Part shown: in pieces, positions 1 to 37,433 of the stretch | Layout of the letters: each line of letters starts with the position of its first letter | How positions within the stretch are numbered: the stretch's first letter is position 1 | Virus record (IMG/VR): IMGVR_UViG_2718217716_000005 | Reading direction: 5' to 3' (one strand) | DNA from: a virus | Taxonomy: Duplodnaviria; Heunggongvirae; Uroviricota; Caudoviricetes | Length of the DNA: 37,433 nt | The notes under the pieces: generated by a model | Database searches by the model: none | The model's input: only the letters and a program-made list of their open reading frames with translations | Told to the model about the DNA's origin: nothing | Made by a program: the position numbers and the translations under genes

Positions 1-738
1 TCATTCACTCTCTTTCAAACCAGTTTTAACTGTTTGTGGTTTTGGGTAAGGCTGGACTTTGAATAGCTTTGTGTTAAGGCGTTTTCTGGCTCTCTTGTCC
101 AGAAACCGGATGTAACGAAACTGACGGAATTTATGAACACTGGCTCTGTCGATATTAGCCCGCAGATGTTCACCTCTCTGTCCGCCTCGTTTAATGGCAT
201 TCCTGCAAATCTCGTGATACCACTCGCCATCAAGTTCATAGAATGTTGTTTCATGGCTGCCTACATAATCAAAATTGCTTGCCTGGTACACGACACCAAG
301 ACAGCCACAACGCTCATCTGCAAACGACTGAACCCACTGTACCTGCGGATAAAGCTGTCTGATTAGTTTGAGTGCGTAACTGATGGCCCTTGATTCGGAG
401 TTTCTCGGCATACAGTCATGCAGCCATAACCGGTTAAGCTCCATATATTCGCGGTTCTGCGTGCCCGTTACGACGCGTGCACCACTGTTTGGATTAAGGG
501 CATAGCCCCATTGCATTACGCCAACCAGCTCCCGTTCTGAAAATATACCCAGATGCAGGTAGGAATTATTTACGAAACGGTGGCTGTAATGTTTATTGAC
601 GATGACCAGTCTGGCCAGCCAGCAACTTATTGTCTCAACCCGTAATTCACGGGAACCATAACCGACGATATTGTCGTTATAGTGAATAAGTTCAGGCGTG
701 CTGATGATACGGGATGTGACTTGCTTTCTGTTCCCCAC
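1..738 (-). CDS. mom: Mom-like DNA modification protein; start uncertain (GTG at 736-738 proposed, preceded by AAGGAAA; the full ORF reaches 933)
   Basis: Last gene at the Mu right-end position, overlapping the 3' end of a Com-like zinc-finger ORF in another frame, as in Mu com-mom. Stop TGA at 1-3. No in-frame ATG near the com stop. Confidence 0.7.
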
Positions 739-892
739 GACAGGATTTCCTTGTGTATGTGGGGTGCTCTGTGGCGCTCTGAGATGTGATTTGATTGAGG
801 GTTTTACAGCGCGGACATTTGACTTCCAGATAACTGAAGCTGGCTCGTGCCAGTAGCTTGTTGCAATGTCGGCACCGTATGTTTCGATACAT
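692..892 (-). CDS. com: Com-like zinc-finger translational activator of mom
   Basis: Small ORF with CxxC...CxxC ([14 protein letters not shown]...KCPRCK), immediately upstream of and overlapping mom. Start taken at the internal Met at 890-892 rather than 937. Confidence 0.7.
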
Positions 893-1149
893 GGCCGCAT
901 AACCTCCTGCTTTGTTGTTGATATCTTTATCACTCAATCGATCGACAAAAACGATCGATTTGATTTATTTAATTGATACAACAAATAACACGAAATGTCA
1001 TTAGCGAAAATTTATGAGTTTGATCACTAATTTTAAAAGGTGCTGTAACGCATAAGTGCTGAATAATTGTACATTTGAATGCCGCAAAGCAAAAAAAATA
1101 AACTAATTGATAAAAATCAATCAGTTAACTGCAAGCGTAAGAGGCTGTT
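893..1149. promoter_or_regulatory. AT-rich divergent control region: candidate mom-operon promoter with three GATC sites and palindromes, plus promoter of the plus-strand gene at 1150
   Basis: GATC at 940-943, 953-956, 1022-1025. Inverted repeat atcgatcg / cgatcgat around 937-959. Possible -35 TTGAAT / -10 TAAACT for the plus strand. Confidence 0.45.
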
Positions 1150-1443
1150 ATGGACAATCATGTAACGACGAGAAATCGAAAAATGATTGAAAACGCGGAG
1201 ATCTATAATGATTATTTTTCCGATTATTCAGATGTCTGCAAATACAGTTCGAGTGCGGGAGAGTTCATATGCTTCAACTTTTTTATTAAATCTTATGTTT
1301 TTCCTCCACAGAAAGAAGATGGAGGTGTGCCACCTCCTGAAATCACTTTGCACCGTATAGCCTCCGTCTCAATGATGGAGCAACAGGCTAATGAGCTGTA
1401 TAGCATTCTGGGAATGATTCTACAAAAGCGTGAATCGGACTAA
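1150..1443 (+). CDS. Hypothetical protein (97 aa), low-GC, divergent from com-mom
   Basis: ATG at 1150 preceded by TAAGAGG at 5-nt spacing. Lower GC than the phage backbone. No recognisable motif. Confidence 0.45.
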   Translation: MDNHVTTRNRKMIENAEIYNDYFSDYSDVCKYSSSAGEFICFNFFIKSYVFPPQKEDGGVPPPEITLHRIASVSMMEQQANELYSILGMILQKRESD

Positions 1444-1578
1444 TGATACCGGTTCATTTGCCTGCCAGGATGGGGAAGCAGGATAGACTGCTCCATAAAC
1501 AGCTATATTTCTGAATACGAAATACTATCCAGCTATTACATATGGCTGGATAGCGGCAAAGATGTTTTCATTAGTGTC

Positions 1579-1613
1579 AAACCGGCAGAGGACACCACCG
1601 GTTTGTATTTTTA
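1579..1613 (+). terminator. Stem-loop (aaaccgg ... ccggttt) followed by a T-run on the plus strand
   Basis: 7-bp stem at 1579-1585 / 1598-1604, then gtattttta. Lies downstream of the 1150-1443 gene and overlaps the stop of the minus-strand ORF 1611-1865. Confidence 0.4.
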
Positions 1614-1865
1614 CATCATGGTACTGTCAGCTCCGGGCTGAGCTGGTTCTGGTTGCTCTGGCTGCGCGTCGGTTTTCGGCTCATTATCAGCATCACTGGC
1701 CGCAGCAGCTGGTCCAATAAGTTTTGCCAGCACCTCGTCAACGTAAGTGTCGATTTGTGCCTCAAAATCTTTGCGGACCTGCGCTTTCAGCAACTTATTT
1801 ACTTCACCGGAATACAGTGCCTGTTTTACCAGGTCTTCAGTGACGGTGCCTTTAATTTCTGGCAT
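1611..1865 (-). CDS. Hypothetical acidic protein (84 aa)
   Basis: Strong ribosome-binding site AAGGAGG with 6-nt spacer before ATG at 1865. Helical N-terminus, acidic Pro/Glu/Gln-rich C-terminus. Confidence 0.55.
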   Translation of the reverse strand: MPEIKGTVTEDLVKQALYSGEVNKLLKAQVRKDFEAQIDTYVDEVLAKLIGPAAAASDADNEPKTDAQPEQPEPAQPGADSTMM

Positions 1866-1900
1866 GTATATCCTCCTTATGCGGGAATACAGCCCTGCAA

Positions 1901-2083
1901 TCAGGGCTGGGTCGGGCCTTTTGGGAGCGGAGCGGCCTGTGCTGTTTTACTGAGCTTTTCGGCTGCTGCGTCATCAATTTTGCGGCGAACATAATTTCTG
2001 ATGGCTTTATATCCACTGCTCACCAGATATAACGCACATACCGCCGTGCAGAAATAAAGCAGCATCGTATGAACAAATGTCAT
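1901..2083 (-). CDS. Hypothetical small membrane protein (60 aa, one predicted transmembrane helix)
   Basis: AAGGTAAGG-type ribosome-binding site. Hydrophobic stretch MLLYFCTAVCALYLV followed by a basic region. Confidence 0.45.
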   Translation of the reverse strand: MTFVHTMLLYFCTAVCALYLVSSGYKAIRNYVRRKIDDAAAEKLSKTAQAAPLPKGPTQP

Positions 2084-2197
2084 ATAACCTTACCTTTGAT
2101 ATTGACTACAGAAACAGTTTTCAGCTAAAAAGTAACCGCGTACATAATGGCCTTCTTTTCAGAGGTTGTAGCTTTCCTTAATGGGTTTGGAATATCA

Positions 2198-2241
2198 CCC
2201 GCCAGTCAACAAATGGCTCTTTGACCGGCGGGATTTTTTTA
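2198..2241 (+). terminator. Stem-loop cccgccagtcaa ... ttgaccggcggg followed by T7 on the plus strand
   Basis: Seen directly. The T-run is on the plus side only, so it is an efficient terminator only for plus-strand (antisense) transcription; on the minus strand it is a stem-loop without a U-tract just 3' of the esterase gene. Confidence 0.45.
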
Positions 2242-2247
2242 TCCTGC

Positions 2248-4317
2248 TTACGCGTTATTCACTTCCACCACAATGCTGTCAATCAGCACCGGGTATGTTG
2301 CACCGTTAGTGATATCGGTCACGCGTAACTTGTCTGCCGTAAACGTGCCAACCGGAGACTGCGACAGCATGAATGGTGTCCCGTCCTTACCATCAATGAC
2401 CGGCGTCACCTCAATACTGTTGTTACCGGCAAAACGGAAGCCCAGCGTATGCCACTCATTATCAAATGCGCTGAATGCCCCCAGCTTCGTGTTCTGCGCC
2501 GTGTTTCCCTTGTGATACATCACGTTAAGGTCTGTGGCATCGCTCTGTACGTAGAACGACGCCAGCAGGTTATGACCGGCATTACCTTCCAGAGTAACCC
2601 CTTGTGGCAGGGCAGAAACCGGCCAGTACAGCGCCAGTGCGTACTGATTAGCCGTAAGCGCGCCATCGAGTTTAAAACGACAACTGACAAGACCACCTTT
2701 ACCCAGCAGGTCCGCACCATTACCGGCATCATGCTCAAGATACCAGGAGGATTTGCCTGTTTCCTTGGTCAGTTTCATGGCCTTACCACTACCAGCTCCG
2801 GCATCATCCACGATTTGAGCCTTACCGCCTCCGGCAGTCCAGCCCTGTGGTGCCAGCTGTCCTTCAGACTCTGATGCCCGGTAAGCAAACAGGGTGCTCA
2901 TCGTCGTGGTGTCAGCCGGTGGTGTGGACGGTGTATCCGGCGATGGTGTTGATGGCGTGTCAGGTGATGGTTTTTCATCCGGCTGTGTCACAACCGGTCC
3001 CTGCATCACTTCAGGTGTGCGTCCCGCATGGAGCAGAATGGCTGAGGCCAGACGGTCTGAAATAATGCCCCTGCGTGCCCATGAGCTGAAATGGCTGTCA
3101 CGCTGTGTCGAGACAAAACTGCCCTGGGTACGGGATGCCGCACCGTAATACCCGACAGTCACAATATCCGGGTCTTCCGCCTGAGCATTCGTTGGCGTGT
3201 TCTGTCCATTCTCATCCGTCAGGAAAGGTACAAAGAAAATATTCTGAGTTTCCTTGCCTTTGTAGCCACCGTATACCGCCTCATATTTATCGGTGCCAGC
3301 GTTTTTCCAGTAATACGTGGTATCACCACAAATCCACGGTACCGTGCCAGCATTTCCACTCACGCACTGCGCAGCAAGCGGAGACAGGTCAGTTCTGAAC
3401 TGCTGAACCATGGTCGTGAATAAACCATTATGCTGCTGACTTCCCGATGCAAGGTCTGCTTCTCCCTGCATCCAGACCACAGCCAGAAGTTTGTTTTTCG
3501 GGTTCTTCGCCAGCGCCGCTCTGGTACGGCTTACCAGGTCCTGATACAGAGGTTTACCGACTCCCCAGCGTGAAGAATCAGCGGAAGCACCGCTGGTCTC
3601 ACTGAATGAACCGTCCGCCCCGGTGGTAAATGCTGACCCACCACGGCAACAGGGCACCAGAAGAATCCCGGCATTCTGCGGGATATAAGGCAGCAGTTTT
3701 TTGGCAATATGCAGCCCCTGACCGACAGTCCCGTACTGGCCTTTTGCCAGATCAGCTTTCGGGTGGTTTATCCCGCTCATATCCTGCACATCATGCAGGC
3801 AGTGATCTGCCGGAATGATGTCGTTATATGTACACGACGTACCGTCGGGCGTGACCGTGCTGCGGCGTGCCAGTTGCTTAATCCGTGGGTCCGGGCGGTC
3901 AAATGAATCCGGTAACGGAAGCCCTTCACCATAGGCCATGCCATTTGATTGTCCCGCCAGTGGGATCACATAGTAATACTCCGGCTCTGTGGTACTGCCA
4001 TTCGTGCTGCCGGAAGGCCCGGCGTTATCCGGTGCATTCCAGTCGGAGGGCGTGAGTGTTCCGGCCACGTCAGCTGTAATCGGAATGATGCCGGTCACGC
4101 CTGAACTGGTGATTTCTGCACTGGGATTACCGGATACCGGCATTATCCATAATGGCTCTTTCGTGCTGAAGCGGATCACGCAGTCTGCGAAGGTGATCCC
4201 CCCTTTATTACCCGAAGGCCTGAAAGGACTTTCAATAAATGCCACCGTGCCACCGGCAACCTTGACTGAAAACTCTCCGGGCATGGCGGAGAGCATTTTC
4301 CACTGGGAGTCTGACAT
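2248..4317 (-). CDS. Multidomain protein: N-terminal region, SGNH/SASA-type O-acetylesterase-like domain, Pro/Thr linker, C-terminal lectin-like beta domain (689 aa)
   Basis: Motifs YVIPLAGQSNGMAYGEG (GQSN nucleophile motif), VVWMQGEAD, DSHF (Asp/His of triad); linker PSPDTPSTPSPDTPSTPP; C-terminal ~220 aa Gly/Asn/Thr-rich. Sits where Mu carries the G segment and gin. Confidence 0.7.
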   Translation of the reverse strand: MSDSQWKMLSAMPGEFSVKVAGGTVAFIESPFRPSGNKGGITFADCVIRFSTKEPLWIMPVSGNPSAEITSSGVTGIIPITADVAGTLTPSDWNAPDNAGPSGSTNGSTTEPEYYYVIPLAGQSNGMAYGEGLPLPDSFDRPDPRIKQLARRSTVTPDGTSCTYNDIIPADHCLHDVQDMSGINHPKADLAKGQYGTVGQGLHIAKKLLPYIPQNAGILLVPCCRGGSAFTTGADGSFSETSGASADSSRWGVGKPLYQDLVSRTRAALAKNPKNKLLAVVWMQGEADLASGSQQHNGLFTTMVQQFRTDLSPLAAQCVSGNAGTVPWICGDTTYYWKNAGTDKYEAVYGGYKGKETQNIFFVPFLTDENGQNTPTNAQAEDPDIVTVGYYGAASRTQGSFVSTQRDSHFSSWARRGIISDRLASAILLHAGRTPEVMQGPVVTQPDEKPSPDTPSTPSPDTPSTPPADTTTMSTLFAYRASESEGQLAPQGWTAGGGKAQIVDDAGAGSGKAMKLTKETGKSSWYLEHDAGNGADLLGKGGLVSCRFKLDGALTANQYALALYWPVSALPQGVTLEGNAGHNLLASFYVQSDATDLNVMYHKGNTAQNTKLGAFSAFDNEWHTLGFRFAGNNSIEVTPVIDGKDGTPFMLSQSPVGTFTADKLRVTDITNGATYPVLIDSIVVEVNNA

Positions 4318-4621
4318 CGTCTTTTCTGCCTGTTTCTGAATTAAACAGAGTCAGAATAACAACCGCTGATAAATATGTGTTTTGCGGAAATTCAAAAAAA
4401 GCGTCACAGTACTTTTCGTGACGGAGCCGGTGAGGCAGGAACATAACGACAAAGAATGGACAGGCCAATACGATAACCGCATATTACCGGCTTATAATTG
4501 ATTTAACGATTCATGACGCTGCGTTCAGCACCTGAAAATATGCGTTATTTCAGAAACCCCTTGCCTGTATATGGCAATAGTATTGTTCCTGTTTTTATCA
4601 TTGATTTACATGGTGATGTTT

Positions 4622-5143
4622 ATGCAACTGATTAATGTTAAACGATATTACCCGGAACACAAACCCTATGGTAATGATGTACAGTATTTTCAGAGTGATG
4701 ATGGTAAGGATTTCTATGAGTCCCTGCCATTATTCACCAAAAAATATAAACTTTGTATAACACCTGACAGCGGCGTTATCTGCTCAATATCACAGGACGC
4801 CTCGGCGCTGTATCCTGCGGGATTTTCCGTGGTTGAGACAGACGAACTCCCTGAAGGCACTGATATTTCAGGAAACTGGAAGTTTGATAATGGCATCATC
4901 TCACGGCTTCCGGTCAATTACGACAAAAAAGCGGAAGAACTGCGCCAGTCATATCTTAATCAGGCATATGAACAAATTAATGACTGGAGAACAGAACTAC
5001 AACTGGGCACCATCAGTGATGAAGACAGAGCAGCACTGGCACGATGGATGGCATACATCAGTCAGGTGAAAAAAATGGTATTACCCGCCATTAAAACTGA
5101 AGCTGAATTTAACGCCATTAAATGGCCTGAGCAGCCACAGTAA
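4622..5143 (+). CDS. Tail fibre assembly chaperone (Tfa family)
   Basis: C-terminus ...DEDRAALARWMAYISQVKKMVLPAIKTEAEFNAIKWPEQPQ and central DASALYPAGFSVVE / GNWKFDNG are typical of Tfa proteins. Start chosen at Met 4622; the ORF could begin at 4571 or 4610. Confidence 0.7.
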   Translation: MQLINVKRYYPEHKPYGNDVQYFQSDDGKDFYESLPLFTKKYKLCITPDSGVICSISQDASALYPAGFSVVETDELPEGTDISGNWKFDNGIISRLPVNYDKKAEELRQSYLNQAYEQINDWRTELQLGTISDEDRAALARWMAYISQVKKMVLPAIKTEAEFNAIKWPEQPQ

Positions 5144-5146
5144 TAA

Positions 5147-5166
5147 AGAAGGCCGGAAGGCCTTCT
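5147..5166. terminator. Bidirectional hairpin terminator between convergent tail fibre and Tfa genes
   Basis: agaaggcc-ggaa-ggccttct, perfect 8-bp stem, with A-rich sequence before and T/A-rich after. Confidence 0.6.
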
Positions 5167-5174
5167 GAATATCA

Positions 5175-6056
5175 TTATATACTTGCAGCCGTCACCCATG
5201 ATCCATTTAACAGATACTGCAACGGCCGGTAATACACGCCGCCGACGTTATCTGCCGTATTCTTACCGACATCCTGTACTTTAATTCCGGTAAGAACATT
5301 GCCGCCCCCCAGATTCAGATCCCAGCTTTCCCATGTTCCGGGCATATGTGCGGTCACCGACCCCAGTCTTATGGCGGTTACTGTTCCTGATGAGATAGTG
5401 ATATCCTGCGTCCCGTCAAAGGGAACACCATTAATTGTGTGGGCATTTGCCAGCCTGTTCGCGGCAACGGCCGTTCCGTTCGATGGCAGGGCATTCGCCG
5501 CCCTGTTTACCGTTTCCCGTAAACCGACGTTATCGATAAAAGCCCCTTTATTCGGAATGTCTGCGCCGTGCTGCTCCCTGCGCAGGTAACGGTTATCACC
5601 TTCGCTCTTGCTGTAAACATCCAGATTATTACGGGCGGTTACCTTATTCTCCAGGTCGGCGAGATTCTGATCCTTCGCCAGGGCATTAACGTCACCGGGA
5701 CCAAGACTGTTTTTTGTGGCAAGCGTCCCCAGACCAAGATAACCACGGGCAAGACGCTGGGCCTCCGCACCGGCATCAGCAATTTCTTTCAGGTTATTTT
5801 TCCGGGAAAAAGCATTCGCAGCGATAATGGCTTTAATGGACAGCGTAAGCTGGTTTAACTGCGCCTTATCCGGCTGAATATTGGCTTCAGCCAGAATATT
5901 CAGCAGTTCGGCCTGGAGAATATTCAGCCAGTCCTGACCAATCCAGCTGATACCTTTTTGTCCGTCACCTTCGGTAAACCAGGTGGTGGTATTACTCTGC
6001 GCCGGTGCCAGCGCAGGCATATTCGCCACGCCGGAATTATTATCAACATGAAACAT
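5175..6056 (-). CDS. Tail fibre protein (short, ~293 aa; Mu S position)
   Basis: Follows the baseplate genes with ATG overlapping the upstream stop. Gly/Asn/Thr-rich C-terminus and coiled segments typical of fibre distal domains. The ORF track extends to 6110 but the overlapping Met at 6054-6056 is preferred. Confidence 0.7.
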
Positions 6057-6616
6057 TAAATAGTCTCCTCTTCGTGGCTGTTTGCATACACGTAAATAAA
6101 CGTCTGCCATGCAGGTTTATAACGGTTCAGAATACATTCCAGCGCACCGCCTTCATAAATACGCAGCGGCGTGAGAATATCATCCAGCACATTCATGTTC
6201 CGGTAGCCGGTTTCACTGTTAATCGTGACAATACTGACCCACTGCGAATCCGGTGATGGCTGAATGTCAATCTGATAACCAAACTCCGCCGCAAACCGGA
6301 TATAAAATTCACGGTTCAGCGAGGGCTTCATCCGGTATTTATTTCCGGCATAACGCTGTCGCTCCGTTATGGTGGCTCCGGCCATATCACATTCAGGAAG
6401 GCCGAGATAACGCTCCCAGTCTTCCAGCAGCAGGCGCGACGTGTCAGGGAAACGCTCGGCAAGCAGCTGTTTACCCGTCCAGGAAACACGCGCTGTCGAA
6501 TGACTGAGGCCCAGACATAATGATGCCAGTACGGATGACGGACGCTTGTCCCATGCCAGCCCGTCAGGCAGTAACTGCAACAGGGCGCGCTGATGTGGGG
6601 TCAGGGTTACAGCCAT
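6056..6616 (-). CDS. Baseplate/tail protein (Mu gp48-like, DUF2313-type)
   Basis: Position between the baseplate J-like gene and the fibre; translation overlaps both neighbours. Confidence 0.6.
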
Positions 6617-7689
6617 GTGATTTCTCCTACCGTCAGCAGCTCACTGTCTCCCGCCTGAACTGACGTCAGCGGACTGCGCACTTCAAAATCCTCCAGATTT
6701 TTCACCCCCGCCACGGCACGCCAGAAAGACGACGGCAGAACCAGACCGCCGGGCCGGGATTCGTTGTATAACAGGTCGGTCAGCGCCTGTTTTACGGCCG
6801 CCTGATTCTCCGGTGTTTTCGGGATGATCCTGATGCTGAAGGGCACCGGCTTATTGGTCAGCTTAAACACGGTCACCGTCGGCCCCAGAGGCTGTCCGAC
6901 AGGCTGGCCGGTCGCTGGATCATCATGACTGCGGATATAATCCGCCACCCGCTGAACATCACCGTCACCGGGGAAAATATCCGGGTTATTATCCTGAACG
7001 AACGTTACCCCCACGCTGCCCGCCTGCGGCCACTCCGGGCGGCACCATGCCCGCGTCACGCCCGGCACTTCACGCGCCCAGCGTTCAAAATCATACTGCG
7101 TGCCGCCGGACGGCGGATTCTGCACCCGGAAAACCAGACGGGAAAGCAGCTCCGGCACGGTTTCCACATCCGCACCACCGGTGATCCCCGTTCCGGTCAC
7201 CGTGGCCGTCTGGTTGATCCCCGCCTGCGGTGTGATAAATGTCAGTTTTGTCCCTGCTGGGGCATTTCCCGCACGACCGGCACTTTCAGCTTCCACACTG
7301 ACATTCAGCGTACCGGCCTTACCGGTCAGTGAGGTGGTGATACGGTAAACCACGCCATCACTGCGCTGGAGAAGCACACCTTCTGTGATCCCCGCATCCG
7401 TGGTCAGCATCAGCTGAACCGGCCCGTCACCCCGTGAGGCGGGTTTACGCATAACGCCCCAGAATGCACAGTGCTTCAGTAACTCGGCTTCATCGGCTTC
7501 GGTCGGGATGATCTGACGCGCAATCCAGGCCAGATGCTCATGCTCCTGAGCAGATAACCCTGCCTGAGCGTAAGCAATGGCATTCAGGGTGGTTTCATTC
7601 ACACCCGGCTGCGAGCCGGGCAGGCGCTGGCTGATATCCTGCTGTGTCTGCGTGATTAACTGTGCCAGCGGTAAAGGCTGATAAGGCAT
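6607..7689 (-). CDS. Baseplate J-like protein
   Basis: 360-aa ORF in the conserved baseplate block, translationally coupled to both neighbours. Confidence 0.7.
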   Translation of the reverse strand: MPYQPLPLAQLITQTQQDISQRLPGSQPGVNETTLNAIAYAQAGLSAQEHEHLAWIARQIIPTEADEAELLKHCAFWGVMRKPASRGDGPVQLMLTTDAGITEGVLLQRSDGVVYRITTSLTGKAGTLNVSVEAESAGRAGNAPAGTKLTFITPQAGINQTATVTGTGITGGADVETVPELLSRLVFRVQNPPSGGTQYDFERWAREVPGVTRAWCRPEWPQAGSVGVTFVQDNNPDIFPGDGDVQRVADYIRSHDDPATGQPVGQPLGPTVTVFKLTNKPVPFSIRIIPKTPENQAAVKQALTDLLYNESRPGGLVLPSSFWRAVAGVKNLEDFEVRSPLTSVQAGDSELLTVGEITWL

Positions 7690-8126
7690 TACTCCCCCTT
7701 AAAATCAGCATAAAAAATCATGGGTCTCACTGAACCATCAGGCAGGGTTATGCGCACCGAAAGCGCCAGCCGCGCGTGTCCCACACGTTCTGCATGACAG
7801 ACCACGGATGACGCCACGCCATCCTGACTGAGCCAGCCCAGCGCCTCATCCGCGTAAGCACGGGCACGGCTTATCACGGAGGCCAGCGTTTTTTCCCGGC
7901 TGAGAAGCCACAGACGGGAGCCAATGGGACGCGGGCGAAAACTGTCTCCCCACCATCCCCGGCGGTCACGCGTACCGTCAGGGATTTCATCCGATGCCAG
8001 CGCCCGGCGGTCAGTAAACAGCGAAATCAGAACGGCCGTCAGCAGACTGTCATCCGTCAGCAGGTCGGCACCGTTCAGTTGCAGCGAACCGCATCCCTGA
8101 TCCCATACAATTGCAATATCAGCCAT
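7689..8126 (-). CDS. Baseplate protein (Mu gp46 / GP46-like)
   Basis: Start taken at the internal Met (MADIAIVWDQG...) at 8124-8126, preceded by AGGAG and 8 nt past the upstream stop; the longer ORF to 8270 overlaps the preceding gene. Confidence 0.6.
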   Translation of the reverse strand: MADIAIVWDQGCGSLQLNGADLLTDDSLLTAVLISLFTDRRALASDEIPDGTRDRRGWWGDSFRPRPIGSRLWLLSREKTLASVISRARAYADEALGWLSQDGVASSVVCHAERVGHARLALSVRITLPDGSVRPMIFYADFKGE

Positions 8127-8733
8127 TCTCCGGCGCTCCTGTCTTACTGCCTTCGCCGTTATCATGATGCACATGACCGGAATACCGTATCCCGGCAATA
8201 ACGGCATCAGACATCGTGAACAGTCCCTGAGATTTCCCCGTACCATCAAGCGCGAAATTCCCCTTAACATGCAGGTTTTTATCCACCGTCACATTGCCCG
8301 TAAAGGTGGCTTCCGGCGTATCCACCCGCATCCCATCGTCGGCGTAAATCTCCAGCATTTTGCATGTCACAATAATGCGACCATCCTTTGTTAACCGTAT
8401 CCGGTGCCCCTCATGGTGATACACCCCCGTATCTCCGGCAGTGAGTCCGGTCGGACGGCTGCGCCGGTCTTCCACCACAAGCACCACAGTCTGATCCCGC
8501 TGTCCGCCCAGACAGGCAAAAAAGGTTTCTGCGCCCGGCAGGGGAACGCTGATCTGCCCGTACTGCTGGGGGCGCTCCACATCATCAAAGGTTTCGCCGT
8601 CCATGCCGGTGAGCTGCACATTCTGCATTTTCAGTTCGTCATGTGTGCCGGTCAGAACGCCCCGGCCAAACAGCAGGCGAATACCGCGCGTTACCGGGGC
8701 AATCAGGCGGCTGAACACTTCATCATTCATCAA
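8119..8733 (-). CDS. Baseplate assembly protein V-like (spike)
   Basis: 204-aa ORF in the baseplate block; translation consistent with gpV-family spike proteins. Confidence 0.65.
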   Translation of the reverse strand: MMNDEVFSRLIAPVTRGIRLLFGRGVLTGTHDELKMQNVQLTGMDGETFDDVERPQQYGQISVPLPGAETFFACLGGQRDQTVVLVVEDRRSRPTGLTAGDTGVYHHEGHRIRLTKDGRIIVTCKMLEIYADDGMRVDTPEATFTGNVTVDKNLHVKGNFALDGTGKSQGLFTMSDAVIAGIRYSGHVHHDNGEGSKTGAPENG

Positions 8734-9850
8734 AGCTGATCCCCTGTTTTTTCATCTTCTGGCGAATAAAGGCATCAACATCATCACCGGAACCACCGCC
8801 ACGGCCTTTGCTGTCCGGCTCTGCCGGAACGATAAAGCCGTCACGCGGTGCCAGAACCAGCCGGGTGACTTCCCCGTTCTGTTCATCCAGTAAAAACTCC
8901 ACCTGACAGACCAGCAGTTCAGTCTGTTCGATACCGAAACGCAGGGCTGAAACACCGGTCAGCAGATTGACATCCCATAACCGGCCATCATCCCGGAACC
9001 AGCCACGCACGGTGGCAGAAAACCGTTCTGAACGGGCAATCGCACGGCGCATTTCACGCAGGGCACGCTGCCGTGCACCGGTGGCGTCTGTCTGTTGATC
9101 GGCGAGGATGATTTTCGGCCGGTAGCGGCCGATCTGCTCATCACTGATGACGCCCACAGGTGCTGCCAGCCGGGCGGCGGATTCGCTGTCTCCCCGTTTG
9201 CCACCACCGCGCCCGTGCCCCCGGACACGGTATTCGCTGTATCGTCCTCGCCAGTCCGTGTTGTAATCGGCATCAAGCAGGTTATCTCCCAGTACCAGTC
9301 TGTCCGTCTGCTGGCTTCCTGCCTGGGTGAACACCAGATCGCCGTCAGCATTACTGGTCACCAGCACCCCGCGATGCCGGGCAGCACGGGTCAGCGCATC
9401 CGCCACGGTTTCTGAGTTTTCCAGCGTAAAAGAGCTGAAAGGGCGTGCAGCCGTGTCGTCGTTAACCTGCCAGCGCACAGCTATCCCGAAGGGCGCACAT
9501 AAATCTGCGGCAATCTGTGCCAGCGTCCGGTTGCGCCACTGGCTGCCGGGATGGATGGCGGCACAGTCCACCAGGTCGCCGGTTTTATCCCGACCGCTGA
9601 TGCTGATCTGATGACGGGTTGCACTGATCCGCTGACTGACCTGATCCAGCCAGCCACTGATGACCGTCTGCCCGTTAATTCTGAGCGTCAGGGACTGACC
9701 GGTCCGCAGGGCTGAGGGGATGCGCTCACCGGGCAGCATCAGCCCCAGTTCAAACGACCCGGCCAGATGCTCCAGCGAGCGACGGACGCTGACCGTCAGC
9801 CAGCCGGAAAAAATACTGCCACCGATATACAGTTCAATCCTGCTGCTCAC
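8723..9850 (-). CDS. Baseplate hub / late-control-D-like tail protein (Mu P position)
   Basis: 375-aa ORF between the N-like gene and the spike, overlapping both. Confidence 0.65.
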   Translation of the reverse strand: MSSRIELYIGGSIFSGWLTVSVRRSLEHLAGSFELGLMLPGERIPSALRTGQSLTLRINGQTVISGWLDQVSQRISATRHQISISGRDKTGDLVDCAAIHPGSQWRNRTLAQIAADLCAPFGIAVRWQVNDDTAARPFSSFTLENSETVADALTRAARHRGVLVTSNADGDLVFTQAGSQQTDRLVLGDNLLDADYNTDWRGRYSEYRVRGHGRGGGKRGDSESAARLAAPVGVISDEQIGRYRPKIILADQQTDATGARQRALREMRRAIARSERFSATVRGWFRDDGRLWDVNLLTGVSALRFGIEQTELLVCQVEFLLDEQNGEVTRLVLAPRDGFIVPAEPDSKGRGGGSGDDVDAFIRQKMKKQGISFDE

Positions 9851-11192
9851 TGATCACCTCCACGCTGCGGCCCCCCGGAACAAAAACCGGATCGGAGATA
9901 TTGTTTCTGCGGACAAAATACTGCCAGCGACTGCTGTTGCCGGTGGCACGGTACAGCGTGACCAGTGCCGGTTCGGTGGTGCGAACCATGACCTGAAAAG
10001 CACCGGGAAGATGCACGCTCCGTGTGGTTAAATCTTCTGTCAGCGCAAGCCCTGCATCACGTAATGCAAGGGCAGTCCCGGTATAGCCCTGTGCGGACAG
10101 ATCCAGCACCTGTTGTTCCATGGCATCGCTCAAATCCCGGTTGATACGCTGCACATCAGCAGAACTTTCCAGCCATGCCAGTCCGCCCGAACGGTCAGTA
10201 TCCTGAACGTGCGTCGTATTCTGCCGGATGACCTGATCCAGCAGTTTTCCGACCGTCTGTGCCTGCGACACCAGGGTTGCACTCTGCATCACGCTCCGCA
10301 GCAGACGGATATTTTTCTGTGCCGCAGGCGTCAGGCCAATCAGGCGCTGTGGATCATCCTGTTCGCTGAGGGTGTAACGCAGGGAGGAAAGTGTGCGGTA
10401 CAGCTGCGGCATGGACTGCTCTGCCATGCTGTCACGGTTTGTGGTCAGGCTGCCGGACGGCGTTCCGGCTTTTCCGGTCAGAGACAGGGAAGGATCGCCG
10501 GGCAGCCCGGTCAGCACGGCAAACATTCCGGCCAGCGATTCAGCCATGCGACGGGGCGCATTAATCAGGGCGGCGGCATTGCCTTTCAGGGCAGTAAAAC
10601 TGGCCGTAAAGGCACTGATATCCTGCACAATCCCCATCCCCGAAACGGCATTCTCCAGTGCATCAATCTTATCGCTGATGGTGTCGGTCATGGCCTGTAC
10701 ATCATGCAGACCGTCTGAAATCACCGTCCAGCCGTCTGAAAGCGTGTTAAACAGCTGATTCATTGCTGAGCCGCTTTTCTGCTCCAGCGCAGCTGCCGTA
10801 TCTTCTGCCACCGAAGGGGCGGTATCGTCACTGGCGGGGATCACGTTGATCGTGAACTCAACCGTTCCCTGCTCGCTGGCGTTATAACGGCTTTCAAAGC
10901 TGTTTATCAGCACGTTTAACGTGCCGTAATCCGGGTGCATTAGTTCACCGGCACCGGGTGCACGCAGCGCATCACGCAGGCGGCTTCGCTGTGTCTGAAG
11001 ATCGTCTCCGGTCACCAGAACCGTGAATGTGAACTCCGGGAGTTTTGGCCCCAGATCATCCGCACCGCCGCTTTCACGCAGTGGGTATTCACGGCGCACA
11101 ATGTTACGTCCGCCCCGTTCCCGCTGCTCCTGATAAACCAGGAACGGTACGCCACGAAAGGAGCCACGCCCCGGCGTGTCAGTAGAGGCCAT
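9834..11192 (-). CDS. DNA circularisation protein N-like tail protein
   Basis: 452-aa ORF immediately after the tape measure gene, as Mu N. Confidence 0.65.
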   Translation of the reverse strand: MASTDTPGRGSFRGVPFLVYQEQRERGGRNIVRREYPLRESGGADDLGPKLPEFTFTVLVTGDDLQTQRSRLRDALRAPGAGELMHPDYGTLNVLINSFESRYNASEQGTVEFTINVIPASDDTAPSVAEDTAAALEQKSGSAMNQLFNTLSDGWTVISDGLHDVQAMTDTISDKIDALENAVSGMGIVQDISAFTASFTALKGNAAALINAPRRMAESLAGMFAVLTGLPGDPSLSLTGKAGTPSGSLTTNRDSMAEQSMPQLYRTLSSLRYTLSEQDDPQRLIGLTPAAQKNIRLLRSVMQSATLVSQAQTVGKLLDQVIRQNTTHVQDTDRSGGLAWLESSADVQRINRDLSDAMEQQVLDLSAQGYTGTALALRDAGLALTEDLTTRSVHLPGAFQVMVRTTEPALVTLYRATGNSSRWQYFVRRNNISDPVFVPGGRSVEVISEQQD

Positions 11193-13236
11193 AGTTCCCT
11201 CCGTTCCAGACGTTCACATCCAGGCCATGCTGTGCGGTATCATCCACATCAATACTGCGCGCCCGCCAGCCTTCAGGGGCCACAAGCTCCACCCGTGCGG
11301 CGGTTTTCGCGGTGGCCTGTCCGCCGTTTTCGTCACTGCTGCCACGCAGTTTCTGCCAGGCCTGCGTCAGCCAGCCCCCCAGATAATCACCGAGATAGCT
11401 GCCCACTGTGGAACCAATGGCAACCCCGACCGGACCGGCAGCAGCCCCCAGCGCGCCACCGGCGATACTTCCGGCAAGGGAACCCACGGCACCGGCTTTA
11501 TCGGCTGCGCTGGCGCTGCTGTCCAGCAGTACAGGAGCCGCCATGGCACCGGCCCACAGGGCACCACCACCCAGCCGACCGGCACCACGGAACAGCCCGG
11601 CAAAACGCCCCAGCCCCATGCGGTTTCCGGCCGCCGTTAGCAGACCACCGGCACGGCTCATCATACGACCGAAGAAGCCCTGTTTACCGGCGCTCTCCGC
11701 CAGCTGCTCACCGGCGGTCACGACGGTCGTGACACCCCGCCCGCGTCCGGGGCCGCGTTTTTTACGGCCTCGCACGGTTTTGCCGTCACCGCTGACCACC
11801 ACATCCCCGCCACCTGAGGCCATGCCACCCGCAGGCCAGTTGGTGACCAGCACGGGCTGAACGGCAGCAGGATTTACCCCGGTAAGGAAATTCAGGAAGC
11901 GGCCAGCGCGTCCGGGCTGCGTTCCCGGCACAGTGGTCTGCGGTTTGCGGAAGGGCGACGTCAGCACGGAGGTCATCGCCATACCATAGCGTAAGGGGGT
12001 TGCACCAAGACGTAATGCCCCCGTCCCCGCAAACCTGAGCACCTTCAGCGCGCGGGAGGCGAGATACATATACATCAGGTATTTTGCGGCGGTCTGCGCC
12101 CCCTGACCAATACGATCCAGTGCATCGCCATAACCGGCGTCGCGCAGTGCCTGAAGCGTTTCCCTGACTTTCTGAATGGCCCGGTAAAAGCCGGTTGCAG
12201 CGTCTCTGGCATACTCGAATCCCTGATTCAGGGCTGAGGCCGTCTGTGTGGCCAGCTTATCCTGTAAGCCGCTTTTCTGTGCCGCATCAGCATAATCCAG
12301 AAAGCCTTTCAGGCTCTTTTTCAGGCTGTCAAACGGTCCCTTTGCCATCACCTCACGGGCAAATCCGTCCCAGACGTCGCCCATCATGGACGTCATTCCC
12401 GTCCATGAGTTCATGGCGTTTTTCTGGGCACCTTTTGCCTGTTCGGCCATCACCTGAAATAACAGGCGAATGCTGTCCGGCCCCAGTTTTCCCTTGCTTC
12501 CCAGATCACGAAGCGTTTTCTGGTTAACCCCCAGCTTATCAGCCAGCAACTGGTAAACGTTGATCCCGTAATCCGTAAGAATATTTGCATCTTCCGCCTG
12601 GATACTCTGACGGGCAAACATCTGCTTCAGTTGCATGGAAGCACCCTGAGCACGGTCAAGAGACCATCGCTGAAGTGCCCCCTGATCCTCAAGCATGGTG
12701 ATATAACTTCGTGCCTGTGCATCGGTCATCCCAAAACCACGGCTTGAAGCATACTCCTGCATAACACCAGACAATCCCCATGTGGTGTCTTTGGCGTTTT
12801 GCTCTGCCCACTTACGAATTTCTTCTGTTTTTTCCGTATCACCTTTGTTCAGAGCGTTAAGGCGAAGAATATGATCTTCCATCTCTGCGGCCGGGCGGAT
12901 AAAGGCTTTATTAAAACCGTAGACCGCAGCCCCTCCCGCCAGCATCCCGTAAAGGTTGCTTATCCGCCCGATGGTGCCGGTAATGCTGCCCTGCAGGCGG
13001 TCAAAATCTGACGTTACCGTGCGGATGCTGCCACGAACACCGGCAAGCGTTCGCTGCATACGGGAGCCGACAAGTTCTGTTTCCTGACCGGCCCGGCGGG
13101 CTGCATTTCCAAGACCACCCAGGCCTGTCCTGCCGGAACGGGAGAACGCCCCCAGCTCCTGTGACCACTGGCGGGATTTGGCGGAAATATTGCCGAGTAA
13201 ATCGACAATCAGGGAGGCTTTCAGGTTTTTTGCCAT
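11179..13236 (-). CDS. Tail tape measure protein
   Basis: 685-aa Gly/Ala-rich ORF with helical N-terminal half, downstream of tube and chaperone genes. Confidence 0.8.
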   Translation of the reverse strand: MAKNLKASLIVDLLGNISAKSRQWSQELGAFSRSGRTGLGGLGNAARRAGQETELVGSRMQRTLAGVRGSIRTVTSDFDRLQGSITGTIGRISNLYGMLAGGAAVYGFNKAFIRPAAEMEDHILRLNALNKGDTEKTEEIRKWAEQNAKDTTWGLSGVMQEYASSRGFGMTDAQARSYITMLEDQGALQRWSLDRAQGASMQLKQMFARQSIQAEDANILTDYGINVYQLLADKLGVNQKTLRDLGSKGKLGPDSIRLLFQVMAEQAKGAQKNAMNSWTGMTSMMGDVWDGFAREVMAKGPFDSLKKSLKGFLDYADAAQKSGLQDKLATQTASALNQGFEYARDAATGFYRAIQKVRETLQALRDAGYGDALDRIGQGAQTAAKYLMYMYLASRALKVLRFAGTGALRLGATPLRYGMAMTSVLTSPFRKPQTTVPGTQPGRAGRFLNFLTGVNPAAVQPVLVTNWPAGGMASGGGDVVVSGDGKTVRGRKKRGPGRGRGVTTVVTAGEQLAESAGKQGFFGRMMSRAGGLLTAAGNRMGLGRFAGLFRGAGRLGGGALWAGAMAAPVLLDSSASAADKAGAVGSLAGSIAGGALGAAAGPVGVAIGSTVGSYLGDYLGGWLTQAWQKLRGSSDENGGQATAKTAARVELVAPEGWRARSIDVDDTAQHGLDVNVWNGGNYGLY

Positions 13237-13239
13237 GGG

Positions 13240-13434
13240 TTACTGCTTCGTTCTGAGAATTTTTTCGGTCTGTCGGCAGTGCCGGTAAAGCTGCGATAAG
13301 GGGAGGTTAAGCGCCCACTCCGGGCCGCTTTTTGTCACCATCCCCAGCACAATTGCCGCTTCTTCAATCTGATCCCGGCACTGCATCTGGTCGCCCCCGT
13401 TCAGCGACCAGCTTTCCGGCCATCGCGGAATCAA
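13240..13434 (-). CDS. Possible frameshift-extension ORF of the tail assembly chaperone (reached by +1/-2 shift)
   Basis: Overlaps the last 71 nt of the chaperone ORF in another frame and runs to 4 nt before the tape measure start; begins at TTG, so unlikely to be independently initiated. Confidence 0.3.
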   Translation of the reverse strand: MIPRWPESWSLNGGDQMQCRDQIEEAAIVLGMVTKSGPEWALNLPLSQLYRHCRQTEKILRTKQ

Positions 13435-13843
13435 GCAGGCTTACCGCCGCCATCAGACGGGAGAGATCGCGCTCGCTGAGCTGTCCAATCTGACGCGGAG
13501 ACAATGGCCCTTCAATCTGGCCGACAGCAGCAATCTGGCGGCGCAGCAGTGCAATGCCGCGCAGTGCCGGTGAGGCTATCAGAACCGGGCCGCCATTTCG
13601 GGTTTCCATAAGACGCTCGGCCTCGGTTTCCGCATCAATGCTGTCTTTCGCCGTCAGTTCGCGGAAGGTGACGCGGTATTCACGGGATTCACCGAACGGC
13701 AGGCCGTCGAGCAGATCCACATAGCCGTTCGCCAGCTGTTCAGCCAGTCCGGTGGTGCGGGGATCGCCGTCTTCAAGTGCATCCCGGATAGCCTCCATCA
13801 CGGCCTCGTCAGAAACCGCCGTTTTTTTCTTACGTGTGCTCAT
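13364..13843 (-). CDS. Tail assembly chaperone (between tube and tape measure)
   Basis: 159-aa acidic protein in the conserved position. Confidence 0.6.
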   Translation of the reverse strand: MSTRKKKTAVSDEAVMEAIRDALEDGDPRTTGLAEQLANGYVDLLDGLPFGESREYRVTFRELTAKDSIDAETEAERLMETRNGGPVLIASPALRGIALLRRQIAAVGQIEGPLSPRQIGQLSERDLSRLMAAVSLLDSAMAGKLVAERGRPDAVPGSD

Positions 13844-13857
13844 TACATTTTTCCTGA

Positions 13858-14223
13858 TTACTGGACACGGGTACTGGTGGCGCTGGCGAACTTCGCGGAG
13901 ATATCACCGCCACCGTCAAGCGAGGCCGGTTCACTGCTCCAGGCCTTCGTCATCATGTGGACTTCACCGGTATCGGCCACGAACTCAATCGTGACCGCAG
14001 TCCAGGTGTTGATTTCATCGGCAGCCGGTGAACCTTCTCCGCCAGCCGGAAATTTACAGTCCAGCGTCGCCTCGCGGGGTTTCTCGCGATAGCCGTAAAC
14101 TTTCGCGCCTTTCACCACTTCACGCTCAAAGCCGGACGGGGAGAACGTAGCCCCCTCAAGGGTGGCGTACTCCTGTCCGTTCACACGGATGGTGGCCGTG
14201 CCCTGATGTTTATTTCCGCTCAT
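13858..14223 (-). CDS. Tail tube protein (Mu M-like)
   Basis: 121-aa ORF immediately downstream of the sheath gene. Confidence 0.7.
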   Translation of the reverse strand: MSGNKHQGTATIRVNGQEYATLEGATFSPSGFEREVVKGAKVYGYREKPREATLDCKFPAGGEGSPAADEINTWTAVTIEFVADTGEVHMMTKAWSSEPASLDGGGDISAKFASATSTRVQ

Positions 14224-14231
14224 GCCTTACC

Positions 14232-15713
14232 TCACAAAATGAAACGGATCTGCGCGGCCATGAAGCGGAACTGGTTAACCAGATCCGGTGTACACATCAC
14301 ATCCAGACGGTTACGGTCTTTTGTGTTGCGCTCCACGAGCAGATTCTTTTTAAAGGTGTCCAGATTTTCGACCAGTCCCAGATCCACCCATTCTTCCCCC
14401 AGCGCAATCAGCTGGAGCGTCATGATCTCCGGCGTCACGATATTCTGACCGGGCCGGACGGGAGTACCGTTATCGGCCAGTTTGTGGCGCGGGAAACGCT
14501 GCGTGATAAAGGTGCGCAGGGAATAACGCAGATATGACAGGGTGTAGATGGTTTCCACATCCAGATAGCTGGGATCGCTTTCGCCGTATGCATTCTGACG
14601 GTACATCGTCACCTGACGTTCAATCTGCACCACATCAGCGGCCGCGACGGTCACCGTGGACATGCCGGTATAAAGCAGGCTGTTTCGCTCTTCCCGTGTC
14701 AGGCGATCTGATTCTGCCGGTGCCAGTCGAGCAGGCAACGCCAGCGTCTGGAGTGGGCGGGCAGGATCGGCAGACAGTGACGGTGCACAGACTGCACAAA
14801 TAGAAGCTGCCCAGACATAATCCGGCTCTGGTGCCTTCGGAATGGAGGTACAGGTAAACAGGAAATCATTACGGGACTCACCAAAACTGGTTGCCGTGCC
14901 GAAGGTGCCGGTATGCGCCATCCAGACCATACCGTCTGACATTTTTACCGGTCCCCAGCGTTTCAGCAGTTCTTCCGCCAGAATTTTGAGATTCGCCGCA
15001 TCCTTATAGGGCATCACAATATAGTTATACTGGCGCGTCCCCATGGCAGCGATGCTGTTGGTAATATCCGGGTTTTTCGGCGCGGTGCCTCCGGCAGTGG
15101 AAACAACAATCCCGGCGGGTGTCACTTCACCGGAATAATAATTCAGCCGGATATCATGCACGGAGCATTCGCCGGTAAATTTTGCCGTCAGGGTGATCAC
15201 TTTTTTTGTCTGATCCTGATTATCCGGGGGGACGCTGGTCGTGGCGCTGACCGGACAGTCCTGGTCTGCGTTAATCATCGCGGCAAGCGCATCCGCCAGA
15301 AGATTACCCGGTTTGCCTTTGCTGACGGCCAGACGGTAAGGACGTCCGGCGATATAGAGATTCAGCACATTGTCTTCCGTTGCTGTACCGGAAAGCGTGA
15401 TGGTGCCGGATGTGGCCGTGCCGGTGCCTTCCCCCTGTGCAATGCCGTACAGCTCCGTATCAGGGTTAATGGCAATAAACGCTGCCACCATCTGCGCAAT
15501 CATGGAGCCACGCCCCCAGAGTTCTGTCGCCTGAGACGCGCGGGTGATACGGACAGGAGAATCAACAACACCAAACGCATTACGGTTTCGCTGACCAAAC
15601 AATAGCACCGCCTGACGCTGCGGCGGCGTGCCGGTCACGGCCATTGAGTTATTGATTTCAATCTGTACCAGCGGGATGCGATTGTTATCGCCGATAAAAT
15701 CAAAGTTAATCAT
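14232..15713 (-). CDS. Contractile tail sheath protein (Mu L-like)
   Basis: 493-aa ORF, size and position as Mu L. Confidence 0.8.
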   Translation of the reverse strand: MINFDFIGDNNRIPLVQIEINNSMAVTGTPPQRQAVLLFGQRNRNAFGVVDSPVRITRASQATELWGRGSMIAQMVAAFIAINPDTELYGIAQGEGTGTATSGTITLSGTATEDNVLNLYIAGRPYRLAVSKGKPGNLLADALAAMINADQDCPVSATTSVPPDNQDQTKKVITLTAKFTGECSVHDIRLNYYSGEVTPAGIVVSTAGGTAPKNPDITNSIAAMGTRQYNYIVMPYKDAANLKILAEELLKRWGPVKMSDGMVWMAHTGTFGTATSFGESRNDFLFTCTSIPKAPEPDYVWAASICAVCAPSLSADPARPLQTLALPARLAPAESDRLTREERNSLLYTGMSTVTVAAADVVQIERQVTMYRQNAYGESDPSYLDVETIYTLSYLRYSLRTFITQRFPRHKLADNGTPVRPGQNIVTPEIMTLQLIALGEEWVDLGLVENLDTFKKNLLVERNTKDRNRLDVMCTPDLVNQFRFMAAQIRFIL

Positions 15714-15988
15714 CAGGACGTCCCCTTATCTGATGCTGCGGGTTTTTCAGCCGCCGCAGGTTTTTCTGCTGCCGCTCCCGCTGGTTTTGCAGCCTCGCCG
15801 GTATTACCTGTTGTGGCTGCCGGGGCAGGCTCCGCCGTTTTATCCACCACAATGACGTCGCCATCATTAAGACGGCGGCACCAGAACGGAGTGAAGGGTT
15901 TCTCTTCCCCGTCCTGTGAGAGCGGATTCATCGTGTCGGGATCGCGGATCAGGCATCCCGGCGCAGGTTTAATAAAAATGGTTTTCAC
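15713..15988 (-). CDS. Small tail-region protein (Mu gp38-like) with Ala/Lys/Pro-rich C-terminus
   Basis: 91-aa ORF whose stop overlaps the sheath start. Confidence 0.55.
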   Translation of the reverse strand: MKTIFIKPAPGCLIRDPDTMNPLSQDGEEKPFTPFWCRRLNDGDVIVVDKTAEPAPAATTGNTGEAAKPAGAAAEKPAAAEKPAASDKGTS

Positions 15989-16063
15989 TTGCTCTCCTTG
16001 TACTTGTGATGAGCTTCCTGACCGGGCATTCTGATAGTTTCTTCACCAACATAAGGAGTCTTT

Positions 16064-16330
16064 ATGTCATCAGAAAATCAACCATCACCAGAGATTCAGT
16101 TCGCTCATGACCTTGTAAATGGGTTAGCTATTGCGGTGAATATTCTGATCCAGAAACTGGAACAGGACGGAACACTGTCCATGAATGAATTTCTGGACAA
16201 ACTTCGTCAGCAACACACTGGTTTACTCGCACAGAACCAGAAAACTATCGCTCATGGCGTCAACCTGCTTTTGGGATCGCTTGAGTATGTGACGACCACG
16301 AAGAGCGACCAGACAAATCAAGCTCACTAA
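16064..16330 (+). CDS. Hypothetical helical protein (88 aa), opposite-strand insertion inside the tail cluster
   Basis: ATG at 16064 preceded by TAAGGAG at 5-nt spacing. Lower GC than flanking genes. Followed by its own stem-loop. Confidence 0.55.
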   Translation: MSSENQPSPEIQFAHDLVNGLAIAVNILIQKLEQDGTLSMNEFLDKLRQQHTGLLAQNQKTIAHGVNLLLGSLEYVTTTKSDQTNQAH

Positions 16331-16393
16331 TTAACTGAAGGCATTCGGCACGGGACTTTACCAGCCAGGATGCCACCCATGAGTTGTGATTCC

Positions 16394-16423
16394 CGGCAGA
16401 AGTCATCGCCATGGCTTCTGCCG
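16394..16423 (+). terminator. Hairpin cggcagaag ... cttctgccg followed by T-rich sequence, downstream of the plus-strand insertion
   Basis: 9-bp stem with 12-nt loop, then tattatcc. Confidence 0.45.
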
Positions 16424-16447
16424 TATTATCCTGATGTTTATCCATCG

Positions 16448-17005
16448 TCAGACCTCTTCGTTGGGATTCATGTTTTCACCTGTACCCTTAAGATGAATAT
16501 GTGCCTCAAACGGCGACGTACCGGGCGGCTCCACAAAGGTTTCGTAATGGCGCAGGAAATCATCCAGCGAGCTGATATCCGTCAGCGGGTCGATCATTTC
16601 CTCGCATGAGAAATACAGGGCGTACATCACGGCACCGCTGTCTGCCTGCGTTTCGGTGTAACCGTTAAGCGCCTTTTCAAAGTAAAGCGGTGAGGTTTTT
16701 TCTGTCCTGAAACCGTCCAGCACGGTAATCAGGCGGGCCACAATCTGATAAAGTCCGGGACGGCTGACCTCACGGCCATTGAGCATGTCGCCGATGACGT
16801 AGAACACCCAGTGGCTGACCAGACGTCCACGGGTACGCCCTTCACCGGCACCCAGCCAGGCAACGTAGATCGCCGGGGCGCTAATCAGCATGGTGCGCAG
16901 CACACTGTCGCTCCAGTCGCCGGGATGCGTGTCAACTGACACCAGTTCATTCCCGAAATACTCACGGATACGGGCGATGTACGCCTGTTCGGTTTCCGTA
17001 ATCAT
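16448..17005 (-). CDS. Tail completion/neck protein (Mu K position)
   Basis: 185-aa ORF in conserved order. Confidence 0.55.
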   Translation of the reverse strand: MITETEQAYIARIREYFGNELVSVDTHPGDWSDSVLRTMLISAPAIYVAWLGAGEGRTRGRLVSHWVFYVIGDMLNGREVSRPGLYQIVARLITVLDGFRTEKTSPLYFEKALNGYTETQADSGAVMYALYFSCEEMIDPLTDISSLDDFLRHYETFVEPPGTSPFEAHIHLKGTGENMNPNEEV

Positions 17006-17421
17006 ATAAAGCCCTTCTGGTTGCGCCCGAACACCGCCGCATCAGACTGTACCTGCGGTAAGTCCCCGGATTCAGGGGCCGCACCGTCGGTATCCACGCC
17101 GACCGGCACGTTGCCGTTCATGACGTCTTTCAGCCAGGCCAGCGCCTCACGATAACGGTCACGCGCCTGTTCAGCTCCCCGTTGATCGCACAGGTAATAA
17201 AAGGCAATCGCGCAGCAGTGCTGAACAAGGACCGCCGGAACCACCGCCAGCGGCAGCGTGTAACGGGCAGACAGGTAGCTGTCGATAAGGGCAGACGCGT
17301 CCGTCAGCGCCCGGTTCAGTTTGCGCGTGTCCGGTTCATCCGAACGGGGCACGGCCAGTAATGACCTGAGCAAATCCTCGCGGTAACGCGCCCGCATATC
17401 GGTTTCGGTGGCGTAATTCAT
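17002..17421 (-). CDS. Head-tail joining protein (Mu J position)
   Basis: 139-aa ORF overlapping both neighbours. Confidence 0.55.
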   Translation of the reverse strand: MNYATETDMRARYREDLLRSLLAVPRSDEPDTRKLNRALTDASALIDSYLSARYTLPLAVVPAVLVQHCCAIAFYYLCDQRGAEQARDRYREALAWLKDVMNGNVPVGVDTDGAAPESGDLPQVQSDAAVFGRNQKGFI

Positions 17422-17831
17422 GCGCGCGCCTTTTTTTTCTGTCTGGCTTTATTGCCGGTCTTTTTCCGGGGAGCATCCTGTCCGGCTTCGGCTTCGGCTT
17501 CGGCTTCGGCTTCGGCTTCGGCTTCGGCTTCGGCTTCGGCTTCGGCTTCGGCTAAATCTGCACCGGTCGCTGCATGAACCACACCCGCCACGGCTCCCGC
17601 ATCATCACCAGGCGTCTGTAGTATTCGTACAGTGAGGCATGGCTCCGCTTCCAGTCGGGCAAGCTGTTCCGGGGTGACGTCAACCTGCTGGCGTCCCCGC
17701 ATGAACAGGAACCCCGCACGACGAAACTGCGCACGATTGCAACGCACTTCTGCCAGTACCGTGACAGGATTGTCACCACTGACCTGAAGGCCTGAGTCAT
17801 CTGTTGCTGCCACAGTGTGATGTTCATTCAT
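17418..17831 (-). CDS. Hypothetical head-region protein with internal (Glu-Ala)n repeat and basic C-terminal tail
   Basis: 137-aa ORF between the major head gene and the J-like gene. Contains AEAEAEAEAEAEAEAEAEAEAEA and ends KKTGNKARQKKKARA. Confidence 0.55.
   Translation of the reverse strand: MNEHHTVAATDDSGLQVSGDNPVTVLAEVRCNRAQFRRAGFLFMRGRQQVDVTPEQLARLEAEPCLTVRILQTPGDDAGAVAGVVHAATGADLAEAEAEAEAEAEAEAEAEAEAEAGQDAPRKKTGNKARQKKKARA
17484..17552. repeat. Perfect hexanucleotide tandem repeat (GGCTTC)x11.5, in-frame, coding (Glu-Ala)n on the minus strand
   Basis: Seen directly as ggcttc repeated without interruption for 69 nt. Confidence 0.95.
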
Positions 17832-17874
17832 ATTTGCCCTCCGCAGGGGCCGGGCCGTAAGCCCGGCTCACCGT

Positions 17875-18822
17875 TTACAGATAATCCGCGACAACCAGCT
17901 CCAGCTTGCCCTTCATCTCGTTAGAGACGGTGGTGTTACCGTCCGCGAACAGCTCGCGCTCCAGCAGCTGCACCGCCTGTTTTTCCAGCGAGGTGGGGAC
18001 AACAATATGGGTGGGTTTGATACCGAGTTTGCGGCCACCGTCAGCCTTAAAGTCACGCATGGCTGACCAGCCGTGCCACAACGCATCCAGCGTCAGCGGT
18101 GACTGCATCATGTAGGCCATCTGCCAGAAGCCGTAGCCCACATTGCGACGGGCGGAAGCACCGAACACAAACTCGTTATCAGTAAACGCACGGCCTTCAT
18201 CGACTTTTGTCTGGGCAACCAGTTCGGCCTTGCGGCGATCCTGGTAAATCAGCGGTTTTACCGCGCGGGAGCAGTCAAGCAGATACCAGGCCGGGCCGCT
18301 GTAATCCGCCTGTGCACCGACAGAGCCGGTTTTTGCCACAAACATATTGCTGACCATCTGTGCATCACCGGAGCCATCCACTTTGGGGTAAACAGGGTGT
18401 TCGATATCAAAGAAGTTCTGGCCGTCATAGCAGGCCGCATTCAGACCATCACGCAGTGCAGCAAAGACCAGTTCATCCGGTTGTGCCGCCGCAGCGCGCC
18501 CCATCTCCTGGAACAACGGGGAGTAGATGCCAAGATTGTCGTCTTCAAAGTCATCGCGGCTAATGGCAACGGTGCCTTCAAAGGTTTTGTTCACGATGGC
18601 GTAGCCATAGGCTTTCATCTTCTCGATGACGCGGGAGCCGATCCACTCACGGAACTGCGGGAACTGCCCCAGCCAGCCGTAGGTGTTGGATTTCGACGTG
18701 GACGGTACGGTCATCGCAATTTTCTGGTACTGCGACGGAGCCATGGACATCCCGGCCTGAAAATCAGAACGGTAGCCCGTCATCAGGGCGGTGATCATCG
18801 CCGGTGTAATCGGGGTAGGCAT
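17875..18822 (-). CDS. Major head (capsid) protein (Mu T-like)
   Basis: 315-aa ORF immediately downstream of the protease/scaffold gene; followed by a GC-rich hairpin at 17840-17865. Confidence 0.8.
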   Translation of the reverse strand: MPTPITPAMITALMTGYRSDFQAGMSMAPSQYQKIAMTVPSTSKSNTYGWLGQFPQFREWIGSRVIEKMKAYGYAIVNKTFEGTVAISRDDFEDDNLGIYSPLFQEMGRAAAAQPDELVFAALRDGLNAACYDGQNFFDIEHPVYPKVDGSGDAQMVSNMFVAKTGSVGAQADYSGPAWYLLDCSRAVKPLIYQDRRKAELVAQTKVDEGRAFTDNEFVFGASARRNVGYGFWQMAYMMQSPLTLDALWHGWSAMRDFKADGGRKLGIKPTHIVVPTSLEKQAVQLLERELFADGNTTVSNEMKGKLELVVADYL

Positions 18823-19946
18823 TATTGCATTTCCTCTTTCATTTTCAGGAACTCGGCTTCGGTTTTACCCAGCAGATGGGCGGCGGCGATATCTTCAGCC
18901 GACAGCACAGCGGTGGCGGTCTTTTTATCCGGCACGGTCACGGTGTCGGTCTGAAGAGTGGTCAGAGCCGCAACCGGCTGGCGGGCGTCAAGCTGTGCAG
19001 AAAGTGCCGCAACACCAATCTGTTGTCCGAGTCCTTCCATGTATCCGCGTTCGCTTTTGAAAATGCGTCCTTCGGACTCGGCCTTATCCAGCAACTGCTC
19101 CAGCGTGGTGCTGCCGTGTTGTGCCGACAACGCGACATATTCGGTACGCAGGGCGTTATACGTCTCAACGGGCACGTATTTCGTCAGATCAATAGTGCCG
19201 CCAGTTGGTGTGCCTTTTGCGGTTTCCAGCTCTGCCGACAGGCTGGCAACCTGTGTTTTCAGGGTGTCGTGCGCATCCGCACGGGTTTTGATCCCGGTAA
19301 GGGCAGACAGCGCCGCCGTGCCCAGTTCCGGCGTAAATTCGTCACCGTCAGCCACGGTCAGACCGAGCGCCGTCAGCAACTGGCGTAATTGCTCATTCAT
19401 GGAGGTGTCCTTTAAAGGAGGGTTTAAGGCGTTATAAAGGTCATCCGCCGACAGTGCGGCGACAGGATTCATGCCAGTCAGACCGGGGTCACCGGTAATA
19501 GCCAGCATCCGGAGCTCAACAGGTTCACCGGTGATTTCGTCATAACTAATCACCGGGGAAAACCAGGGAAATTCGTTATTGCGCAGGTGTTCAATGGCCG
19601 GAGGGTTCCAGTCCGGACGCACTTCAAAACCACGCTCTTCACTGAAACGGAAGTTCTCCGGCGAGGCCATGACAAAACCGGCAGCCGGTGCCGCATGCCC
19701 CTCAATCAGGGTCTGGTGGTTGTAGTCAATCTTCACCGGCTGATTGAGCGCCACAACCCGGGATACCATGCGCCCAACGGTCGCACGGTTAATCAGCCAG
19801 CCTTCAGCCGGTTTTTCCGGGCGACCGTCACGGGCCTTTACCCGACCGGCTGGCATGATCTGACACCAGTCACCGTCCCCGTCTGCGGACAGGCTGATGG
19901 CATTCAGAATGGCATAAGCAAGTTTGGGCGTGTTTTTCGTCTTCAT
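18822..19946 (-). CDS. Head maturation protease / scaffold (Mu I-like)
   Basis: 374-aa ORF; ATG overlaps the downstream capsid gene start. Confidence 0.75.
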   Translation of the reverse strand: MKTKNTPKLAYAILNAISLSADGDGDWCQIMPAGRVKARDGRPEKPAEGWLINRATVGRMVSRVVALNQPVKIDYNHQTLIEGHAAPAAGFVMASPENFRFSEERGFEVRPDWNPPAIEHLRNNEFPWFSPVISYDEITGEPVELRMLAITGDPGLTGMNPVAALSADDLYNALNPPLKDTSMNEQLRQLLTALGLTVADGDEFTPELGTAALSALTGIKTRADAHDTLKTQVASLSAELETAKGTPTGGTIDLTKYVPVETYNALRTEYVALSAQHGSTTLEQLLDKAESEGRIFKSERGYMEGLGQQIGVAALSAQLDARQPVAALTTLQTDTVTVPDKKTATAVLSAEDIAAAHLLGKTEAEFLKMKEEMQ

Positions 19947-20123
19947 TCCGGCAGCATAAGCCGGTGTTTTTCAGGGCAGGTTTTGCGGGACTTCAGAAAG
20001 TGCTGACAGGGGAAAAATGAGAAAGGCGCTTCACGCAGATTTTAAAGCCCGTTAAATACAGGTTAGAAAATCACGACACGCGCCTGAAGAGGGTAAGGTA
20101 ATGTATTTGTATACCTTAAACCA
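19947..20123. promoter_or_regulatory. G-I intergenic region: candidate late promoter and candidate central strong gyrase site
   Basis: 177-bp non-coding gap at the genome centre between G-like and I-like genes, where Mu has P_I and its strong gyrase site. Contains hairpins (ccggc-agcataa-gccgg + T5; taaggta...tacctta). No motif-level confirmation. Confidence 0.35.
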
Positions 20124-20597
20124 TTACGGCGTTTCTGTAGCCTTTTTAAAGCGTTTTCTGATTTCGTCCATGATCTCCTGTTCTGCCACCTGATCAAAGC
20201 CCATATACGGACGCGCACCAATGGCTGCTGGTCCCGGTGGCATACCGGGCAGGCCACCCCACTGATGAATGGCCGCATAAGGCTCATTTGATCCAATCAG
20301 CGCCCAGGTATCGCCATAATCCGTGGTCAGGCGGCGGGCCAGATCGCCGTTCAGCGTCAGGATTTTGCCGGGCGTGTATCCCTTACGGGTACGCCACTTG
20401 CGGTAAGGATCTGACCAGTCATGCCAGCGTTCACCATCCGGCTCTTTTTCCTGTTCAAACGCCATTTCTGACGATGACAGAAGACTCTCCGCCACACTGC
20501 GGGCCAGGTCTTTTCCGCCGCCCACAAACTGAAGCCGGGCAAACACCCGCTGGAGACGCGTAACGTCAACAACGACAGCGGCATCAATGGATGACAT
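20124..20597 (-). CDS. Virion morphogenesis protein (Mu G-like)
   Basis: 157-aa ORF, size and position as Mu G. Confidence 0.65.
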   Translation of the reverse strand: MSSIDAAVVVDVTRLQRVFARLQFVGGGKDLARSVAESLLSSSEMAFEQEKEPDGERWHDWSDPYRKWRTRKGYTPGKILTLNGDLARRLTTDYGDTWALIGSNEPYAAIHQWGGLPGMPPGPAAIGARPYMGFDQVAEQEIMDEIRKRFKKATETP

Positions 20598-20718
20598 ATT
20601 GCCTCCGCATAAAGGATGAATATAAAATAAACAGGCGGTCAGTGTACGCTTAACTGGTAAAGTCGGTGCCTGCCTCCGGGTGGATCATGTATGCGGGTTC
20701 GACCCCCGCCACTGACCG

Positions 20719-22050
20719 TTAATCAATTTGTCCTTCCAGCACCTCAAGCATTCCGCCCCGGATATCCGATTTCAGCTTATCCATATTGATAACCCGGTAA
20801 GCATTCACAATCACATCCAGTTTGTCGGGCTGACGTTTCAGACTGTACGGTGCATTAACGGCAATCTGCACACTGCCATCCTTATTTTCCACGATATACA
20901 TCAGATTGTTGTGCCGTTTGTCCCACAGCACCGCTTTTGGCTTTGCCAGCATTGCCGGTAAGCGCCCGAAGTCCTCTGGCATCAGGGCGATGCCGTCATT
21001 CTGATGTTTCACACTGTCTGCATGGAGCACATTTTTACCGCTCATCGCCAGCAGGCGGGCCGGTGGCGTTCCCGTCCGGCTTTCCACTGCCTGCGCAATG
21101 CTTTCAGTCATAAAGCCCAGCGTGCGGATATCGTTACCACCTCGCCGGGTCTGCATGATGTTTTTTGCCCAGATGCGGAACGCCAGCTGCCGCTCCGGGC
21201 TGTTGTTCATCTCCTGAACCACCATTTCCCGTAACGCCGGGCTTTTCACCTCGATCAGTTTGCGGATCAGCGCCTGGTCTGTGCCGAACGCTGCCGAGCC
21301 GGGGTTATATGACCAGCCCACATCCGGTGTCATGGTTCTGGTGCCATCTGAATATGTGGTCACCGGCATTTCTCTGACTTCTCCGGTCTGTTTATCCACG
21401 CCAGCCTCAACATTGCGGGTGGAGAGATGATCCTCACCGGATGAAACGGATAACCCCATTGCATCCAGACGGGCCTGAGACAATGGTCGCACACGGCAGC
21501 GGCAGTTCCAGCCATTGGGCGGGTAGTGTGTTTTCCAGAACGGATCATCATAGCGGAATACCAGCCCGTTAAGGGCGGAATGCGCCGGGCGGGTGCGGCT
21601 GTCCATGACCGCCACATACTGCCAGAACGGATGCGTGTCCGTGTTGTTCATCATCTGCGTGTAACGCCCGGCATTGTAAGCCACACGGGTGTTCACGTTG
21701 TAAATCAGCGCCAGACGACGGGGACTGCCCAGTTGCACTTCTTCCGCGTTACCGTCGCTGTCCACCACAATCTGCTTTCCCCACCATCCCAGCTTTTGCA
21801 GTCGGGGTGTCAGCGTGCGGATAAATGCTTTCTGTGAAATGCCCTCATCAACAGCACGCAGCACTTCCGCCTGTAGTGTGGTCAGTACGTCCAGCCGTGC
21901 CACTTTTGCTGCCGTGAATGAGCGGGCGTGCACATCCGCGTCTGTTTCGAACCAGTTCCAGCTGATATGCGCTCCTTTGGCGCGGAAGTATGCCACCGCC
22001 TCTTTTGAGGGAAGCGTGGCGGCATAACCTAAATCAATCCCCTGAGCCAT
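20719..22050 (-). CDS. Head morphogenesis / minor head protein (Mu F-like)
   Basis: 443-aa ORF downstream of the portal gene with overlapping start. Confidence 0.75.
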   Translation of the reverse strand: MAQGIDLGYAATLPSKEAVAYFRAKGAHISWNWFETDADVHARSFTAAKVARLDVLTTLQAEVLRAVDEGISQKAFIRTLTPRLQKLGWWGKQIVVDSDGNAEEVQLGSPRRLALIYNVNTRVAYNAGRYTQMMNNTDTHPFWQYVAVMDSRTRPAHSALNGLVFRYDDPFWKTHYPPNGWNCRCRVRPLSQARLDAMGLSVSSGEDHLSTRNVEAGVDKQTGEVREMPVTTYSDGTRTMTPDVGWSYNPGSAAFGTDQALIRKLIEVKSPALREMVVQEMNNSPERQLAFRIWAKNIMQTRRGGNDIRTLGFMTESIAQAVESRTGTPPARLLAMSGKNVLHADSVKHQNDGIALMPEDFGRLPAMLAKPKAVLWDKRHNNLMYIVENKDGSVQIAVNAPYSLKRQPDKLDVIVNAYRVINMDKLKSDIRGGMLEVLEGQID

Positions 22051-23632
22051 CCAGCATCCCCTTCATTTCCGCAGCAAACATGGCATCACTGAGCAGCGTC
22101 ATCAGGCGGGAATCATCCATTTCACGATAAAGGGCAGGCAGGTCTGCCAGCGCATCCGCCAGCCCCCGCGTTCTGATGGCATCAATGACCGGCTCCAGCA
22201 CCGGATCGATGGCCTCCTGTAAGCGGCGGGCAGGCACCGCGTCCCCCATGTCGTCCAGTTCATCACGCGGCGTGTTTTTCGCTTCCGGCAGTCGGGCTGA
22301 AAGCGCCGTCTGTTCTGTCTTTTCCTGTTTTTCCGGTAGCGTTTCCCTGTCAGGCATGGCCGGTTCATTACTGTTCTGACGGACACGGAATATGGCTTCA
22401 CCGGGCGTGGGCTGTGGAATACCGGTCTGCTCCCGTACCCAGGGATCAGGAATATCCATCCCCGCACTGAGTTGCATCACCGCACTGGTTATTTTGGTGA
22501 TATCCCCCGGTTCTTTGGTCTGGAAACAGATACGCGGCAGACGGCGGATATCAATGACATGCGTGGTGTTCAGGGCATACAGCGGATACACCAGATCTCG
22601 GTTCAGGGTTGCAGCCAGCTGGCGTAAATCAGAATCCCTGATTTCCCGGCGCACCTCGTTATGCACCTCACCCAGTGAGCGCGCGCCTTTGTCTCCGGCT
22701 TCCGTGGTCAGCGTACCGCCGAGTATTGCTTTGGAGATGGAACGCTCCCCCCACGAAATCATGGTTTCAAACGGATCGGCCTGACCGTTCGCTGCCGCCT
22801 GAAACTCCAGCGACATCCCGGCCGGGATGATCCCGCCTGTACGTCGCCCGATATCCATCACCGCCCGCATCAGGGCACTTTTCTGCTCCGGCGTTGCCCC
22901 GGACGGGTATTTCCCGACCTTCATTGGCAGGCCGTACACCTCCAGAAATTCCGCCAGATCGCGCACGGAATAGTTTTTGAAAATGAACGGCCAGATAAGC
23001 GTCCGGACAAGCCCGGTTGCACCACCATAGCCGGTGCGTGAACGCGACTGATGCACTATCCAGCCAAAGGGCTGAAACGCCACCCCGGCATGGCTGCCGT
23101 CACGCAGTCGCAGCTCGCTCAAATCATCCGGGTTAAGGCAGAAATGCCCGCTGTCACGCCAGCGGATGGCGCGGATGATGTGCATTTTACCGAGCATCCC
23201 GTGCTCAATTTCCATGCAGGAATAGCCCTTCAGGATGGCATCCGTGGCGTCAAACAGCATGGCATCAAACCAGTCGGCGGAATGCAGATATTCGTCGAGC
23301 ATTTCCGCGTCCTTTTTCTCATTCGCGCTGGCGTTCGGTGGCGGCTCAATGCTCCATGGCACCCCCTGAATGGCAAGACGTCGCTTGCCCAGCTCCGCAA
23401 AAAGGTGGGTGTCCTTTTCTTCAATGTCAGCCGCCAGATCGGACTGGGCAATCAGATCGCCACGTTCAGCCCCGCGAAGGCACTGCGCCGCCCGGTTCGG
23501 GGTGATACCCGAAGCCGGATGTTCAATATAACGGCTGGCAATCTGCGGAATATCCAGCGCGGCACTCTGCATCTCCGGGTCAAAGGAGAAAGGTTTTCCG
23601 TCAGTATCAATGATGCGTCCCACTACCAGCAC
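22034..23632 (-). CDS. Portal protein (Mu H-like)
   Basis: 532-aa ORF downstream of the large terminase with overlapping start. Confidence 0.8.
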   Translation of the reverse strand: MLVVGRIIDTDGKPFSFDPEMQSAALDIPQIASRYIEHPASGITPNRAAQCLRGAERGDLIAQSDLAADIEEKDTHLFAELGKRRLAIQGVPWSIEPPPNASANEKKDAEMLDEYLHSADWFDAMLFDATDAILKGYSCMEIEHGMLGKMHIIRAIRWRDSGHFCLNPDDLSELRLRDGSHAGVAFQPFGWIVHQSRSRTGYGGATGLVRTLIWPFIFKNYSVRDLAEFLEVYGLPMKVGKYPSGATPEQKSALMRAVMDIGRRTGGIIPAGMSLEFQAAANGQADPFETMISWGERSISKAILGGTLTTEAGDKGARSLGEVHNEVRREIRDSDLRQLAATLNRDLVYPLYALNTTHVIDIRRLPRICFQTKEPGDITKITSAVMQLSAGMDIPDPWVREQTGIPQPTPGEAIFRVRQNSNEPAMPDRETLPEKQEKTEQTALSARLPEAKNTPRDELDDMGDAVPARRLQEAIDPVLEPVIDAIRTRGLADALADLPALYREMDDSRLMTLLSDAMFAAEMKGMLDGSGD

Positions 23633-25287
23633 CCCCGATCAAATTCATGATATGCCTCATCGTCATCACGATAACCGCCCTCCATTGCCCGCGACCGCTC
23701 CGGCAGCGCCTGACAAGCTGATTCATCCAGGATGAAGCCCTCCATGTATGACGCCCGGTTTGCCATACAGAGCGCCACGGCAAAATCACCATGGCGGCGG
23801 GCGTTCGCAGCCGTTGCGTTCTGGTCCTTCGTGCGCCCCTTGTCGATTTGCGGGATACCATTCACCACCTTCACATGGCGCAAATCATCAAGCGTGGTCT
23901 GATGGCGGGCGACGAGGATATTCTGATCTTCAAACTCGGCTTTCAGTTTTGGCATCCACTCGCCGTACCACTTCGGCGACAACATCACGCAGTCGATGAT
24001 GTCCGGGCCAAAGGCCAGCAGTGCGGCCTCTGCCAGATAGCCGCCGTTACCGGTGGCGTCGAACGCCGCACCGACCAGTGCCGGAACGCGGGTCAGGATG
24101 TACATCATCACCTGTTCCTGCTGGGCATACGGAAGGTTGCGCAGCTCCACGCGAAACACCTCGCGCTTTGCCAGGGATTCGGTGATTTCCAGCAGCACAA
24201 AGCAGGACAGGTCACCGGTGCGGGCAAAGTCTTCCCCGAAGCTGAAGCGGGAACGGGGATTTAATTTGTCTGTAAACGGTTTTAAATGTTCTTCACACCA
24301 GGTTAAAACTTCCGATTCACGCAGCCATGCGGCACGGCTGATGAAGTCGTCCGGAGCTTCAAACGTCAGAATCGGGATGTCACGGATCATCGCCATTTCA
24401 ATAAGCGCGTGGGGGATATAGGCACCGCCGGATTTTTTCGGGATACAGCCGTATTCCTCGTCGGCGTCCTCACGGGTCGGGGCATTTTTGTAGAGATCAT
24501 CACGCCATTTCTGCTCGCTTTCCGGCGACCATTCCTGATCGGTGACGTAACAGATACGACGGTATAATCCGTCCGCAATGGCATCATCCAGGGTTATGCG
24601 GTGGACGCTGTAATCCTTGCGCCCCTCGCGGGCTTCCTGAATGTACTGATTAAACAGATTATCGACGCCGTTATGCGTGGAAATAATGCGCACGCGTGCG
24701 CCCCACATGGTAAGCGCCATTGCCGCCTTGAGAAGCTCATCCAGTGACTCGTGGAACGCGGCTTCATCAATCACCACATCCCCCTGAAGGCCGCGAAGGT
24801 TTGATGGACGGGAAGACAGTGCCTGAATTTTGAATCCACTGTTCGGAAAGCGGATCATGTAGGTCAAAATTTCTTCTTTTTTATCCCGATCCCAGAATGT
24901 CTGCTCATACACATCAGCATCTGCCAGCTGGTTAAAGGCACGGGAGAACAGCGCGCAGGCAGAAATATATTCCAGCGCCATCTCCTGTTTTGACCCCACA
25001 TAAAACACATTGCGGCCACCACGCCGCTTCGGTTTTGCAGCGGTAATGACGTTACGCCCGGCTTCCGCCCAGGTAAGCCCGGTGCGGCGGGATTTTTCCG
25101 CGATGCAGACCTGACTTTCATCCGCAAACCAGCGGGCCTGATAATCCAGAAACACCGGCATATCACCGGGCAAATCAAGGCTGTCCGGCACATCCACGCC
25201 CAGCAGGGCTTTTTCACCGGACAGATCAATTTTGCGGGGAGGCGTCATTTGTATCAGTGAAGGAGACTTTTCTTTGGCTTTGTTCAT
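23623..25287 (-). CDS. Terminase large subunit
   Basis: 554-aa ORF with Walker-like and nuclease-like regions, first large gene of the late structural block. Confidence 0.8.
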   Translation of the reverse strand: MNKAKEKSPSLIQMTPPRKIDLSGEKALLGVDVPDSLDLPGDMPVFLDYQARWFADESQVCIAEKSRRTGLTWAEAGRNVITAAKPKRRGGRNVFYVGSKQEMALEYISACALFSRAFNQLADADVYEQTFWDRDKKEEILTYMIRFPNSGFKIQALSSRPSNLRGLQGDVVIDEAAFHESLDELLKAAMALTMWGARVRIISTHNGVDNLFNQYIQEAREGRKDYSVHRITLDDAIADGLYRRICYVTDQEWSPESEQKWRDDLYKNAPTREDADEEYGCIPKKSGGAYIPHALIEMAMIRDIPILTFEAPDDFISRAAWLRESEVLTWCEEHLKPFTDKLNPRSRFSFGEDFARTGDLSCFVLLEITESLAKREVFRVELRNLPYAQQEQVMMYILTRVPALVGAAFDATGNGGYLAEAALLAFGPDIIDCVMLSPKWYGEWMPKLKAEFEDQNILVARHQTTLDDLRHVKVVNGIPQIDKGRTKDQNATAANARRHGDFAVALCMANRASYMEGFILDESACQALPERSRAMEGGYRDDDEAYHEFDRGCW

Positions 25288-25535
25288 CAGGCTTTACCTG
25301 TCAGAATGCTTTTGATTCGGAACTCAAGCTCTTCAGTCATCACGTCCACGCCACTCAACTCATCAGTGACAGCCTCTGCCAGCAGCGAATGCAGTTGTTC
25401 CAGGGATATTTCTCCGGCAATGCTGAGTTCAGTCAACTCACGACACGCTTTTATGGTTTCAGGAGGTAACTGTGTTGCAAGACTGAATGCCTTCTGATGA
25501 GCACTACTCATCAGTGAGCGGTTATCTGTTGCCAC
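25287..25535 (-). CDS. Small protein (82 aa) translationally coupled to the large terminase; C-terminus paralogous to the upstream 193-aa protein
   Basis: GTG start at 25535 preceded by AGGAGGTGA. Stop overlaps the terminase ATG. C-terminal AVTDELSGVDVMTEELEFRIKSILTGKA matches AVTDELRGVDGMSEQIEFRIRQMLLGKA of the neighbour. Confidence 0.55.
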   Translation of the reverse strand: MATDNRSLMSSAHQKAFSLATQLPPETIKACRELTELSIAGEISLEQLHSLLAEAVTDELSGVDVMTEELEFRIKSILTGKA

Positions 25536-25545
25536 GATTCACCTC

Positions 25546-26127
25546 CTACGCCTTACCAAGCAGCATCTGCCTGATACGGAATTCTATCTGCTCGCTCATG
25601 CCATCCACGCCGCGCAACTCGTCGGTGACGGCGTTCGCCATCTCTTCAGCAAATGCGGCCCGGATTTCTTTTTCACGCTTAATGCTGCGCTCGGCGGCAC
25701 TTTCCGCACGCTGTGCCGACAGGAGGATGTCCTTAATAAGGCGCATATCCACATCGCTGTCGCTGTTCAGGGATTCGGTGGCAGCACGCAGACGGCGGTA
25801 CATCAGGGCGCGGGACATTTCCAGAATCAGTGCCGTGGTTTCACCGGTCGGCTTGTCCCCCAGTTCGGCCATCATGGCTTTTGTCTGCTCGCGTAAATCA
25901 CGCAGGTTACGGGCAATCAGCTCATTACGGGAGGCCTCCCGGCTGATGGCCGCCGGTGAAAGCTGCTGCTCTTCCGGCAGACCCGCCTCACGGATCAGGC
26001 GGTTGATTTCCTCGCGGATCTGGACCTGCGTCAGACGTTTTTCACGCAGCATTTCCAGCAGCGGCTTACGGATGCTGTCGGGGAGCAAATCCACCTTGCG
26101 TACACGGCCACGAGTTGGCTTATCCAT
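25546..26127 (-). CDS. Terminase small-subunit-like / DNA-packaging protein (Mu gp27-like)
   Basis: 193-aa ORF with a basic N-terminus and coiled regions, directly upstream of the terminase genes. Confidence 0.6.
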   Translation of the reverse strand: MDKPTRGRVRKVDLLPDSIRKPLLEMLREKRLTQVQIREEINRLIREAGLPEEQQLSPAAISREASRNELIARNLRDLREQTKAMMAELGDKPTGETTALILEMSRALMYRRLRAATESLNSDSDVDMRLIKDILLSAQRAESAAERSIKREKEIRAAFAEEMANAVTDELRGVDGMSEQIEFRIRQMLLGKA

Positions 26128-26129
26128 CG

Positions 26130-26420
26130 TTATCCCCTTGCGCGTGGTTTCTTCACACCCGGAACAGTGGCACGACCTTCCGCCACATCCTGACCCCGGC
26201 CGGTCAGTTCAGCGATGAAATAACCGTTAACAAGCGTGCGCTTACGCACCAGTCCCTGCTCGGCAAGCCAGGCAATGTGGGTGTGAACGGTGTCGCGGGA
26301 CACACGGTGGCCGTAATCATCCAGGCAGTCCTGAAGCACGGATTCGCCCAGTTCGCCGTTGTAATCCGCCAGCGACCGCAGAATGACAAGACGCTGATCT
26401 TCAGTAATGAAATCACTCAT
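26130..26420 (-). CDS. Hypothetical late protein (Mu gp26 position)
   Basis: 96-aa ORF; start overlaps the upstream stop. Confidence 0.5.
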   Translation of the reverse strand: MSDFITEDQRLVILRSLADYNGELGESVLQDCLDDYGHRVSRDTVHTHIAWLAEQGLVRKRTLVNGYFIAELTGRGQDVAEGRATVPGVKKPRARG

Positions 26421-26725
26421 TGTGTTTTTTTCCTTACAGCCTGCTCCAGCAGCAGTTCGTTCTGGTGGGAGACGGATTTCAGGGTGGCATTGGTGGCCTT
26501 AAGCTCACCGCGCAGGGTGGTGATTTCGATATTGAGTCTGTTCACCTCCTGCTGCGTGGGCAGGCCGGAAATCCGGCTTTCCACCCGCTCAACCCGGTCG
26601 GAGAGTTTTTCAAAGGCCTCGCGGGGGACAAAGGTTTTGCGCATCAGCGCCATAAAGATCCCCCCGGCCGTGGCTGTTGCCGACAGGATCGGCACGACAT
26701 AATCTTTAACGATGCTGACCCACAT
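26417..26725 (-). CDS. Small membrane protein with N-terminal transmembrane helix and coiled-coil (Mu gp25-like, candidate lysis accessory protein)
   Basis: N-terminus VVPILSATATAGGIFMALM is hydrophobic, followed by a helical region; located just after the spanin genes. Confidence 0.5.
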   Translation of the reverse strand: MWVSIVKDYVVPILSATATAGGIFMALMRKTFVPREAFEKLSDRVERVESRISGLPTQQEVNRLNIEITTLRGELKATNATLKSVSHQNELLLEQAVRKKTQ

Positions 26726-26933
26726 GACCGGCCTCCATGATGCTCTGGCAGTTCACACAACGGATGGCATCCGGCACGGCAACCAGACGGGCGGCCGGAA
26801 TGTCACCCCCGCAGTCCGCGCATACACGCCTGCCCGGAGTCTCCTCCACCCGGCACTTACGTGTCAGCCGGTCACAAAGGGCGCGTTCTGTTGCCCGCTC
26901 CACGACTGCCTGAGCACAATCTGAATCATCCAT
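26706..26933 (-). CDS. TraR/DksA-family C4 zinc-finger protein
   Basis: CADCGGDIP...CVNCQ pair of CxxC motifs. Start at the internal Met at 26931-26933 with AAGGAAAAGG ribosome-binding site. Confidence 0.55.
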   Translation of the reverse strand: MDDSDCAQAVVERATERALCDRLTRKCRVEETPGRRVCADCGGDIPAARLVAVPDAIRCVNCQSIMEAGHVGQHR

Positions 26934-26943
26934 ACCTTTTTCC

Positions 26944-27315
26944 TTACTTCGTCTTTCCTGCCGGAACAGCAGTCGTTCCGGCCATATCAGTAAATTCATG
27001 CTGTCGCTGTGCCTCCAGACGGCGGATGCTGGCCTTGTCCACGTTGCAGTTCTTAATCACCGCCAGCAGTTGCAGGTTGTAAGTGACCGATGCGCCAAAC
27101 GTGAACGGCTGCGGCACAGGAGGAACCAGACAGTCAGCCAGCCATTCAGCGGGGATCGGCACCGGCTTCACCGGCACGTATTTCACAGACGGCCCGCCGC
27201 ACCCGGTCAGCCACATCATCAGGCACAGGAACAGAGGCCGCAGGCACCGTTGCCAGCGACCGGCGGACAATGCTCTGCTGTTCCTCGCTGTGCTGCATGT
27301 TCTGCTGTTTTTCAT
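26944..27315 (-). CDS. Outer-membrane spanin-like lipoprotein (Rz1-like), overlapping the i-spanin in another frame; start uncertain
   Basis: Lipobox LTGC preceded by hydrophobic LRPLFLCLMMW; Pro-rich mature region. Confidence 0.5.
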   Translation of the reverse strand: MKNSRTCSTARNSRALSAGRWQRCLRPLFLCLMMWLTGCGGPSVKYVPVKPVPIPAEWLADCLVPPVPQPFTFGASVTYNLQLLAVIKNCNVDKASIRRLEAQRQHEFTDMAGTTAVPAGKTK

Positions 27316-27535
27316 TCGTGGCCGCCTTACTGATTTGTGAAATGAGTTGCAGGGTACGTTGCTGGTTTGCCAGCACCAGACGGGCTTCGTCCCGTTCACG
27401 CACAAGCACATGATTATTGTCTTCAAGACGCTGTGTCTTCTGGTGCATTCCCCATACCACGGCAGCCAGCACGCTCATCACCCCCAGCGCCGCCATACAC
27501 CCTCCGGCAATCAGGGCCGGTAAGGGATTATTCAC
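27146..27535 (-). CDS. Inner-membrane spanin-like protein (Rz-like); start uncertain (GTG proposed)
   Basis: Hydrophobic N-terminal segment PALIAGGCMAALGVMSVLAAVVW followed by a charged coiled region, immediately after the endolysin gene. The ORF track's Met at 27667 lies inside the endolysin gene. Confidence 0.45.
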   Translation of the reverse strand: MNNPLPALIAGGCMAALGVMSVLAAVVWGMHQKTQRLEDNNHVLVRERDEARLVLANQQRTLQLISQISKAATNEKQQNMQHSEEQQSIVRRSLATVPAASVPVPDDVADRVRRAVCEIRAGEAGADPR

Positions 27536-27608
27536 CGCAGCCACAGCACACCCCGGAGCACCACAACGACACACAACAGCGCAATCATGAGTGGTCGCCA
27601 GAAGCGGT

Positions 27609-28109
27609 TCAGACTTTCGGCAAATCGTAGCGACATAACCATTCATCCGCCGAACGGCGGGCCTCAAGGCCGGGGAGTTTTACCCCCTTTGAATAAATCC
27701 AGCGGATATACTGCTTACAGGACGCGGGCATCTGCCCGGCATTGATAAGGCGCAGGAGCGTGGAGTTGCGAAAGTTCGTTTCACCGGCCCAGAAAATCCA
27801 GGAGGCCAGCGCCACCGTCTGACCACGGGTAAGCGGCACCTGAACATGACGATCGATAGCCGCAAAGGCCCATTTCATGTCCTTTTCCAGCAGCTCCAGA
27901 CACTCTTCATCAGTTTTTGTCATACCCGGTTTCACATCCGGGCCGGTATGGCCGTAACAGATGGTGGGGGTGCCGGTGGGATCAATGTACGTGGTGTTTT
28001 CTTTCCCTTCCCAGTAGCCGGTGTAGTGCGTGGCAATGGTGAACGTCCCGGCTCCGGCCAGAACAAGGGCAATCAGCTTTTTACGCAGGGGTGCGGGGAG
28101 TTTTGGCAT
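27609..28109 (-). CDS. Endolysin, lysozyme-like with SAR-type N-terminal signal-anchor
   Basis: N-terminus KKLIALVLAGAGTFTIA is a Gly/Ala-rich weak transmembrane segment. Catalytic-region pattern E-x8-D-x5-T (YWEGK...DPTG.PTICYGHTG). Confidence 0.75.
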   Translation of the reverse strand: MPKLPAPLRKKLIALVLAGAGTFTIATHYTGYWEGKENTTYIDPTGTPTICYGHTGPDVKPGMTKTDEECLELLEKDMKWAFAAIDRHVQVPLTRGQTVALASWIFWAGETNFRNSTLLRLINAGQMPASCKQYIRWIYSKGVKLPGLEARRSADEWLCRYDLPKV

Positions 28110-28110
28110 T

Positions 28111-28148
28111 GTTACGCTGTCTCATGGTGTTCTCTGAGTCAGCGTAAC
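28111..28148. promoter_or_regulatory. Perfect 9-bp inverted repeat (gttacgctg ... cagcgtaac, 20-nt spacer) immediately upstream of the endolysin start codon
   Basis: Seen directly; the 3' arm ends 1 nt before the lys ATG on the minus strand. Confidence 0.5.
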
Positions 28149-28180
28149 CGTGGGAAAAAGTGGGCAGGATTTGCGGAATA

Positions 28181-28603
28181 TCAGAAAAGCCGGGGCTGCG
28201 TGCGTTCCTGATGCAGGCGGCGCTGGGTGCGGATAACGGAGTAAATCTGCGTCTCTGACATCTGGTAGTGGCGGCGCAGGGTTTCAATTTTTTCGCCCTG
28301 GCTCCAGCGGGAAAAAATTTCATTATTGCGCAGTTCGGTGAAAAGGGATTCACCGACCGGGAGATAATAACCACGCCCGCCCATGTACCCGGCCTGTGCG
28401 GCCGCAACTTTACGGGCAAGCATTCCCGCCTGAGCAGATTCAATCCCCTGACGGTGCAGTTCAGCACTGATCACATCAACCAGGTCCCGCAGCGTGCCGG
28501 GCCAGTTCTTTTTCAGCTCATCATCAGGAATGTCATCCAGACGGTCAATCAGCGCGTGCAGCTGTTCGCTGTCACCAAACATGCTCATCTGTGTTTCAGC
28601 CAT
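28181..28603 (-). CDS. Mor/C-family transcriptional activator (140 aa), the only member in the window
   Basis: Size and position directly upstream of lys. C-terminal helix-turn-helix-like IETLRRHYQMSETQIYSVIRTQRR, GGAGG ribosome-binding site. Confidence 0.7.
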   Translation of the reverse strand: MAETQMSMFGDSEQLHALIDRLDDIPDDELKKNWPGTLRDLVDVISAELHRQGIESAQAGMLARKVAAAQAGYMGGRGYYLPVGESLFTELRNNEIFSRWSQGEKIETLRRHYQMSETQIYSVIRTQRRLHQERTQPRLF

Positions 28604-28645
28604 ACCCGCCTCCGGTCATCATTACACAGGGCAAGTTTAAAATAA

Positions 28646-28669
28646 AAATCCCGCGCTGTGGCGGGATTT
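28646..28669. terminator. Hairpin aaatcccgc-gctgtg-gcgggattt (bidirectional terminator-like), left copy of a ~35-bp direct repeat
   Basis: 9-bp perfect stem flanked by A-run and T-run. Near-identical copy at 29291-29314. Confidence 0.6.
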
Positions 28670-28942
28670 AGGAATGTAACGAATAAACGAGCTTAACAAT
28701 ACCTGGACAAATATTGATCAGTTAATCGTGTAAGTGTATGATAAATATCATTTATTTATTCTTCTGAATATACCGATTGTTTTTTTACCACTGATGAGAT
28801 CATCACTGGTATATGCGAGCTGGTTGTCTTTAATTATCAAACATGCTTTGCCGTAAAAAAGCATGGAAAAAGACATAAAAACTAACGCTCTGAAGATAAC
28901 AAACCGTTCCTTTAACGTTTTTTTATACAGGACTATGTTCAT

Positions 28943-29284
28943 ATGACTTTTGGCCCCATCATTGAGTTTGAATCAGGCTATACCGATGACATGTACCAGT
29001 CCCTGCAGGATAATGGTATCAGATACACCCCTATTGCAGCTTTATCATACAATGTAACCGAAATGGTTGAGTTGCTCCATGCGGTTAACACGCCAGAAAC
29101 ATGGGCCGCTATTGTTCTCATCGTAAAAAAATGGATAAACCGACACAAGGATGCCAGTGTTGAATTAACCATGAATGAGAACGGGCAACTGACATCCGTA
29201 AAAATAAACGGCTACAACGTAAATGATCTGGATAAGCTTGGAGTACCCAGTTTGATTCGAGCTTCTTTTAAATCAGAGGAGTAA
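28943..29284 (+). CDS. Hypothetical protein (113 aa), opposite-strand low-GC insertion between GemA and the Mor/C activator
   Basis: ATG at 28943 after a very AT-rich 270-bp leader, followed immediately by a terminator hairpin. No recognisable motif. Confidence 0.6.
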   Translation: MTFGPIIEFESGYTDDMYQSLQDNGIRYTPIAALSYNVTEMVELLHAVNTPETWAAIVLIVKKWINRHKDASVELTMNENGQLTSVKINGYNVNDLDKLGVPSLIRASFKSEE

Positions 29285-29290
29285 AATAAG

Positions 29291-29314
29291 AAATCCCGCA
29301 CTGTGGCGGGATTT
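29291..29314. terminator. Hairpin aaatcccgc-actgtg-gcgggattt, right copy of the direct repeat
   Basis: Sits between the stop of the plus-strand gene (29284) and the stop of gemA (29318). Confidence 0.6.
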
Positions 29315-29317
29315 GGG

Positions 29318-29827
29318 TTAACAGGGGAATGATTTTTCATACAGCCTGCAAACGCGCTCATAACTCATCACTGCACGCTCCGACATATCCAGGGCTGCCA
29401 GCATTTTGCGGCGGTGCCAGCGTTTGAGACGCTCCAGCACATCAGAGGCCAGCTCGGGGTGTTGCTCCAGCCACTGCCAGTTAGCCACACCTTCGCCGCC
29501 GTTCTGCGCGGCCGTCTGCGATTTCACCCAGCGGTTAAGGGCCGTTTCCGCACCATCAGAAATAAAGCCCTGCCGGTGCATCACTTTCCAGATGGCGCGA
29601 ATTTTGGCGGTCACCGTACCCGGCTTTAAGGCCCGGTTAACCGGTTTCTGACGCACTTTAAAACCGCGTTTTTTGAAAACATCCAGTACGCGGGATAACT
29701 CATCCGGTGACATATCCCGGCAACTGGCTTTACCGGTGGCTGCCAGCAGTGCGGATGTATAGGTTTCATCATCCAGAGCAAGCTCGCGTTTTGCCACATG
29801 AATGGCAGATATCAGTTTTCCTCTCAT
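29318..29827 (-). CDS. gemA: GemA-like early regulatory protein
   Basis: 169-aa ORF with N-terminal pattern LISAIHVAKRELALDDETY...GKASCRDMSPDEL...FKKRGF typical of the Mu GemA family; last gene of the early block. Confidence 0.6.
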   Translation of the reverse strand: MRGKLISAIHVAKRELALDDETYTSALLAATGKASCRDMSPDELSRVLDVFKKRGFKVRQKPVNRALKPGTVTAKIRAIWKVMHRQGFISDGAETALNRWVKSQTAAQNGGEGVANWQWLEQHPELASDVLERLKRWHRRKMLAALDMSERAVMSYERVCRLYEKSFPC

Positions 29828-30135
29828 ACCGTATTTACCTTTTTACGGACATGGAAAGCCTTTTCTGGCTCATTCCACCGGATATGATGCGTTGGCGGAA
29901 TAATCATTATGTGCCAGCCATCTCTGGTTGTTATTCGACAGAAAAACTCACCGCTGTATAACACAATGGCCTGCTGAATAAGCGCATCCGCAGCCAGCTC
30001 AAGCAGATATCTTTTATCAAAAAGGCTGATAATTTTCCGGCATAACCACCGGGTGATAACAAATGCGCCGAAAAACGATGTGATATATAAACACCAGTAC
30101 AGCAGAGAAATATTGTCCGTTATTTGCTCATCCAT
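29824..30135 (-). CDS. Hypothetical early protein with N-terminal transmembrane segment (103 aa)
   Basis: ORF overlapping both neighbours; hydrophobic LLYWCLYITSFFGAFVI. Confidence 0.45.
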   Translation of the reverse strand: MDEQITDNISLLYWCLYITSFFGAFVITRWLCRKIISLFDKRYLLELAADALIQQAIVLYSGEFFCRITTRDGWHIMIIPPTHHIRWNEPEKAFHVRKKVNTV

Positions 30136-30460
30136 TGTGTATCTCCCGTAATTCCGGTAAAGCCGAAATATGGCACCAGTGCGTCACCTGTCCATCCTCA
30201 TCTTCAAGGCAGGCTCCGGTTTCTTCATCAACAAAAAAGCCTTCATACCCCATATGACCGATGCGCAGTTCCTGCCGGTGGTCATACTGAACAATCAGCA
30301 CAACAGCCTCCATATCAGGTGGGAAAGCATCATTCAGTGAATGCCAGGGATAACCTCGTAAATCCCCGAAATAAACACCGGTCAGCGTTCCGCCACAGAG
30401 CGGCATTCCGGCGGCACACACAAGAGGTTCATCTGATTCAACAAATAAGGTCGTTATCAT
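30128..30460 (-). CDS. Hypothetical early protein (110 aa)
   Basis: ORF with overlapping start and stop in the early operon. Confidence 0.45.
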   Translation of the reverse strand: MITTLFVESDEPLVCAAGMPLCGGTLTGVYFGDLRGYPWHSLNDAFPPDMEAVVLIVQYDHRQELRIGHMGYEGFFVDEETGACLEDEDGQVTHWCHISALPELREIHNG

Positions 30461-31008
30461 GGCGTTAACTCCTGTAATACAGCGTCCCCGGCAGTCCGAC
30501 GACGGTGATAAATAAAACTCACCGTGCCCTCGGATAATTCAAATTTCTCGCCTATTTCCCGGAAGGTAAGGCGTCGTGGCGACTCTGCATCCCGTAATTC
30601 ACGAATAAGACGAACATCATCGTCAGGTATACGGGTGAAGGGCAGCAATTCTCCGTATTTTTTCATGCTTATGCCCATATATCGCGCCCGATTATGAACA
30701 GAGTCCCGGTCTCGCCCCAGATATTCTCCTATTTGCTTACCGGTCATCGTTCTGGCATTTTTTCGGATAAATTTATCTTCATCAGGTTTAAATCTGGGAC
30801 GTTTGCATTTGAGCAACTGCGGGTAAATACCGCGTAATAAAATAATCCGGTTATATACTCCCCAGTAACTTCTTTTTACTCTGACAGCAATATCCTTAAC
30901 CGGGGTGGACGAATAAAGCGCAATCAGTAGCGCATCTTCTTCAGGTGTCCATGCGCGGACATGAGCGGGTGCCCGACCTTTTCGTCCCATGGGTTGTAAT
31001 ATCATCAT
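30457..31008 (-). CDS. Hypothetical DNA-binding early protein with several helix-turn-helix-like segments (183 aa)
   Basis: WTPEEDALLIALY (SANT/Myb-like), TGKQIGEYLGRDRDSVHNRARYMG, LTFREIGEKFELSEGTVSFIYHRRR. Confidence 0.5.
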   Translation of the reverse strand: MMILQPMGRKGRAPAHVRAWTPEEDALLIALYSSTPVKDIAVRVKRSYWGVYNRIILLRGIYPQLLKCKRPRFKPDEDKFIRKNARTMTGKQIGEYLGRDRDSVHNRARYMGISMKKYGELLPFTRIPDDDVRLIRELRDAESPRRLTFREIGEKFELSEGTVSFIYHRRRTAGDAVLQELTP

Positions 31009-31011
31009 GCA

Positions 31012-31527
31012 TCACCCCCTGACTCGCTTTTCAGCAGCATAAAACTCATCAGACAGTATTTCGGTCATTTTCCGTTTTGCGGAATCATCTTCGCACTGAA
31101 GGTAAATCACATCGTCAACGCAGAACCAGTTCACGGGGCCAAACAGTATTGCTGAGAAGTCAATGCCCAACCAGAACAACAGGGCATCGGTTCTGGCATA
31201 CGTGACGGGCGAATATTCACGCCACAGAATGTTCAGTTCATCAGAGGCAACACGCAGGGTTTTAGGTATACGTGATGTGCGCGGCGTGCAGCTCCAGCCA
31301 TTCGACGCAGTCGGTTTTCGCCATAAGTCGCGATGAAAAGGATATTTGTCATCCATAAAGCGCAGCCCCTTAAAACAAAATCCACTGATACCGGATACAA
31401 ATACCGGGCGGCACGCAACATTCAGCACGGCCTCAAGGCGTTTTGCCTCATCTTTTACCGTCTGGCAGTCCTGCTGGTATTTTTGCCACGCAGCCAGCGC
31501 GGAAGGGTTTGATGTTTTAAAGAACAT
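31012..31527 (-). CDS. Hypothetical early protein (171 aa)
   Basis: ORF in the early operon, tightly packed with neighbours. Confidence 0.45.
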   Translation of the reverse strand: MFFKTSNPSALAAWQKYQQDCQTVKDEAKRLEAVLNVACRPVFVSGISGFCFKGLRFMDDKYPFHRDLWRKPTASNGWSCTPRTSRIPKTLRVASDELNILWREYSPVTYARTDALLFWLGIDFSAILFGPVNWFCVDDVIYLQCEDDSAKRKMTEILSDEFYAAEKRVRG

Positions 31528-32060
31528 TACGCCACCTCCGCAGATATCCCGGCAGGTGCTGCCGTCCGGTCAACAATCAGGTAGCGCAGAACACGCGCGG
31601 TGATATTCCAGCCGCTTAAACCGCAGATGATGACACCAAGGCGTATGTCGATATACGCCATCACAAACTGGGGCACGCCTTCTTTCATGGCCTGCTCATC
31701 AACTTCAGCCACCACATAAACGGTTTCACAGGTCAGAACGCCCTGAGCAAATTCCCACGCCATCGACGGAATATCATGCCCCTCAATCCACGGCAGGGAT
31801 TTTCTGAAGCTGCACCACTGAACATCATCAGCCGCACATTCCTGGCTGCATTTGCGACGAACCGGCTGCACCGGGCGGGGACGCGGAATATCATAAAAAC
31901 CGTTACATTCCGTCAGCACGCCTGCATCAACCGCATCACGCAGAAAATAAACCATGGAGGATAGCGGCATATTCATTTTTTCTGCCAGAGAACGGCTGGT
32001 CAGACGGCCAGAAAAACGCAGCCAGTTTTTAACCCCTTCAAGCACTTTTGCATCAATCAT
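31527..32060 (-). CDS. Hypothetical early protein with N-terminal winged-helix-like segment (177 aa)
   Basis: ORF; N-terminal LTSRSLAEKMNMPLSSMVYFLRDAVDAGVL. Confidence 0.45.
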   Translation of the reverse strand: MIDAKVLEGVKNWLRFSGRLTSRSLAEKMNMPLSSMVYFLRDAVDAGVLTECNGFYDIPRPRPVQPVRRKCSQECAADDVQWCSFRKSLPWIEGHDIPSMAWEFAQGVLTCETVYVVAEVDEQAMKEGVPQFVMAYIDIRLGVIICGLSGWNITARVLRYLIVDRTAAPAGISAEVA

Positions 32061-32063
32061 GAA

Positions 32064-32606
32064 TTATTCCTCCGTAAGCGCCACATATTCAGAATGTTTA
32101 ATTTCCTGGCATTCTTCAGGAATACACCCGTTTATTTCCCTGCCATAAGCGCCTACTTTAAACACCACACACAGAGCATCACGGGAGAGCGACGGGGTCC
32201 ACCAGGAGTCCGTATTAAACATGGAGGGGATTCTCATTACCCCCAGCTTTTCACAGAGCCAGACAAGGAAATCAGGACGCTTCCTTAACTCGCGTTCAGC
32301 GGCTTCAATCATTGCGGCAATCGCCGGTCCTTCAGGGCATGACTCATCAGGTCTGGCTATAAAGCACTGTCCGCCACCGATAAAAGCCACATCATCGCGC
32401 TTACGCCAGCCCGCAGGTAGAGCACCAGAAAAATAAAACTCACTGATTACGTCCATGGCGAACGGCTTTAAGCGCAATCCGGCAGCGCCTGTATTTTTCA
32501 GTAACGCCCGAAGAATACTGTTGCGTAGCGGTAAAACAGTCTGTTGATATTTGGTGAAATATTTATTTGTCTGAGTTCTGTCTAATTTGAAATAAAAGTA
32601 TGTCAT
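32064..32606 (-). CDS. Hypothetical early protein (180 aa)
   Basis: ORF in the early operon. Confidence 0.45.
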   Translation of the reverse strand: MTYFYFKLDRTQTNKYFTKYQQTVLPLRNSILRALLKNTGAAGLRLKPFAMDVISEFYFSGALPAGWRKRDDVAFIGGGQCFIARPDESCPEGPAIAAMIEAAERELRKRPDFLVWLCEKLGVMRIPSMFNTDSWWTPSLSRDALCVVFKVGAYGREINGCIPEECQEIKHSEYVALTEE

Positions 32607-32703
32607 GTTTACGATTCCTTATTTTCAGCTTTCAGGCGCAGGCAGTCACCTGACGCGAGCGCCATAATTAAAACGATGTGATATTTAAAGATTTAATGCG
32701 GTG

Positions 32704-33234
32704 TTATTTATTCAGTCCGGCATCCTGTTCAAAAGGCTCGACTTCAAAATTTTCAGTACCTTTATTCACCTTAATACCGGCAATCCCTTTCACCGCATCC
32801 GGCTCTGCCAGGACAGCTTGCTTATTCACTTCCTCTTTCGTGCGGATGAATCGCTCAAGCCCCATACGGCGCAGCATTTCAATCACGCCTTCCACATCAC
32901 GGCTGACGCTGCATGATGGTTTTCCCAGCCGCCATGACACCGTTCCGGTGGTCAGATTGGCAGTTTTGGTTTCACCGCCGTTCGTCAGCTCATTGCGGTT
33001 GGTTTTACACCAGTCATGAATCCCCTTAAAAAGCACTTTGATTTCTTTTTTAAGGTTTTCAATCTGCGGCGTATAACGGGCGGTGATTTCTGCCACTTCG
33101 TCATTCATCGCCGTTTCCAGGCGCAGTGCCTCACGCTGCATATCCCCAAAGCGGCGGATATCGCGGCTGACCTCTTCACGGGTCTGCGGTGCCGCCTCGG
33201 CTGCGGCCTTTAATTTTGTAACGCGTTTTGCCAT
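32704..33234 (-). CDS. gam: Gam-like host-nuclease inhibitor (DNA-end binding)
   Basis: 176-aa protein with MAKRVTKLKAAAEAA... N-terminus and ...ELTNGGETKTANLTTGTVSWR...FIRTKEEVNKQAVL motifs characteristic of Mu Gam family. Confidence 0.7.
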   Translation of the reverse strand: MAKRVTKLKAAAEAAPQTREEVSRDIRRFGDMQREALRLETAMNDEVAEITARYTPQIENLKKEIKVLFKGIHDWCKTNRNELTNGGETKTANLTTGTVSWRLGKPSCSVSRDVEGVIEMLRRMGLERFIRTKEEVNKQAVLAEPDAVKGIAGIKVNKGTENFEVEPFEQDAGLNK

Positions 33235-33245
33235 TTTGTTTTTCC

Positions 33246-33617
33246 TTATTGCAGTGTGCCTGATGCTTTATGCACGCGGTGGCGTTTAATGATGGCATCC
33301 GCTCCAAAAGCCTGTGCAGATGCCTGAAATTCCGCTGAGAGAAACTGAATAATTGCAGGACTGTGATACTGGAGAATACTTGCATAAACGTCACAGAGTG
33401 ACGTCGGCCTGTTATCCGTATCACGTTCTGTTTTCACATCCACTCCAATCTTTTCATGCACTTCAACACAGTCATTGCCTGCCAACTTTTCGTCATGCGA
33501 AACATGATTAAATTCAAAAATAACGCGTACTTTGCTCATCCTGTTGTCCTCATTTCGTCTTAATAACTCATCCGGCGTCTGACCTGATGACAGAGCCGAA
33601 CCATGAAGTAACTTCAT
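33246..33617 (-). CDS. Hypothetical early protein (start at ATG overlapping the upstream stop)
   Basis: The ORF track extends to 33638; the Met at 33615-33617 gives an ATGA overlap with the upstream stop. Confidence 0.4.
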   Translation of the reverse strand: MKLLHGSALSSGQTPDELLRRNEDNRMSKVRVIFEFNHVSHDEKLAGNDCVEVHEKIGVDVKTERDTDNRPTSLCDVYASILQYHSPAIIQFLSAEFQASAQAFGADAIIKRHRVHKASGTLQ

Positions 33618-33880
33618 ACTTCCCAGTAGACCGTACATCCGCTTATGCGGGTGGCTTTTACACGGCGGCGCAGGCCATTGGTCTGAACAGTGATTTCAAT
33701 TTCACCGGTTCCCTTAACTTCGTTTACCGGCGGCGTGGTTTTCAGGGCATAACGTTGTGGGTAGCGTTTGCTGCGCTCCAGCACTGCACCGGCAAGTTCA
33801 GTCAGACGGCGTGCGCTGTTCAGGGAGTCGAATAAATTCATTTTGTTACCGCAGGATTGCATATTCATATAACACCTCAT
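33614..33880 (-). CDS. Hypothetical early protein (88 aa)
   Basis: ORF in the early operon. Confidence 0.4.
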   Translation of the reverse strand: MRCYMNMQSCGNKMNLFDSLNSARRLTELAGAVLERSKRYPQRYALKTTPPVNEVKGTGEIEITVQTNGLRRRVKATRISGCTVYWEV

Positions 33881-34108
33881 TTAGCTGACTTGTTTTGCAC
33901 CAACAGAACGGCATATTCCACTGTAAACCTCTGTCGCACCTTCGCGATCAAGTCCGGCAGATATCACCATTCGCGTGCGGTCATTAAATTCAAAAAGTAA
34001 ATCGCCACATTCTTTATTTTCGGCCAGTGAAATCACTTTCACGTTATCGAAATTAACCAGGTAAAAGCGTCCGTAGATATCAGGAATATTAAATGCAGCC
34101 ATAATCAC
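33881..34108 (-). CDS. Small early protein immediately after B (Mu kil position)
   Basis: 75-aa ORF whose ATG overlaps the B stop; size and position as Mu kil, no sequence-level confirmation. Confidence 0.4.
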   Translation of the reverse strand: MIMAAFNIPDIYGRFYLVNFDNVKVISLAENKECGDLLFEFNDRTRMVISAGLDREGATEVYSGICRSVGAKQVS

Positions 34109-35037
34109 ACCTGTGAGAGTAATTCAGGGTTGGTATAAACCTCTTTAAAGGCCGCATTAATATGTTTTTCTGTCAGCGCGGCACCTTCACCGCTGGCGGT
34201 GATCCACGCCTGGTTAAGCGTATGTGTCAGAACGCGTAAGGCTCCCGGCTTTTCAGCGATAGCCTGCATGACAGCCAGCTCGGCCTCACCACTAATCCCC
34301 CATGCCCTGGCAATAGCCAGCACATCCGCCTTTTTGGCCTTGCGAAGTTGTTTTGTACGGGCAAGACGGCTGAACAGGCGCGATAAATCATCAACGGTGC
34401 GGCGTCCACCCTTAAACAGTCCGCGCGGGTTACCAATAAGCACCATCCCGATCCCCGTGGCGTCCTGGATTGCACGCAGTTGTTCCAGACCGTCAATACC
34501 AAGATGATCCGCCTCATCAACAATCACCAGTCCACGAGTTCCCATCAGGCGACGGCGGATGGCGCGGGATAACGCCCCCTTGTTCGCGCGGGTGTAATCA
34601 ATCCCCAGTTCCTCTGCCAGCTCCAGCATACACTCCGTGACGCTGGAATGCGCGGGCGACAGGGTGATCATCCAGGTGTTCGGTTGCTCCTGACAGTAAT
34701 TGCGGGCCGTGGCCGTTTTACCCACACCCGGTACGCCCACAATGACGTTAATACAGCCCATCAGGCGAACCGCCTGAAACAGCGCGCGCAGCTCCTGGAC
34801 TGTCTGCGTTTCCACAAACTGCGGCGGTTCCGGCAGTGCGCTTTGTTTATTCCAGTTCTCATACCAGGAACGCAGGGAAGCAGCCACAGCAGCGTTATCG
34901 CCTTTATATTTTCCCTTACGGAAAGCCGATAATGTGCCGTCGGAAATTCCCGCCTCTCTGGCGATGGCATACTGCGTCAGTACGCCGCCATCAATAAGTT
35001 CATCAATGGTCTTGATTACATCGTTTATATCGGTCAT
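34105..35037 (-). CDS. B: MuB-like transposition ATPase / target DNA activator
   Basis: Walker A VGVPGVGKT, DEAD-like IVDEADHL, and ...KPGALRVL... motifs matching Mu B; downstream of the transposase. Confidence 0.85.
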   Translation of the reverse strand: MTDINDVIKTIDELIDGGVLTQYAIAREAGISDGTLSAFRKGKYKGDNAAVAASLRSWYENWNKQSALPEPPQFVETQTVQELRALFQAVRLMGCINVIVGVPGVGKTATARNYCQEQPNTWMITLSPAHSSVTECMLELAEELGIDYTRANKGALSRAIRRRLMGTRGLVIVDEADHLGIDGLEQLRAIQDATGIGMVLIGNPRGLFKGGRRTVDDLSRLFSRLARTKQLRKAKKADVLAIARAWGISGEAELAVMQAIAEKPGALRVLTHTLNQAWITASGEGAALTEKHINAAFKEVYTNPELLSQV

Positions 35038-35112
35038 ATTATTACCTCGCGTTTGTGTAGTTCCTTTGTTTAATCAAATAACCTGAGTCGCCGCTCGGGT
35101 TATTTTTTTATT

Positions 35113-37200
35113 TCAGGCCAGAGGGTCATTTTCTTTTAATTTCGCTTCAAGCAGCTGCAATCCCCGCTGGAAATTACGCTCGTATTCTTCATCAGGTTCA
35201 TCCTCAGCGACCGGTTGCTGAACGGTCACTGTATTACCCACAGGGCGGTATATATTTTCCAGCCATGGCTCCTGTGGCTTGTGCTCCAGCACGTTGACAA
35301 CCTCATCCTCGGCATCACGGATTTTTTCCTCTGCGCGTTTACGCATACCTTTAAGGCGCTGCTGCTGTTTGTAGTATTCCGCGCTGACCGGGAAGGCTTC
35401 GCGTTTATTGCCGTCCCATACCGCCTCGCAAATCACGCTGCCATCCGGGCGACGCACGGTAATTCGTTCGGCATCATGAATGTCATAGCTGATAAGCACT
35501 TTGCGGCCATGTTCATCACGCAGCTCGGGCGCGTAGTAAATATTATTCAGCCAGCGTATTTCACAGCGTCTTACAGGGCGTTCCACCATCGGCCGGAACA
35601 TGTCCCGCAGTTCAACATCGGACAGCCATTCAATTTCCGTGTCCTCTTCCGCCAGGCGTTTTTTTCTGAACTCCGCCGGGCTGTAATGTTTGCCGTTCGG
35701 CTTCATGGGTAATTCATCGTGCGGCCGGCTGTTGTACCACTCAACGCCGTCACGAATGGCATCAATCAGTTCAGACCAGGACGGTAAATCACGCATCGCT
35801 GACTGCTGCCGGGCGTTCAGCCGCTTGCCCTGTTGCAGGGCAGTGAATGCCGAGCGTAAATCGCGGTTGGTTTTACGTAACGTCTCGCGATCTGCACCTT
35901 TCCCGAAATAGGTGCGGTATTTACGGGCTATGCGCATCGGTAATGTGCGGTTAAGCCGTTCGATAATGCCCCGTCCCTGCGGGTTACCGGCAATCCCTGT
36001 CGGGTGATTAATCCCCAGTCGTGGCAGGATCCCCACAATCTCCTTATCCAGGATGTCGGCGGTTTCCCCGGAGCCATTATCCGAGTAATACAGAAACGGT
36101 TTGCCGTGATGGCGAATACCGTGCTGTATGGCACCGGCTACGGCGAAAACATTTTCAGCCAGGTCAAGGCTCCAGCCCACCACAAAGCGCGTGCCACCGT
36201 CGATAACAAAGGTCACTTCCGGTGCAAATGGCCGCCCGTGAACCGGGTGCGTGCATTTCAGCTTCATGCCGTGACCGTCACCAATCCAGACATAATTCAC
36301 CGGCATTTTTGACCAGTCGCGGCGCGTGAACCCCTCAAGCTGGCGGTATTCACTGCCGGTCACCCGGCCTTTTTGTTTCACCACTTCCGGCAGCTTCTTC
36401 ATTGCGCGGCGAATGGTGTCATAAGACGGCATGATATCGAGCATATAAGGCTCATCAGCGTGCCGCTGCTGCCATTCAGCAACAAAATCCTCGTAAGCCT
36501 CGGTCATTGGTCGGCCGTTTGACTGGCGATACTGCGCCAGAAACTCGGGGAGCCAGTTAATATCTTCGGCTTTTATTTCCTGACGTTTACCCGGTGCCAG
36601 TAAAAGAAGGCGTTCAGCGGCGTTCTGCGCCTTGTTAAAGGCCGCAATCCAGCGTTTCAGCGTGATTTCACTCAACGCGCGGCGGTTTCCCTTTTTGGCG
36701 TTCGCCGTCTCAACCATTGCCACAATGCGCTCGTCCAGTTGTGAGCGTGACAGGCGGTCAACGATAAAACGGATGGCTTTAGCGCAGTTGAAACCGGGTT
36801 GTTGCGCGAATTTCAGCACCTCGCTGACAATCGCAATTCGTGCTTCAGCCACCTGGCGCTGTTTTTCTGTCAGGGCATTGAGGCGTTCGACCATCAGTTG
36901 GGGTGAACCGCGATATGCCTCCACCGCATCAACCACGTCAGGTGAGCGTCTGGCCTTTGTCACCACCGGAGCCGGTGATTCGTCGGCTTTTTGCGTCATC
37001 AGTTGCAGGGCGTAGCGTTCACGTAAAGCCTGCTGCGTTACTTCAGGTAAACAGTCGATGCTGTATTCAAAACCTTTACAGCCTTTCTGGCGGCGTCTGC
37101 TGGTTTCGCTGGTTGCATACTTCCTGATTGAATAGCGGACGCCTTGCTCCGTTCCGGGCATTCCCGGTAATCCAACCAGCTCTTTAACTGAAGCAAACAT
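35113..37200 (-). CDS. A: Mu-type DDE transposase A
   Basis: 695-aa protein with N-terminal DNA-binding region, central DDE core (...WIGDGHGMK...YYSDNGSGE...), and C-terminal ...ISYDIHDAERITVRRPDGSVICEAVWDGNKRE... resembling the MuA C-terminus. Confidence 0.9.
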   Translation of the reverse strand: MFASVKELVGLPGMPGTEQGVRYSIRKYATSETSRRRQKGCKGFEYSIDCLPEVTQQALRERYALQLMTQKADESPAPVVTKARRSPDVVDAVEAYRGSPQLMVERLNALTEKQRQVAEARIAIVSEVLKFAQQPGFNCAKAIRFIVDRLSRSQLDERIVAMVETANAKKGNRRALSEITLKRWIAAFNKAQNAAERLLLLAPGKRQEIKAEDINWLPEFLAQYRQSNGRPMTEAYEDFVAEWQQRHADEPYMLDIMPSYDTIRRAMKKLPEVVKQKGRVTGSEYRQLEGFTRRDWSKMPVNYVWIGDGHGMKLKCTHPVHGRPFAPEVTFVIDGGTRFVVGWSLDLAENVFAVAGAIQHGIRHHGKPFLYYSDNGSGETADILDKEIVGILPRLGINHPTGIAGNPQGRGIIERLNRTLPMRIARKYRTYFGKGADRETLRKTNRDLRSAFTALQQGKRLNARQQSAMRDLPSWSELIDAIRDGVEWYNSRPHDELPMKPNGKHYSPAEFRKKRLAEEDTEIEWLSDVELRDMFRPMVERPVRRCEIRWLNNIYYAPELRDEHGRKVLISYDIHDAERITVRRPDGSVICEAVWDGNKREAFPVSAEYYKQQQRLKGMRKRAEEKIRDAEDEVVNVLEHKPQEPWLENIYRPVGNTVTVQQPVAEDEPDEEYERNFQRGLQLLEAKLKENDPLA

Positions 37201-37202
37201 AA

Positions 37203-37433
37203 TTATGCGACCTTACGAATGTAGCGGCTGGGCCAAATCTCCTCGGGTGGTACACCCAGACATTCCGCAATAATCCCCTCATACTTGGGAACATGGCGGT
37301 ATACCGCGTTGTACAGGTTGTTCTGACCTACGCCAGCTTTACGGGCCAGCGCCCTCATACTTCCTTCTCTGGCTCTGACTTCCCCCAAGATTCTTTGAGG
37401 ATGCCAATCAGGCTTAACTTCATTTCTCGCCAT
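37203..37433 (-). CDS. ner: Ner-like DNA-binding early regulator
   Basis: 76-aa protein with ...DWHP...II...LG..PEEIWPSRY... pattern of Mu Ner family; stop overlaps the transposase start; ATG is the last codon of the window. Confidence 0.8.
   Translation of the reverse strand: MARNEVKPDWHPQRILGEVRAREGSMRALARKAGVGQNNLYNAVYRHVPKYEGIIAECLGVPPEEIWPSRYIRKVA

Follow-up and report, generated by a model that had tools for sequence, protein, structure and literature searches.

A probable OxyR/Dam operator upstream of com-mom in a Mu-like Escherichia coli prophage

The window, i.e., the whole stretch of 37,433 nucleotides of viral DNA analyzed here, is a Mu-like E. coli prophage in reverse orientation, and positions 941-986 of its minus strand, located upstream of com-mom, likely represent a bipartite OxyR operator through which expression of these genes would be gated by Dam methylation, with Com acting as a further gate. 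This assignment draws on the directly observed sequence architecture, on homology to three characterized operators, on conservation and enterobacterial restriction of the control module and on the RNA elements preceding mom. Judged from its sequence, the com-mom control of the window is a rearranged copy of the known OxyR/Dam circuit and not a new kind of element, its one interesting feature being that the operator probably lies on the promoter and that an activator site is not seen.

The prophage is 100% identical to a copy in E. coli strain M3, where it is inserted in the lateral-flagellar flgL gene. As deduced from tblastn searches with Mu proteins, the gene order is collinear with Mu from mom to ner (start at 37433), whereas gin and the G segment of Mu are absent and a cargo gene is found upstream instead. 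Mu is a textbook case of Mom expression being gated at several levels, and Mom, which converts adenine to a carbamoylmethyl derivative, is toxic. The genes and signals relevant for the analogous control in the window are as follows.

1-738, minus strand: mom, encoding the enzyme that modifies DNA adenines (start codon GTG at 738-736, stop codon at 3-1; Pfam PF25680 Mom, 6.6e-78)
692-892, minus strand: com, encoding a 66-aa zinc-ribbon translational activator of mom (ATG at 892; Pfam PF10122, Zn_ribbon_Com, 7.3e-13)
903-908, minus strand: Shine-Dalgarno sequence AGGAGG of com, 10 nt before the ATG at 892 and unchanged in nearly all window-type variants
28181-28603, minus strand: gene for a 140-aa Mor/C homologue (39.7% identity to Mu C; PHROG 'late transcriptional activator', 2.6e-44)

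The Mom protein shows 79% identity to Mu Mom, and PGAP annotates its gene as a CDS in the identical copy of strain M3, while Com shows 46.6% identity to Mu Com and matches a PHROG 'translational regulator' (1.6e-13). The Mor/C homologue is encoded by a single copy in the prophage. An overlap of the com and mom frames, already noted in a preliminary description of this DNA, is borne out by the Pfam matches of both products and amounts to 47 nt in different frames. In the com-methyltransferase cassettes of other phages, com likewise overlaps the start of the DNA-modification gene, and such cassettes are known from FluMu, Pnm1 and B3 (PMC3299994). An extended Mom reading frame was also considered, as the mom frame stays open all the way from 933 down to 1 and has an ATG at 900 just past the com Shine-Dalgarno sequence; it was dismissed as due to chance because the O157-type copy, Mu and most other relatives carry in-frame stops.

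At the level of translation, two RNA elements are predicted for the com-mom transcript.

764-777, minus strand: putative RNA hairpin GCGC-CACAGA-GCAC as the target of Com, immediately 5' to the inhibitory stem
733-764, minus strand: translation-inhibition stem-loop, with CCCCAC (764-759) pairing with GTGGGG (738-733), part of the minimum-free-energy fold

Owing to the CCCCAC/GTGGGG pairing, the mom GTG start would reside inside the stem, and the mom Shine-Dalgarno sequence AAGGAA (752-747) lies in the loop. Five pairs of the stem core are invariant in all 14 distinct homologues, Mu having the same CCCAC...GTGGG arrangement, and the fold of the stem-loop is no more stable than that of shuffled sequence (z = -1.1). 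In the hairpin, all four pairs covary across the 14 distinct homologues (e.g., AUGC/GCAU in Mu, GCGU/ACGC in L035 and GCAC/GUGC in L038), with a covariation score reached by no shuffle and with slid registers failing. In the window, and likewise in Chuche and L033/L034, the second pair of the hairpin is a C.A mismatch, and in the close relative L012 a U-A pair is restored at this position by a synonymous change. Mu thus shares both the start-codon stem and the Com-target hairpin with the window prophage. Together, the Com zinc-ribbon gene, the covarying hairpin and the invariant stem agree well with the Com-dependent translation that had been proposed from the sequence at first inspection, at least as far as the architecture is concerned.

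Upstream of com, GATC sites are found at 940-943, 953-956 and 1022-1025, while 1-939 is devoid of the motif and, past 1200, it does not recur before 3750. The two sites closest to com, which start 51 and 64 nt ahead of its ATG (892), are embedded in the inverted repeat AATCGATCG (936-944) / CGATCGATT (952-960) with nine perfect pairs, a 7-nt spacer and a whole span of 936-960; the three sites and the palindrome given in the preliminary description are hence confirmed. By themselves, the GATC counts are weak evidence. The motif is rarer than expected in the whole 37,433-nt stretch (114 found versus 144 ± 10 expected), and three sites in the 257-nt intergenic region would be, by our own estimate, an event of about 3%; G+C content in 900-1300 is 28-36%. 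Moreover, the inverted repeat is partly automatic because CGATCG and ATCGAT are themselves palindromic. Nevertheless, sequence comparison indicates that the GATC pair is more than a chance occurrence, the main argument being conservation, in addition to its unique arrangement: exact GATCG-N7-CGATC occurs once in the 37,433 nt, the 25-nt repeat is altered in just one (L020) of 12 distinct window-type upstream variants, the change lying outside both GATCs, and the 13-bp GATC spacing recurs in distantly related com cassettes. The longer pattern TCGATCG-N7-CGATCGA was set aside, as most of the 80 loci examined in viral contigs are chance matches in G+C-rich coding DNA, only 14 of them being com or mom contexts and a few others lying in AT-rich intergenic DNA. 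A search against Rfam gave nothing relevant, and methylation data for the GATCs at 940 and 953 were not found in the methylome literature searched.

The arms of the repeat core match the OxyR consensus, and a second match is located further upstream.

941-955, minus strand: proximal OxyR-type half-site ATCG-TTTTTGT-CGAT, 7/10 matches to the consensus ATAGnTnnnAnCTAT
972-986, minus strand: distal OxyR-type half-site ATTTGTTGTATCAAT, 7/10 consensus matches, starting 31 bp upstream of the proximal one and bearing no GATC

The proximal half-site forms the core of the inverted repeat 936-960, and its arms plus one base on each side are identical with the GATCs at 940-943 and 953-956, 13 bp apart. 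A score of 7/10 is reached by 0.16% of the 15-mers in the whole stretch, scores of 6-7/10 being locally common in AT-rich DNA. The left arm of the distal half-site is weak (ATTT, not ATAG). Its sequence is unchanged in the window-type variants, except for a one-base register shift in L021. For a broader comparison, all distinct com-upstream sequences from viral contigs and genomes were anchored on the GATC pair, resulting in 34 module variants. In all 34, a dyad AT.G-N7-..AT is present at 31-32 bp, and AT at positions 14-15 of the distal half-site is invariant. At the position of Mu GATC1 (cGATCg), the window lineage reads cAATTa, which abolishes the Dam site but keeps the match to the OxyR consensus, CAAT and CGAT each fitting CTAT at three of four positions. 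GATC1 is part of the distal half-site, in its 3' arm, in Mu as well as in Chuche, L038 and L079, and this accounts for the 18/13 spacing seen repeatedly where three sites are present. With the end of the operator 49 nt before the com ATG, an overlap of the operator with the com-mom promoter is probable.

How far the control module extends can be deduced from its distribution among E. coli genomes. The com-upstream region is matched in 235 records, but only 18 of these match past position 1001; in the other 217, 861-1001 is found at 90-95% identity, followed by divergence. The end of homology at about 1001 defines a conserved unit of approximately 893-1001, which includes the GATCs at 940 and 953 but not the one at 1022. 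More than 200 genomes retain com and mom, together with the Shine-Dalgarno sequence, the leader and the two half-sites, in intact and almost unvarying form. Beyond the boundary, two features have to be assigned to different DNA.

1022-1025, no strand: third GATC, outside the conserved control module and within the 1002-1149 segment common to only 18 of the 235 E. coli records
1150-1443, plus strand: divergent orphan ORF of 97 aa in a variable cargo slot, with AAGAGG 5 nt before the ATG at 1150

The GATC at 1022 is absent from the corresponding position in O157-, M18- and STEC-type relatives, and its earlier inclusion in a com-mom control cluster is not supported. The same applies to the suggestion that one AT-rich region drives com-mom as well as the divergent gene; 1150-1443 belongs to separate variable cargo DNA, in which relatives carry different reverse-oriented genes. 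The product of this ORF has no match in Pfam, PHROG, PADLOC or NCBIfam.

Comparison with Mu supports homology between the region and the one controlling mom in that phage. When both are aligned without gaps, the GATCs at 940 and 953 pair with Mu GATC2 and GATC3, the 13-bp spacing and the ATCGATCG...GATCGATT context being common to both. The Mu proximal half-site reads ATCG-GTAATAC-AGAT, and a second one is present 31 bp upstream, as in the window. Binding of OxyR at Mu Pmom has reportedly been described by Bolker and Kahmann in 1989 and by Hattman and Sun in 1997, and two later papers likewise cite OxyR as the protein acting there (PMC2909390, PMC4461284). A spacing different from that of Mu, with two GATCs within about 60 nt of com, had been noticed before and is now specified: the distances to the com start codon are 51 and 64 nt, whereas the last GATC of Mu is 78 nt away, placing the operator a net 27 nt closer to com in the window. 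This shortening probably puts the operator on the core promoter. The extra space in Mu is occupied by the C site TTAT-N6-ATAA, a T6 spacer and the -10 element TAAGAT, for which clear counterparts are not seen in the window; the alignment of the operator-to-com interval is ambiguous between loss of the C site and loss of the core promoter.

Phase variation of agn43 is established. In the agn43 (flu) control region of strain K-12, carried on the prophage remnant CP4-44, the proximal half-site ATCG-TTTATAT-CGAT is followed by CGATAAG, so that agn43 TATCGATCGTTTATATCGATCGATAAG and window AATCGATCGTTTTTGTCGATCGATTGAG are nearly identical, and a distal half-site lies 32 bp upstream. In contrast to the window, whose operator holds two GATCs, agn43 has three (spacing 19 and 13), controls an autotransporter and lacks a Com-type translational layer. 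The third system compared is gtr of phage P22. In the P22 genome, the gtr half-sites A (ATCG-GTAACAA-CGAT) and C (ATCG-CTTGTAT-CGAT) have the same form as 941-955, with paired GATCs 13 bp apart and half-site starts 32 bp apart. OxyR binds these half-sites and Dam methylation abolishes this binding (Broadbent et al., 2010, PMC2909390), the BC site overlapping the promoter and the start site lying 33 bp past GATC4 (PMC2909390). Three half-sites and four GATCs allow for alternative activating (AB) and repressing (BC) occupancy in gtr, whereas two half-sites are seen in the window. The gtr half-sites work with two GATCs. The Mu-type Dam/OxyR logic of the preliminary description therefore fares well with respect to the homologous operator, the shared 13-bp pair and the gtr form, all of which suggest such a control, but not with respect to its count of three GATCs, as the operator holds only two, while those of Mu and agn43 have three.

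Among other com cassettes, Chuche and L096 possess the same GATC/OxyR-type module at 51-53 nt from com, as in the window. There, com precedes an N6/N4 methyltransferase (Chuche) or a C5 methyltransferase (L096) in place of Mom, a portability that favors a host factor over a phage-specific one. Overall, two ranges of the distance between the last GATC and com were observed, 51-54 nt in the window type, Chuche, L033-35 and Edwardsiella and 71-93 nt in Mu, L037, L038, L213 and others.

A consensus promoter scan did not find a sigma-70 site upstream of com. By inspection, three weak candidate promoters in two groups can be proposed.

975-1003, minus strand: candidate promoter A (predicted), with -35 ATGACA (1003-998), a 17-bp spacer and -10 TATCAA (980-975)
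918-931, minus strand: candidate promoter B (predicted), weak -10-like hexamers GATAAA, AAAGAT and TATCAA just downstream of the operator

Candidate A, missing from the consensus scan because its -10 lacks the final T, is kept by every window-type variant, its upstream end coinciding with the mosaic boundary at about 1001. If used, transcription would start near 968 and the proximal half-site would be situated at about +13 to +27, giving an agn43-like arrangement with the operator over the -10 element, the start site and the first transcribed positions, which for K-12 agn43 is implied by the annotated IsrC start together with our reading of the -10 element. With candidate B, the operator would cover the -35 element and the spacer, and the geometry would be that of gtr. 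Relatives with the same geometry have good -10 hexamers 11-13 nt past the last GATC (TATCAT in Chuche, TATACT in L033/L034, TATAGT in L035). In the window, the candidates are weak, and nowhere else in the block do close relatives vary as much as in the stretch 918-931, which makes a degenerate promoter conceivable. With either candidate, OxyR bound at 941-986 would occlude RNA polymerase.

From this arrangement, we infer that OxyR binds in a methylation-sensitive manner, where transcription starts and how Com acts at com-mom, and a sequence of events can be envisaged. As long as the GATCs are unmethylated, or hemimethylated as reported for Mu, an OxyR tetramer would occupy both half-sites and block RNA polymerase. 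Full Dam methylation of the GATC pair would prevent OxyR binding and allow transcription. The resulting transcript would yield Com first, which would then bind the hairpin 777-764 and open the stem 764-759/738-733 over the mom GTG, Mom being made only at this stage.

The main competitor is a complete Mu logic in which the com-mom late promoter needs the C homologue (28181-28603) and the OxyR/Dam operator only modulates from upstream. The presence of this homologue with its 39.7% identity to Mu C is in line with such a requirement, as is the weakness of all candidate promoters, a trait of activator-dependent promoters, and the longer-spaced relatives L037, L213 and L079 retain Mu-like ATAACC boxes. 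An activator site within the operator is even conceivable, as L034 has CAATAACCA between the half-sites. A late signature can, however, be derived from three late promoters of the phage itself.

28186-28130, minus strand: late promoter of the lysis genes, with the shared late box
19998-19945, minus strand: late promoter of the head genes, with the shared late box
4397-4340, minus strand: late promoter of a tail-fibre-like gene, with the shared late box

The common pattern is TTyTGAwnTyCCGCAAAwC followed about 19 nt later by the -10 element TTAynCTGAC, and its box is absent from 893-1149 in the com direction. Neither was TTAT-N6-ATAA, the C site of Mu, found upstream of com. Without a late-activator site in this region, activation by C is doubtful, and the corresponding claim of a C-activated mom gene has no sequence support. 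In addition, the distance of 51 nt, compared to 78 nt in Mu, is too short to accommodate an operator, an activator site, a core promoter and a leader one after the other. We consider an activator-dependent promoter of the Mu kind rather unlikely on these grounds; should the control simply be Mu-like, the finding would be an ordinary one. The sequence TTATGCGG adjoining the com ATG resembles a late -10 element and was discarded, as no box is present 30 nt upstream and the start would fall inside com.

Control might also be vestigial, the operator being conserved while the core promoter has decayed, with com-mom either silent or transcribed by read-through from the late tail operon (about 4397-4340). 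The segment between operator and leader is indeed the most variable one, O157-type copies lose the candidate -10 elements (AAAGGC, CATCAA), and the upstream late promoter points towards com. Against this speak the intact com, mom, Shine-Dalgarno sequence, leader and half-sites in more than 200 genomes, and read-through from the tail operon would have to pass a cargo gene in reverse orientation as well as a terminator-like hairpin (1337-1321, minus strand) before reaching com. A vestigial state is quite improbable. Even further from the evidence is another role of the palindrome, which might be bound by SeqA or by a dimeric regulator of the phage, or might form a hairpin in RNA or DNA, e.g., the terminator-like stem-loop on the plus strand at 936-960. 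SeqA prefers hemimethylated paired GATCs about one helical turn apart, the repeat would fold as a hairpin if transcribed, and a terminator scan gives a plus-strand site of a 9-bp stem followed by TGATTTATTT. But no credible plus-strand gene needing termination lies upstream, and what Mu, Chuche and agn43 have kept is the ATCG-N7-CGAT dyad together with the second half-site, not the T-rich tail. As phages with different regulators and the chromosomal agn43 locus all conserve these elements, a host protein is more plausible than a phage-specific one. Such a role is thus very improbable, and a bipartite OxyR operator is the reading that we favor.

Provided that this operator overlaps an activator-independent promoter, com-mom would resemble agn43 and gtr and could be epigenetically heterogeneous in lysogens, which would be relevant to the evasion of restriction and to how methylomes vary among pathogenic E. 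coli. In its strongest form, a speculation to which we assign a low probability, com-mom in this lineage (more than 200 E. coli genomes, including O157) may lack the link to the late activator altogether and be governed by an agn43-like OxyR/Dam switch only, so that a subpopulation of lysogens hypermodifies adenines. If true, expression of Com and Mom in this subpopulation would be heritable and adenines in host as well as phage DNA would be hypermodified, i.e., a prophage would be the source of a phase-variable DNA modification that might affect restriction and phage defence.

The enterobacterial restriction of the module was evident from a host survey in which one genome per species was scanned with the Mom profile. 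The window itself, being an E. coli prophage, resides in a host with both Dam and OxyR. The 13-bp GATC pair is present upstream of com in Edwardsiella, Symbiopectobacterium, Pantoea, Apirhabdus and an Enterobacteriaceae genome, while zero to one GATC was found at this place in Pseudomonas, Desulfovibrio, Endobugula and Parathalassolituus, which are not known to encode Dam. All Enterobacterales cassettes with a com ORF found carry the pair except Scandinavium L215, whose com ORF call is unusually long (93 aa) and looks unreliable; about half of the surveyed loci, Yersinia and Serratia among them, were left unscored as the script did not find a com ORF. The OxyR/Dam operator and the Com translational lock appear to travel together as a portable cassette, in which the promoter-activator part is exchangeable or missing and which precedes either Mom or, with the same module in front of com, unrelated methyltransferases.

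The com control cassette is portable from one modification enzyme to another. In phage Chuche (locus 1479-2421), com shares the window's GATC/OxyR-type module and its start-codon stem, but the gene that follows encodes an N6/N4 DNA methyltransferase and not Mom; in L096 (8408-9614), com with this module and stem is followed by a gene for a C5 cytosine methyltransferase, again in place of mom. The element TCGATCG-N7-CGATCGA also occurs at other phage loci: at 606-626 of L155, upstream of a family-25 LPS glycosyltransferase gene (ORF 753-1505), and in AT-rich DNA between the genes of several viral contigs (L101, L102, L117, L130, L139; L114; L134), some of which show the 18/13 GATC spacing. These sites, including that of L155, may represent additional OxyR/Dam switches on phage genes.

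Across the window, GATC is rarer than expected (114 sites versus 144 ± 10), and the following stretches are free of it:
1-939, the whole of mom and com
1204-3749, about 2.5 kb spanning the tail-fibre-like gene
29229-33945, part of the early region, about 4.7 kb long

The com leader contains a short CAA repeat at 911-922, ATCAACAACAAAG, which is six bases longer in the close relative L027, resulting in an operator-to-com distance of 57 nt versus 51 nt in the window. The mom frame (minus strand) is open from 933 to 1, so that 195 nt of open frame precede the GTG, with an ATG at 900 directly after the com Shine-Dalgarno sequence; however, an extended mom reading frame starting there was judged to be due to chance, as the open frame is not conserved in relatives.

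Cargo varies in the interval that separates the DUF826 gene from com. In the window, it holds an orphan ORF of 97 aa (1150-1443, plus strand) for which family searches gave no match, while relatives carry different hypothetical genes there, reverse-oriented and often frameshifted (L004, 1038-1495; L005, 1019-1481; L006, 684-1211). Upstream of the orphan ORF, the sequence TTTGAATGCCGCAAAGC (1075-1104, plus strand) is similar to the box of the late promoters, although shorter by one base. TTGAAT and TAAACT, separated by 18 nt within the same segment, could also constitute a weak sigma-70 promoter.

The box itself, TTyTGAwnTyCCGCAAAwC followed by the -10 element TTAynCTGAC, is common to three late promoters in the window:
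4340-4397, minus strand, common box and -10
19945-19998, minus strand, common box and -10
28130-28186, minus strand, common box and -10
The promoter at 4397 lies upstream of the DUF6645 tail-fibre-like gene and is directed at com-mom. CCGCAAA is commoner in the window than expected (21 versus 9.8 occurrences). The box differs from the Mu C site, in keeping with a C homologue that shares just 40% identity with Mu C. No more than one gene of the Mor/C family was detected in the phage. In the interval from gemA to C, where mor and the middle operon lie in Mu, an AT-rich insert (28604-29317) is found here, with two small ORFs on opposite strands:
28748-28942, minus strand, small ORF
28943-29284, plus strand, small ORF

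The window limits coincide exactly with the stop codon of mom and the start codon of ner. To the left of the window in the E. coli M3 chromosome (L001, 5589-6000), the prophage ends about 118 bp past the mom stop codon, and the insertion disrupts the flgL gene in the lateral (Flag-2) flagellar cluster.

What the first reader, a model, noticed from the sequence alone, without database searches (positions are those of the whole stretch)
1150..2247. Cluster of three small low-GC genes next to mom
A plus-strand 97-aa gene with a strong ribosome-binding site is divergent from com-mom. Two minus-strand genes follow the esterase gene: a 60-aa single-pass membrane protein and an 84-aa acidic protein, both with good ribosome-binding sites. 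The two flanking stem-loops have their U-tracts on the plus strand only, so the esterase and the two small genes may be co-transcribed. None has a recognisable motif. Small membrane plus soluble pairs at prophage ends are often exclusion or toxin-immunity modules; that is a guess here.
Basis: inference. Interest (0 to 1): 0.45.

Follow-up and report, generated by a model that had tools for sequence, protein, structure and literature searches.

The report
Esterase-module small genes plus orphan moron
The three small genes are not one cluster: two are the always-present tail of a phage sialic-acid esterase cassette already known from Shiga-toxin phages (here in a Mu-like prophage), a probable small-RNA gene lies between them and the esterase, and the third is an unrelated orphan gene in a swappable cargo slot.

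Summary
The ORFs, ribosome-binding sites and both hairpins with plus-strand U-tracts are real. The grouping and "no recognisable motif" are wrong.

The window is a complete Mu-like prophage, 100% identical over the tested stretch to one in E. coli M3. The 60-aa gene is Pfam DUF1378 and the 84-aa gene is DUF826. In 80 of 80 viral contigs DUF1378 is followed by DUF826. In 78 of 78 with upstream DNA it follows a NanS-p-type esterase. This holds in Mu-like (27) and lambdoid or Stx (53) backbones. Both genes are under purifying selection (dN/dS 0.05-0.23). Their function is unknown. I infer a membrane-anchored pair transcribed with the esterase.

The plus-strand hairpin and T7 run next to the esterase stop, with a conserved TTGACW-N17/18-TAAAAA motif, looks like a ~105-nt antisense sRNA gene. 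It sits where the Hfq-dependent sRNAs PasA and PasC map in EPEC. Sequence membership in PasA/PasC was not shown.

ORF97 (39.5% GC) lies in a variable slot (1002-1576) that holds other small genes in sister prophages. Its only distant homologue sits just downstream of the cI repressor gene (where I recall lambda carries rexAB) in lambdoid prophages. No defence or toxin family matched.

Moderately interesting, mostly known parts.

The parts
1..738 (-). mom (context, Mu-like right end)
   Evidence: Pfam Mom 260 bits; annotated 'protein mom' in the identical E. coli M3 prophage.
692..892 (-). com (context)
   Evidence: Pfam Zn_ribbon_Com 47 bits; annotated Com family regulator.
1002..1576 (.). Variable cargo slot between com and DUF826. 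It holds ORF97 with its own 5' and 3' flanks.
   Evidence: blastn against 15 Mu-like relatives: homology stops at 1001 and resumes at 1577-1582. Other prophages carry different small genes here, all about 40% GC.
1150..1443 (+). ORF97, an orphan 97-aa acidic protein and stand-alone accessory gene
   Evidence: AAGAGG Shine-Dalgarno. Only close E. coli/Shigella relatives. One remote homologue, P0078, among 1.84 billion representatives, E 3.7e-4, collinear, same length. dN/dS 0.40 against the 80% variant. No Pfam, PHROG, NCBIfam or PADLOC hit.
1525..1553 (+). 12-bp inverted repeat in the 3' flank of the ORF97 cargo
   Evidence: the repeat finder I2, 92% complementary, 5-nt loop.
1573..1612 (.). 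Hairpin between the convergent ORF97 and DUF826 genes. The U-tract is on the plus strand only and the stem is stronger on the minus strand.
   Evidence: Plus strand -11.5 kcal/mol followed by GUAUUUUU. Minus strand -16.7 kcal/mol, z -3.65, no U-tract. It lies in the part conserved with DUF826. A hairpin at the same place in Mu_JNE082796 is my reading of the aligned flank, not computed.
1611..1865 (-). DUF826 gene (84 aa): cytoplasmic, long amphipathic helix plus acidic disordered tail ending in -MM
   Evidence: Pfam PF05696 57 bits, phrog_311. AlphaFold2 helices 10-17 and 20-50 with block-mean pLDDT above 90 for residues 21-50; tail below 55. dN/dS 0.05-0.12.
1901..2083 (-). DUF1378 gene (60 aa): single N-terminal transmembrane segment and basic C-terminal part
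   Evidence: Pfam PF07125 112 bits, phrog_494. Hydrophobic segment at residues ~3-21, pI 9.6. dN/dS 0.18-0.23. Followed by DUF826 in 80 of 80 loci.
2102..2131 (+). Sigma-70-like promoter of the candidate antisense sRNA (TTGACT-N18-TAAAAA)
   Evidence: Only match in the 37-kb window, 0.02 expected. The looser pattern TTGAC[AT]-N16-19-[TGC]A[ATG]AA[ATC] is kept in 36 of 40 distinct intergenic variants. TTGAC is invariant in the alignment with the PasA and PasC promoters.
2138..2241 (+). Candidate ~105-nt sRNA, antisense to the esterase-DUF1378 junction. Intrinsic terminator 2198-2232 plus T7 at 2234-2240, ending 7 nt from the esterase stop codon.
   Evidence: Fold. A covariance model built from other alleles (window type excluded) hits 2160-2241(+) at 28.4 bits, E about 8e-4, the top hit. 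Same place and orientation as PasA and PasC in E2348/69.
2248..4317 (-). NanS-p-type esterase (689 aa), first gene of the module
   Evidence: Pfam SASA 48 bits plus DUF6645 224 bits, phrog_143. 55-66% identical to lambdoid NanS-p proteins.

Best explanation
The 1.1-kb stretch is the junction of three separate units at the right (mom) end of a Mu-like prophage.

(1) DUF1378 and DUF826. These two genes are the constant distal genes of the phage-borne NanS-p sialate-O-acetylesterase cassette: esterase, DUF1378, DUF826, hairpin. In lambdoid and Stx prophages the same cassette lies between stx and the holin gene S (after Q in 933W and Sakai Sp5). Shown here: family membership, invariant linkage, purifying selection. 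Inferred:
- They are read through from the esterase transcript.
- The basic single-pass inner-membrane protein DUF1378 has its C-terminus in the cytoplasm.
- It recruits the acidic coiled-coil-like DUF826 into a membrane-anchored complex.
- That complex serves the esterase cassette or a late envelope step, and is not a prophage-end exclusion or toxin-immunity pair.

(2) A candidate small RNA gene. The plus-strand hairpin and T7 run next to the esterase stop is the terminator of a small antisense-oriented transcription unit. The promoter is at 2102-2131 and the RNA spans about 2138-2241. It is the positional counterpart of the Hfq-dependent prophage sRNAs PasA and PasC. It is fully complementary to the esterase-DUF1378 junction of the operon mRNA, so it could modulate expression of the two small genes or the stability of the esterase 3' end (inferred).

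(3) ORF97. It is an independent, low-GC orphan gene with its own flanks, in a cargo slot (1002-1576) that carries other small genes in sister prophages. It is most likely an accessory gene expressed in lysogens (inferred).

My estimates: organisation 0.85; sRNA gene real 0.65; DUF1378-DUF826 complex 0.5; role tied to the esterase 0.3; ORF97 is a real protein 0.7.
For: - Prophage identity and layout.
- Pfam and PHROG membership.
- Same gene order in Stx phages 75/02 and 933W, PhiR5_2 and Sakai Sp5. The literature notes DUF826 and DUF1378 ORFs between nanS-p and S (PMC10462455).
- 80 IMG/VR loci: DUF826 follows DUF1378 in 80 of 80. The esterase precedes it in 78 of 78 with upstream DNA. 27 are Mu-like (com/mom or gin nearby) and 53 lambdoid.
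- dN/dS 0.05-0.23 for the pair.
- DUF826 model: one confident long helix and a disordered acidic tail. Opposite net charges of the two proteins.
- sRNA: a conserved antisense promoter and T-run in 36 of 40 intergenic variants. The motif is unique in the window. The TTGAC box and the T-run are shared with the PasA and PasC loci. PasA and PasC are mapped by RNA-seq and Northern blot, downstream of the esterase and in the opposite orientation (Table S6 of PMC8550237; 'esterase-PasA-holin-lysozyme'). An independent covariance model hits 2160-2241(+), E about 8e-4.
- ORF97: slot boundaries and alternative cargos. The same position in prophages at four different insertion sites. A remote homologue just downstream of cI.
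Against: - No expression data exist for this prophage.
- The function of DUF1378 and DUF826 is unknown everywhere. Nothing informative came from PDB profile searches.
- The esterase occurs without the pair in E2348/69 PP2 and PP5, so the pair is not needed for the esterase gene to persist.
- Linkage could partly reflect physical closeness.
- Sequence-level membership of the RNA element in PasA/PasC failed. Model R1 gave 8.8 bits, E 5.9. Model R2 does not find PasA or PasC significantly.
- The RNA fold is not unusually stable (z -1.34). The terminator stem shows almost no covariation.
- No promoter for ORF97 was found by the consensus scan.
- ORF97 dN/dS is only 0.40, with no third-position bias. 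Truncated variants exist. Its structure model is unusable (pLDDT 56).
Confidence: 0.65

Rival explanations
1. Type I toxin-antitoxin-like unit. DUF1378 is a small membrane toxin. Its translation is held down by the divergent antisense sRNA pairing with its 5' UTR (about -55 to -158), as IstR-1 does for tisB or OrzO for zorO. DUF826 would be an extra modulator.
For: A 60-aa single-TM protein with a charged tail. A conserved sRNA-like unit starts 18-26 nt upstream of its start codon on the other strand, in 36 of 40 variants. The comparison with tisB/istR-1 and zorO/orzO is from established knowledge, not tested here.
Against: The sRNA counterparts PasA and PasC persist without DUF1378 in E2348/69. 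They are Hfq-dependent RNAs with many trans targets. DUF826 is always present too, which the type I model does not need. The RNA is not complementary to the RBS or the coding region.
Confidence: 0.12
2. Lysis-timing pair. DUF1378 and DUF826 act as a holin-like or antiholin-like membrane-plus-cytoplasmic pair (compare T4 RI and RIII) that tunes the pinholin and SAR-endolysin lysis of the phage.
For: In 52 of 53 lambdoid loci the pair lies about 80-300 nt upstream of holin S, typically about 80 nt. The layout is a small membrane protein plus a soluble partner. In 933W a hairpin followed by a T-run separates DUF826 from S (my reading of the alignment, not computed).
Against: In 27 Mu-like loci the pair stays with the esterase next to com-mom, about 25 kb from the lysis genes. 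No holin family hit.
Confidence: 0.15
3. One reading: a protein-protein exclusion or toxin-immunity module typical of prophage ends.
For: A small membrane protein plus a soluble acidic protein. ECs1211 (DUF826 of Sakai Sp5) is listed among genes whose expression changed (-3.29) at a growth transition in a batch-culture microarray study.
Against: No significant PADLOC match (only a marginal PbeC hit for DUF826, E 0.049). The pair is not an end feature in lambdoid phages. It is strictly linked to the esterase.
Confidence: 0.1
4. The plus-strand hairpins are only transcription insulators. They would stop antisense read-through from ORF97 or outside into the esterase, and no discrete sRNA is made.
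For: Rfam finds nothing. Fold z-score is only -1.34. The stem is conserved by sequence rather than by covariation.
Against: The same antisense terminator is kept in lambdoid phages, where the annotated neighbouring genes from stx to Rz all run the other way (bor further downstream is opposite). A promoter-like motif lies at a fixed distance upstream in 36 of 40 variants. RNAs of matching size are seen experimentally at this position in EPEC.
Confidence: 0.25
5. ORF97 is not a functional gene. It would be a decaying or chance ORF in AT-rich filler DNA.
For: dN/dS 0.40, mismatches spread evenly over codon positions. Truncated or frameshifted versions occur in several genomes. No family hit. Poor structure model.
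Against: The frame is intact with a strong Shine-Dalgarno in the window, in 9 IMG/VR loci plus one cut at a contig end, and in an 80%-identical variant at four insertion sites. A collinear 97-aa homologue at 29-31% identity occurs in lambdoid prophages, E 3.7e-4 against 1.84 billion proteins.
Confidence: 0.22

Closest known systems
nanS-p (SASA esterase) to holin S region of Stx and lambdoid prophages (933W L0105 region; Sakai ECs_1207, ECs_1210, ECs_1211)
   Same: Same three gene families in the same order and spacing. The same antisense hairpin and T-run follows the esterase stop, and a hairpin follows DUF826.
   Different: Here the cassette sits in a Mu-like transposable prophage, between the tail-fibre region and com-mom. 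It is not downstream of Q, pR' and stx, and no holin follows. The esterase N-terminus gives no DUF1737 hit. Protein identities are only about 40-66%.
PasA and PasC prophage sRNAs of EPEC E2348/69 (EHEC EcOnc51/52)
   Same: Encoded just downstream of the SASA esterase gene on the opposite strand. TTGAC -35 box, A-rich -10, and a GCCAG-containing terminator stem with a T7 run ending at the esterase stop.
   Different: The body sequence is unrelated, and covariance models do not link them significantly. In E2348/69 no DUF1378 or DUF826 follows. Expression and Hfq dependence are untested for the window element.
Region between cI and N in lambdoid prophages (where I recall lambda carries rexAB), and phage 'morons' in general
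   Same: The only remote homologue of ORF97 lies just downstream of cI in lambdoid prophages. ORF97 itself is a low-GC gene with its own flanks on the strand opposite to the late genes.
   Different: No similarity to RexA or RexB was seen and none was tested directly. No defence-family hit. ORF97 stands alone, whereas the lambdoid homologue heads a three-gene set.
Type I toxin-antitoxin loci with a divergent sRNA (tisB/istR-1, zorO/orzO)
   Same: A small single-TM protein gene with an sRNA-like unit transcribed divergently from just upstream and complementary to the upstream mRNA.
   Different: Toxicity is unknown. A second protein gene is always attached. The sRNA counterpart exists without the protein gene elsewhere. 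The comparison rests on recalled knowledge.
Phage Mu gin-com-mom right end
   Same: com and mom are present, with GATC-containing dyad symmetry upstream. Relatives carry a gin-like invertase upstream of the esterase.
   Different: Mu as I recall it has no esterase cassette between gin and com. The window prophage lacks gin.

Membership tests
Pfam DUF1378 (PF07125) | Profile score above the gathering cut-off over the full ~59-residue model | tested here: met
   112.1 bits against cut-off 25, residues 1-58 on model 1-58 of 59; phrog_494.
Pfam DUF826 (PF05696) | Profile score above the gathering cut-off | tested here: met
   57.1 bits against cut-off 25, residues 1-55; phrog_311 full length.
NanS-p esterase cassette of lambdoid/Stx prophages | SASA catalytic domain plus DUF6645 C-terminal domain | tested here: met
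   SASA 48.4 bits (cut-off 24.8); DUF6645 224 bits.
NanS-p esterase cassette of lambdoid/Stx prophages | Gene order esterase, DUF1378, DUF826 | tested here: met
NanS-p esterase cassette of lambdoid/Stx prophages | Located in the Q/pR' late operon, directly upstream of holin S | tested here: not met
   The backbone is Mu-like. com-mom lie downstream and the lysis genes about 25 kb away.
NanS-p esterase cassette of lambdoid/Stx prophages | N-terminal DUF1737 domain of NanS-p | tested here: not met
   No DUF1737 hit at E up to 0.1. phrog_143 covers only residues 71-689.
NanS-p esterase cassette of lambdoid/Stx prophages | 9-O-acetyl sialate esterase activity | not testable with these tools
   The GQSNG block is visible in the sequence. 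There is no enzymology.
PasA/PasC sRNA family | Encoded downstream of the prophage SASA esterase gene on the opposite strand | tested here: met
   against window 2102-2241(+).
PasA/PasC sRNA family | Own promoter and a 3' stem-loop with poly-U | tested here: met
   TTGACT-N18-TAAAAA, unique in the window. Hairpin plus T7.
PasA/PasC sRNA family | Sequence and structure similarity to PasA or PasC | tested here: not met
   Model R1 (lambdoid alleles plus PasA and PasC): 8.8 bits, E 5.9. Model R2 finds the window (28.4 bits) but not PasA or PasC; the best hit is PP2 unit 2 at 14.9 bits, E 0.43.
PasA/PasC sRNA family | Expressed, Hfq-dependent RNA | not testable with these tools
   No transcriptome for this prophage.
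Type I toxin-antitoxin | Small hydrophobic membrane peptide of about 60 aa or less | tested here: met
   60 aa, one hydrophobic segment.
Type I toxin-antitoxin | Antisense RNA pairing with the toxin mRNA | tested here: inconclusive
   The candidate RNA is complementary to -55..-158 only if the mRNA starts upstream, by read-through from the esterase. It has no overlap with the RBS or the coding region.
Type I toxin-antitoxin | Toxicity relieved by the RNA | not testable with these tools
   Needs experiments.
Known anti-phage defence systems (PADLOC) | Match to a defence-protein profile | tested here: not met
   No significant hit for any of the three proteins or the esterase (only a marginal PbeC hit for DUF826, E 0.049), nor for the ORF97 homologue and its neighbours.
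Holins | Membership of a holin family, or adjacency to an endolysin | tested here: not met
   DUF1378 is the only Pfam family above its cut-off; a sub-threshold Brr6_like_C_C hit (E 0.014) was the only other. The endolysin is about 25 kb away in this prophage.

The most novel reading that the evidence does not exclude
DUF1378, DUF826 and the antisense RNA form a self-contained regulated membrane device that travels with the signal-peptide-less esterase. One version is a holin/antiholin-like release system for the enzyme without full phage lysis. The other is a type I-like toxin switch controlled by a Pas-type sRNA. Either would give the first function to two DUF families found in about 300 deposited phage records in this search (mostly Stx-converting) and in Mu-like prophages.
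Probability: 0.12. Interest if true: 0.65.

Novelty: new member of a known kind. Interest (0 to 1): 0.36.

Why it matters
DUF1378 and DUF826 lie next to the toxin and lysis genes of many Shiga-toxin phages, yet they have no assigned function.

The same esterase, DUF1378, DUF826 triplet is kept intact in an unrelated Mu-like transposable prophage, together with its antisense RNA signals. That argues it is a functional, mobile unit and not filler. It also gives a simpler, non-Stx background in which to test it.

It extends the likely range of Pas-type prophage sRNAs to Mu-like prophages. It also points to a small variable cargo slot next to com-mom as a place to look for new accessory genes.

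Tried and rejected
- Rfam on the whole window and on the sub-regions gave nothing. The weak Esr41 hit in 933W (28 bits against a cut-off of 102) probably reflects only the terminator. Esr41 itself is on SpLE1, not in this kind of locus.
- NCBIfam gave no hit and PADLOC no significant hit (only a marginal PbeC hit for DUF826, E 0.049).
- Profile searches against PDB sequences gave only noise.
- The ORF97 AlphaFold2 model has pLDDT 56, so I ran no fold search. The DUF826 model is essentially one long helix, so a fold search would be uninformative and I did not run it.
- A supposed DUF1378-DUF826 fusion is not real. The 933W 148-aa ORF is an over-extended GTG ORF in another frame, and P0096 and P0120 are frameshift artefacts.
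- A scan of GTDB species representatives for DUF1378 found only a spurious partial match. The family looks confined to Escherichia and Shigella mobile elements.
- Covariance model R1 was too weak (3 base pairs) to test PasA/PasC membership properly.
- Literature searches for DUF1378, DUF826, their Pfam and InterPro numbers, the Sakai and EDL933 locus tags, EcOnc51/52, and nanS-p together with Mu-like found no functional study.
- The neighbours of the ORF97 homologue have no counterpart in the window.
Full report
**What the window is.** Bases 900-2300 are 100% identical to E. coli strain M3. The annotation of that genome shows a complete Mu-like prophage in reverse orientation. It runs mom, com, tail, head, lysis, Mor, Gam, transposase B and A, then the repressor region, and it is inserted into flgL of the lateral-flagella cluster. 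Pfam confirms Mom and Com at the start of the window. The finding therefore lies at the right (mom) end of a Mu-like prophage.

**The observation.**
- The ribosome-binding sites are AAGAGG (ORF97), AAGGAGG (84 aa) and AAGG (60 aa).
- The 60-aa protein has one N-terminal hydrophobic segment and a basic remainder (pI 9.6). The 84-aa protein is acidic (pI 4.3).
- Both hairpins exist, and each has a U-tract only on the plus strand.
- 'Low GC' applies only to ORF97 (39.5%). The other two genes are 49-50%, against 53.9% for the window.
- 'None has a recognisable motif' is wrong. The 60-aa protein is Pfam DUF1378 (112 bits) and the 84-aa protein is DUF826 (57 bits). Both also match PHROG families of unknown function.

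**The two minus-strand genes belong to the esterase cassette.** The 689-aa upstream protein has a SASA domain plus DUF6645, which is the NanS-p type.
- The order in Stx phage 75/02, in 933W and in Sakai Sp5 is stxAB, SASA esterase, DUF1378, DUF826, holin S, endolysin. PhiR5_2 has the same order from the esterase onwards but no stx.
- A 2023 survey of Stx2a phages mentions DUF826 and DUF1378 ORFs between nanS-p and S, without assigning a function.
- I fetched 80 IMG/VR loci carrying DUF1378 and typed their neighbours by tblastn. DUF826 follows in 80 of 80. The esterase precedes in 78 of 78 loci that have upstream DNA.
- Twenty-seven loci are Mu-like, with com-mom downstream and often a gin-like invertase upstream. 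Fifty-three are lambdoid, with a holin about 80-300 nt downstream (typically about 80 nt) in 52 and a contig end in the other.
- A second Mu-like phage, inserted in a Stx2c phage record, has gin, esterase, DUF1378, DUF826, com, and a C5 methyltransferase in place of mom.
- The pair is under purifying selection: DUF826 dN/dS 0.05-0.12 and DUF1378 0.18-0.23.
- The esterase can exist without the pair, as in E2348/69 prophages PP2 and PP5. I did not see the reverse.
- The apparent DUF1378-DUF826 fusions in databases are annotation or frameshift artefacts.
- The family is confined to E. coli and Shigella.

**What the pair may do.** Nothing is known experimentally, and several literature searches found no functional study.
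- AlphaFold2 gives DUF826 a short helix, then a confident 31-residue helix, then a disordered acidic Pro/Glu-rich tail that ends in a conserved -MM or -MML.
- From the sequence, I read a heptad-like spacing of hydrophobic residues in the long helix (my reading, not computed).
- DUF1378 has a transmembrane segment followed by a basic stretch, RRKID..AAEK.
- From the opposite charges, the constant adjacency and the constant order, I infer a membrane-anchored two-protein complex made from the esterase transcript.
- Which process it serves is open. Comparative context favours a link to the esterase cassette over a link to the lysis genes, because the pair stays with the esterase when the cassette sits far from the lysis genes in Mu-like phages.
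- No known defence family matches significantly.

**The plus-strand terminator next to the esterase is probably an sRNA gene.**
- The hairpin 2198-2232 plus T7 ends 7 nt from the esterase stop, on the strand opposite to the genes. The same arrangement is present in the other Mu-like phage and in 933W.
- In 933W the annotated neighbouring genes from stx to Rz all run the other way, so it is unlikely to be a terminator for a neighbouring gene there.
- About 100 nt upstream lies TTGACT-N18-TAAAAA. This is the only match in the 37-kb window, with 0.02 expected.
- Among 40 distinct esterase-DUF1378 spacers from 72 loci, 36 keep a looser form of this motif at a fixed distance from the DUF1378 start codon. 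Nearly all have a T-run 75-105 nt downstream of it.
- In EPEC E2348/69 the Hfq-dependent sRNAs PasA and PasC were mapped exactly here. They lie downstream of the SASA esterase gene on the opposite strand (orientation '> < >'). PasC, and the minor long form of PasA, end at the esterase stop (Table S6 of PMC8550237; sequences).
- The PasA and PasC promoters share the invariant TTGAC, and their terminators share a GCCAG core and the T-run with the window element.

**Limits of the sRNA evidence.**
- A covariance model built only from other alleles (Mu types B and C and lambdoid types; the window type was left out) finds window 2160-2241(+) as its top hit, at 28.4 bits and E about 8e-4. The window element therefore belongs to the family of DUF1378-linked antisense elements.
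- Neither model ties that family significantly to PasA or PasC themselves. I call it a positional and architectural counterpart, not a proven member.
- The fold is not unusually stable (z -1.34). The terminator stem is conserved by sequence, with one compensatory pair.
- The RNA body is hypervariable. Near-identical Mu-like prophages carry at least three alleles, and similarity drops out between 2057 and 2226 in several of them.
- The RNA would be fully complementary to the esterase-DUF1378 junction of the operon mRNA. It could therefore act in cis, as well as in trans like the Pas RNAs (inference).

**ORF97 is a separate unit.**
- blastn of window 600-2300 against 15 Mu-like relatives shows homology ending at 1001 and resuming at 1577-1582.
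- The intervening 575 bp holds ORF97 with 148 bp upstream and 133 bp downstream, including a 12-bp inverted repeat at 1525-1553.
- In other prophages this stretch is replaced by different low-GC cargos. These are a 64-aa zinc-ribbon ORF, a 175-aa zinc-ribbon membrane protein, or a convergent pair of roughly 70-aa ORFs.
- ORF97 is intact in 9 of the 27 Mu-like IMG/VR loci, plus one cut by a contig end. An 80%-identical, 100-aa variant occupies the same place in prophages at four different chromosomal sites.
- That variant lacks the internal Met used by the public annotation, so the 1150 start is the better one.
- A word-indexed search found only close E. coli and Shigella relatives, some truncated.
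- A full HMMER scan of 1.84 billion representatives added one distant homologue, P0078: 97 aa, 29-31% identity, collinear, E 3.7e-4.
- P0078 lies just downstream of the cI repressor gene in lambdoid prophages. In one of four loci an N-peptide gene lies further on. I recall lambda carries rexAB at this position. It heads a set of three small genes of unknown function.
- Coding constraint on ORF97 is modest (dN/dS 0.40) and its structure model is unusable. I rate it a real but fast-evolving accessory gene (0.7), function unknown.

**The hairpin at 1573-1612.** It lies in the conserved flank of DUF826, between the convergent ORF97 and DUF826 genes. It is more stable as minus-strand RNA (z -3.65) but carries its U-tract on the plus strand. 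I read it as the shared end of both transcription units: an intrinsic terminator for ORF97 and a 3' hairpin for the esterase operon.

**Comparison and verdict.** The closest known thing is the nanS-p to S region of Stx and lambdoid prophages. The window carries the same cassette in a different phage type, without Q, stx or an adjacent holin, and with a different esterase N-terminus. No paper in the searchable library mentions nanS-p together with Mu-like phages. The parts are members of known families of unknown function, so I class this as a new member of a known kind. The useful new points are these:
- The strict three-gene linkage across two phage backbones.
- The conserved antisense sRNA-like unit inside the cassette.
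- The variable cargo slot next to com-mom.

Noticed in passing
window 2057-2226: The candidate sRNA body and the 5' edge of DUF1378 form a hypervariable patch. Mu-like prophages with 87-98% identical flanks carry at least three unrelated alleles (about 75, 95 and 105 nt), all keeping the same promoter box and T7 terminator.
   Followed up: partly
window 936-960: Perfect 9-bp inverted repeat AATCGATCG/CGATCGATT with GATC sites, just upstream of com. It resembles the Dam/OxyR-controlled regulatory region of the Mu mom operon (recalled knowledge).
   Followed up: no
window 4318-6056: No gin invertase lies between the tail-fibre region and the esterase, although relatives have one (L012, L005, many IMG/VR loci). 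A tail-fibre assembly gene (4571/4622-5143, +) converges on the 293-aa tail protein gene (5175-6056, -). This looks like a locked or degenerate invertible segment.
   Followed up: no
window 4402-4423 (- strand): Terminator-like hairpin with a T7 run about 85 nt upstream of the esterase start, on the esterase strand. The esterase cassette may therefore need its own promoter; no clear one was found.
   Followed up: no
window 1150-1443: The public annotation (PGAP) starts this gene at ATG 1183 (86 aa). The 80% variant has Thr at that position and conserves the upstream 11 codons, so ATG 1150 with its AAGAGG site is the likelier start.
   Followed up: yes
window about 20638-20717 (+): The M3 genome annotation has a 'tRNA-OTHER' here. 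ARAGORN finds no tRNA in the window, and Rfam at gathering threshold finds nothing.
   Followed up: partly
window about 16064-16330 (+) and 28943-29284 (+): Two more small hypothetical genes lie on the strand opposite to the phage late and early operons. They may be further accessory inserts.
   Followed up: no
L006 (933W) 5308-5754: The RefSeq 148-aa 'hypothetical protein' of 933W is an over-extended GTG ORF that overlaps DUF1378 in another frame. The real genes are a 59-aa DUF1378 (5262-5441) and a 90-aa DUF826 (5482-5754).
   Followed up: yes
L013-L016, 8001-8951: Three-gene set (97, 95 and 123 aa; the last is phrog_5954) just downstream of the cI repressor gene in lambdoid prophages. It is uncharacterised and has no PADLOC or Pfam hit, so it is a candidate lysogen-expressed system.
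   Followed up: partly
L022, L026, L031, L046 (cargo slot equivalent to window 1002-1576): An alternative cargo consists of a 68-76-aa plus-strand ORF and a convergent 66-78-aa minus-strand ORF. L027 keeps only the latter.
   Followed up: no
L007 2765-2846 (-), E2348/69 PP2: Between PasA and the esterase stop lies a second PasC-like unit with its own TTGACA box and terminator. This would explain the 236-nt 'minor form' of PasA as read-through across two tandem units.
   Followed up: partly
outside the window (L002, E. coli M3): The prophage splits flgL of the lateral-flagella (Flag-2) cluster. Sister prophages sit at at least five other chromosomal sites, consistent with Mu-type transposition.
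   Followed up: partly

Follow-up and report, generated by a model that had tools for sequence, protein, structure and literature searches.

A probable NanS-p-type sialate O-acetylesterase with an exchanged N-terminal domain in a Mu-like prophage

The window, which means the whole analysed stretch of 37,433 nucleotides, carries in the right end of a Mu-like prophage an ATG-initiated minus-strand open reading frame for a 689-aa protein, and the RefSeq label of this gene is "DUF6645 domain-containing protein". Such a label says less than the evidence on the gene allows, and the locus raises the question of which enzyme is encoded here and in what setting (on the phage particle, in the lysate, or at the surface of the lysogen) it would act. 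The original prediction was based on the motifs GQSN (aa 122–125), WMQGEAD (aa 282–288), and DSH (aa 407–409), all of which are present, and placed the gene between the tail-fibre module and com-mom, the position being confirmed by the ORFs, Pfam, and RefSeq annotation. The coordinates of the features are collected in Table 1.

Table 1. Features of the nanS-p variant gene and its surroundings in the window (position 1 is the first letter of the window).
Feature	Position	Strand	Basis
mom	1-738	-	Pfam Mom; RefSeq
com	692-892	-	Pfam Zn_ribbon_Com; RefSeq
DUF826 small gene, 84 aa, third in cassette	1611..1865	-	Pfam DUF826 2.1e-15
DUF1378 small gene, 60 aa, second in cassette	1901..2083	-	Pfam DUF1378 1.3e-32
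nanS-p variant gene, 689 aa	2248..4317	-	ORF; phrog_143; Pfam; 3PT5 and 6YP6
C-terminal lectin-like jelly-roll domain (DUF6645), aa 474-689	2251..2898	-	6YP6 2e-98; DUF6645 3.8e-67
Linker 2, aa 434-473, holds duplicated PSPDTPST (nt 2917-2970)	2899..3018	-	Sequence
SGNH type II / SASA esterase domain, aa 110-433	3019..3990	-	3PT5 match, aligned GQSN and His
Linker 1, aa 83-109, Gly/Ser/Pro/Asn-rich, predicted disordered	3991..4071	-	pLDDT below 50
N-terminal domain, aa 1-82, predicted small all-beta cupin-like barrel, not DUF1737	4072..4317	-	Pfam, AF2, dN/dS
Late-promoter-like element upstream of nanS-p: TTGAATTTCCGCAAA, N22, TATTCT, no -35 hexamer	4330..4396	-	Motif search
Gin recombinase C-terminal stub, 21 codons plus stop	4404..4469	-	IGLSILCRYVPASPAPSRKVL and stop, matches Gin of L002
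G-like segment remnant: S'v 3' stub and orphan inverted U'	4471..5143	+	BLAST to L005 7328-8000
Tail fibre gene, locked in one orientation	5175..6056	-	phrog_1833 E 5.9e-139; RefSeq; inverted-repeat analysis

The gene product is arranged in the order of N-domain, linker, SGNH/SASA esterase, Pro/Thr linker, and lectin-like C-terminal domain. The profile search against the SGNH/SASA families matched SASA (1.2e-12), the same Pfam scan gave DUF6645 (3.8e-67), and phrog_143 was matched with E 2.7e-295, while among sequences of solved structures 3PT5 (E 3e-118) and 6YP6 (E 2e-98) were found; these profile and structure-sequence matches far exceed chance. The SASA and 6YP6 matches bear out the predicted two-part protein of esterase and lectin, the latter match also agreeing with the beta-rich lectin-like domain proposed for the C-terminus. 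The NanS-p of the Stx2a phage is 67% identical over aa 110–688, with nothing aligned before aa 110, and taken by domains the identity with Stx-phage NanS-p is 72% in the esterase and 69% in the lectin-like C-terminal domain. Judged from these comparisons, the protein belongs to the NanS-p type of prophage sialate O-acetylesterases, and the explanation of the locus that is built on this is probable (roughly 0.75). The NanS-p family is already known and well studied, and the esterase-plus-lectin design is not new.

The esterase core is 58.7% identical over 317 aligned residues to E. coli NanS (YjhS, 9-O-acetyl-N-acetylneuraminate esterase; PDB 3PT5), the likeness including the SGNH type II class and the kept Gln-Ser and His residues. 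In the window protein these are Gln123-Ser124 of block I (GQSN) and His409, and the residues G122, Q123, S124, N125, and H409 have aligned counterparts in NanS and do not vary among five homologues. The catalysis of NanS is performed by Ser19 and His301 with Gln18 in the oxyanion hole and involves no catalytic Asp (PMC9063846). Block IV reads RDSH here and RSSH or RASH in homologues, so that Asp407 of the DSH motif (the Asp at position −2 of His) is Ser or Ala there (alignment; also PMC10462455), and the block V DxxH of a canonical SGNH hydrolase was not found, the motif here being R-D-S-H. Of the predicted SGNH fold with a Ser-His-Asp triad, therefore, the fold stands through the similarity of the core to the solved NanS structure, while the triad has to be abandoned, since the Asp of DSH is unconserved and NanS itself has no catalytic Asp. 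The tested substrates of NanS-p are 9-O-acetylated sialic acid and mucin O-glycans, and enzymes of this family were active by experiment on Neu5,9Ac2 and mucin glycans (PMC8065619). For the window protein the same substrates are assumed from enzymes 59–72% identical to it; the dyad Ser124/His409 with the oxyanion residue Gln123 would then remove O-acetyl groups from sialic acids, for example, from Neu5,9Ac2 on mucin glycans.

Chromosomal NanS is a single-domain enzyme of host sialic-acid utilisation and differs from the window protein in having no N-domain, neither of the linkers, and no lectin-like C-terminal domain. In NanS-p this last domain (6YP6) is described as a lectin-like jelly-roll (PMC10462455, PMC8065619), for which the aromatic residues Y510/Y515/Y540/F611 were proposed as the sugar site in vb_24B_21 (PMC10462455). 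Their counterparts in the window protein, mapped via the alignment with Stx2a-phage NanS-p, are the conserved Y559, Y564, Y589, and F659, and a C-terminal jelly-roll of this kind would direct the esterase to carbohydrate. The PSPDTPSTP linker read earlier from the sequence proved to hold PSPDTPST in duplicate (aa 450–467), and the whole linker 2 varies in length and sequence among relatives, with dN/dS of 0.17–0.56 where computable. In linker 1 the stretch of aa 96–109 is fast-evolving, with dN/dS of about 1 against the relative L005 and 29% aa identity against the relative L004.

The combination of esterase and lectin was initially compared with viral haemagglutinin-esterases, and the comparison holds for function only. 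Influenza C HEF and the HE proteins of coronaviruses and toroviruses are also viral SGNH sialate O-acetylesterases with a lectin module (PMC9063846); however, in HE the lectin domain is inserted in a type I SGNH fold (PMC9063846), while here a type II esterase has the lectin appended C-terminally, and no HE family was matched in the Pfam scan of the window proteins.

The main difference from the known NanS-p proteins lies at the N-terminus. Stx-phage NanS-p begins with the capsid-binding domain DUF1737, whereas the window protein begins with an unrelated domain of about 80 aa: in alignment aa 1–82 are unlike the N-terminus of Stx-phage NanS-p, DUF1737 gave no match in the 689-aa protein at E up to 1 against 5.8e-16 for the Stx2a-phage homologue, and aa 1–109 had no Pfam, NCBIfam, or convincing PHROG match. 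With a 5-sequence MSA, AlphaFold2 modelled aa 1–80 as a block with pLDDT of 65–89, and the predicted fold is an all-beta barrel, whereas DUF1737 is described as a helix plus three strands. A run on the full protein without an alignment (pLDDT 32) was set aside and nothing was drawn from it. The fold matches of the predicted barrel were generic and weak, including the cupin dimerisation domains of Mif2p and CENP-C and PA14 carbohydrate-binding domains, and among them there was no likeness to tail-spike or baseplate-attachment domains.

According to its substitution rates this N-domain is under purifying selection, with dN/dS of 0.02 against L005 and with pN of 0.23 and pS of 0.75 against L004, in which it is 63% identical at the amino acid level and the synonymous sites are saturated. 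It was found solely in E. coli, Shigella, and Salmonella, each time within a Mu-like prophage; 32 of the 5426 complete E. coli genomes contain the N-domain variant, and commensal mouse E. coli is among the carriers of the gene. The word-indexed homology search with aa 1–109 returned near-identical fragments only, while exhaustive phmmer with the same query added one further true distant relative, the Salmonella homologue P0006, with an N-domain 31% identical and with the same architecture and prophage context. Two other phmmer matches, P0007 (FG-GAP repeats) and P0008 (low-complexity sequence), were rejected as spurious, the profile search with the N-domain yielded nothing more distant than the phmmer relatives, and no paralogue of the domain was found elsewhere in the prophage. 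A weak match of P0006 to phrog_4772 (2.5e-5), which the 689-aa protein does not share, is a hint rather than an assignment. In these comparisons aa 1–82 stand in place of the DUF1737 capsid anchor, a replacement that appears to be new.

The gene heads a three-gene cassette of nanS-p, DUF1378, and DUF826, and the same three genes follow each other in the same order in the Stx2a phage, where the counterparts of the two small proteins are 50.8% (DUF1378) and 41% (DUF826) identical. NCBIfam gave no match for any cassette protein; by eye, the DUF1378 protein looks single-pass membrane. The cassette region is bounded on one side by com and mom, which are right-end genes of Mu-like prophages, and on the opposite side by the tail fibre gene. 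The two small cassette genes with the spacer up to com (938–2247) have a G+C content of 42% against 55% in the rest of the prophage, which suggests that this part is acquired DNA. Recent transfer from Stx phages was ruled out, since megablast gave only Mu-like insertions in two Stx prophage records and the Stx-phage esterase core at about 76% identity; among isolated phage genomes the same search found no free-living phage with the nanS-p variant. The "tRNA-OTHER" annotated by RefSeq in the prophage had no ARAGORN support.

In the relatives the order of fibre, invertible segment, gin, com, and mom is that of the Mu right end, and a cluster of GATC upstream of com recalls the Mu gin-com junction. 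In Mu itself gin is followed directly by com, whereas here the cassette, about 3.4 kb long, intervenes, and in related prophages it lies between these two genes; in Stx phages, by contrast, nanS-p is located between stx/Q and the holin gene S. The arrangement of fibre, G-like segment, gin, and nanS-p variant was observed in four E. coli prophages and one Salmonella prophage, and the E. coli prophages with the variant occupy different chromosomal sites. The two small ORFs that separate gin from the Salmonella homologue were considered as candidates for DUF1378 and DUF826, but their sequences ruled this out.

The original prediction also assigned the gene to the G-segment/gin position, which does not agree with the related prophages, where it lies downstream of an intact gin. 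Replacement of gin by the cassette was ruled out, since relatives carry both and the window retains a gin stub. The intact Gin gene and the flanking inverted-repeat pair of the Mu G-segment inversion system were not found in the window, the 172-nt inverted repeat of L005 is absent from it, and compared with the Mu system gin and one inverted-repeat arm are deleted here. A single 870-bp deletion with the junction at 4470 removed the rest of gin and accounts for both the gin stub and the truncated, frozen G-like segment; this deletion took gin later, when the cassette was already present, and froze the tail-fibre inversion switch. The remnant of the segment consists of the S'v 3' stub (about 4471–4541) and the orphan inverted tail-fibre-assembly gene U' (4622–5143; Caudo_TAP / phrog_136; RefSeq start), and a terminator-like hairpin (4402–4423) overlaps the stop codon of the gin stub. 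The region 4318–4621, previously regarded as a divergent control region of the gene, is composed of an 85-bp intergenic region, the gin stub, the S'v stub, and the U' leader (the real start of U' is at about 4622). Since gin was lost by the 870-bp deletion, it is mostly a deletion scar, and its promoter-like part is limited to about 4330–4396 and would serve nanS-p alone.

The sigma-70 consensus scan upstream of nanS-p found no promoter on its strand. The composite motif of the late-promoter-like element is confined to the regions upstream of nanS-p, of the head protease gene, and of lys, with 0.00 occurrences expected, an estimate that is inflated since the pattern was derived post hoc from the sequences scored; it was sought without success before the tail operon and com, and at the head site no more than about 6 nt separate the predicted −10 from the annotated start codon. 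Upstream of nanS-p the element is conserved in relatives and lines up in register with Plys of Mu, whose late promoters were taken from the annotation of AF083977, and it lies where Mu has Pmom, directly downstream of gin. Thus, a putative element common to nanS-p and to the lysis and head operons of the prophage and alignable with Mu Plys appears to be present, and it is apparently new. The lambdoid nanS-p belongs to a late operon downstream of the antiterminator Q, while here a putative Mu-type C-dependent promoter is proposed; the Stx-phage gene is a late one and is upregulated on induction (PMC8065619, PMC10462455). The prophage encodes a Mor/C-family activator at 28181–28603. Late C-dependent expression of the variant is somewhat favoured, and the enzyme would be made only after induction, alongside virions and lysis proteins, and would exit the cell at lysis.

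The family identity, the catalytic and sugar-binding residues, the cassette synteny, the deletion of gin, and the selection on the N-domain are demonstrated by homology. The window protein and Stx-phage NanS-p are alike in the catalytic and sugar-binding residues, in the downstream DUF1378/DUF826 genes, in being prophage-borne, and probably in late expression, while the phages are different, a lambdoid phage in one case and a Mu-like transposable myovirus-type prophage in the other. In phi24B the homologous protein gp84 binds the capsid hexons via DUF1737 and is located on the capsid, not on the tail (bioRxiv 10.64898/2026.04.10.717836), and by analogy with gp84 a virion-borne role of the window protein is plausible, although the DUF1737 anchor is absent here. 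The swapped N-domain would fit the enzyme to this type of phage, with attachment to the Mu-like particle as the likeliest way, and such anchoring is proposed tentatively, at well under even odds. A broader proposal, held with similar reserve, sees NanS-p as a modular enzyme that modifies mucin and is displayed on virions, its N-module being an anchor that can be exchanged to suit the type of particle, where DUF1737 would dock on the T=9 capsid of lambdoid podophages and the beta-barrel of ~80 aa would dock the same cargo on a Mu-like myovirus particle.

Another explanation, which is quite possible while somewhat short of an even chance, is that the enzyme is soluble and is freed at lysis with no virion association, so that mucin sialic acids are de-O-acetylated and surviving lysogenic kin feed on them; in that case the N-domain would serve for oligomerisation or as an extra carbohydrate-binding module, and not as a particle anchor. 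The established function of the family, which allows growth on Neu5,9Ac2 and removes O-acetyl groups from mucin (PMC8065619), is in line with this, the resemblance of the predicted barrel to the Mif2p and CENP-C cupin dimerisation and PA14 domains points the same way, and the late-promoter-like element suits release at lysis equally well. However, a soluble enzyme gives no account of why the N-module was exchanged between phage types while the catalytic and lectin domains stayed homologous, and the corresponding position in phi24B is a capsid anchor.

The gene adjoins the tail-fibre module and its upstream element is of the late type, which would also suit the first of the two roles initially suggested, a virion-borne receptor-modifying enzyme that aids adsorption by freeing O-antigen or an O-acetylated polysialic acid capsule of O-acetyl groups. 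This was raised for NanS-p as an open possibility, and de-O-acetylation of bacterial surface polysaccharide by NanS-p is a published speculation (PMC8065619); it is unlikely here, since every substrate tested for this family is a sialic acid or a mucin glycan (PMC8065619), the dedicated Neu5,9Ac2 esterase NanS shares 59% identity with the esterase core, and the N-domain is unlike tail-spike or baseplate-attachment domains, with the phi24B protein being on the capsid and not on the tail. Less probable still is a lysogenic-conversion enzyme of the resident prophage that alters the lysogen surface and excludes superinfecting phages, as was initially suggested: despite the accessory right end beside com-mom, a typical moron position, and the low G+C content of 938–2247, no signal peptide or membrane anchor was seen by eye in aa 1–30, the upstream element is late in type with no sigma-70-type promoter on the strand of the gene, and induction raises the expression of the Stx-phage homologues, which are late genes (PMC8065619, PMC10462455). 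Finally, the view that the N-terminal 109 residues are meaningless sequence left by the joining of an esterase gene to Mu DNA, with only esterase and lectin being of importance, might draw on the very few homologues and the missing Pfam, NCBIfam, and convincing PHROG matches, but it is already largely refuted by the strong purifying selection against both L005 and L004, by the domain order kept in the distant Salmonella homologue, and by the compact and confident prediction of aa 1–80 beside a disordered and fast-evolving linker, and it can hardly be maintained.

So far NanS-p has been regarded as a metabolic "moron" by which Shiga-toxin phages enable pathogenic E. coli to feed on O-acetylated mucin sialic acids, and in a 2026 cryo-EM preprint it was recast as a DUF1737-anchored capsid decoration protein (bioRxiv 10.64898/2026.04.10.717836); in the literature search no paper linking nanS-p to Mu-like phages was found. 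The present locus indicates that the catalytic and lectin cargo of NanS-p is retained in an unrelated, Mu-like transposable phage type with a different conserved N-module. If the modular proposal is true, this module would represent a previously unrecognised virion-attachment domain family, and unrelated temperate phages would have independently retained the NanS-p enzyme on their virions. If the N-module anchors the enzyme to the particle, gut temperate phages would have been selected repeatedly for carrying a mucin-modifying enzyme on their virions; otherwise, the variant would serve as a natural domain-swap control with which the public-good and virion roles of NanS-p can be told apart.

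The protein encoded by the gene under study belongs, by all the sequence matches obtained, to the NanS-p family. The features listed in the original prediction are all present, namely GQSN (aa 122-125), WMQGEAD (282-288), DSH (407-409) and the duplicated PSPDTPST linker (aa 450-467), and the profile search it called for returned Pfam SASA (1.2e-12) and DUF6645 (3.8e-67); phrog_143, a PHROGs family of unknown function, was matched at 2.7e-295. Among solved structures aa 108-428 match 3PT5, the E. coli 9-O-acetyl-N-acetylneuraminate esterase NanS/YjhS (E 3e-118), and aa 474-688 match 6YP6, a chain deposited as "NanS-p" (E 2e-98). Identity is 58.7% to NanS over 317 aligned positions and 67% to the Stx2a-phage NanS-p (yjhS) across aa 110-688. 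It is these matches, together with the downstream genes shared with the Stx2a phage, that place the gene in the family. The chromosomes of two E. coli strains from mouse, M1 and M3, contain the window at 100% identity; there the RefSeq name of the gene is "DUF6645 domain-containing protein" and nothing more.

NanS-p proteins have esterase activity on Neu5,9Ac2, remove O-acetyl groups from mucin glycans as well, and let lysogens grow on both substrates; their genes are late and upregulated upon prophage induction (PMC8065619, PMC10462455). Thus the combination of esterase and lectin-like domain was correctly observed and is already explained by a known family, the viral haemagglutinin-esterases with which it had been compared being functional analogues only. 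Of the defining NanS-p features testable here only two are absent, the DUF1737 N-terminus and the location in a lambdoid late region, and the parts deserving follow-up are the N-terminal swap and a Mu-type late-promoter-like element.

Coordinates of the nanS-p variant and associated features in the window
Feature	Position	Strand	Remarks
nanS-p variant ORF	2248-4317	minus	ATG start; 689 aa
DUF1378 small gene	1901-2083		downstream of nanS-p variant; 50.8% identity to Stx2a-phage copy
DUF826 small gene	1611-1865		downstream of nanS-p variant; 41% identity to Stx2a-phage copy
Gin C-terminal stub	4404-4469		translation IGLSILCRYVPASPAPSRKVL*
Terminator-like hairpin	4402-4423		over gin stop codon
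Late-promoter-like element copy	28140-28176	minus	directly upstream of lysozyme gene, right after Mor/C-family activator gene
Late-promoter-like element copy	19952-19988	minus	upstream of head protease gene

According to PMC9063846, where it cites Rangarajan 2011, NanS catalysis depends on Ser19 and His301 without a catalytic Asp, Gln18 forming the oxyanion hole. In alignment these residues correspond to Q123, S124 and H409, which are invariant in five sequences. Where this protein has the Asp of "DSH", NanS and the other NanS-p proteins have Ser or Ala (alignments; PMC10462455), so that, NanS itself lacking a catalytic Asp, the Ser-His-Asp triad sought in the original prediction is neither expected nor required; in contrast to canonical-triad SGNH enzymes, neither protein is of that type. 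In the C-terminal domain all four aromatics of the sugar site proposed for phi24B (Y510, Y515, Y540, and F611; PMC10462455) are conserved, as Y559, Y564, Y589, and F659.

DUF1737 occupies aa 3-50 of the Stx-phage NanS-p (5.8e-16) and was not matched in the window protein or in that of HH35, a gin-bearing E. coli relative, even with E up to 1; the window and Stx-phage proteins are alignable from window residue 110 onward only. Codons 1-95 show dN/dS 0.02 (dS 0.40) against the relative STEC299, and 63% protein identity with saturated synonymous sites (pS 0.75, pN 0.23) against the relative 2012EL-2448, a constraint comparable to or stricter than that on the esterase domain and unlike both linkers, which evolve fast. 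When 1.84 billion representatives were searched exhaustively with HMMER, a single genuine distant relative of the N-domain emerged: P0006, a fragment of a Salmonella protein with 31% identity, which comes from a Mu-like prophage and has the same order of N-domain, Pro/Thr linker, and then "PEYYFVIPVAGQSN...". The possibility that the segment is debris is largely ruled out by purifying selection and by this relative. The N-domain coding DNA occurs in 32 of 5426 complete E. coli genomes, all contexts examined being Mu-like, no paralogue was found elsewhere in the prophage, and the N-domain is the lineage-specific part of the protein. The AlphaFold2 model of aa 1-80, built from a five-sequence alignment, is usable (block pLDDT 65-89, pTM 0.62) and predicts an all-beta domain followed by a disordered linker, different from the helix and three strands described for DUF1737. 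In the STEC299 variant (L005 4179-6311) the N-domain and esterase domain are 98% and 89% identical to those of the window and the lectin-like domain only 33%; the carbohydrate-binding module is thus exchanged independently of the remaining protein.

By its gene content the window is an almost entire Mu-like prophage, with transposase A/B homologues, Gam, a Mor/C-family activator, lysis genes, Mu-type head, tail and baseplate genes, tail fibre, com, and mom. A RefSeq "tRNA-OTHER" lies at 20638-20717 (+ strand) between the virion morphogenesis (G-like) and minor head (F-like) genes; an ARAGORN scan of the whole window gave neither a tRNA nor a tmRNA. The prophage is inserted in the lateral-flagellar flgL, which in E. 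coli M3 is split beside lafA (L001 2589-2882 and L007 32327-32980, the flanks of the window). Related prophages lie within hofC, within a gene for a diguanylate cyclase, and adjoining torY, a scatter consistent with near-random integration of the transposition type.

The esterase gene had been said to occupy the gin position. In HH35, STEC299, and 2012EL-2448 the order is mom, com, (hypothetical), DUF826, DUF1378, nanS-p, gin, the inverted S'v and U', and tail fibre, and in a Salmonella Mu-like prophage (L006) the homologous gene is also placed downstream of gin. There the two genes are separated by two small ORFs (9426-9910), one of 58 aa whose C-terminal tail is hydrophobic and one of 87 aa, neither related to DUF1378/DUF826; the contig stops inside the esterase gene, leaving the downstream cassette outside view. 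Local BLAST against STEC299 showed a single clean 870-bp deletion at 4470 (counterpart L005 6458-7327), which removed most of gin, a small ORF, most of S'v, and one arm of the 172-nt inverted repeat bracketing the STEC299 invertible segment (L005 7034-7205 and 8259-8430); this repeat was not found in the window. Given the order in relatives, the deletion and the surviving stub, the cassette does not stand where gin would be; the loss of gin was a secondary event, and the fibre switch is fixed in one orientation. The gin-less junction is present in 8 of 5426 complete E. coli genomes. The supposed divergent control region (4318-4621) resolves into 85 bp of intergenic sequence, the stubs of gin and S'v, and the leader belonging to an inverted, orphaned assembly gene whose start is at about 4622, not 4571. 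This antisense tail-fibre-assembly gene (4622-5143, + strand) was left behind, and the expressed fibre gene (5175-6056) has no same-orientation assembly gene, even in gin-bearing relatives.

In the Stx2a phage nanS-p is likewise followed by DUF1378 and DUF826, directly before the holin gene (L003 2182-2674). The two genes accompany nanS-p in both phage types, lambdoid and Mu-like, although they have diverged to 41-51% identity and their neighbours differ, which suggests that they are functionally linked to the esterase; DUF1378 resembles a single-pass membrane protein. In the AT-rich spacer 938-1610, between com and DUF826, an 86-aa ORF on the + (opposite) strand (1183-1443; RefSeq "hypothetical") has no match in Pfam, PHROG, or NCBIfam; it is kept in HH35, and two other relatives have different, frameshifted ORFs in its place.

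No sigma-70 consensus promoter was found upstream of nanS-p on its strand. The gene is preceded by the element [T/C]TGA-N4-CCGCAAA-N22/23-TAYNCTG, which is kept in all E. coli relatives, the most divergent included. This composite pattern, derived post hoc from the same sequences it scores, occurs three times in the window against 0.00 expected, always on the coding strand just upstream of the nanS-p, lys, and head protease genes; no copy was found before the tail operon or com. The Mu GenBank record has four C-dependent late promoters, Plys after C, PI between G and I, PP within N, and Pmom between gin and com (PMID 2522923). Mu Plys, an experimentally defined promoter, aligns with the window lys upstream region, CCGCAAA being in register with the conserved upstream box of the Mu late promoters, and the nanS-p element has the same position as Pmom, directly downstream of gin. 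By this resemblance nanS-p is probably a late, activator-dependent transcription unit, which would agree with the late expression known in Stx phages. The com upstream region (893-1000, minus; hairpin 936-960) retains a palindromic cluster of GATC sites, AATCGATCG...CGATCGATT, similar to the Mu gin-com junction just upstream of Pmom, and the equivalent of the Mu upstream promoter box appears missing or replaced before com.

The literature searched contained no paper joining nanS-p and Mu-like phages and none naming DUF6645. As the cassette shares only ~76% DNA identity with the Stx-phage copies, over the esterase core only, it is by this measure an old separate lineage and not a recent capture. 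The Stx-converting prophage records LC727881.1 (about 37.6-40.3 kb) and LC727895.1 annotate a "region of the inserted Bacteriophage Mu-like phage" with a related copy of the nanS-p variant. In this copy the N-domain has 32% identity to its Salmonella counterpart and the DNA 76% to window 1582-2871, which indicates that a Mu-like element of this lineage has transposed into Stx prophages.

In the proposed mechanism induction would lead the late activator to switch on nanS-p along with the lysis and head genes, and the enzyme, in which no signal peptide was seen by eye, would therefore leave the cell at lysis; the lectin-like domain would then bind glycans and the Ser-His esterase strip 9-O-acetyl groups off mucin sialic acids. 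For the N-domain there is a serious chance, somewhat short of even, that the enzyme is soluble and that this part serves oligomerisation or additional sugar binding. Action on bacterial O-acetylated polysaccharides is improbable, and conversion of the lysogen's own surface more so, both ranking below a soluble or particle-tethered enzyme. By analogy with DUF1737 in phi24B, the most plausible role of the N-domain would be to attach the enzyme to the Mu-like particle via the flexible linker, with a probability of about 0.3-0.35. In phi24B NanS-p (gp84) decorates the capsid, its DUF1737 binding central hexons as a hexamer (bioRxiv 10.64898/2026.04.10.717836, 2026 preprint), and the replacement of DUF1737 in the Mu-like lineage matters because this same domain attaches gp84 to the capsid.

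Follow-up and report, generated by a model that had tools for sequence, protein, structure and literature searches.

Comparison with related phages makes it highly probable that the host-range inversion switch of the Mu-like prophage described here was destroyed by a single illegitimate deletion of ~870 bp. The window analyzed, by which we mean the whole 37.4-kb stretch of DNA, is a complete-looking Mu-like prophage that is 100% identical, over the region compared, to the prophage of M1 and M3, two mouse E. coli strains; within the M3 prophage, the PGAP annotation marks none of the genes as a pseudogene. The original prediction had noted that a short tail fibre gene and the gene for a fibre assembly chaperone (Tfa) converge, and had proposed that this layout is a fixed remnant of an inversion switch. 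The comparison bears this proposal out. Relatives at ~92-95% identity carry gin, gix and S'v (the alternative fibre end) where the window has a 133-nt scar, and this scar keeps the 3' ends of both gin and S'v. Moreover, the gix-like site inside the fibre gene is identical to that of the intact relatives, and both orientations of the segment occur among the relatives that retain gin. The second reading offered at the time, a fibre served in trans by an independent chaperone, does not compete with the remnant reading. It concerns a narrower matter, the chaperoning of the fibre once locked.

Table 1. Features of the locked switch and its surroundings (window coordinates)
Feature	Position	Strand	Description and evidence
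NanS-like acetylesterase gene	2248..4317	-	SASA + DUF6645; Pfam SASA E 1e-12, DUF6645 E 4e-67
Terminator-like hairpin and T-run	4402..4423	-	7-bp stem, then CTTTTTTTGA; overlaps and lies immediately downstream of the vestigial gin stop
gin-like serine invertase vestige	4404..4470	-	last ~21 codons, ~67 nt; alignment to L009 and L002, tblastn
S'v 3' vestige	4471..4536	+	~66 nt; alignment to L009
Conserved leader	4537..4621	+	between S'v stop codon and Tfa start; identity across six lineages
Tfa gene (Mu U family)	4622..5143	+	tail fibre assembly chaperone, 173 aa; Pfam, PHROG and PDB matches
GC-rich hairpin	5147..5166	.	between convergent stop codons; 8-bp stem, 4-nt loop
Tail fibre gene (Mu S homologue)	5175..6056	-	293 aa; ORF, PGAP annotation of identical M3 prophage
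Locked variable part, Sv	5175-5526	-
Constant part, Sc	~5527-6056	-
Former inverted-repeat arm	5386..5544	-	~150 bp of fibre gene; inverted copy at start of S'v in intact relatives
Orphan gix-like crossover site	5514..5539	.	TTCCCGTAAACCGACGTTATCGATAA, central GA 5526-5527; identical to fibre-internal site of gin+ relatives

The convergent fibre and chaperone genes

The fibre is of the Mu S type. Its residues 1-198 match residues 1-191 of the Mu tail fibre S (PDB 5yvq_A, E 3e-45), including an N-terminal baseplate-proximal domain homologous to Mu gpS, and the protein matches PHROG 1833 'tail fiber protein' (E 5e-139). The gene had been correctly assigned to the minus strand with its end at 5175, whereas the start proposed at 6110 is probably to be replaced by an ATG at 6056, and the same 882-nt gene is annotated by PGAP in the identical M3 prophage. 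This ATG overlaps the stop codon of gp48 (PF10076), which lies directly 5' of the fibre gene, in the sequence TAATG.

As in the G segment of Mu and SfMu, the 5' part of the gene is constant and lies outside the segment, whereas the 3' part is variable and lies within it. A gix-like site is located at ~codon 176, at the Sc/Sv boundary, and Sc is homologous to Mu and SfMu S up to this crossover point (48% identity to SfMu S for the N-terminus as far as that position), with divergence after it. The last 73 residues share 44-52% identity with the C-termini of SfMu S' and of P1-like and P2-like H fibres, and Sv ends in a terminal motif common to Mu S and S', SfMu S' and P2-like H fibres. As the sequence stands, the deletion has left the fibre permanently in the Sc-Sv form.

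The plus-strand gene opposite the fibre is the only chaperone gene in the phage and is antisense to the late operon in the locked orientation. Its predicted membership in the Tfa family holds: the product matches Pfam Caudo_TAP (PF02413; E 5e-18, 65.9 bits against a cut-off of 22.1), PHROG 136 (E 6e-54) and Mu U (PDB 5yvq_B, E 1.5e-15). The start originally given, 4571, is an in-frame upstream ATG, and the homologous start annotated by PGAP is at 4622. The two genes are indeed convergent, with 31 nt between their stop codons, across the hairpin that the prediction had pointed out. This hairpin folds at -14.8 kcal/mol on one strand and -15.9 kcal/mol on the other, with a z-score of about -3.8; none of 200 shuffled sequences folds as well, and it is kept at the same place in the relatives. 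It is probably a bidirectional terminator.

The comparison drawn earlier with Mu, in which the chaperone follows the fibre on the same strand and an opposite-strand chaperone belongs to the alternative arm, is correct; the order in SfMu is S-U-U'-S'-gin. Indeed, in SfMu and in P2-like phages a Tfa gene on the same strand begins 1-3 nt after the homologous tip, whereas Tfa in the window is convergent with its fibre rather than immediately downstream of it and co-transcribed.

The deletion scar and the ancestral switch

Closely related prophages reside in ~230 E. coli genomes, among them O157:H7 prophages of the Sp18 kind. When the window is compared with them, as had been proposed along with the prediction, relatives at ~92-95% identity turn out to retain an intact switch. 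Their layout is NanS-like gene, gin (190 aa), S'v (partial, plus strand), Tfa (plus strand), fibre (minus strand) and gp48, and from this series the window is missing only gin and S'v. In most of the related prophages, the interval from the NanS-like gene to Tfa holds a Gin-like invertase gene, S'v and a second crossover site. The NanS-like gene itself is outside the switch and marks its outer boundary. A link between Tfa and the NanS-like gene as neighbours was rejected, because gin and S'v separate these genes in the intact relatives.

At the scar, the translated gin vestige ends in IGLSILCRYVPASPAPSRKVL and a stop codon, compared with DIGLSTLYRYFPASPAPSPKVP and a stop codon in Gin. The S'v vestige reads TITAYYRLIIDLTIHDAAFST up to its stop codon, and its counterpart in STEC299 reads TVTAYYRPIQYLINGSWRTAGST; small indels that are common to all locked lineages disrupt it. 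Positions 4202-4470 of the window align with 2903-3164 of the intact relative L009 and with 4401-4670 of a second one, L002, in which gin occupies 3104-3670 and 4604-5176, respectively. On the other side, positions 4470-5136 align with 4035-4707 of L009, in which S'v ends at 4106. The junction is at 4470/4471, and the terminator-like hairpin beside the vestigial gin stop is probably the retained gin terminator.

The prediction had seen neither an invertase nor a partner fibre gene in 1-6100. This statement extends to the whole 37.4-kb window, although the small gin and S'v vestiges and the orphan gix site had been missed. A tblastn search of the window with the Gin proteins and three S'v variants of the relatives found no intact invertase or partner fibre; the complete list of matches is a 28-residue C-terminal vestige of Gin (4410-4493, E 8e-5), the resident Sv and a weak S'v match (E 1.1). 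Neither a serine DNA invertase gene adjacent to the module nor any other recombinase is found in the 37.4-kb window, and only the 66-nt 3' vestige is left of a promoterless alternative fibre end on the opposite strand.

The deletion removed gin codons 1 to ~168, the gin-proximal gix site and all of S'v except its last ~22 codons. In Mu, a Fis-dependent recombinational enhancer lies inside the 5' end of gin, and from what is known of Mu this element would have gone with the deleted 5' part of the gene. Deletion by the invertase itself was considered and rejected: one breakpoint falls in the 3' end of gin and the other in that of S'v, and neither gix similarity nor clear microhomology is seen there, which is why we call the event illegitimate. 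The same breakpoints bear on the possibility that the missing 870 bp are an artefact, produced when assembly collapsed the sequence across the inverted repeats of the switch. Assemblers can be confused by inverted repeats and by mixed orientations, but both breakpoints lie outside the repeats, and an identical junction is present in seven complete genomes, from different projects and with several insertion sites, as well as in three metagenome contigs. We therefore give an artefact practically no weight.

The ancestral state, still intact in relatives, is a 1.3-kb invertible segment between two inverted gix-like sites, one in the fibre gene and the other beside gin. Within this segment the order is the Sv end, the hairpin, a single opposite-strand Tfa gene and an opposite-strand S'v, with a Gin-type invertase just outside. 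A flip exchanges Sc-Sv for Sc-S'v followed by a same-strand Tfa gene, and inversion of the relatives' segment in silico at the central dinucleotide does yield an in-frame Sc-S'v fibre followed by Tfa. Genomes that carry the flipped segment exist: 17 of the gin+ relatives have it, 7 of type A and 10 of type B. The flipped junction is contiguous in these genomes, for type A at 99.7-99.8% identity in five of them and 94-96% in AST46 and CI5. FORC_043 has fibre and Tfa on the same strand, and the Gin encoded beside them has a protein accession that unflipped strains share. The Sv-on orientation, in which Tfa is antisense to the fibre, is found in ~90% of the genomes of intact relatives.

It could be argued instead that the convergent layout is an original design that was never invertible, with a chaperone that has always been transcribed independently. 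The layout is stable and identical in the seven genomes and three contigs, and the leader 5' of Tfa is conserved. However, this view would leave unexplained why the scar coincides exactly with remnants of the 3' ends of gin and S'v, why the orphan gix site in the fibre gene is identical to the site of invertible relatives, and why gin and S'v occupy the same position in ~97% of related prophages. Chance similarity of the vestiges is itself unlikely, given that the alignment up to the junction covers 269-271 nt at 90-94% identity on one side, and that on the other side 667 nt align at 90%. A layout without a history of inversion is thus very unlikely, and we retain deletion from an invertible ancestor.

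This ancestor resembles the G segment of Mu and SfMu in several further respects. A gix-like site is inside the fibre gene, Tfa is homologous to Mu U, the invertase of the relatives is 75% (74.6%) identical to SfMu Gin, and the module lies between gp48 and com/mom. Unlike in Mu, where each arm has its own chaperone, the ancestral segment of this family is ~1.3 kb and provides one Tfa for two tips. The variable ends are ~117-125 aa, the whole fibre is 293 aa here compared with 504 aa for Mu S, and a NanS-like / DUF1378 / DUF826 cassette sits between gin and com. The window differs further from Mu and SfMu in having lost gin, one gix site and S'v to the deletion, and hence in having a switch that does not work.

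In O157 Sakai, the Mu-like prophage Sp18 contains an invertible region for host specificity, with genes unlike those of Mu (Asadulghani et al., 2009; PMC2669165). Over the Tfa leader, Tfa and the fibre, the O157:H7 prophages in our comparison ('type B') match the window at ~92-95%, and they are probably Sp18 and the same phage family as the window. In such Sp18-type relatives gin, S'v and the two gix sites are all still present, whereas the window has been derived by deletion and is locked in one orientation. Stf/Tfa modules with Pin-family invertases, often partly degraded, are also known from cryptic E. coli prophages, in the e14 P segment (with pinE) and in the stf/tfa regions of Rac and Qin (with pinR/pinQ), lambdoid remnants that usually retain the invertase. 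Unlike these modules, the window has lost the invertase while the rest of its Mu-like phage looks intact.

Capacity to invert and spread of the locked junction

The search for gix-like repeats suggested with the prediction found one site in the window and an inverted pair in the relatives. The fibre-internal gix of the gin+ relatives L002, L004 and L009 is identical to the window's site, and in these phages its partner, TTCCTGAAAACCTCGGTTTACGGGAA, adjoins gin; in the window the position of this partner falls in the deleted interval. No second gix site was found in the window, where the next best match (4127) has 6 mismatches in 26 positions and is in direct orientation. The larger repeat that surrounds the site has likewise lost its other arm. 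Window positions 5401-5544 match 5380-5238 of L002 on the opposite strand (84.8% identity), and in L002 inverted repeats are located at 5247-5395 and 6431-6579, with the same arrangement in L005, L006 and L009.

Since the window has a single crossover site and lacks an invertase, it should be unable to invert the segment, given the mechanism of serine invertases, even if a host Pin or Gin were available in trans. Serine invertases of the Gin, Cin, Pin and Hin kind cross-complement, and several of them are often present in one E. coli genome, so an enzyme of the Gin, Cin or Pin family from another prophage of the host might in principle still turn the segment. Such an enzyme would find a single gix-like site, the gin-proximal partner having been inside the deleted DNA, and all seven genomes and all three contigs with the junction have the segment in one and the same orientation. 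Continued inversion in trans is thus extremely unlikely.

The same junction, together with the small indels, is present in the seven complete genomes of M1, M3, M18, CI5, JE86-ST02, JE86-ST05 and S1-CAM-01-A and in the three metagenome contigs. A search of species-representative genomes for the junction pattern gave no match. In six of the seven genomes the prophages occupy five insertion sites in all: flgL (M1 and M3), a type I restriction R gene (M18), xdhA (CI5), a site adjoining citF (JE86-ST02) and bcsA (S1-CAM-01-A). Because one junction recurs at five sites, the locked phage appears able to lysogenize new hosts still, and the shared junction fits one old deletion in a phage that is still spreading. 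Divergence among the locked lineages is mosaic, and for this reason the junction may have spread partly by recombination and not by descent alone. For example, the Sv tip of the JE86 and S1-CAM prophages is only 58% identical to that of the window.

Chaperoning of the locked fibre tip

By stranding Tfa convergent to the fibre, the deletion leaves one modestly interesting question in what is otherwise the ordinary decay of a known system, namely how the locked fibre is chaperoned. We regard it as most likely, although with only moderate confidence, that Tfa is transcribed apart from the late operon, from its conserved upstream leader, and acts in trans on Sv. The leader, in which the in-frame ATG (4571) and a weak hairpin (4561-4577) are located, has a mean pairwise identity of 95.0% across six lineages, compared with 95.3% for codon positions 1+2 of Tfa and 83.2% for position 3.

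Searches for signals gave little. No significant RNA fold was found in the Tfa leader (z +1.2), and the window as a whole contains no Rfam family. A scan of the window and two intact relatives for a sigma-70 promoter of Tfa returned chance-level matches only. The DNA upstream of the lysozyme gene and of the protease gene yielded a candidate late (C-dependent) promoter motif, CCGCAAAWCCTGCCC-N14-TTAYGCT. This motif is present upstream of lysis and head genes and is absent, within 3 mismatches, near Tfa. The single plus-strand sigma-70-like match 5' of Tfa (4457-4485; 9/12, chance level) spans the deletion junction, and in a bolder version of the one-chaperone proposal given below the deletion itself may have made this sigma-70-like promoter, TGGACA-17-CATATT, directed toward Tfa.

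Alternatively, Tfa in the locked phage might be a dead passenger, once required by the S'v arm alone and not yet decayed, while Sv folds by itself. Intact relatives in the Sv-on orientation lack a co-transcribed Tfa, yet ~90% of genomes are in that orientation, and the searches for a Tfa promoter detected none. The deletion is also recent (the scar is 92-97% identical among lineages), for which reason an intact Tfa reading frame is weak evidence of selection. Against a dead passenger, the other fibres with the terminal motif of Sv (Mu S and S', SfMu S' and P2-like H) are all encoded directly before a same-strand Tfa, and the ~86-nt leader is conserved like nonsynonymous positions. Furthermore, Tfa is intact and full-length in all five locked lineages compared, with a dN/dS of 0.11-0.16, a value that we set aside as proof of selection in the locked state because the lineages are mosaic and the substitutions may come from selection in gin+ donors. 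A Tfa that is dispensable for Sv is a real but lesser possibility, and we continue to favor a chaperone that acts in trans.

A broader form of the preferred reading, which we offer tentatively, is that the Sp18-type mini G segment is a one-chaperone switch, in which Tfa would be expressed from its own ~86-nt leader in either orientation and would serve both tips in trans. If this is true, then the gin-less lineage is a natural experiment in which the switch has proved dispensable for spread in E. coli, while the antisense chaperone has been retained and used. The prophage itself is best annotated as a host-range-locked derivative of Sp18-type Mu-like phages and not as an unusual fibre-gene design. 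Expression of and need for Tfa in the locked lineage would decide if Mu-type tips can have a trans-acting chaperone in common or can fold unaided, a question that bears on the engineering of host range in Mu-, P2- and P1-type fibres.

The switch in related prophages

A Mu-like prophage, displayed as the reverse strand, makes up the 37.4-kb window. Over the compared region it is 100% identical to its counterparts in M1 and M3, two mouse strains of E. coli. The M3 prophage is inserted inside flgL, a flagellar hook-associated protein gene that it splits, and carries no pseudogenes flagged by PGAP. M1 and M3 may be non-motile through this interruption. ARAGORN and Rfam gave no support for a PGAP 'tRNA-OTHER' annotated at about 20638-20717 (+) in the identical M3 prophage, and found nothing elsewhere in the window.

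Features of the prophage, in window positions
Feature	Position	Strand	Details
Mom (PF25680), Com	left end of window		
NanS-p-like sialate O-acetylesterase, DUF1378 and DUF826 genes	1611-4317	minus	esterase: SASA + DUF6645, 689 aa
Tfa gene	start 4622, homologous to relatives	plus	Caudo_TAP E 5e-18; PHROG 136 E 6e-54
Hairpin	5147-5166		dG about -15 kcal/mol, z -3.8; 0/200 shuffles as good
Tail fibre gene	5175-6056	minus	293 aa, same as M3 annotation
Fibre-internal gix site	5514-5539		unchanged
Mu gp48 (PF10076), gp47, baseplate genes	right of fibre gene		
Transposase genes	far right of window		

The original prediction placed a minus-strand tail fibre gene ending at 5175 opposite a plus-strand chaperone gene of the Tfa (tail fibre assembly) family, with a hairpin between them, and all three elements were confirmed. 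Mu tail fibre S (PDB 5yvq_A) matches fibre residues 1-198 (E 3e-45), Mu U (PDB 5yvq_B) matches the chaperone (E 1.5e-15), and the hairpin is strong. The gp48 stop codon overlaps the most likely fibre start, the ATG at 6056, as TAATG. The esterase cassette sits between the fibre module and com/mom, and in intact relatives it lies between gin, the invertase gene, and com. The 530-bp SASA region of the esterase gene is about 76% identical to sequences annotated yjhS/nanS in Stx-converting lambdoid phages of the phage collection.

Related prophages occur in about 230 of 5,426 complete E. coli genomes. In window orientation, their usual layout is NanS-like (-), a 186-190-aa 'recombinase family protein' (-), a 5'-truncated 'phage tail protein' (+), Tfa (+), fibre (-) and gp48 (-). 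The recombinase shares 74.6% identity with SfMu Gin. A gix-like crossover site, TTCCTGAAAACCTCGGTTTACGGGAA, adjoins gin, its inverted partner, TTCCCGTAAACCGACGTTATCGATAA, lies within the fibre gene, and about 150 bp of inverted repeat lie on the inner side of each. When the 1,317-bp segment is inverted in silico at the central dinucleotide, the constant fibre part (Sc) is joined in frame to the alternative variable end (S'v), and Tfa follows 51 nt later on the same strand. This flipped junction is contiguous in seven genomes as 'type A' (five at 99.7-99.8% identity, AST46 and CI5 at 94-96%) and in ten as 'type B', an allele carried by O157:H7 strains. Moreover, FORC_043 carries the flipped layout beside a Gin protein accession identical to that of unflipped strains. 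With gin, both gix-like sites, S'v and both orientations present among relatives, these genome comparisons show that the prophage family has a working Gin-type switch.

Asadulghani et al. (2009; PMC2669165) describe an invertible host-specificity region in Sp18, the Mu-like prophage of O157 Sakai, and its genes differ from those of Mu. We regard the O157:H7 relatives as Sp18-type. By mechanism and homology the window's system is of the Mu G-segment kind, in a compact one-chaperone form that we likewise regard as Sp18-type. The invertase gene of STEC2017-197, a relative that keeps gin, carries a frameshift (3044-3534 of its locus) that locks the switch of this phage family by a second, independent route.

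A deletion scar in the window

Window positions 4202-4470 align to 2903-3164 of the intact STEC299 prophage and positions 4470-5136 to its 4035-4707, leaving about 870 bp absent from the window. Lost are gin codons 1 to about 168 and the gin-proximal gix site, and S'v is reduced to its last 22 or so codons, a vestige disrupted by small indels. The minus strand of the scar still encodes the C-terminal end of Gin (...IGLSILCRYVPASPAPSRKVL vs ...DIGLSTLYRYFPASPAPSPKVP, each before a stop), and its plus strand that of S'v (TITAYYRLIIDLTIHDAAFST vs TVTAYYRPIQYLINGSWRTAGST, likewise). The original prediction saw neither an invertase nor a partner fibre in 1-6100. When the invertase and three alternative fibre ends of the relatives served as tblastn queries, neither was found anywhere in the window, the sole remnant being a 28-aa Gin C-terminal vestige. 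A search for gix-like inverted repeats returned the fibre-internal site and no second site within the window. With a single gix site and no invertase, the fibre is fixed with its present variable end (Sv) as Sc-Sv, and Tfa is stranded convergent to it.

The scar, the surviving gix site and the intact switch in relatives thus support the proposal of a fixed remnant of an inversion switch. The window, found in one orientation, lacks the defining features of a working switch, namely an invertase, a second crossover site and an alternative arm, and should be classed as a deletion-locked derivative rather than an active-switch member.

Spread of the locked lineage

The same junction and indels are found in M1, M3, M18, CI5, JE86-ST02, JE86-ST05 and S1-CAM-01-A, and three metagenome contigs match the window in junction, indels and layout. 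In the six strains whose insertion sites were compared, the prophage interrupts flgL (M1/M3), a type I restriction R gene (M18), xdhA (CI5) or bcsA (S1-CAM-01-A), or sits beside citF (JE86-ST02). This distribution fits a single deletion, after which the phage lineage went on lysogenising new hosts, and an identical junction at different chromosomal sites implies that a Sc-Sv fibre is functional even when the switch is lost.

The lineage is mosaic, and recombination has also moved parts around, since the JE86 and S1-CAM prophages carry a different Sv tip behind the same junction (58% identical to window 5144-5526). The JE86-ST02 and S1-CAM-01-A fibres have 303 aa vs 293 aa in the window, and their intergenic hairpin differs too, so the tip was swapped by recombination after, or around, switch loss.

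Chaperone use by the locked fibre

All variants of this prophage family carry one Tfa per segment, pointing the same way as S'v. When Sv is on, as it is in the locked state and in about 90% of genomes, Tfa lies antisense to the late operon. The tip family that includes Mu S and S', SfMu S', P1-like fibres and P2-like H fibres also takes in the Sv C-terminus, with 44-52% identity to homologues over its last 73 aa. Each SfMu and P2-like homologue examined is followed within 1-3 nt by a same-strand Tfa, which suggests that Sv needs a Tfa and argues against the chaperone being a dispensable relic. Also against a relic, Tfa is full-length in five of five locked lineages (dN/dS 0.11-0.16), although this low ratio may have been brought in by recombination. 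Furthermore, the 86-nt Tfa leader (4537-4621) is 95.0% conserved, like nonsynonymous positions of Tfa (95.3%) and above its third positions (83.2%). The original prediction had started Tfa at 4571; this is an in-frame upstream ATG, and the start homologous to that of relatives replaces it. The ATG at 4571 has no obvious Shine-Dalgarno sequence and would add a hydrophobic 17 aa, MAIVLFLFLSLIYMVMF, missing from 'type A' relatives.

What speaks for a relic is that searches for sigma-70-like matches and for a late-promoter-like motif, drawn from the window's lysis and head operons, found no convincing Tfa promoter. The only plus-strand sigma-70-like match (4457-4485, TGGACA-17-CATATT, 9/12) is at chance level. 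It is directed at Tfa, and with its -35 within the gin vestige and its -10 within the S'v vestige, this candidate would be a product of the deletion; both hexamers are kept in all locked lineages. An exact 15-mer, CCGCAAA[A/T]CCTGCCC, followed after 14 nt by TTA[T/C]GCT, precedes the head protease and lysozyme genes (19974-19988 and 28162-28176, both minus strand) and probably represents the signature of this phage's C-activator-dependent late promoters. The motif is not present near Tfa. The regions upstream of Tfa (4524-4547, +) and com/mom (1038-1063, -) have TTCAGCAC, TATGCGTTA and CAGCACCT in common, spanning about 30 nt with different spacing in the two copies, and these may represent a regulatory site or chance.

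Overall, we give even odds to an independently transcribed, trans-acting Tfa, and regard a dispensable relic as somewhat less likely. Most of what the window records is ordinary prophage decay, and chaperone use by the locked fibre is its one modestly interesting, directly testable question.

Follow-up and report, generated by a model that had tools for sequence, protein, structure and literature searches.

[quoted passage not shown] The window (the whole stretch of DNA that was analysed, 37,433 nt) is 100% identical to positions 966894-1004326 of the chromosome of E. coli strain M3 (NZ_CP010183.1), and is a complete Mu-like prophage, extending from mom/com through the transposase. Its tail operon, on the minus strand, keeps the Mu order of sheath, tube, gp41-type chaperone and tape measure: a tail sheath gene (14232..15713; Pfam Phage_sheath_1, E = 1.8e-33; PHROG 165, E = 1.5e-197) is followed by a tail tube gene (13858..14223; Pfam Tail_tube, E = 1.2e-29) directly upstream of the chaperone gene (13364..13843), and then by the gene for a tape measure protein of 685 aa (11179..13236, with its ATG at 13236; Pfam TMP_3, E = 8e-20; PHROG 973, E = 2e-193). 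The 127 nt between chaperone and tape measure form the only gap in this operon that exceeds 14 nt; the remaining junctions measure 8 nt or 14 nt or are overlaps, and all later ones overlap. A preliminary description of this DNA proposed that the gap is filled by an overlapping frame, entered through a programmed frameshift comparable to the G/GT frameshift of tailed phages.

The 0-frame product of the chaperone gene is a protein of 159 aa homologous to Mu gp41, matching Pfam PF23746 (‘Gp41_Mu, tail assembly protein gp41’; E = 1.2e-32; 112.6 bits, where the cut-off is 27) and PHROG 508 (‘tail assembly chaperone’; E = 3.7e-44), with 48% identity to its Mu counterpart in a tblastn comparison (E = 1e-25). 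The N-terminal domain is modelled at a pLDDT of about 90, and the best fold match for this model in BFVD is Mu FS-gp41 (P0DJY4; E = 1.2e-17). As previously described, an ORF in the +1/−2 frame overlaps the end of this gene by 71 nt, and the coordinates of the two agree with that overlap: the chaperone ORF runs from 13843 to 13364, ending in TGA, and the second ORF, 64 aa long in the ORF list, from its first start codon (TTG at 13434) to 13240 on the same strand. The frame itself is open from about 13440, 74 nt upstream of the chaperone stop, and closes with a TAA at 13242-13240, followed by 3 nt and then the tape measure ATG; the claim that it reaches the tape measure start is thus borne out as well.

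Beyond the chaperone stop the −1 frame is shut after 29 nt, and the +1/−2 frame stays open for 124 nt. A canonical −1 shift of the G/GT type (as in lambda, P2 and HK97) does not fit, given this early closure of the −1 frame and the absence of any X XXY YYZ heptamer in the 0 frame across the whole chaperone gene. From a single sequence the open +1/−2 frame is unremarkable, as a given frame stays open in 15% of shuffles of the 125-nt spacer. Since this test is not significant, the case is built on comparison with relatives, and it is homology and conservation (a match to PHROG 12783, 52% identity to Mu, retention in 92 of 95 loci) that place the frame beyond chance.

No shift site had been named in the preliminary description. 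A search of the overlap reveals one, the octamer GG GGG CGA at 13391..13398 on the minus strand (read from 13398 to 13391), which stands in the chaperone frame and is the same as in Mu and D108. This octamer, GGGGGCGA, occurs once in the 37.4-kb window when both strands are counted. Its GGG (13396-13394) and CGA (13393-13391) are 0-frame codons 150 and 151 (Gly-Arg), the triplet series CGG GGG CGA spans 13399-13391, and the run of five G is the sole homopolymer run of at least 4 nt in the overlap. The suggested comparison with the Mu site gave identity in sequence and in frame: the window shares with Mu and D108 the 12 nt around the site, GAACGGGGGCGA, along with the frame in which they are read, and in these two phages they lie at the end of gene 41. 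The prophage uses CGA for only 5.3% of its Arg codons and GGG for 19% of its Gly codons, yet both are fixed at the slip site.

In phage Mu itself, a −2 programmed ribosomal frameshift yielding gp41 and FS-gp41 was reportedly described by Xu, Hendrix and Duda in 2004. The GenBank record of Mu (AF083977) carries the joined CDS Mu_56, annotated as ‘tail assembly chaperone; verified -2 translational frameshift in PMID 15469818’. Lin et al. (2012, PMC3458567) account for the Mu shift by tandem −2 slippage on GG GGG CGA, with a tRNA-Arg (anticodon ICG) in the A site that re-pairs better after a −2 slip than after a −1 slip; Atkins et al. (2016, PMC5009743) include Mu in the small number of −2 cases. 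A search of the literature by the slip-site motif returned unrelated papers only. Conceptual −2 translation of the Mu sequence reproduces UniProt P0DJY4 (‘Probable tail assembly protein FS-gp41’) at every residue. This entry differs from the GenBank product UIW09302.1 solely in the junction residue (...ERGG-EWL in P0DJY4 vs. ...ERGR-EWL in UIW09302.1; Mu DNA at about positions 1858-1866 of the fetched locus), which corresponds to a slip in the P site only (G) vs. a tandem −2 slip (R), and even in Mu the residue at the junction is thus uncertain.

The window and Mu have in common a homologous chaperone, the gene order, the 12-nt site in frame, the −2/+1 target frame, and a homologous extension (52% identity over 51 aa counted from the GGC codon) whose stop adjoins the tape measure start. 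They differ in several details: the chaperone in the window is 159 aa long, with a longer N-terminus, vs. 144 aa in Mu; the 0-frame stop follows the first G of GGG at 30 nt vs. 24 nt; the stop of the extension precedes the tape measure ATG by 3 nt vs. 14 nt; and the fourth codon of the extension is ATG in the window and CTG in Mu.

After the shift, the −2 frame would supply 50 codons, from GAC at 13392-13390 to the TAA at 13242-13240 (13240..13392, minus strand), encoding DQMQCRDQIEEAAIVLGMVTKSGPEWALNLPLSQLYRHCRQTEKILRTKQ. This extension matches PHROG 12783 (E = 9.6e-39) and the Mu extension (52% identity, E = 1e-21). In 41 alignable sequences, past the 0-frame stop, substitutions at −2-frame codon positions 1, 2 and 3 stand in the ratio 6106:3194:11081, a pattern by which the extension, as judged from the alignment, evolves as coding sequence in the −2 frame.

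In order to follow the arrangement across relatives, 95 loci were compared (12 genomic and 80 viral gp41-relative loci, Mu, D108 and the window). [quoted passage not shown] The codon before GGG is CGG in 54, AAG in 8 and TCG in one, such that the encoded residue varies and the last G of the codon never does; in Vibrio phage martha 12B12, which was fetched separately, the site reads AGG GGG CGA. This invariant G fits re-pairing of the P-site tRNA 2 nt upstream and would be unnecessary for a +1 slip. The natural variants AAG, TCG and AGG GGG CGA keep the whole architecture, which suggests that the A-site CGA and the GGG core may outweigh perfect re-pairing in the P site. In some relatives the −2 frame opens merely 8-11 nt before GGG, thereby confining the shift to about 29 nt around the motif.

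All relatives that carry the site also have a −2-frame extension of 45-52 aa, and in all of them it ends close to the tape measure start, between 23 nt inside it and 14 nt before it (−23 to +14 nt). The arrangement extends from Escherichia to Vibrio and Magnetospirillum, and persists where similarity of the extension is no longer recognisable (in the Vibrio, Brenneria, Neptuniibacter and Magnetospirillum clades). Six named phages carry the site: Pasteurella phage Pmp9, Alteromonadaceae phage B23, Shewanella phage MuM16-2, Vibrio 1.028.O, martha 12B12 and Shigella SfMu. Each has an in-frame GG GGG CGA (AGG GGG CGA in martha) and a −2-frame extension of 48-52 aa that reaches the tape measure start. 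The overlapping frame, whose conservation the preliminary description had left to comparison with relatives, is therefore kept in 92 of 95 loci and in these six phages. With a Mu-identical site and with both the frame and the extension conserved, the earlier proposal of a G/GT-like chaperone frameshift into the +1/−2 frame gains support.

The feature is the already known Mu-type −2 chaperone frameshift, in a relative lacking frameshift annotation, and very probably a −2 shift at GG GGG CGA yields a chaperone-extension fusion in this Mu-like prophage. Most ribosomes would reach the chaperone TGA and release the 159-aa protein, while a minority would slip 2 nt back at GG GGG CGA. In the tandem model, that of Mu, both tRNAs would slip together: in the P site tRNA-Gly would exchange its GGG for the overlapping one, and in the A site tRNA-Arg (anticodon ICG) would exchange CGA for GGC. 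In a P-site-only model the slip would take place while the poorly decoded CGA is still vacant. Following the slip, the 50 codons of the −2 frame would be read as far as the stop, 3 nt short of the tape measure ATG. The predicted fusion is a protein of 201 aa, join(13843..13391, 13392..13240), with the sequence ...VAERG(R or G)DQMQCRDQ...TKQ. A tandem slip would give 151 chaperone residues ending in ...VAERGR and then the extension DQMQCRDQIEEAAIVLGMVTKSGPEWALNLPLSQLYRHCRQTEKILRTKQ, with a predicted Glu-C junction peptide of RGRDQMQCRDQIE; a P-site-only slip would give ...ERGG-DQMQ, also in a protein of 201 aa, with a predicted Glu-C junction peptide of RGGDQMQCRDQIE.

That the fusion would be produced in this prophage, its likely efficiency, the −2 rather than +1 direction of the slip, and a role in assembly are inferred from the Mu precedent and the biology of lambda gpG/gpGT (PMC5009743). 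By analogy with the lambda proteins, both chaperone forms would coat the tape measure protein, with the rarer, extended form recruiting tube subunits and neither form staying in the virion.

A +1 slip, in which tRNA-Gly in the P site would shift forward from GGG to GGC during slow decoding of a CGA waiting in the A site, would land in the same frame, and is improbable. It would yield a product of 200 aa, one residue shorter (...AERG-DQMQ...), with a predicted Glu-C peptide of RGDQMQCRDQIE. The combination of GGG with a rare Arg codon (CGA, at 5.3% of Arg codons) does resemble a classic ‘hungry codon’ +1 site, and the relatives whose sites have four G (AAG GGG CGA, TCG GGG CGA) would suffer a first-position mismatch after a −2 slip. 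However, for Mu, whose site is identical, the database record gives a verified −2 shift, the Mu database products are 188 aa long and not 187, and a +1 slip leaves the invariant G before GGG, present in 63 of 63 contexts while its codon varies, without a reason.

It is more improbable still that no recoding takes place, and that a separate protein of 48 aa is instead initiated at an ATG at 13386, with the G-run acting as a Shine-Dalgarno sequence. This ORF (13240..13386, minus strand) is called by PGAP as the RefSeq ‘hypothetical protein’ WP_001149937.1, a GGGGG lies 7 nt upstream of its ATG, D108 has a similar CDS, ‘41.5’, and an ATG is found at the 13386-equivalent codon in 23 of 63 distinct relatives. 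Elsewhere, however, that codon is CTG (16), GCG (8) or GAG (5), and also TTG, AAA, AAC, ATA or CAG; the start of D108 ‘41.5’ is CTG; and in 18 of 63 contexts, Mu among them, the −2 frame has no ATG, GTG or TTG near the site. A Shine-Dalgarno role would moreover leave unexplained both the invariant CGA and the constant GGG CGA in the chaperone frame. With 18 of 63 contexts devoid of a canonical start, independent initiation cannot be the common mechanism, and it may be an extra route here. The earlier argument against such initiation, namely that the ORF begins at TTG, was weak in itself, given the in-frame ATG at 13386 and the Shine-Dalgarno-like G-run; its conclusion is upheld by the relatives that lack a start.

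As such an extra route, the G-run might serve twice, as −2 slip site and as Shine-Dalgarno sequence for the ATG at 13386, giving rise to an additional free 48-aa peptide; we regard this as unlikely. What speaks for it is the spacing of 7 nt. The ATG is present in 23 of 63 distinct relatives, distributed across several deep clades. If it were true, the locus would make three products and have a second control of the ratio of chaperone to extension.

Transcriptional slippage, by which RNA polymerase would add two G or drop one within the run of five, is highly improbable. It would give the same proteins as the ribosomal shift, and database sequences with four G encode in-frame fusions. In bacteria, productive transcriptional slippage requires long runs of A or T, usually of at least seven. 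The run here consists of five G, and of four in the AAG and TCG variants with the same architecture, and slippage of the polymerase leaves the invariant CGA unexplained. Finally, that the frame is open by chance, in a spacer that encodes nothing, is a reading of negligible probability despite the shuffles that keep such a frame open, and is refuted by the PHROG match, the identity to Mu, the codon-position pattern and the 92 of 95 loci across distant hosts.

The exceptions among the 95 loci are three in which a G-run of four fuses the two frames: Kluyvera genomosp. 3 YDC799 (twice) and Erwinia tracheiphila ICMP 5845. In the four-G copy of Kluyvera YDC799 another indel follows some 70 nt downstream, and similar in-frame fusions of chaperone and extension occur among a few proteins in the databases. 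Among 30 IMG/VR contigs with the Mu-type context, 29 have five G and one has four, the latter with a second indel nearby. Such four-G variants are likely to represent homopolymer sequencing errors or decayed prophages, and might conceivably be real constitutive fusions. Phase variation by means of these variants was considered and rejected, as they account for one of the 30 contigs, with a second indel near it, and sequencing error or gene decay is the likelier explanation.

A downstream stimulatory RNA element is unsupported. The 75 nt from the site can form a hairpin, with a minimum free energy of −17.6 kcal/mol that does not differ from that of shuffled sequence (z = 0.0), and the corresponding segments of relatives give z values from −1.6 to +1.4; RNAalifold on 31 sequences produced a trivial stem of 3 bp and no shared hairpin. 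A hairpin drawn from alignment columns 15-24/42-52 (about 13385-13376 with 13358-13348), in which 75% of cells are paired, fails against slid controls, of which the +3 slide reaches 67% with a higher covariation score. The hairpins of a Pasteurellaceae-like clade lie in another register, and are explicable by the reverse-complement codons of Gln (CAG/CAA) and Leu (CTG/TTG). An Rfam search of the window gave no match at gathering thresholds, and around the site a meaningless snoRNA match (E = 0.96); a search of PDB sequences with the fusion likewise gave no match.

The arrangement resembles lambda gpG/gpGT and P2 gpE/gpE+E′ in that a small chaperone gene lies directly upstream of the tape measure gene, that a C-terminally extended form is made, or here predicted, at low frequency from an overlapping frame filling the gap to the tape measure gene, and that the presumed roles are coating of the tape measure and recruitment of tube subunits. 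In contrast to the canonical −1 shift in those phages, the target frame here is −2/+1. A backward shift of 2 nt into the +1 frame, giving one residue more than a +1 shift would, is likewise found in arterivirus nsp2TF (PRRSV) and in Trichomonas vaginalis virus 1; these are eukaryotic RNA viruses, however, with U-rich slippery sequences and with unrelated genes and functions. The arterivirus −2 shift uses a protein trans-activator. In the haloarchaeal myovirus HSTV-2 a predicted tail chaperone extension also lies in the +1 frame. There, however, the prediction is of a true +1 slip, the sequence is unrelated and the host belongs to another domain, whereas the site in the window is the Mu −2 site.

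As biology, the addition is slight, in that a textbook example of rare bacterial −2 frameshifting has turned up once more in a Mu relative. What is gained in practice concerns annotation, since public annotation misses the fusion. The same region is present in 228 of 5426 complete E. coli genomes. No frameshift product is named among the features of the 12 E. coli records listed, and in the E. coli records inspected the extension is either unannotated or given as the 48-aa hypothetical protein. Similarly, a frameshift product is annotated in none of the records of the six named phages, where an apparent gap of 107-144 nt stands instead, and the fusion protein of this lineage was absent from the protein collection searched. 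A simple rule should serve to find further cases: a PF23746 gene with G GGG CGA in its own frame, no more than about 20 codons from its end, together with a −2-frame ORF of 45-52 aa that ends at the tape measure start. The natural site variants provide material for studies of −2 slippage.

Several other features were observed in the prophage. Three small ORFs, at 1183-1443, 16064-16330 and 28943-29284, are annotated on the plus strand of an otherwise uniformly minus-strand prophage, and are moron-like. A tail fibre assembly gene (4622-5143, plus strand) is opposite in strand to the adjoining tail fibre genes, recalling the invertible G segment of Mu; a search around it for the long inverted repeats of a Mu-style invertible segment found none, and the window lacks an annotated invertase. 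Within the ORF at 17418-17831 (minus strand), a 6-nt unit (CGGCTT on the plus strand) is repeated perfectly in tandem for 11.8 copies at positions 17483-17553, encoding an (Ala-Glu)n tract of an ‘HI1506-related protein’, and the copy number of this repeat could differ between strains.

A tRNA-like element at 20638-20717 (plus strand) lies antisense to the late genes, in a 121-nt gap between the virion morphogenesis and minor head genes. Under permissive filters only, it matches the Rfam tRNA family RF00005 with 31 bits (gathering threshold 29; E = 4e-5). ARAGORN makes no call at this element, and phage Mu has no match to it. Its acceptor, D and T arms fit, with an anticodon region of 24 nt vs. 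18; PGAP labels it ‘tRNA-OTHER’, and it is 97.5% conserved in a Mu-like insert of two Stx phages.

What the first reader, a model, noticed from the sequence alone, without database searches (positions are those of the whole stretch)
15989..16447. Opposite-strand cargo gene embedded in the tail gene cluster
An 88-aa helical protein is encoded on the plus strand in the gap between two minus-strand tail genes (15713-15988 and 16448-17005). It has a near-consensus ribosome-binding site, lower GC than its neighbours and its own terminator hairpin (16394-16423). Structural operons of Mu-like phages are normally uninterrupted, so this is an acquired insertion. In Pseudomonas Mu-like phages comparable late-region insertions (there between G and I) carry anti-CRISPR genes, but function here is unknown.
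Basis: partly seen in the sequence, partly recalled or inferred. Interest (0 to 1): 0.6.

Follow-up and report, generated by a model that had tools for sequence, protein, structure and literature searches.

The report
Orphan moron gene between Mu-like tail genes
A rare, recently acquired add-on gene ("moron") sits backwards between two tail genes of an E. coli Mu-like prophage and encodes a real but orphan 88-residue three-helix protein of unknown role; this is an ordinary kind of phage feature with an uncharacterised cargo.

Summary
The window is a Mu-like prophage of E. coli M1/M3, with its late genes on the minus strand. A 459-bp stretch (15989-16447, GC 0.46 against about 0.55-0.61 in neighbouring genes) lies between the Mu K/Gp37 tail-terminator gene and the gp38/DUF2635 gene. 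In Mu, SfMu and 226 of 229 related complete E. coli genomes these two genes overlap or lie 0-3 bp apart.

The stretch carries a plus-strand 88-codon ORF with an AAGGAG ribosome-binding site and a downstream hairpin. The ORF is a real gene. Its only distant homologue (44% identity, also 88 aa) sits at the same junction and orientation in a Salmonella Mu-like prophage. Differences between the two fall 39/26/57 over codon positions 1/2/3.

The hairpin is kept in position but not in sequence, and it is stronger in the plus-strand RNA. The overlapping 61-codon minus-strand ORF shows no coding signal. It starts with the leftover start of a small membrane-peptide gene that the cassette replaced.

The protein has no family, defence or anti-defence match. 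Its predicted fold is a generic acidic three-helix bundle.

Verdict: a textbook moron with orphan cargo. Its function is inferred, not shown: probably a lysogen-expressed factor that works by binding another protein. Nothing tested supports an anti-CRISPR reading.

The parts
15989..16447 (.). Inserted low-GC cassette (moron) between gp38/DUF2635 and K/Gp37. The stretch that differs from insert-free relatives runs on to about 16496, so it also covers the last ~16 codons of Gp37.
   Evidence: Alignments with insert-free relatives M18, AST198 and O26. GC 0.464. Present in 3 of 5426 complete E. coli genomes. In the Salmonella locus L007 the equivalent 462 nt replace 118 nt of the L039-type backbone.
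16064..16330 (+). Protein-coding gene, 88 aa. The product is acidic (pI 5.3, net charge about -4) and soluble (GRAVY -0.35), with three predicted helices (9-35, 40-56, 60-86).
   Evidence: ORF. One 44%-identical 88-aa homologue at the same junction in L007. Differences by codon position 39/26/57; 21 of 39 conserved residues use different codons; no indel. AlphaFold2 pLDDT 79, pTM 0.60.
16053..16058 (+). Shine-Dalgarno sequence AAGGAG, 5 nt upstream of the ATG.
   Evidence: Read from the sequence. AAGGAGT is identical in L007.
16004..16032 (+). Candidate weak promoter: -35 TTGTGA (16004-16009), 17-nt spacer, -10 CATTCT (16027-16032). The -10 lies inside the conserved block GGGCATTCTG.
   Evidence: It is the only -35/-10 candidate found at the same place in both lineages (7 of 12 matches). 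None of the E. coli polymorphisms hits the hexamers. The consensus scan did not call it. Inferred, not shown.
16394..16443 (+). Probable plus-strand-specific intrinsic terminator: a 13-bp stem (16394-16406 / 16411-16423), loop CGCC, and a U-rich tail that ends just before the K stop codon at 16448.
   Evidence: -22.2 kcal/mol, z = -4.35 on the plus RNA. The minus RNA is weaker (-19.8, A.C mismatch) and has no U tail. L007 has a hairpin at the same alignment columns with a different sequence, three pairs changed on both sides, and a U-rich tail.
16361..16383 (.). Conserved non-coding block CCAGCCAGGATGCCACCCATGAG in the 3' untranslated region. Role unexplained.
   Evidence: 19 of 23 positions are identical between the window and L007. 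Its best 21-nt window (17 of 21) is the most conserved in the stretch compared, from the ORF start to the hairpin. This is despite saturated synonymous sites in the ORF. No Rfam match. The pattern found only 6 unrelated hits among 185,579 species genomes.
16260..16445 (-). 61-codon ORF that starts ATGGATAAA 2 nt after the K stop and overlaps the 3' end of the plus-strand gene by 71 nt. Most likely a remnant start fused to antisense cassette sequence, not a conserved protein.
   Evidence: ORF. Some gene callers call it. L007 has a 55-codon counterpart. Differences by its own codon positions are 21/16/17, so there is no coding periodicity. BLASTP finds only a 13-residue match. The same ATGRRTAAA start opens a 31-36 aa hydrophobic-peptide gene in relatives L033-L042.
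15988..15999 (-). New translation start for gp38/DUF2635: AAGGAG (minus strand, 15999-15994), a 5-nt spacer, then the GTG start (15988-15986). The insert supplies this in place of the stop/start coupling to K seen in relatives.
   Evidence: Sequence. RefSeq annotates the same start. Relatives use an ATG 0-3 nt after the K stop.
15713..15988 (-). Flanking late gene: DUF2635, the Mu gp38 homologue (annotated as putative sheath terminator in Mu).
   Evidence: Pfam PF10948, E = 4e-19. Mu annotation.
16448..17005 (-). Flanking late gene: Phage_Mu_Gp37 / DUF1834, the Mu K homologue (tail terminator).
   Evidence: Pfam PF08873, E = 3e-15. tblastn to Mu gp37, annotated tail terminator.

Best explanation
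This is a moron: a self-contained accessory transcription unit of about 0.46 kb that recombination placed between the Mu K (tail terminator) and gp38 genes of an enterobacterial Mu-like prophage.

Shown:
- The cassette is an insertion relative to nearly all relatives.
- It has an atypical base composition.
- Its single plus-strand ORF is a real protein-coding gene under purifying selection.
- It carries a strong ribosome-binding site for that gene and a new one for gp38.
- A stable hairpin that favours the plus-strand RNA sits between the ORF and the K stop codon, and its position is conserved in a second lineage.

Inferred:
- The gene is transcribed from its own weak promoter (TTGTGA-17-CATTCT), convergent with the late operon. 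It would therefore be expressed mainly while the late operon is silent, that is, in the lysogen or early in infection.
- The hairpin stops this transcript before it runs antisense into K. Late transcription passes through it in the other direction, because that strand has no U tract.
- The product is a soluble, acidic 88-residue three-helix bundle with no catalytic or membrane features, so it most likely acts by binding another protein.
- My best guess for its role is a lysogen-expressed conflict factor (exclusion of, or defence against, other phages, or modulation of the host) that benefits the prophage.

Confidence is about 0.85 that it is an acquired, independently signalled accessory gene encoding a real protein. 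It is about 0.35 that it is a lysogen-expressed conflict or host-modulating factor. The overall figure below blends the two.
For: - Insertion: K and gp38 are 0-3 bp apart in M18, AST198, O26 and 23 of 33 scorable IMG/VR loci, and overlap in Mu and SfMu. The insert is in 3 of 5426 complete E. coli genomes against 229 with the flanks.
- Composition: GC 0.46 against 0.55-0.61 in neighbouring genes.
- Real gene: a 44%-identical, equal-length homologue at the same junction in a Salmonella prophage. Differences by codon position are 39/26/57, and 21 conserved residues use different codons.
- Terminator: z = -4.35, stronger on the plus RNA. Same position, different sequence, three compensatory pairs in L007.
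- Promoter candidate conserved in both lineages.
- Mobility by recombination: the insert differs by at most 2% among E. coli loci, while adjacent K sequence differs by about 7%.
- Product: three helices, pLDDT 79; pI 5.3, GRAVY -0.35.
- The features match the published definition of a moron (PMC4378225, Background section).
Against: - No transcript data exist, and the promoter is weak (7 of 12 matches). The consensus scan called neither the promoter nor the terminator.
- The U tract after the hairpin is poor (4 U in 8).
- Only two independent lineages exist, so the structural covariation and promoter conservation rest on a single comparison.
- The function has no direct support. There is no hit in Pfam, PHROGs, PADLOC or NCBIfam, none in PDB by sequence, and only generic helical-bundle fold matches.
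- Within E. coli, I count 4 synonymous and 6 non-synonymous polymorphisms, too few to show selection.
Confidence: 0.6

Rival explanations
1. It is an anti-defence protein (anti-CRISPR-like or anti-restriction). It would be expressed from its own promoter immediately after infection, as in the acr loci in the late region of Pseudomonas Mu-like phages.
For: The protein is small (88 aa), acidic (net charge about -4) and an orphan. The gene is low in GC and sits in the late region of a Mu-like phage with its own expression signals. PMC4378225 describes low-GC accessory regions carrying anti-CRISPR genes in Pseudomonas Mu-like phages.
Against: The cassette holds one gene only, with no aca-type HTH regulator. 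It sits at a different junction (K|gp38) and in the opposite orientation. It resembles no known family. The candidate promoter is weak, whereas anti-defence genes usually need a strong early burst. It is very rare, in 3 of 229 related prophages in complete genomes.
Confidence: 0.15
2. It is a host-physiology modulator of the small 'connector' type (like YmgB/AriR or Hha). It would bind a host regulator and change gene expression in the lysogen, a form of lysogenic conversion.
Confidence: 0.1
3. The functional element is RNA or transcription rather than protein. The insert would uncouple K from gp38 translation, or make an antisense or convergent transcript that tunes late-gene expression, and the ORF would be incidental.
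For: The insert replaces the K/gp38 stop-start coupling with a new Shine-Dalgarno sequence and a GTG start. The most conserved block is non-coding (16361-16383). The hairpin and the convergent orientation also fit.
Against: The ORF shows clear protein-level constraint: 39/26/57 by codon position, an equal 88-codon length, and no indel at 54% nucleotide identity. There is no Rfam match. The predicted plus transcript does not overlap either flanking coding sequence.
Confidence: 0.05
4. The real gene is the 61-codon minus-strand ORF (16445-16260), translationally coupled to K, and the plus-strand ORF is a shadow of it.
For: It starts 2 nt after the K stop, with GAGG 7 nt upstream. It is open in both lineages, and the length difference between them is a multiple of three. 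Some pipelines call it.
Against: Its differences show no codon-position periodicity (21/16/17). The two peptides share only MDK and SWVxxWL. Its start is explained as a leftover of the replaced hydrophobic-peptide gene. The plus frame carries the coding signal.
Confidence: 0.03

Closest known systems
Morons of temperate phages, as defined by Juhala/Hendrix for HK97/HK022. Examples from my own knowledge: lambda bor and lom, and P2 Z/fun between tail genes.
   Same: A single ORF inserted between two genes that are adjacent in related phages. Atypical low GC, its own ribosome-binding site, a terminator hairpin and a candidate promoter. Patchy distribution and spread by recombination (definition in PMC4378225).
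   Different: The cargo protein has no known relatives or function. Promoter activity and expression in lysogens are untested. It is anti-parallel to the late operon and sits at a junction (Mu K|gp38) that I did not find described as a hotspot.
Anti-CRISPR (acr-aca) loci in the head-gene region of Pseudomonas Mu-like phages (D3112, JBD30, DMS3 group)
   Same: A low-GC accessory insertion with its own promoter inside the late region of a transposable phage, encoding a small acidic protein.
   Different: No aca regulator, a different junction, the opposite strand, no sequence similarity, and no functional evidence.
YmgB/AriR (PF10798; PDB 2oxl)
   Different: No detectable sequence or profile similarity. 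The fold is generic.
The small hydrophobic-peptide gene (31-36 aa) at the same K|gp38 junction in related Mu-like prophages (L033-L042)
   Same: It occupies the same junction. Its ATGRRTAAA start, overlapping or next to the K stop, is retained in the window and in L007.
   Different: It lies on the late strand, is translationally coupled on both sides and encodes a membrane-type peptide. In cassette-bearing phages its body has been replaced.

Membership tests
Moron (autonomous accessory unit in a phage operon) | Lies between two genes that are adjacent in related phages | tested here: met
   K and gp38 are 0-3 bp apart in 26 of the loci fetched, and in most of the 229 E. coli genomes. They overlap in Mu and SfMu.
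Moron (autonomous accessory unit in a phage operon) | Base composition differs from the neighbours | tested here: met
   GC 0.464 (ORF 0.449) against 0.554-0.572 for the flanking genes. GC3 0.47 against 0.52-0.65.
Moron (autonomous accessory unit in a phage operon) | Own transcription terminator | tested here: inconclusive
   A stable hairpin (z = -4.35) that is stronger on the plus RNA, with its position conserved in L007 and three compensatory pairs. The U tract is weak and the consensus scan did not call it.
Moron (autonomous accessory unit in a phage operon) | Own promoter | tested here: inconclusive
   The scan found no consensus promoter. One weak candidate, TTGTGA-17-CATTCT, is conserved in both lineages.
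Moron (autonomous accessory unit in a phage operon) | Expressed from the repressed prophage | not testable with these tools
   Needs strand-specific RNA-seq or a reporter assay.
Anti-CRISPR locus of Mu-like phages | Adjacent aca (HTH) regulator gene | tested here: not met
   The cassette holds one conserved ORF. There is no second gene and no HTH match.
Anti-CRISPR locus of Mu-like phages | Homology to a known Acr family | tested here: inconclusive
   No hit in Pfam, PHROGs, NCBIfam or PDB. No dedicated Acr library was available.
Anti-CRISPR locus of Mu-like phages | Inhibits a CRISPR-Cas system | not testable with these tools
   Needs an experimental assay.
Known anti-phage defence systems (PADLOC-DB 2.0) | Match to a defence-protein profile | tested here: not met
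   No match at E <= 10 for either ORF.
YmgB/AriR (PF10798) | Match to the family profile | tested here: not met
   Pfam shows no YmgB hit for the window protein (E <= 1) or for P0006 (E <= 10). hhalign probability is 0.3%. The control YmgB chain hits PF10798 at 2.9e-26.
YmgB/AriR (PF10798) | Same fold | tested here: inconclusive
EF-hand | Conserved 12-residue calcium-binding loop (DxDxDG...E) | tested here: not met
   phmmer hits P0007 and P0008 are repetitive proteins whose repeats I read as EF-hand-like. In the window protein the loop positions read K-x-E-x-D-G...E, and in the homologue L-x-D-x-R-G...D. The chelating positions are therefore not conserved.

The most novel reading that the evidence does not exclude
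The 88-aa protein founds a new family of single-gene phage-conflict proteins (superinfection exclusion, defence or anti-defence), carried at a previously unrecognised accessory hotspot: the Mu K|gp38 junction of enterobacterial Mu-like prophages. That junction has at least four states: empty, hydrophobic peptide, peptide plus an extra 61-aa ORF, and this moron. In this reading the conserved 23-nt block in the 3' untranslated region is a regulatory element of the cassette.
Probability: 0.3. Interest if true: 0.55.

Novelty: new member of a known kind. Interest (0 to 1): 0.3.

Why it matters
Morons are where temperate phages keep lysogenic-conversion, exclusion and anti-defence genes. Orphan morons are therefore a useful place to look for new phage-host conflict proteins.

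This one is cleanly delimited and clearly a real gene. It is found only in E. coli and one Salmonella isolate (about 90 contigs). Natural isogenic-like comparators exist, because closely related prophages lack the cassette, so it is cheap to test.

It also marks the K|gp38 junction of Mu-like prophages as a small accessory hotspot. It shows how an insertion can break a translationally coupled pair of tail genes yet keep them working, by supplying a new ribosome-binding site and a one-directional terminator.

If the protein turns out to have no conflict role, this remains an ordinary example of phage mosaicism.

Tried and rejected
- **Homology searches.** Pfam, PHROGs, PADLOC and NCBIfam gave nothing significant. 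The best hits were Y_phosphatase (E = 0.096) and DUF5347 (E = 0.13), both below cut-off and absent for the Salmonella homologue.
- **Protein databases.** The word-indexed search of 5.8 billion proteins found only the protein's own cluster. Exhaustive HMMER over 1.84 billion representatives found one true homologue, plus two repetitive proteins I read as EF-hand-like and judged spurious.
- **DNA-level searches for the protein.** tblastn against phages and plasmids found nothing. Scans of GTDB species genomes and JGI metagenomes, with peptide patterns and a back-translated AHGVN..SLE pattern, also found nothing. The positive control worked in IMG/VR.
- **Conserved 3' block.** Its pattern in the species genomes gave 6 unrelated hits, about the number expected by chance (my estimate is roughly 4).
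- **RNA.** No Rfam match in the region or anywhere in the window.
- **Inverted repeat 15994-16012 / 16040-16058.** This repeat makes the two divergent Shine-Dalgarno sequences complementary. I rejected it as a late-mRNA structure because z = +1.08.
- **Regulator sites.** The motifs GGGCATTCTG and CACCCATGAG are not enriched elsewhere in the prophage.
- **Other promoter types.** Sigma-54 and sigma-32 readings of the conserved blocks were checked by eye and did not fit.
- **Minus-strand ORF as the true gene.** Rejected on the substitution pattern.
- **Literature.** Nothing found for the RefSeq protein accessions.

Full report
**What the window is.** The query region is 100% identical to the chromosomes of E. 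coli M1 and M3, both mouse isolates. The window carries a Mu-like prophage. On the minus strand it holds a 695-aa ORF at the right end that I take to be the transposase (not tested), GemA, Mor, a portal-to-tail module and Mom. The finding lies between Phage_Mu_Gp37/DUF1834 (16448-17005, minus) and DUF2635 (15713-15988, minus). These correspond to Mu K (annotated as tail terminator) and Mu gp38 (annotated as putative sheath terminator).

**Checking the observation.**
- The 88-codon plus-strand ORF at 16064-16330 is there, as are AAGGAG at 16053-16058 and the 13-bp hairpin at 16394-16423.
- GC is 0.464 for the 459-bp gap and 0.449 for the ORF, against 0.55-0.61 in the neighbouring genes.
- The hairpin folds at -22.2 kcal/mol, with z = -4.35, and 0 of 200 shuffles fold as well.
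- The simple consensus scans called neither a terminator nor a promoter here. Both signals are therefore non-canonical.

**It is an insertion.**
- In E. coli M18, AST198 and O26 RM10386 the two tail genes are 0-3 bp apart.
- In Mu and SfMu they overlap by 14 nt.
- Of 5426 complete E. coli genomes, 229 carry the flanking genes but only 3 carry the insert: M1, M3 and SCU-171.
- Among 33 IMG/VR relatives that could be scored, one has it.
- The left boundary is the gp38 start codon. The right boundary lies about 16 codons inside the 3' end of K.
- The insert supplies a new AAGGAG and a GTG start for gp38, replacing the stop/start coupling seen in relatives.

**The plus-strand ORF is a real gene.**
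- The protein is essentially an orphan. It forms one 90%-identity cluster of five variants on about 90 E. coli contigs.
- An exhaustive HMMER search of 1.84 billion representative proteins found one true homologue, P0006. It is 88 aa, 44% identical, E = 1.8e-15, from Salmonella enterica serovar Reading.
- P0006 is encoded at the same K|gp38 junction, in the same orientation, in another Mu-like prophage, locus L007.
- The two genes have the same length and no indel. They are 54% identical in nucleotides.
- They differ at 39, 26 and 57 sites in codon positions 1, 2 and 3. Of the 39 conserved residues, 21 use a different codon.
- This is the signature of protein-level purifying selection with saturated synonymous sites.

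**Transcription signals.**
- In L007 a different hairpin (GGGGG...CCCCC followed by a U-rich tail) occupies the same alignment columns. Three pairs have changed on both sides.
- In the window the stem is perfect in the plus RNA, through a G.U pair. In the minus RNA it has an A.C mismatch and no U tail.
- This fits a one-directional terminator. It would stop the cargo transcript just before K while letting late transcription pass the other way.
- The only promoter-like pair of hexamers conserved in both lineages is TTGTGA/TTGTTA, 17 or 18 nt of spacer, then CATTCT. It matches 7 of 12 consensus positions and lies inside the conserved block GGGCATTCTG.
- Promoter function is inferred, not shown.

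**The minus-strand ORF.**
- A 61-codon ORF (16445-16260) starts ATGGATAAA 2 nt after the K stop and overlaps the cargo gene's 3' end by 71 nt. L007 has a 55-codon counterpart.
- Outside the overlap, its differences fall 21/16/17 over its own codon positions. The two peptides share only MDK and SWVxxWL. I see no coding constraint.
- More distant relatives (L033-L042) explain its start. They encode a 31-36 aa hydrophobic peptide at this junction, on the late strand. That gene starts ATGRRTAAA on or next to the K stop and ends on the gp38 start.
- The L007 backbone is 95% identical to L039 on both flanks. The 462-nt cassette replaces the 118 nt that hold that peptide gene.
- The minus ORF is therefore best read as the retained start of a replaced gene, running into antisense cassette sequence.

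**History of the cassette.**
- Among the E. coli loci the cassette differs by at most 2%. The adjoining part of K differs by about 7%, with the change in diversity near 16580.
- So the cassette, together with the 3' end of K, has recently moved between backbones by homologous recombination.
- It also survives in truncated prophage remnants (L051, L058, L059).
- The K|gp38 junction has at least four states: empty, hydrophobic peptide, peptide plus an extra 61-aa late-strand ORF (L033), and this cassette.

**What the protein might do.**
- It is acidic (pI 5.3, net charge about -4) and soluble (GRAVY -0.35).
- AlphaFold2 with a three-sequence alignment predicts a three-helix bundle, pLDDT 79 and pTM 0.60.
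- There are no matches in Pfam, PHROGs, PADLOC or NCBIfam, and none in PDB by sequence.
- The YmgB lead fails a profile test, with hhalign probability 0.3%.
- An EF-hand-like stretch explains two spurious HMMER hits but is not conserved in the homologue.
- Function therefore rests on context. A small soluble protein, encoded anti-parallel to the late operon with its own signals, matches the published description of morons. [quoted passage not shown]
- I commit to a lysogen-expressed, protein-binding conflict or host-modulating factor, at about 0.35 probability.
- Rivals are an anti-defence protein (0.15), a YmgB/Hha-like connector (0.10), a purely RNA-level role (0.05) and the minus ORF being the true gene (0.03).

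**Unexplained.** The 23-nt block at 16361-16383, in the 3' untranslated region, is 19 of 23 identical between the two lineages. Its best 21-nt window (17 of 21) is the most conserved in the stretch compared, from the ORF start to the hairpin. It has no Rfam match. Its pattern found only unrelated hits in the species genomes. It is not repeated in the prophage.

**Verdict.** The anti-CRISPR comparison remains an untested analogy. In kind this is a well-known phenomenon, a moron, carrying a new orphan protein. Interest is modest.

Noticed in passing
window 28604-29317 (ORF 28943-29284, plus strand): A second opposite-strand cassette lies between mor (28181-28603) and gemA (29318-29827). It is a 714-bp stretch at GC 0.39 with a 113-aa ORF that has no Pfam match. 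Nearly identical hairpins AAATCCCGCRCTGTGGCGGGATTT flank it at 28645-28669 and 29293-29316. It looks like another moron bounded by duplicated terminators.
   Followed up: partly
window 20634-20718, plus strand (gap between the gpG-like gene 20124-20597 and the MuF-like gene 20719-22050): A tRNA-like element on the strand opposite to the late genes, with a GGTTCGA T-arm and a 9-bp acceptor-like stem. RefSeq annotates the equivalent sequence as 'tRNA-OTHER' in AST198 and O26. The O26 copy shows compensatory changes in the acceptor stem. ARAGORN and Rfam call nothing, and its fold is not unusually stable (z = -1.1).
   Followed up: partly
loci L033-L042 (IMG/VR Mu-like prophages), K|gp38 junction, e.g. 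L036 3030-3140: A conserved gene for a 31-36 aa hydrophobic peptide (MSKHDLSFFCFVFAFFLAATGSTGWGWFLFIGVILL or MGKLMLFIAGCLAITGNVAWPWFLLIGVILL). It is translationally coupled to both K and gp38. L033 carries an extra 61-aa late-strand ORF with a CPCC motif at the same place.
   Followed up: partly
window 1150-1443, plus strand: A 97-aa ORF on the opposite strand, GC 0.395, with no Pfam match, lying between mom (1-933) and a DUF826 gene (1611-1865).
   Followed up: no
window 17418-17831, minus strand (about 17450-17540): The HI1506-related / FluMu_N head-tail connector protein carries a run of about 13 Glu-Ala repeats. Its length varies widely among otherwise near-identical prophages, from 117 to 155 aa in loci L049-L060.
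   Followed up: no
loci L051, L058, L059: Truncated Mu-like prophage remnants. DUF2635 is joined to a lysis module from elsewhere (lysozyme and Phage_lysis genes), and in L058 and L059 a Mu transposase HTH domain is fused to the protease gene. All three still keep the 88-aa gene intact.
   Followed up: no
window 2248-4317, minus strand: A 689-aa protein, probably a tail fibre or tail spike, with a SASA (sialate O-acetylesterase-like) domain and a DUF6645 domain.
   Followed up: no

Follow-up and report, generated by a model that had tools for sequence, protein, structure and literature searches.

A hexanucleotide repeat, GGCTTC, in a late gene of a Mu-like Escherichia coli prophage turns over by whole units at a far higher rate than that of point mutation. 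O157-type prophages that match one another in every other base carry between 5 and 20 units, which makes the tract a clean natural case of a phage structural-module gene harbouring a coding microsatellite whose mutation far outpaces that of its surroundings. The window, by which we mean the whole stretch of 37,433 nucleotides analysed here, is a complete Mu-like (Sp18-type) E. coli prophage, and the repeat lies in it between the genes for the major capsid protein and a head-tail adaptor homologue. We consider it likely that the variation is a slippage-driven, largely tolerated polymorphism in the length and charge of a head-accessory protein encoded in the late operon of the prophage.

Repeat tract and its copy number in related prophages

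TRF reported one array of period 6 at 17483-17553, with 11.8 copies, 100% matches and 0 indels. A direct scan divided the tract into pure (GGCTTC)x11 at 17484-17549 followed by GGC at 17550-17552, 69 bp in total, and gave the perfect period-6 run as 71 bp (17483-17553). An earlier reading made from the letters of the window without database searches (hereafter the sequence-only reading) had described a perfect 69-bp GGCTTC repeat, and the direct scan recovered the same span, in agreement with TRF. Among perfect runs of at least 3 copies and at least 12 bp with periods of 1-12, it was the sole one in the 37.4-kb window, where ~5e-35 such runs would be expected by chance given the base composition. 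Translation of the ORF at 17418-17831 placed GQDAPRKKTGNKARQKKKARA downstream of the Ala-(Glu-Ala)11 stretch encoded by the tract. The Glu-Ala tract foreseen by the sequence-only reading is thus present, but the count of about 12 given there has to be lowered to 11. ORFs on the plus strand over the tract would encode (Arg-Leu)n and (Ala-Ser)n; these were treated as by-products of the repeat and not taken as genes.

The gene region was found in 228 of 5426 complete E. coli genomes, with differing match lengths. Units were counted directly from the sequence at 17 E. coli loci, which yielded 1, 5, 6, 8, 10, 11, 12, 13, 14, 16, 17, 18 and 20 units (Table 1), so that the variation in repeat number between isolates anticipated by the sequence-only reading is real. 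That reading had proposed comparing repeat number across related prophages, and two comparisons of this kind were decisive. In the first, seven prophages carrying 5, 8, 11, 13, 14, 18 and 20 units showed 0 differences in ~3573 bp of flanking sequence; the proteins encoded by the neighbouring genes share WP accessions among the seven, and the accession of the HI1506-related protein differs in each. In the second, strains 121 and 139, which were both isolated from cattle and share the insertion site of the prophage, showed 0 differences in 40,573 bp, a span that takes in the entire prophage plus host sequence next to it, other than 13 units in the former versus 14 in the latter. The match length of strain 121 recurs in strains 137 and 140, and that of strain 139 recurs in strain 133.

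Table 1. Units of the hexanucleotide repeat in named E. coli strains
Strain	Units	Remark
Strain 109, AF39	1	
SCU-171	6	
Sakai (Sp18)	8	
STEC299, CI5	10	
ECP19-2498, the window itself	11	
380-94	12	
Strain 121	13	
Strain 139	14	
FORC_028	16	
NCCP 13963	17	two units are GACTTC
F7508	18	
F1 E4	20	

For the 88 complete-genome records listed, the lengths imply 17 size classes, of which the smallest has 1 unit and the largest 20; these classes are derived from match lengths via a rule calibrated on the sequenced loci and are not sequence counts. The length differences were all multiples of 3 save one, which was a 1-bp intergenic indel beside an intact 127-aa gene. The gene was annotated as intact in every fetched locus and all alleles were in frame, as expected from the proposal of the sequence-only reading that an in-frame unit tunes length and does not turn the gene on and off. 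On/off phase variation was rejected on the same grounds, the 6-bp unit keeping every allele in frame.

All sequenced tracts but one consisted of pure GGCTTC. A large protein collection contained further alleles with 0-5 EA units, as well as amplified single-base variants of the unit, encoding Gly-Ala, Glu-Val, Glu-Ser and Glu-Lys. One-unit alleles are common, and the prophages that carry them are otherwise intact. The purity of the tract and the amplified unit variants are as predicted by recent and ongoing whole-unit slippage. As the units are pure, the steps are whole units and the flanks are identical, we infer that slipped-strand mispairing during replication would be the process that adds and removes units.

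The tract is a recurrent source of broken contigs and of protein records labelled 'partial' in short-read assemblies. The partial protein P0116, whose sequence is found on 156 contigs, stops two residues ahead of the tract, and the IMG/VR contig L006 stops within a tract of at least 14 units. As short-read assemblies break in the tract, long alleles are probably under-represented in databases derived from them.

Other irregularities were seen in the same gene. A T8 homopolymer (A8 on the coding strand) is located at 17431-17438, within the codons of the Lys-rich tail, and in the database variants P0057 and P0058 the tail is frameshifted and continues into the beginning of the gp36 gene; these frameshifts could be sequencing errors or could mark a second slippery site. 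In the putative allele P0070 (E. coli, 1 contig; corresponding to window positions ~17484-17600), a frameshift upstream causes the tract to be read as (Lys-Pro)3, and the frame is regained ahead of the basic tail.

The repeat gene, its surroundings and its product

The coordinates of the gene, the parts of its product and the neighbouring genes are listed in Table 2. The sequence-only reading had placed the repeat gene between a capsid gene and a J-like gene, and the flanking genes were identified here as those of the Mu gpT and gp36 families. The order of gpT-like capsid gene, repeat gene and gp36-like gene, all on the minus strand, is the same in Mu. The roles given for gp36 and gp37 are those in the Mu cryo-EM paper (PMC11915804).

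Table 2. Features of the repeat gene and its neighbours in the window
Feature	Position	Strand	Remarks
137-aa Mu gp35 / HI1506-related gene	17418..17831, stop included	-	TGA overlaps next ATG (ATGA)
Folded N-domain, Pfam FluMu_N, residues ~23-72	17616..17765	-	Pfam, AF2, Foldseek, hhalign
Non-repetitive, predicted disordered linker, residues 73-93, TPGDDAGAVAGVVHAATGADL	17553..17615	-	pLDDT 63, then ~40
Hexanucleotide VNTR	17484..17552	-	coding strand GCC(GAAGCC)11; Ala-(Glu-Ala)11, residues 94-116
Basic C-terminal tail GQDAPRKKTGNKARQKKKARA	17421..17483	-	9 Lys/Arg in 21 residues; predicted disordered
Major capsid protein, Mu gpT family, upstream neighbour	17875..18822	-	53% identical to JBD30 gp38
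Mu gp36 (J) head-tail adaptor homologue, downstream neighbour	17002..17421	-	ATG overlaps preceding TGA
Mu I protease/scaffold gene	18822..19946	-	
gp37 terminator gene	16448..17005	-	
DUF2635 (Mu gp38-like) gene	15713..15988	-	beyond the gp37 gene
Tail sheath gene		-	follows the DUF2635 gene

E. coli strains M1 and M3 showed 100% identity to the window across the query region. In the annotation of M3, mom/com mark one end of the prophage and the transposase/repressor region the other, and PGAP names the repeat gene 'HI1506-related protein' in this identical sequence; the Sakai copy of the gene is annotated as 'DNA processing protein'. Just beyond the left end of the window, M3 has a truncated flgL adjoining the prophage (L024 2290-2583; 'incomplete; missing N-terminus'), which suggests that the M3 prophage is inserted into a flagellar gene. 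In O157 strains, the Sp18-type prophage adjoins a fimbrial operon instead. In some complete E. coli genomes, such as that of OkiPb01696, the prophage region is present 2-4 times, and a plasmid bears one of the copies.

Several observations concern other parts of the window. The DUF2635 gene encodes a low-complexity tail rich in Ala, Pro, Lys and Glu (AAKPAGAAAEKPAAAEKPAASDK), in which TRF detected an 18-bp repeat with 1.9 copies at 15741-15775; its CDS ranges from 231 to 288 nt across relatives, and it thus provides a second length-variable low-complexity tail in the late operon. Between the DUF2635 and gp37-like genes, an ORF of 88 aa lies on the plus strand (16064-16330), for which the M3 annotation gives a hypothetical protein. 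The O157 Sp18-type prophages, in which the DUF2635 and gp37-like genes abut, lack this ORF, and it may be an inserted moron. At ~20638-20717 on the plus strand, between the G-like and F-like head genes, PGAP annotated 'tRNA-OTHER' in the identical M3 sequence; ARAGORN detected no tRNA or tmRNA anywhere in the window.

The N-terminal part of the product matched Pfam FluMu_N (PF17891) over residues 36-72 with 36.2 bits against a gathering cut-off of 25.8 bits (E=4.7e-9). The protein also matched phrog_3622, a family of unknown function (E=1e-72), and HI1506 in PDB entry 2OUT (E=2e-4 by sequence and E=4.9e-13 by family profile), and the fold of its N-domain matched 2OUT with a Foldseek probability of 1.0. 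Identity to Mu gp35 (Mup35) was 46% over 41 residues, in the N-domain only. In the alignment, the usual layout of the family comprises FluMu_N, a linker rich in Ala, Pro, Asp and Glu, and a helical C-domain of ~50 residues that opens with 'DLNxRIR'. The E. coli Sp18-type proteins match their nearest two-domain relatives through 'DL' and then diverge; the three-helix C-domain is absent from the window protein, and (EA)n with the basic tail is found in its place. P0085 and P0094 are likewise devoid of the C-domain and have a charged low-complexity end with a basic tip. As its membership relies on the N-domain only and the C-domain is absent, the window protein is an architectural variant of the Mu gp35 / HI1506 family.

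An exhaustive HMMER search with the N-domain gave 17 representatives, which make the architectures visible and are too few for statistics. The use of the Edwardsiella homologue P0083 as a query added almost nothing new, and scans of one genome per species gave no relatives among the matches listed. Three large proteins of 666-814 aa (P0091, P0095 and P0100) contain 6-8 tandem copies of the FluMu_N motif (…YRRAG…), and P0099 contains two; thus, this small domain also serves as a repeat module elsewhere.

In the AlphaFold2 (AF2) model, generated from a 15-sequence alignment, residues ~23-72 were predicted with pLDDT 87-94 as a beta-hairpin, a helix and a third strand. Residues 80-137, which include the whole tract and the tail, had pLDDT ~40 and no predicted secondary structure. 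As the model has no structure over the tract, the repeat would encode part of a disordered extension and not part of a fold. The sequence-only reading had described the repeat as a linker ahead of a basic tail, and this is right in substance, since the tract lies in predicted disorder that leads from the folded N-domain to a Lys/Arg-rich tail.

With each unit, the protein becomes two residues longer and gains one negative charge. Its calculated pI is 9.2 for n=1, 5.0 for n=11 (the window) and 4.55 for n=20; from n=1 to n=20, the net charge at pH 7 moves from ~+3 to -16, and that of the C-terminal region from +7 to -12. With one negative charge per unit, charge is altered at least as much as length. 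This effect on charge, together with the relation of the folded domain to capsid decoration (see below), was overlooked in the sequence-only reading.

Possible roles of the repeat protein

A search of PDB sequences with the family profile matched 8rkc_B (8RKC/8RQE) with E=2.4e-4 (hmmsearch). This protein, gp39 of phage JBD30 (113 aa), aligned with the family profile in hhalign with a probability of 92.9% and E=3.7e-7, residues 27-75 of the window protein corresponding to residues 57-108 of gp39. The score of gp39 against Pfam FluMu_N is below the cut-off (22.5 versus 25.8 bits), and 8RKC was not among the matches in fold searches with the window protein. The genes for JBD30 gp37-gp41 are arranged in the order Mu-like protease, gpT capsid protein, gp39, an extra small gp40 and gp36-like adaptor, with the same Pfam families as in the window, and the capsid proteins of the two phages are 53% identical. 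In our own reading of the alignments, the gp39 contact residue Asp96 aligns with Glu63 and is the sole one with a conserved counterpart, Glu91, Ser95 and Lys100 aligning with Ala58, Ala62 and Thr67, respectively; on the capsid side, the contact residue Lys197 is conserved and Lys66 aligns with Glu67.

On mature capsids, JBD30 gp39 sits as trimers at the threefold and quasi-threefold axes; ~5/12 of virions carry it, and procapsids lack it (PMC11445458, EMBO J 2024). It adopts a Soc-like beta-tadpole fold, with disorder in the first 52 residues, and is thought to be a dispensable stabiliser (PMC11445458). In Mu, cryo-EM revealed no cement or decoration proteins on the capsid, and gp35, which was unresolved, was suggested to be maybe connector-related (PMC11915804). 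In view of these results on Mu, capsid decoration is a candidate role in the enterobacterial branch of the family.

The best-supported reading is that the window protein would be a capsid accessory (decoration) protein with a free, disordered and charged extension. The protein has three parts: the folded FluMu_N domain, a predicted disordered linker continuing into the acidic (Glu-Ala)n tract, and the Lys/Arg-rich tail. Judging from the homology to JBD30 gp39 and the synteny, the folded domain may dock in trimeric form at the threefold axes of mature capsids, and the disordered (EA)n stretch with its basic tail would hang free from the capsid, standing in for the three-helix C-domain of gp35 in Mu, FluMu and Edwardsiella. 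The length of the tract may be largely tolerated because the tract is disordered. Taken together, the common one-unit alleles, the broad range of sizes and the predicted disorder point to a largely tolerated polymorphism that is probably near-neutral.

The same repeat might instead be an adaptive dial, that is, a contingency locus acting by charge, whose mutability is itself selected. If the protein decorates the capsid, at up to ~420 sites (T=7, our own count), the number of units would shift the surface charge of the virion and how far the basic tail reaches. Virion stability or adhesion could be tuned in this way, as could the recognition of the virion by antibodies or host defences. The tract is pure over 1-20 units, many alleles occur in near-clonal O157 backgrounds, the calculated pI spans the full range given above, and the homologue in JBD30 decorates the capsid surface and has an extension that is charged and disordered, all of which would suit a dial. 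Neutral slippage, however, likewise gives purity and many alleles; moreover, allele sizes are widely spread and none is obviously preferred, the frequency of one-unit alleles indicates that the tract is dispensable, and Mu capsids show no decoration (PMC11915804), so we regard selected mutability as improbable. A further explanation, which we hold to be unlikely but less so, is that the protein is a nucleic-acid-binding bridging or assembly factor, or is connector-related, and does not decorate the capsid. The basic tail would then bind DNA, with (EA)n setting its distance to the folded domain or auto-inhibiting it. In an NMR study, HI1506 reportedly has two domains, both bearing positive patches, with a linker of ~30 residues between them, and its depositors are said to have proposed a nucleic-acid-binding role. 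The N-domain of the window protein is itself basic (pI ~10.2 for residues 23-72), as is the tail with its nine Lys/Arg residues, and the annotation of the Sakai copy would fit. A connector-related role would agree with the failure to see gp35 on Mu capsids and with the suggestion made there (PMC11915804). Against this explanation, no DNA-binding family was matched by sequence or fold searches, the only family member whose position in the virion was located experimentally, JBD30 gp39, is on the capsid exterior, and the positional analogue lambda FI has no similarity to the window protein.

Two other explanations concern the repeat itself and not the role of its product. The differences in copy number might be artefacts of assembly or sequencing, or products of recombination between prophages. 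Short-read assemblies do often break in the gene, as P0116 and L006 illustrate, and the 2-4 prophage copies in some genomes would allow exchange; complete genomes, however, always differ by whole 6-bp units, sister isolates share alleles (121 with 137 and 140; 139 with 133), and the flanks are identical across 3.6-40 kb, so that no recombination tract is visible. We therefore consider this very improbable. That the tract works as a DNA or RNA element, for example by binding a protein or adopting a structure, with the Glu-Ala coding being incidental, is hardly credible: nothing specific speaks for it beyond the position of the tract near the middle of the prophage, like that of the strong gyrase site of Mu, and the tract is always in frame in a conserved ORF. 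A role as a gyrase site in particular was rejected, as the Mu site lies elsewhere, between genes G and I, and single-unit alleles are common in otherwise intact prophages. The tolerated polymorphism of a head-accessory protein thus remains the reading that we prefer.

The finding connects the Mu gp35 / HI1506 family, which had long been uncharacterised, with JBD30 gp39, a capsid decoration protein observed by cryo-EM, and the natural alleles form a ready series (n=1 to 20, pI 9.2 to 4.55) for probing the role of the disordered extension. The tract is also a potential high-resolution marker for STEC lineages with Sp18-type prophages. If the dial were true and the protein decorated the capsid, the virion surface would gain or lose negative charges by the hundreds with every slippage step, and the prophage population would hold a standing range of virion surface properties such as stability, adhesion, and host or immune recognition. 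In-frame VNTR slippage in a disordered segment is in itself already well known. Literature searches, in a coverage from which subscription journals are mostly absent, found no account of the locus under hexamer/VNTR/O157, ECs4975 or Sp18, and nothing relevant on HI1506 or Mup35.

Comparison with known systems

Mu gp35 and FluMu gp35 (HI1506) resemble the window protein in having an N-terminal alpha/beta domain followed by a flexible linker. The proteins of Mu, FluMu and Edwardsiella continue after '...DL' with a helical C-domain of ~50 residues, whereas the window protein continues with (Glu-Ala)n and a Lys/Arg tail, and Mu gp35 has no tandem repeat. JBD30 gp39 is, like the window protein, small, has a charged disordered extension and is encoded beside a homologous capsid gene. 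The extension is N-terminal and non-repetitive in JBD30 gp39, whereas it is C-terminal and contains the VNTR in the window protein; in addition, capsid binding has been shown for JBD30 gp39 only.

Lambda FI is a DNA-packaging chaperone. The gene for its product gpFI has the same position as the repeat gene, and gpFI has an architecture of two domains plus a linker, without sequence similarity to the window protein. A packaging chaperone of the gpFI type was rejected, the hhalign probability being 0.5%, and the likeness is a loose analogy only.

The coding VNTRs used in MLVA typing of E. coli O157:H7 and other bacteria show the same whole-unit differences in copy number in near-clonal isolates, presumably also from replication slippage. 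As the prophage region occurs in 228 of 5426 complete genomes, the present locus would give null alleles in a typing scheme. The tetranucleotide and homopolymer contingency loci of Haemophilus and Neisseria likewise have a hypermutable simple-sequence repeat within a gene. Unlike in these loci, the 6-bp unit of the prophage gene keeps the reading frame, so that the length and charge of the product change and the gene is not switched.
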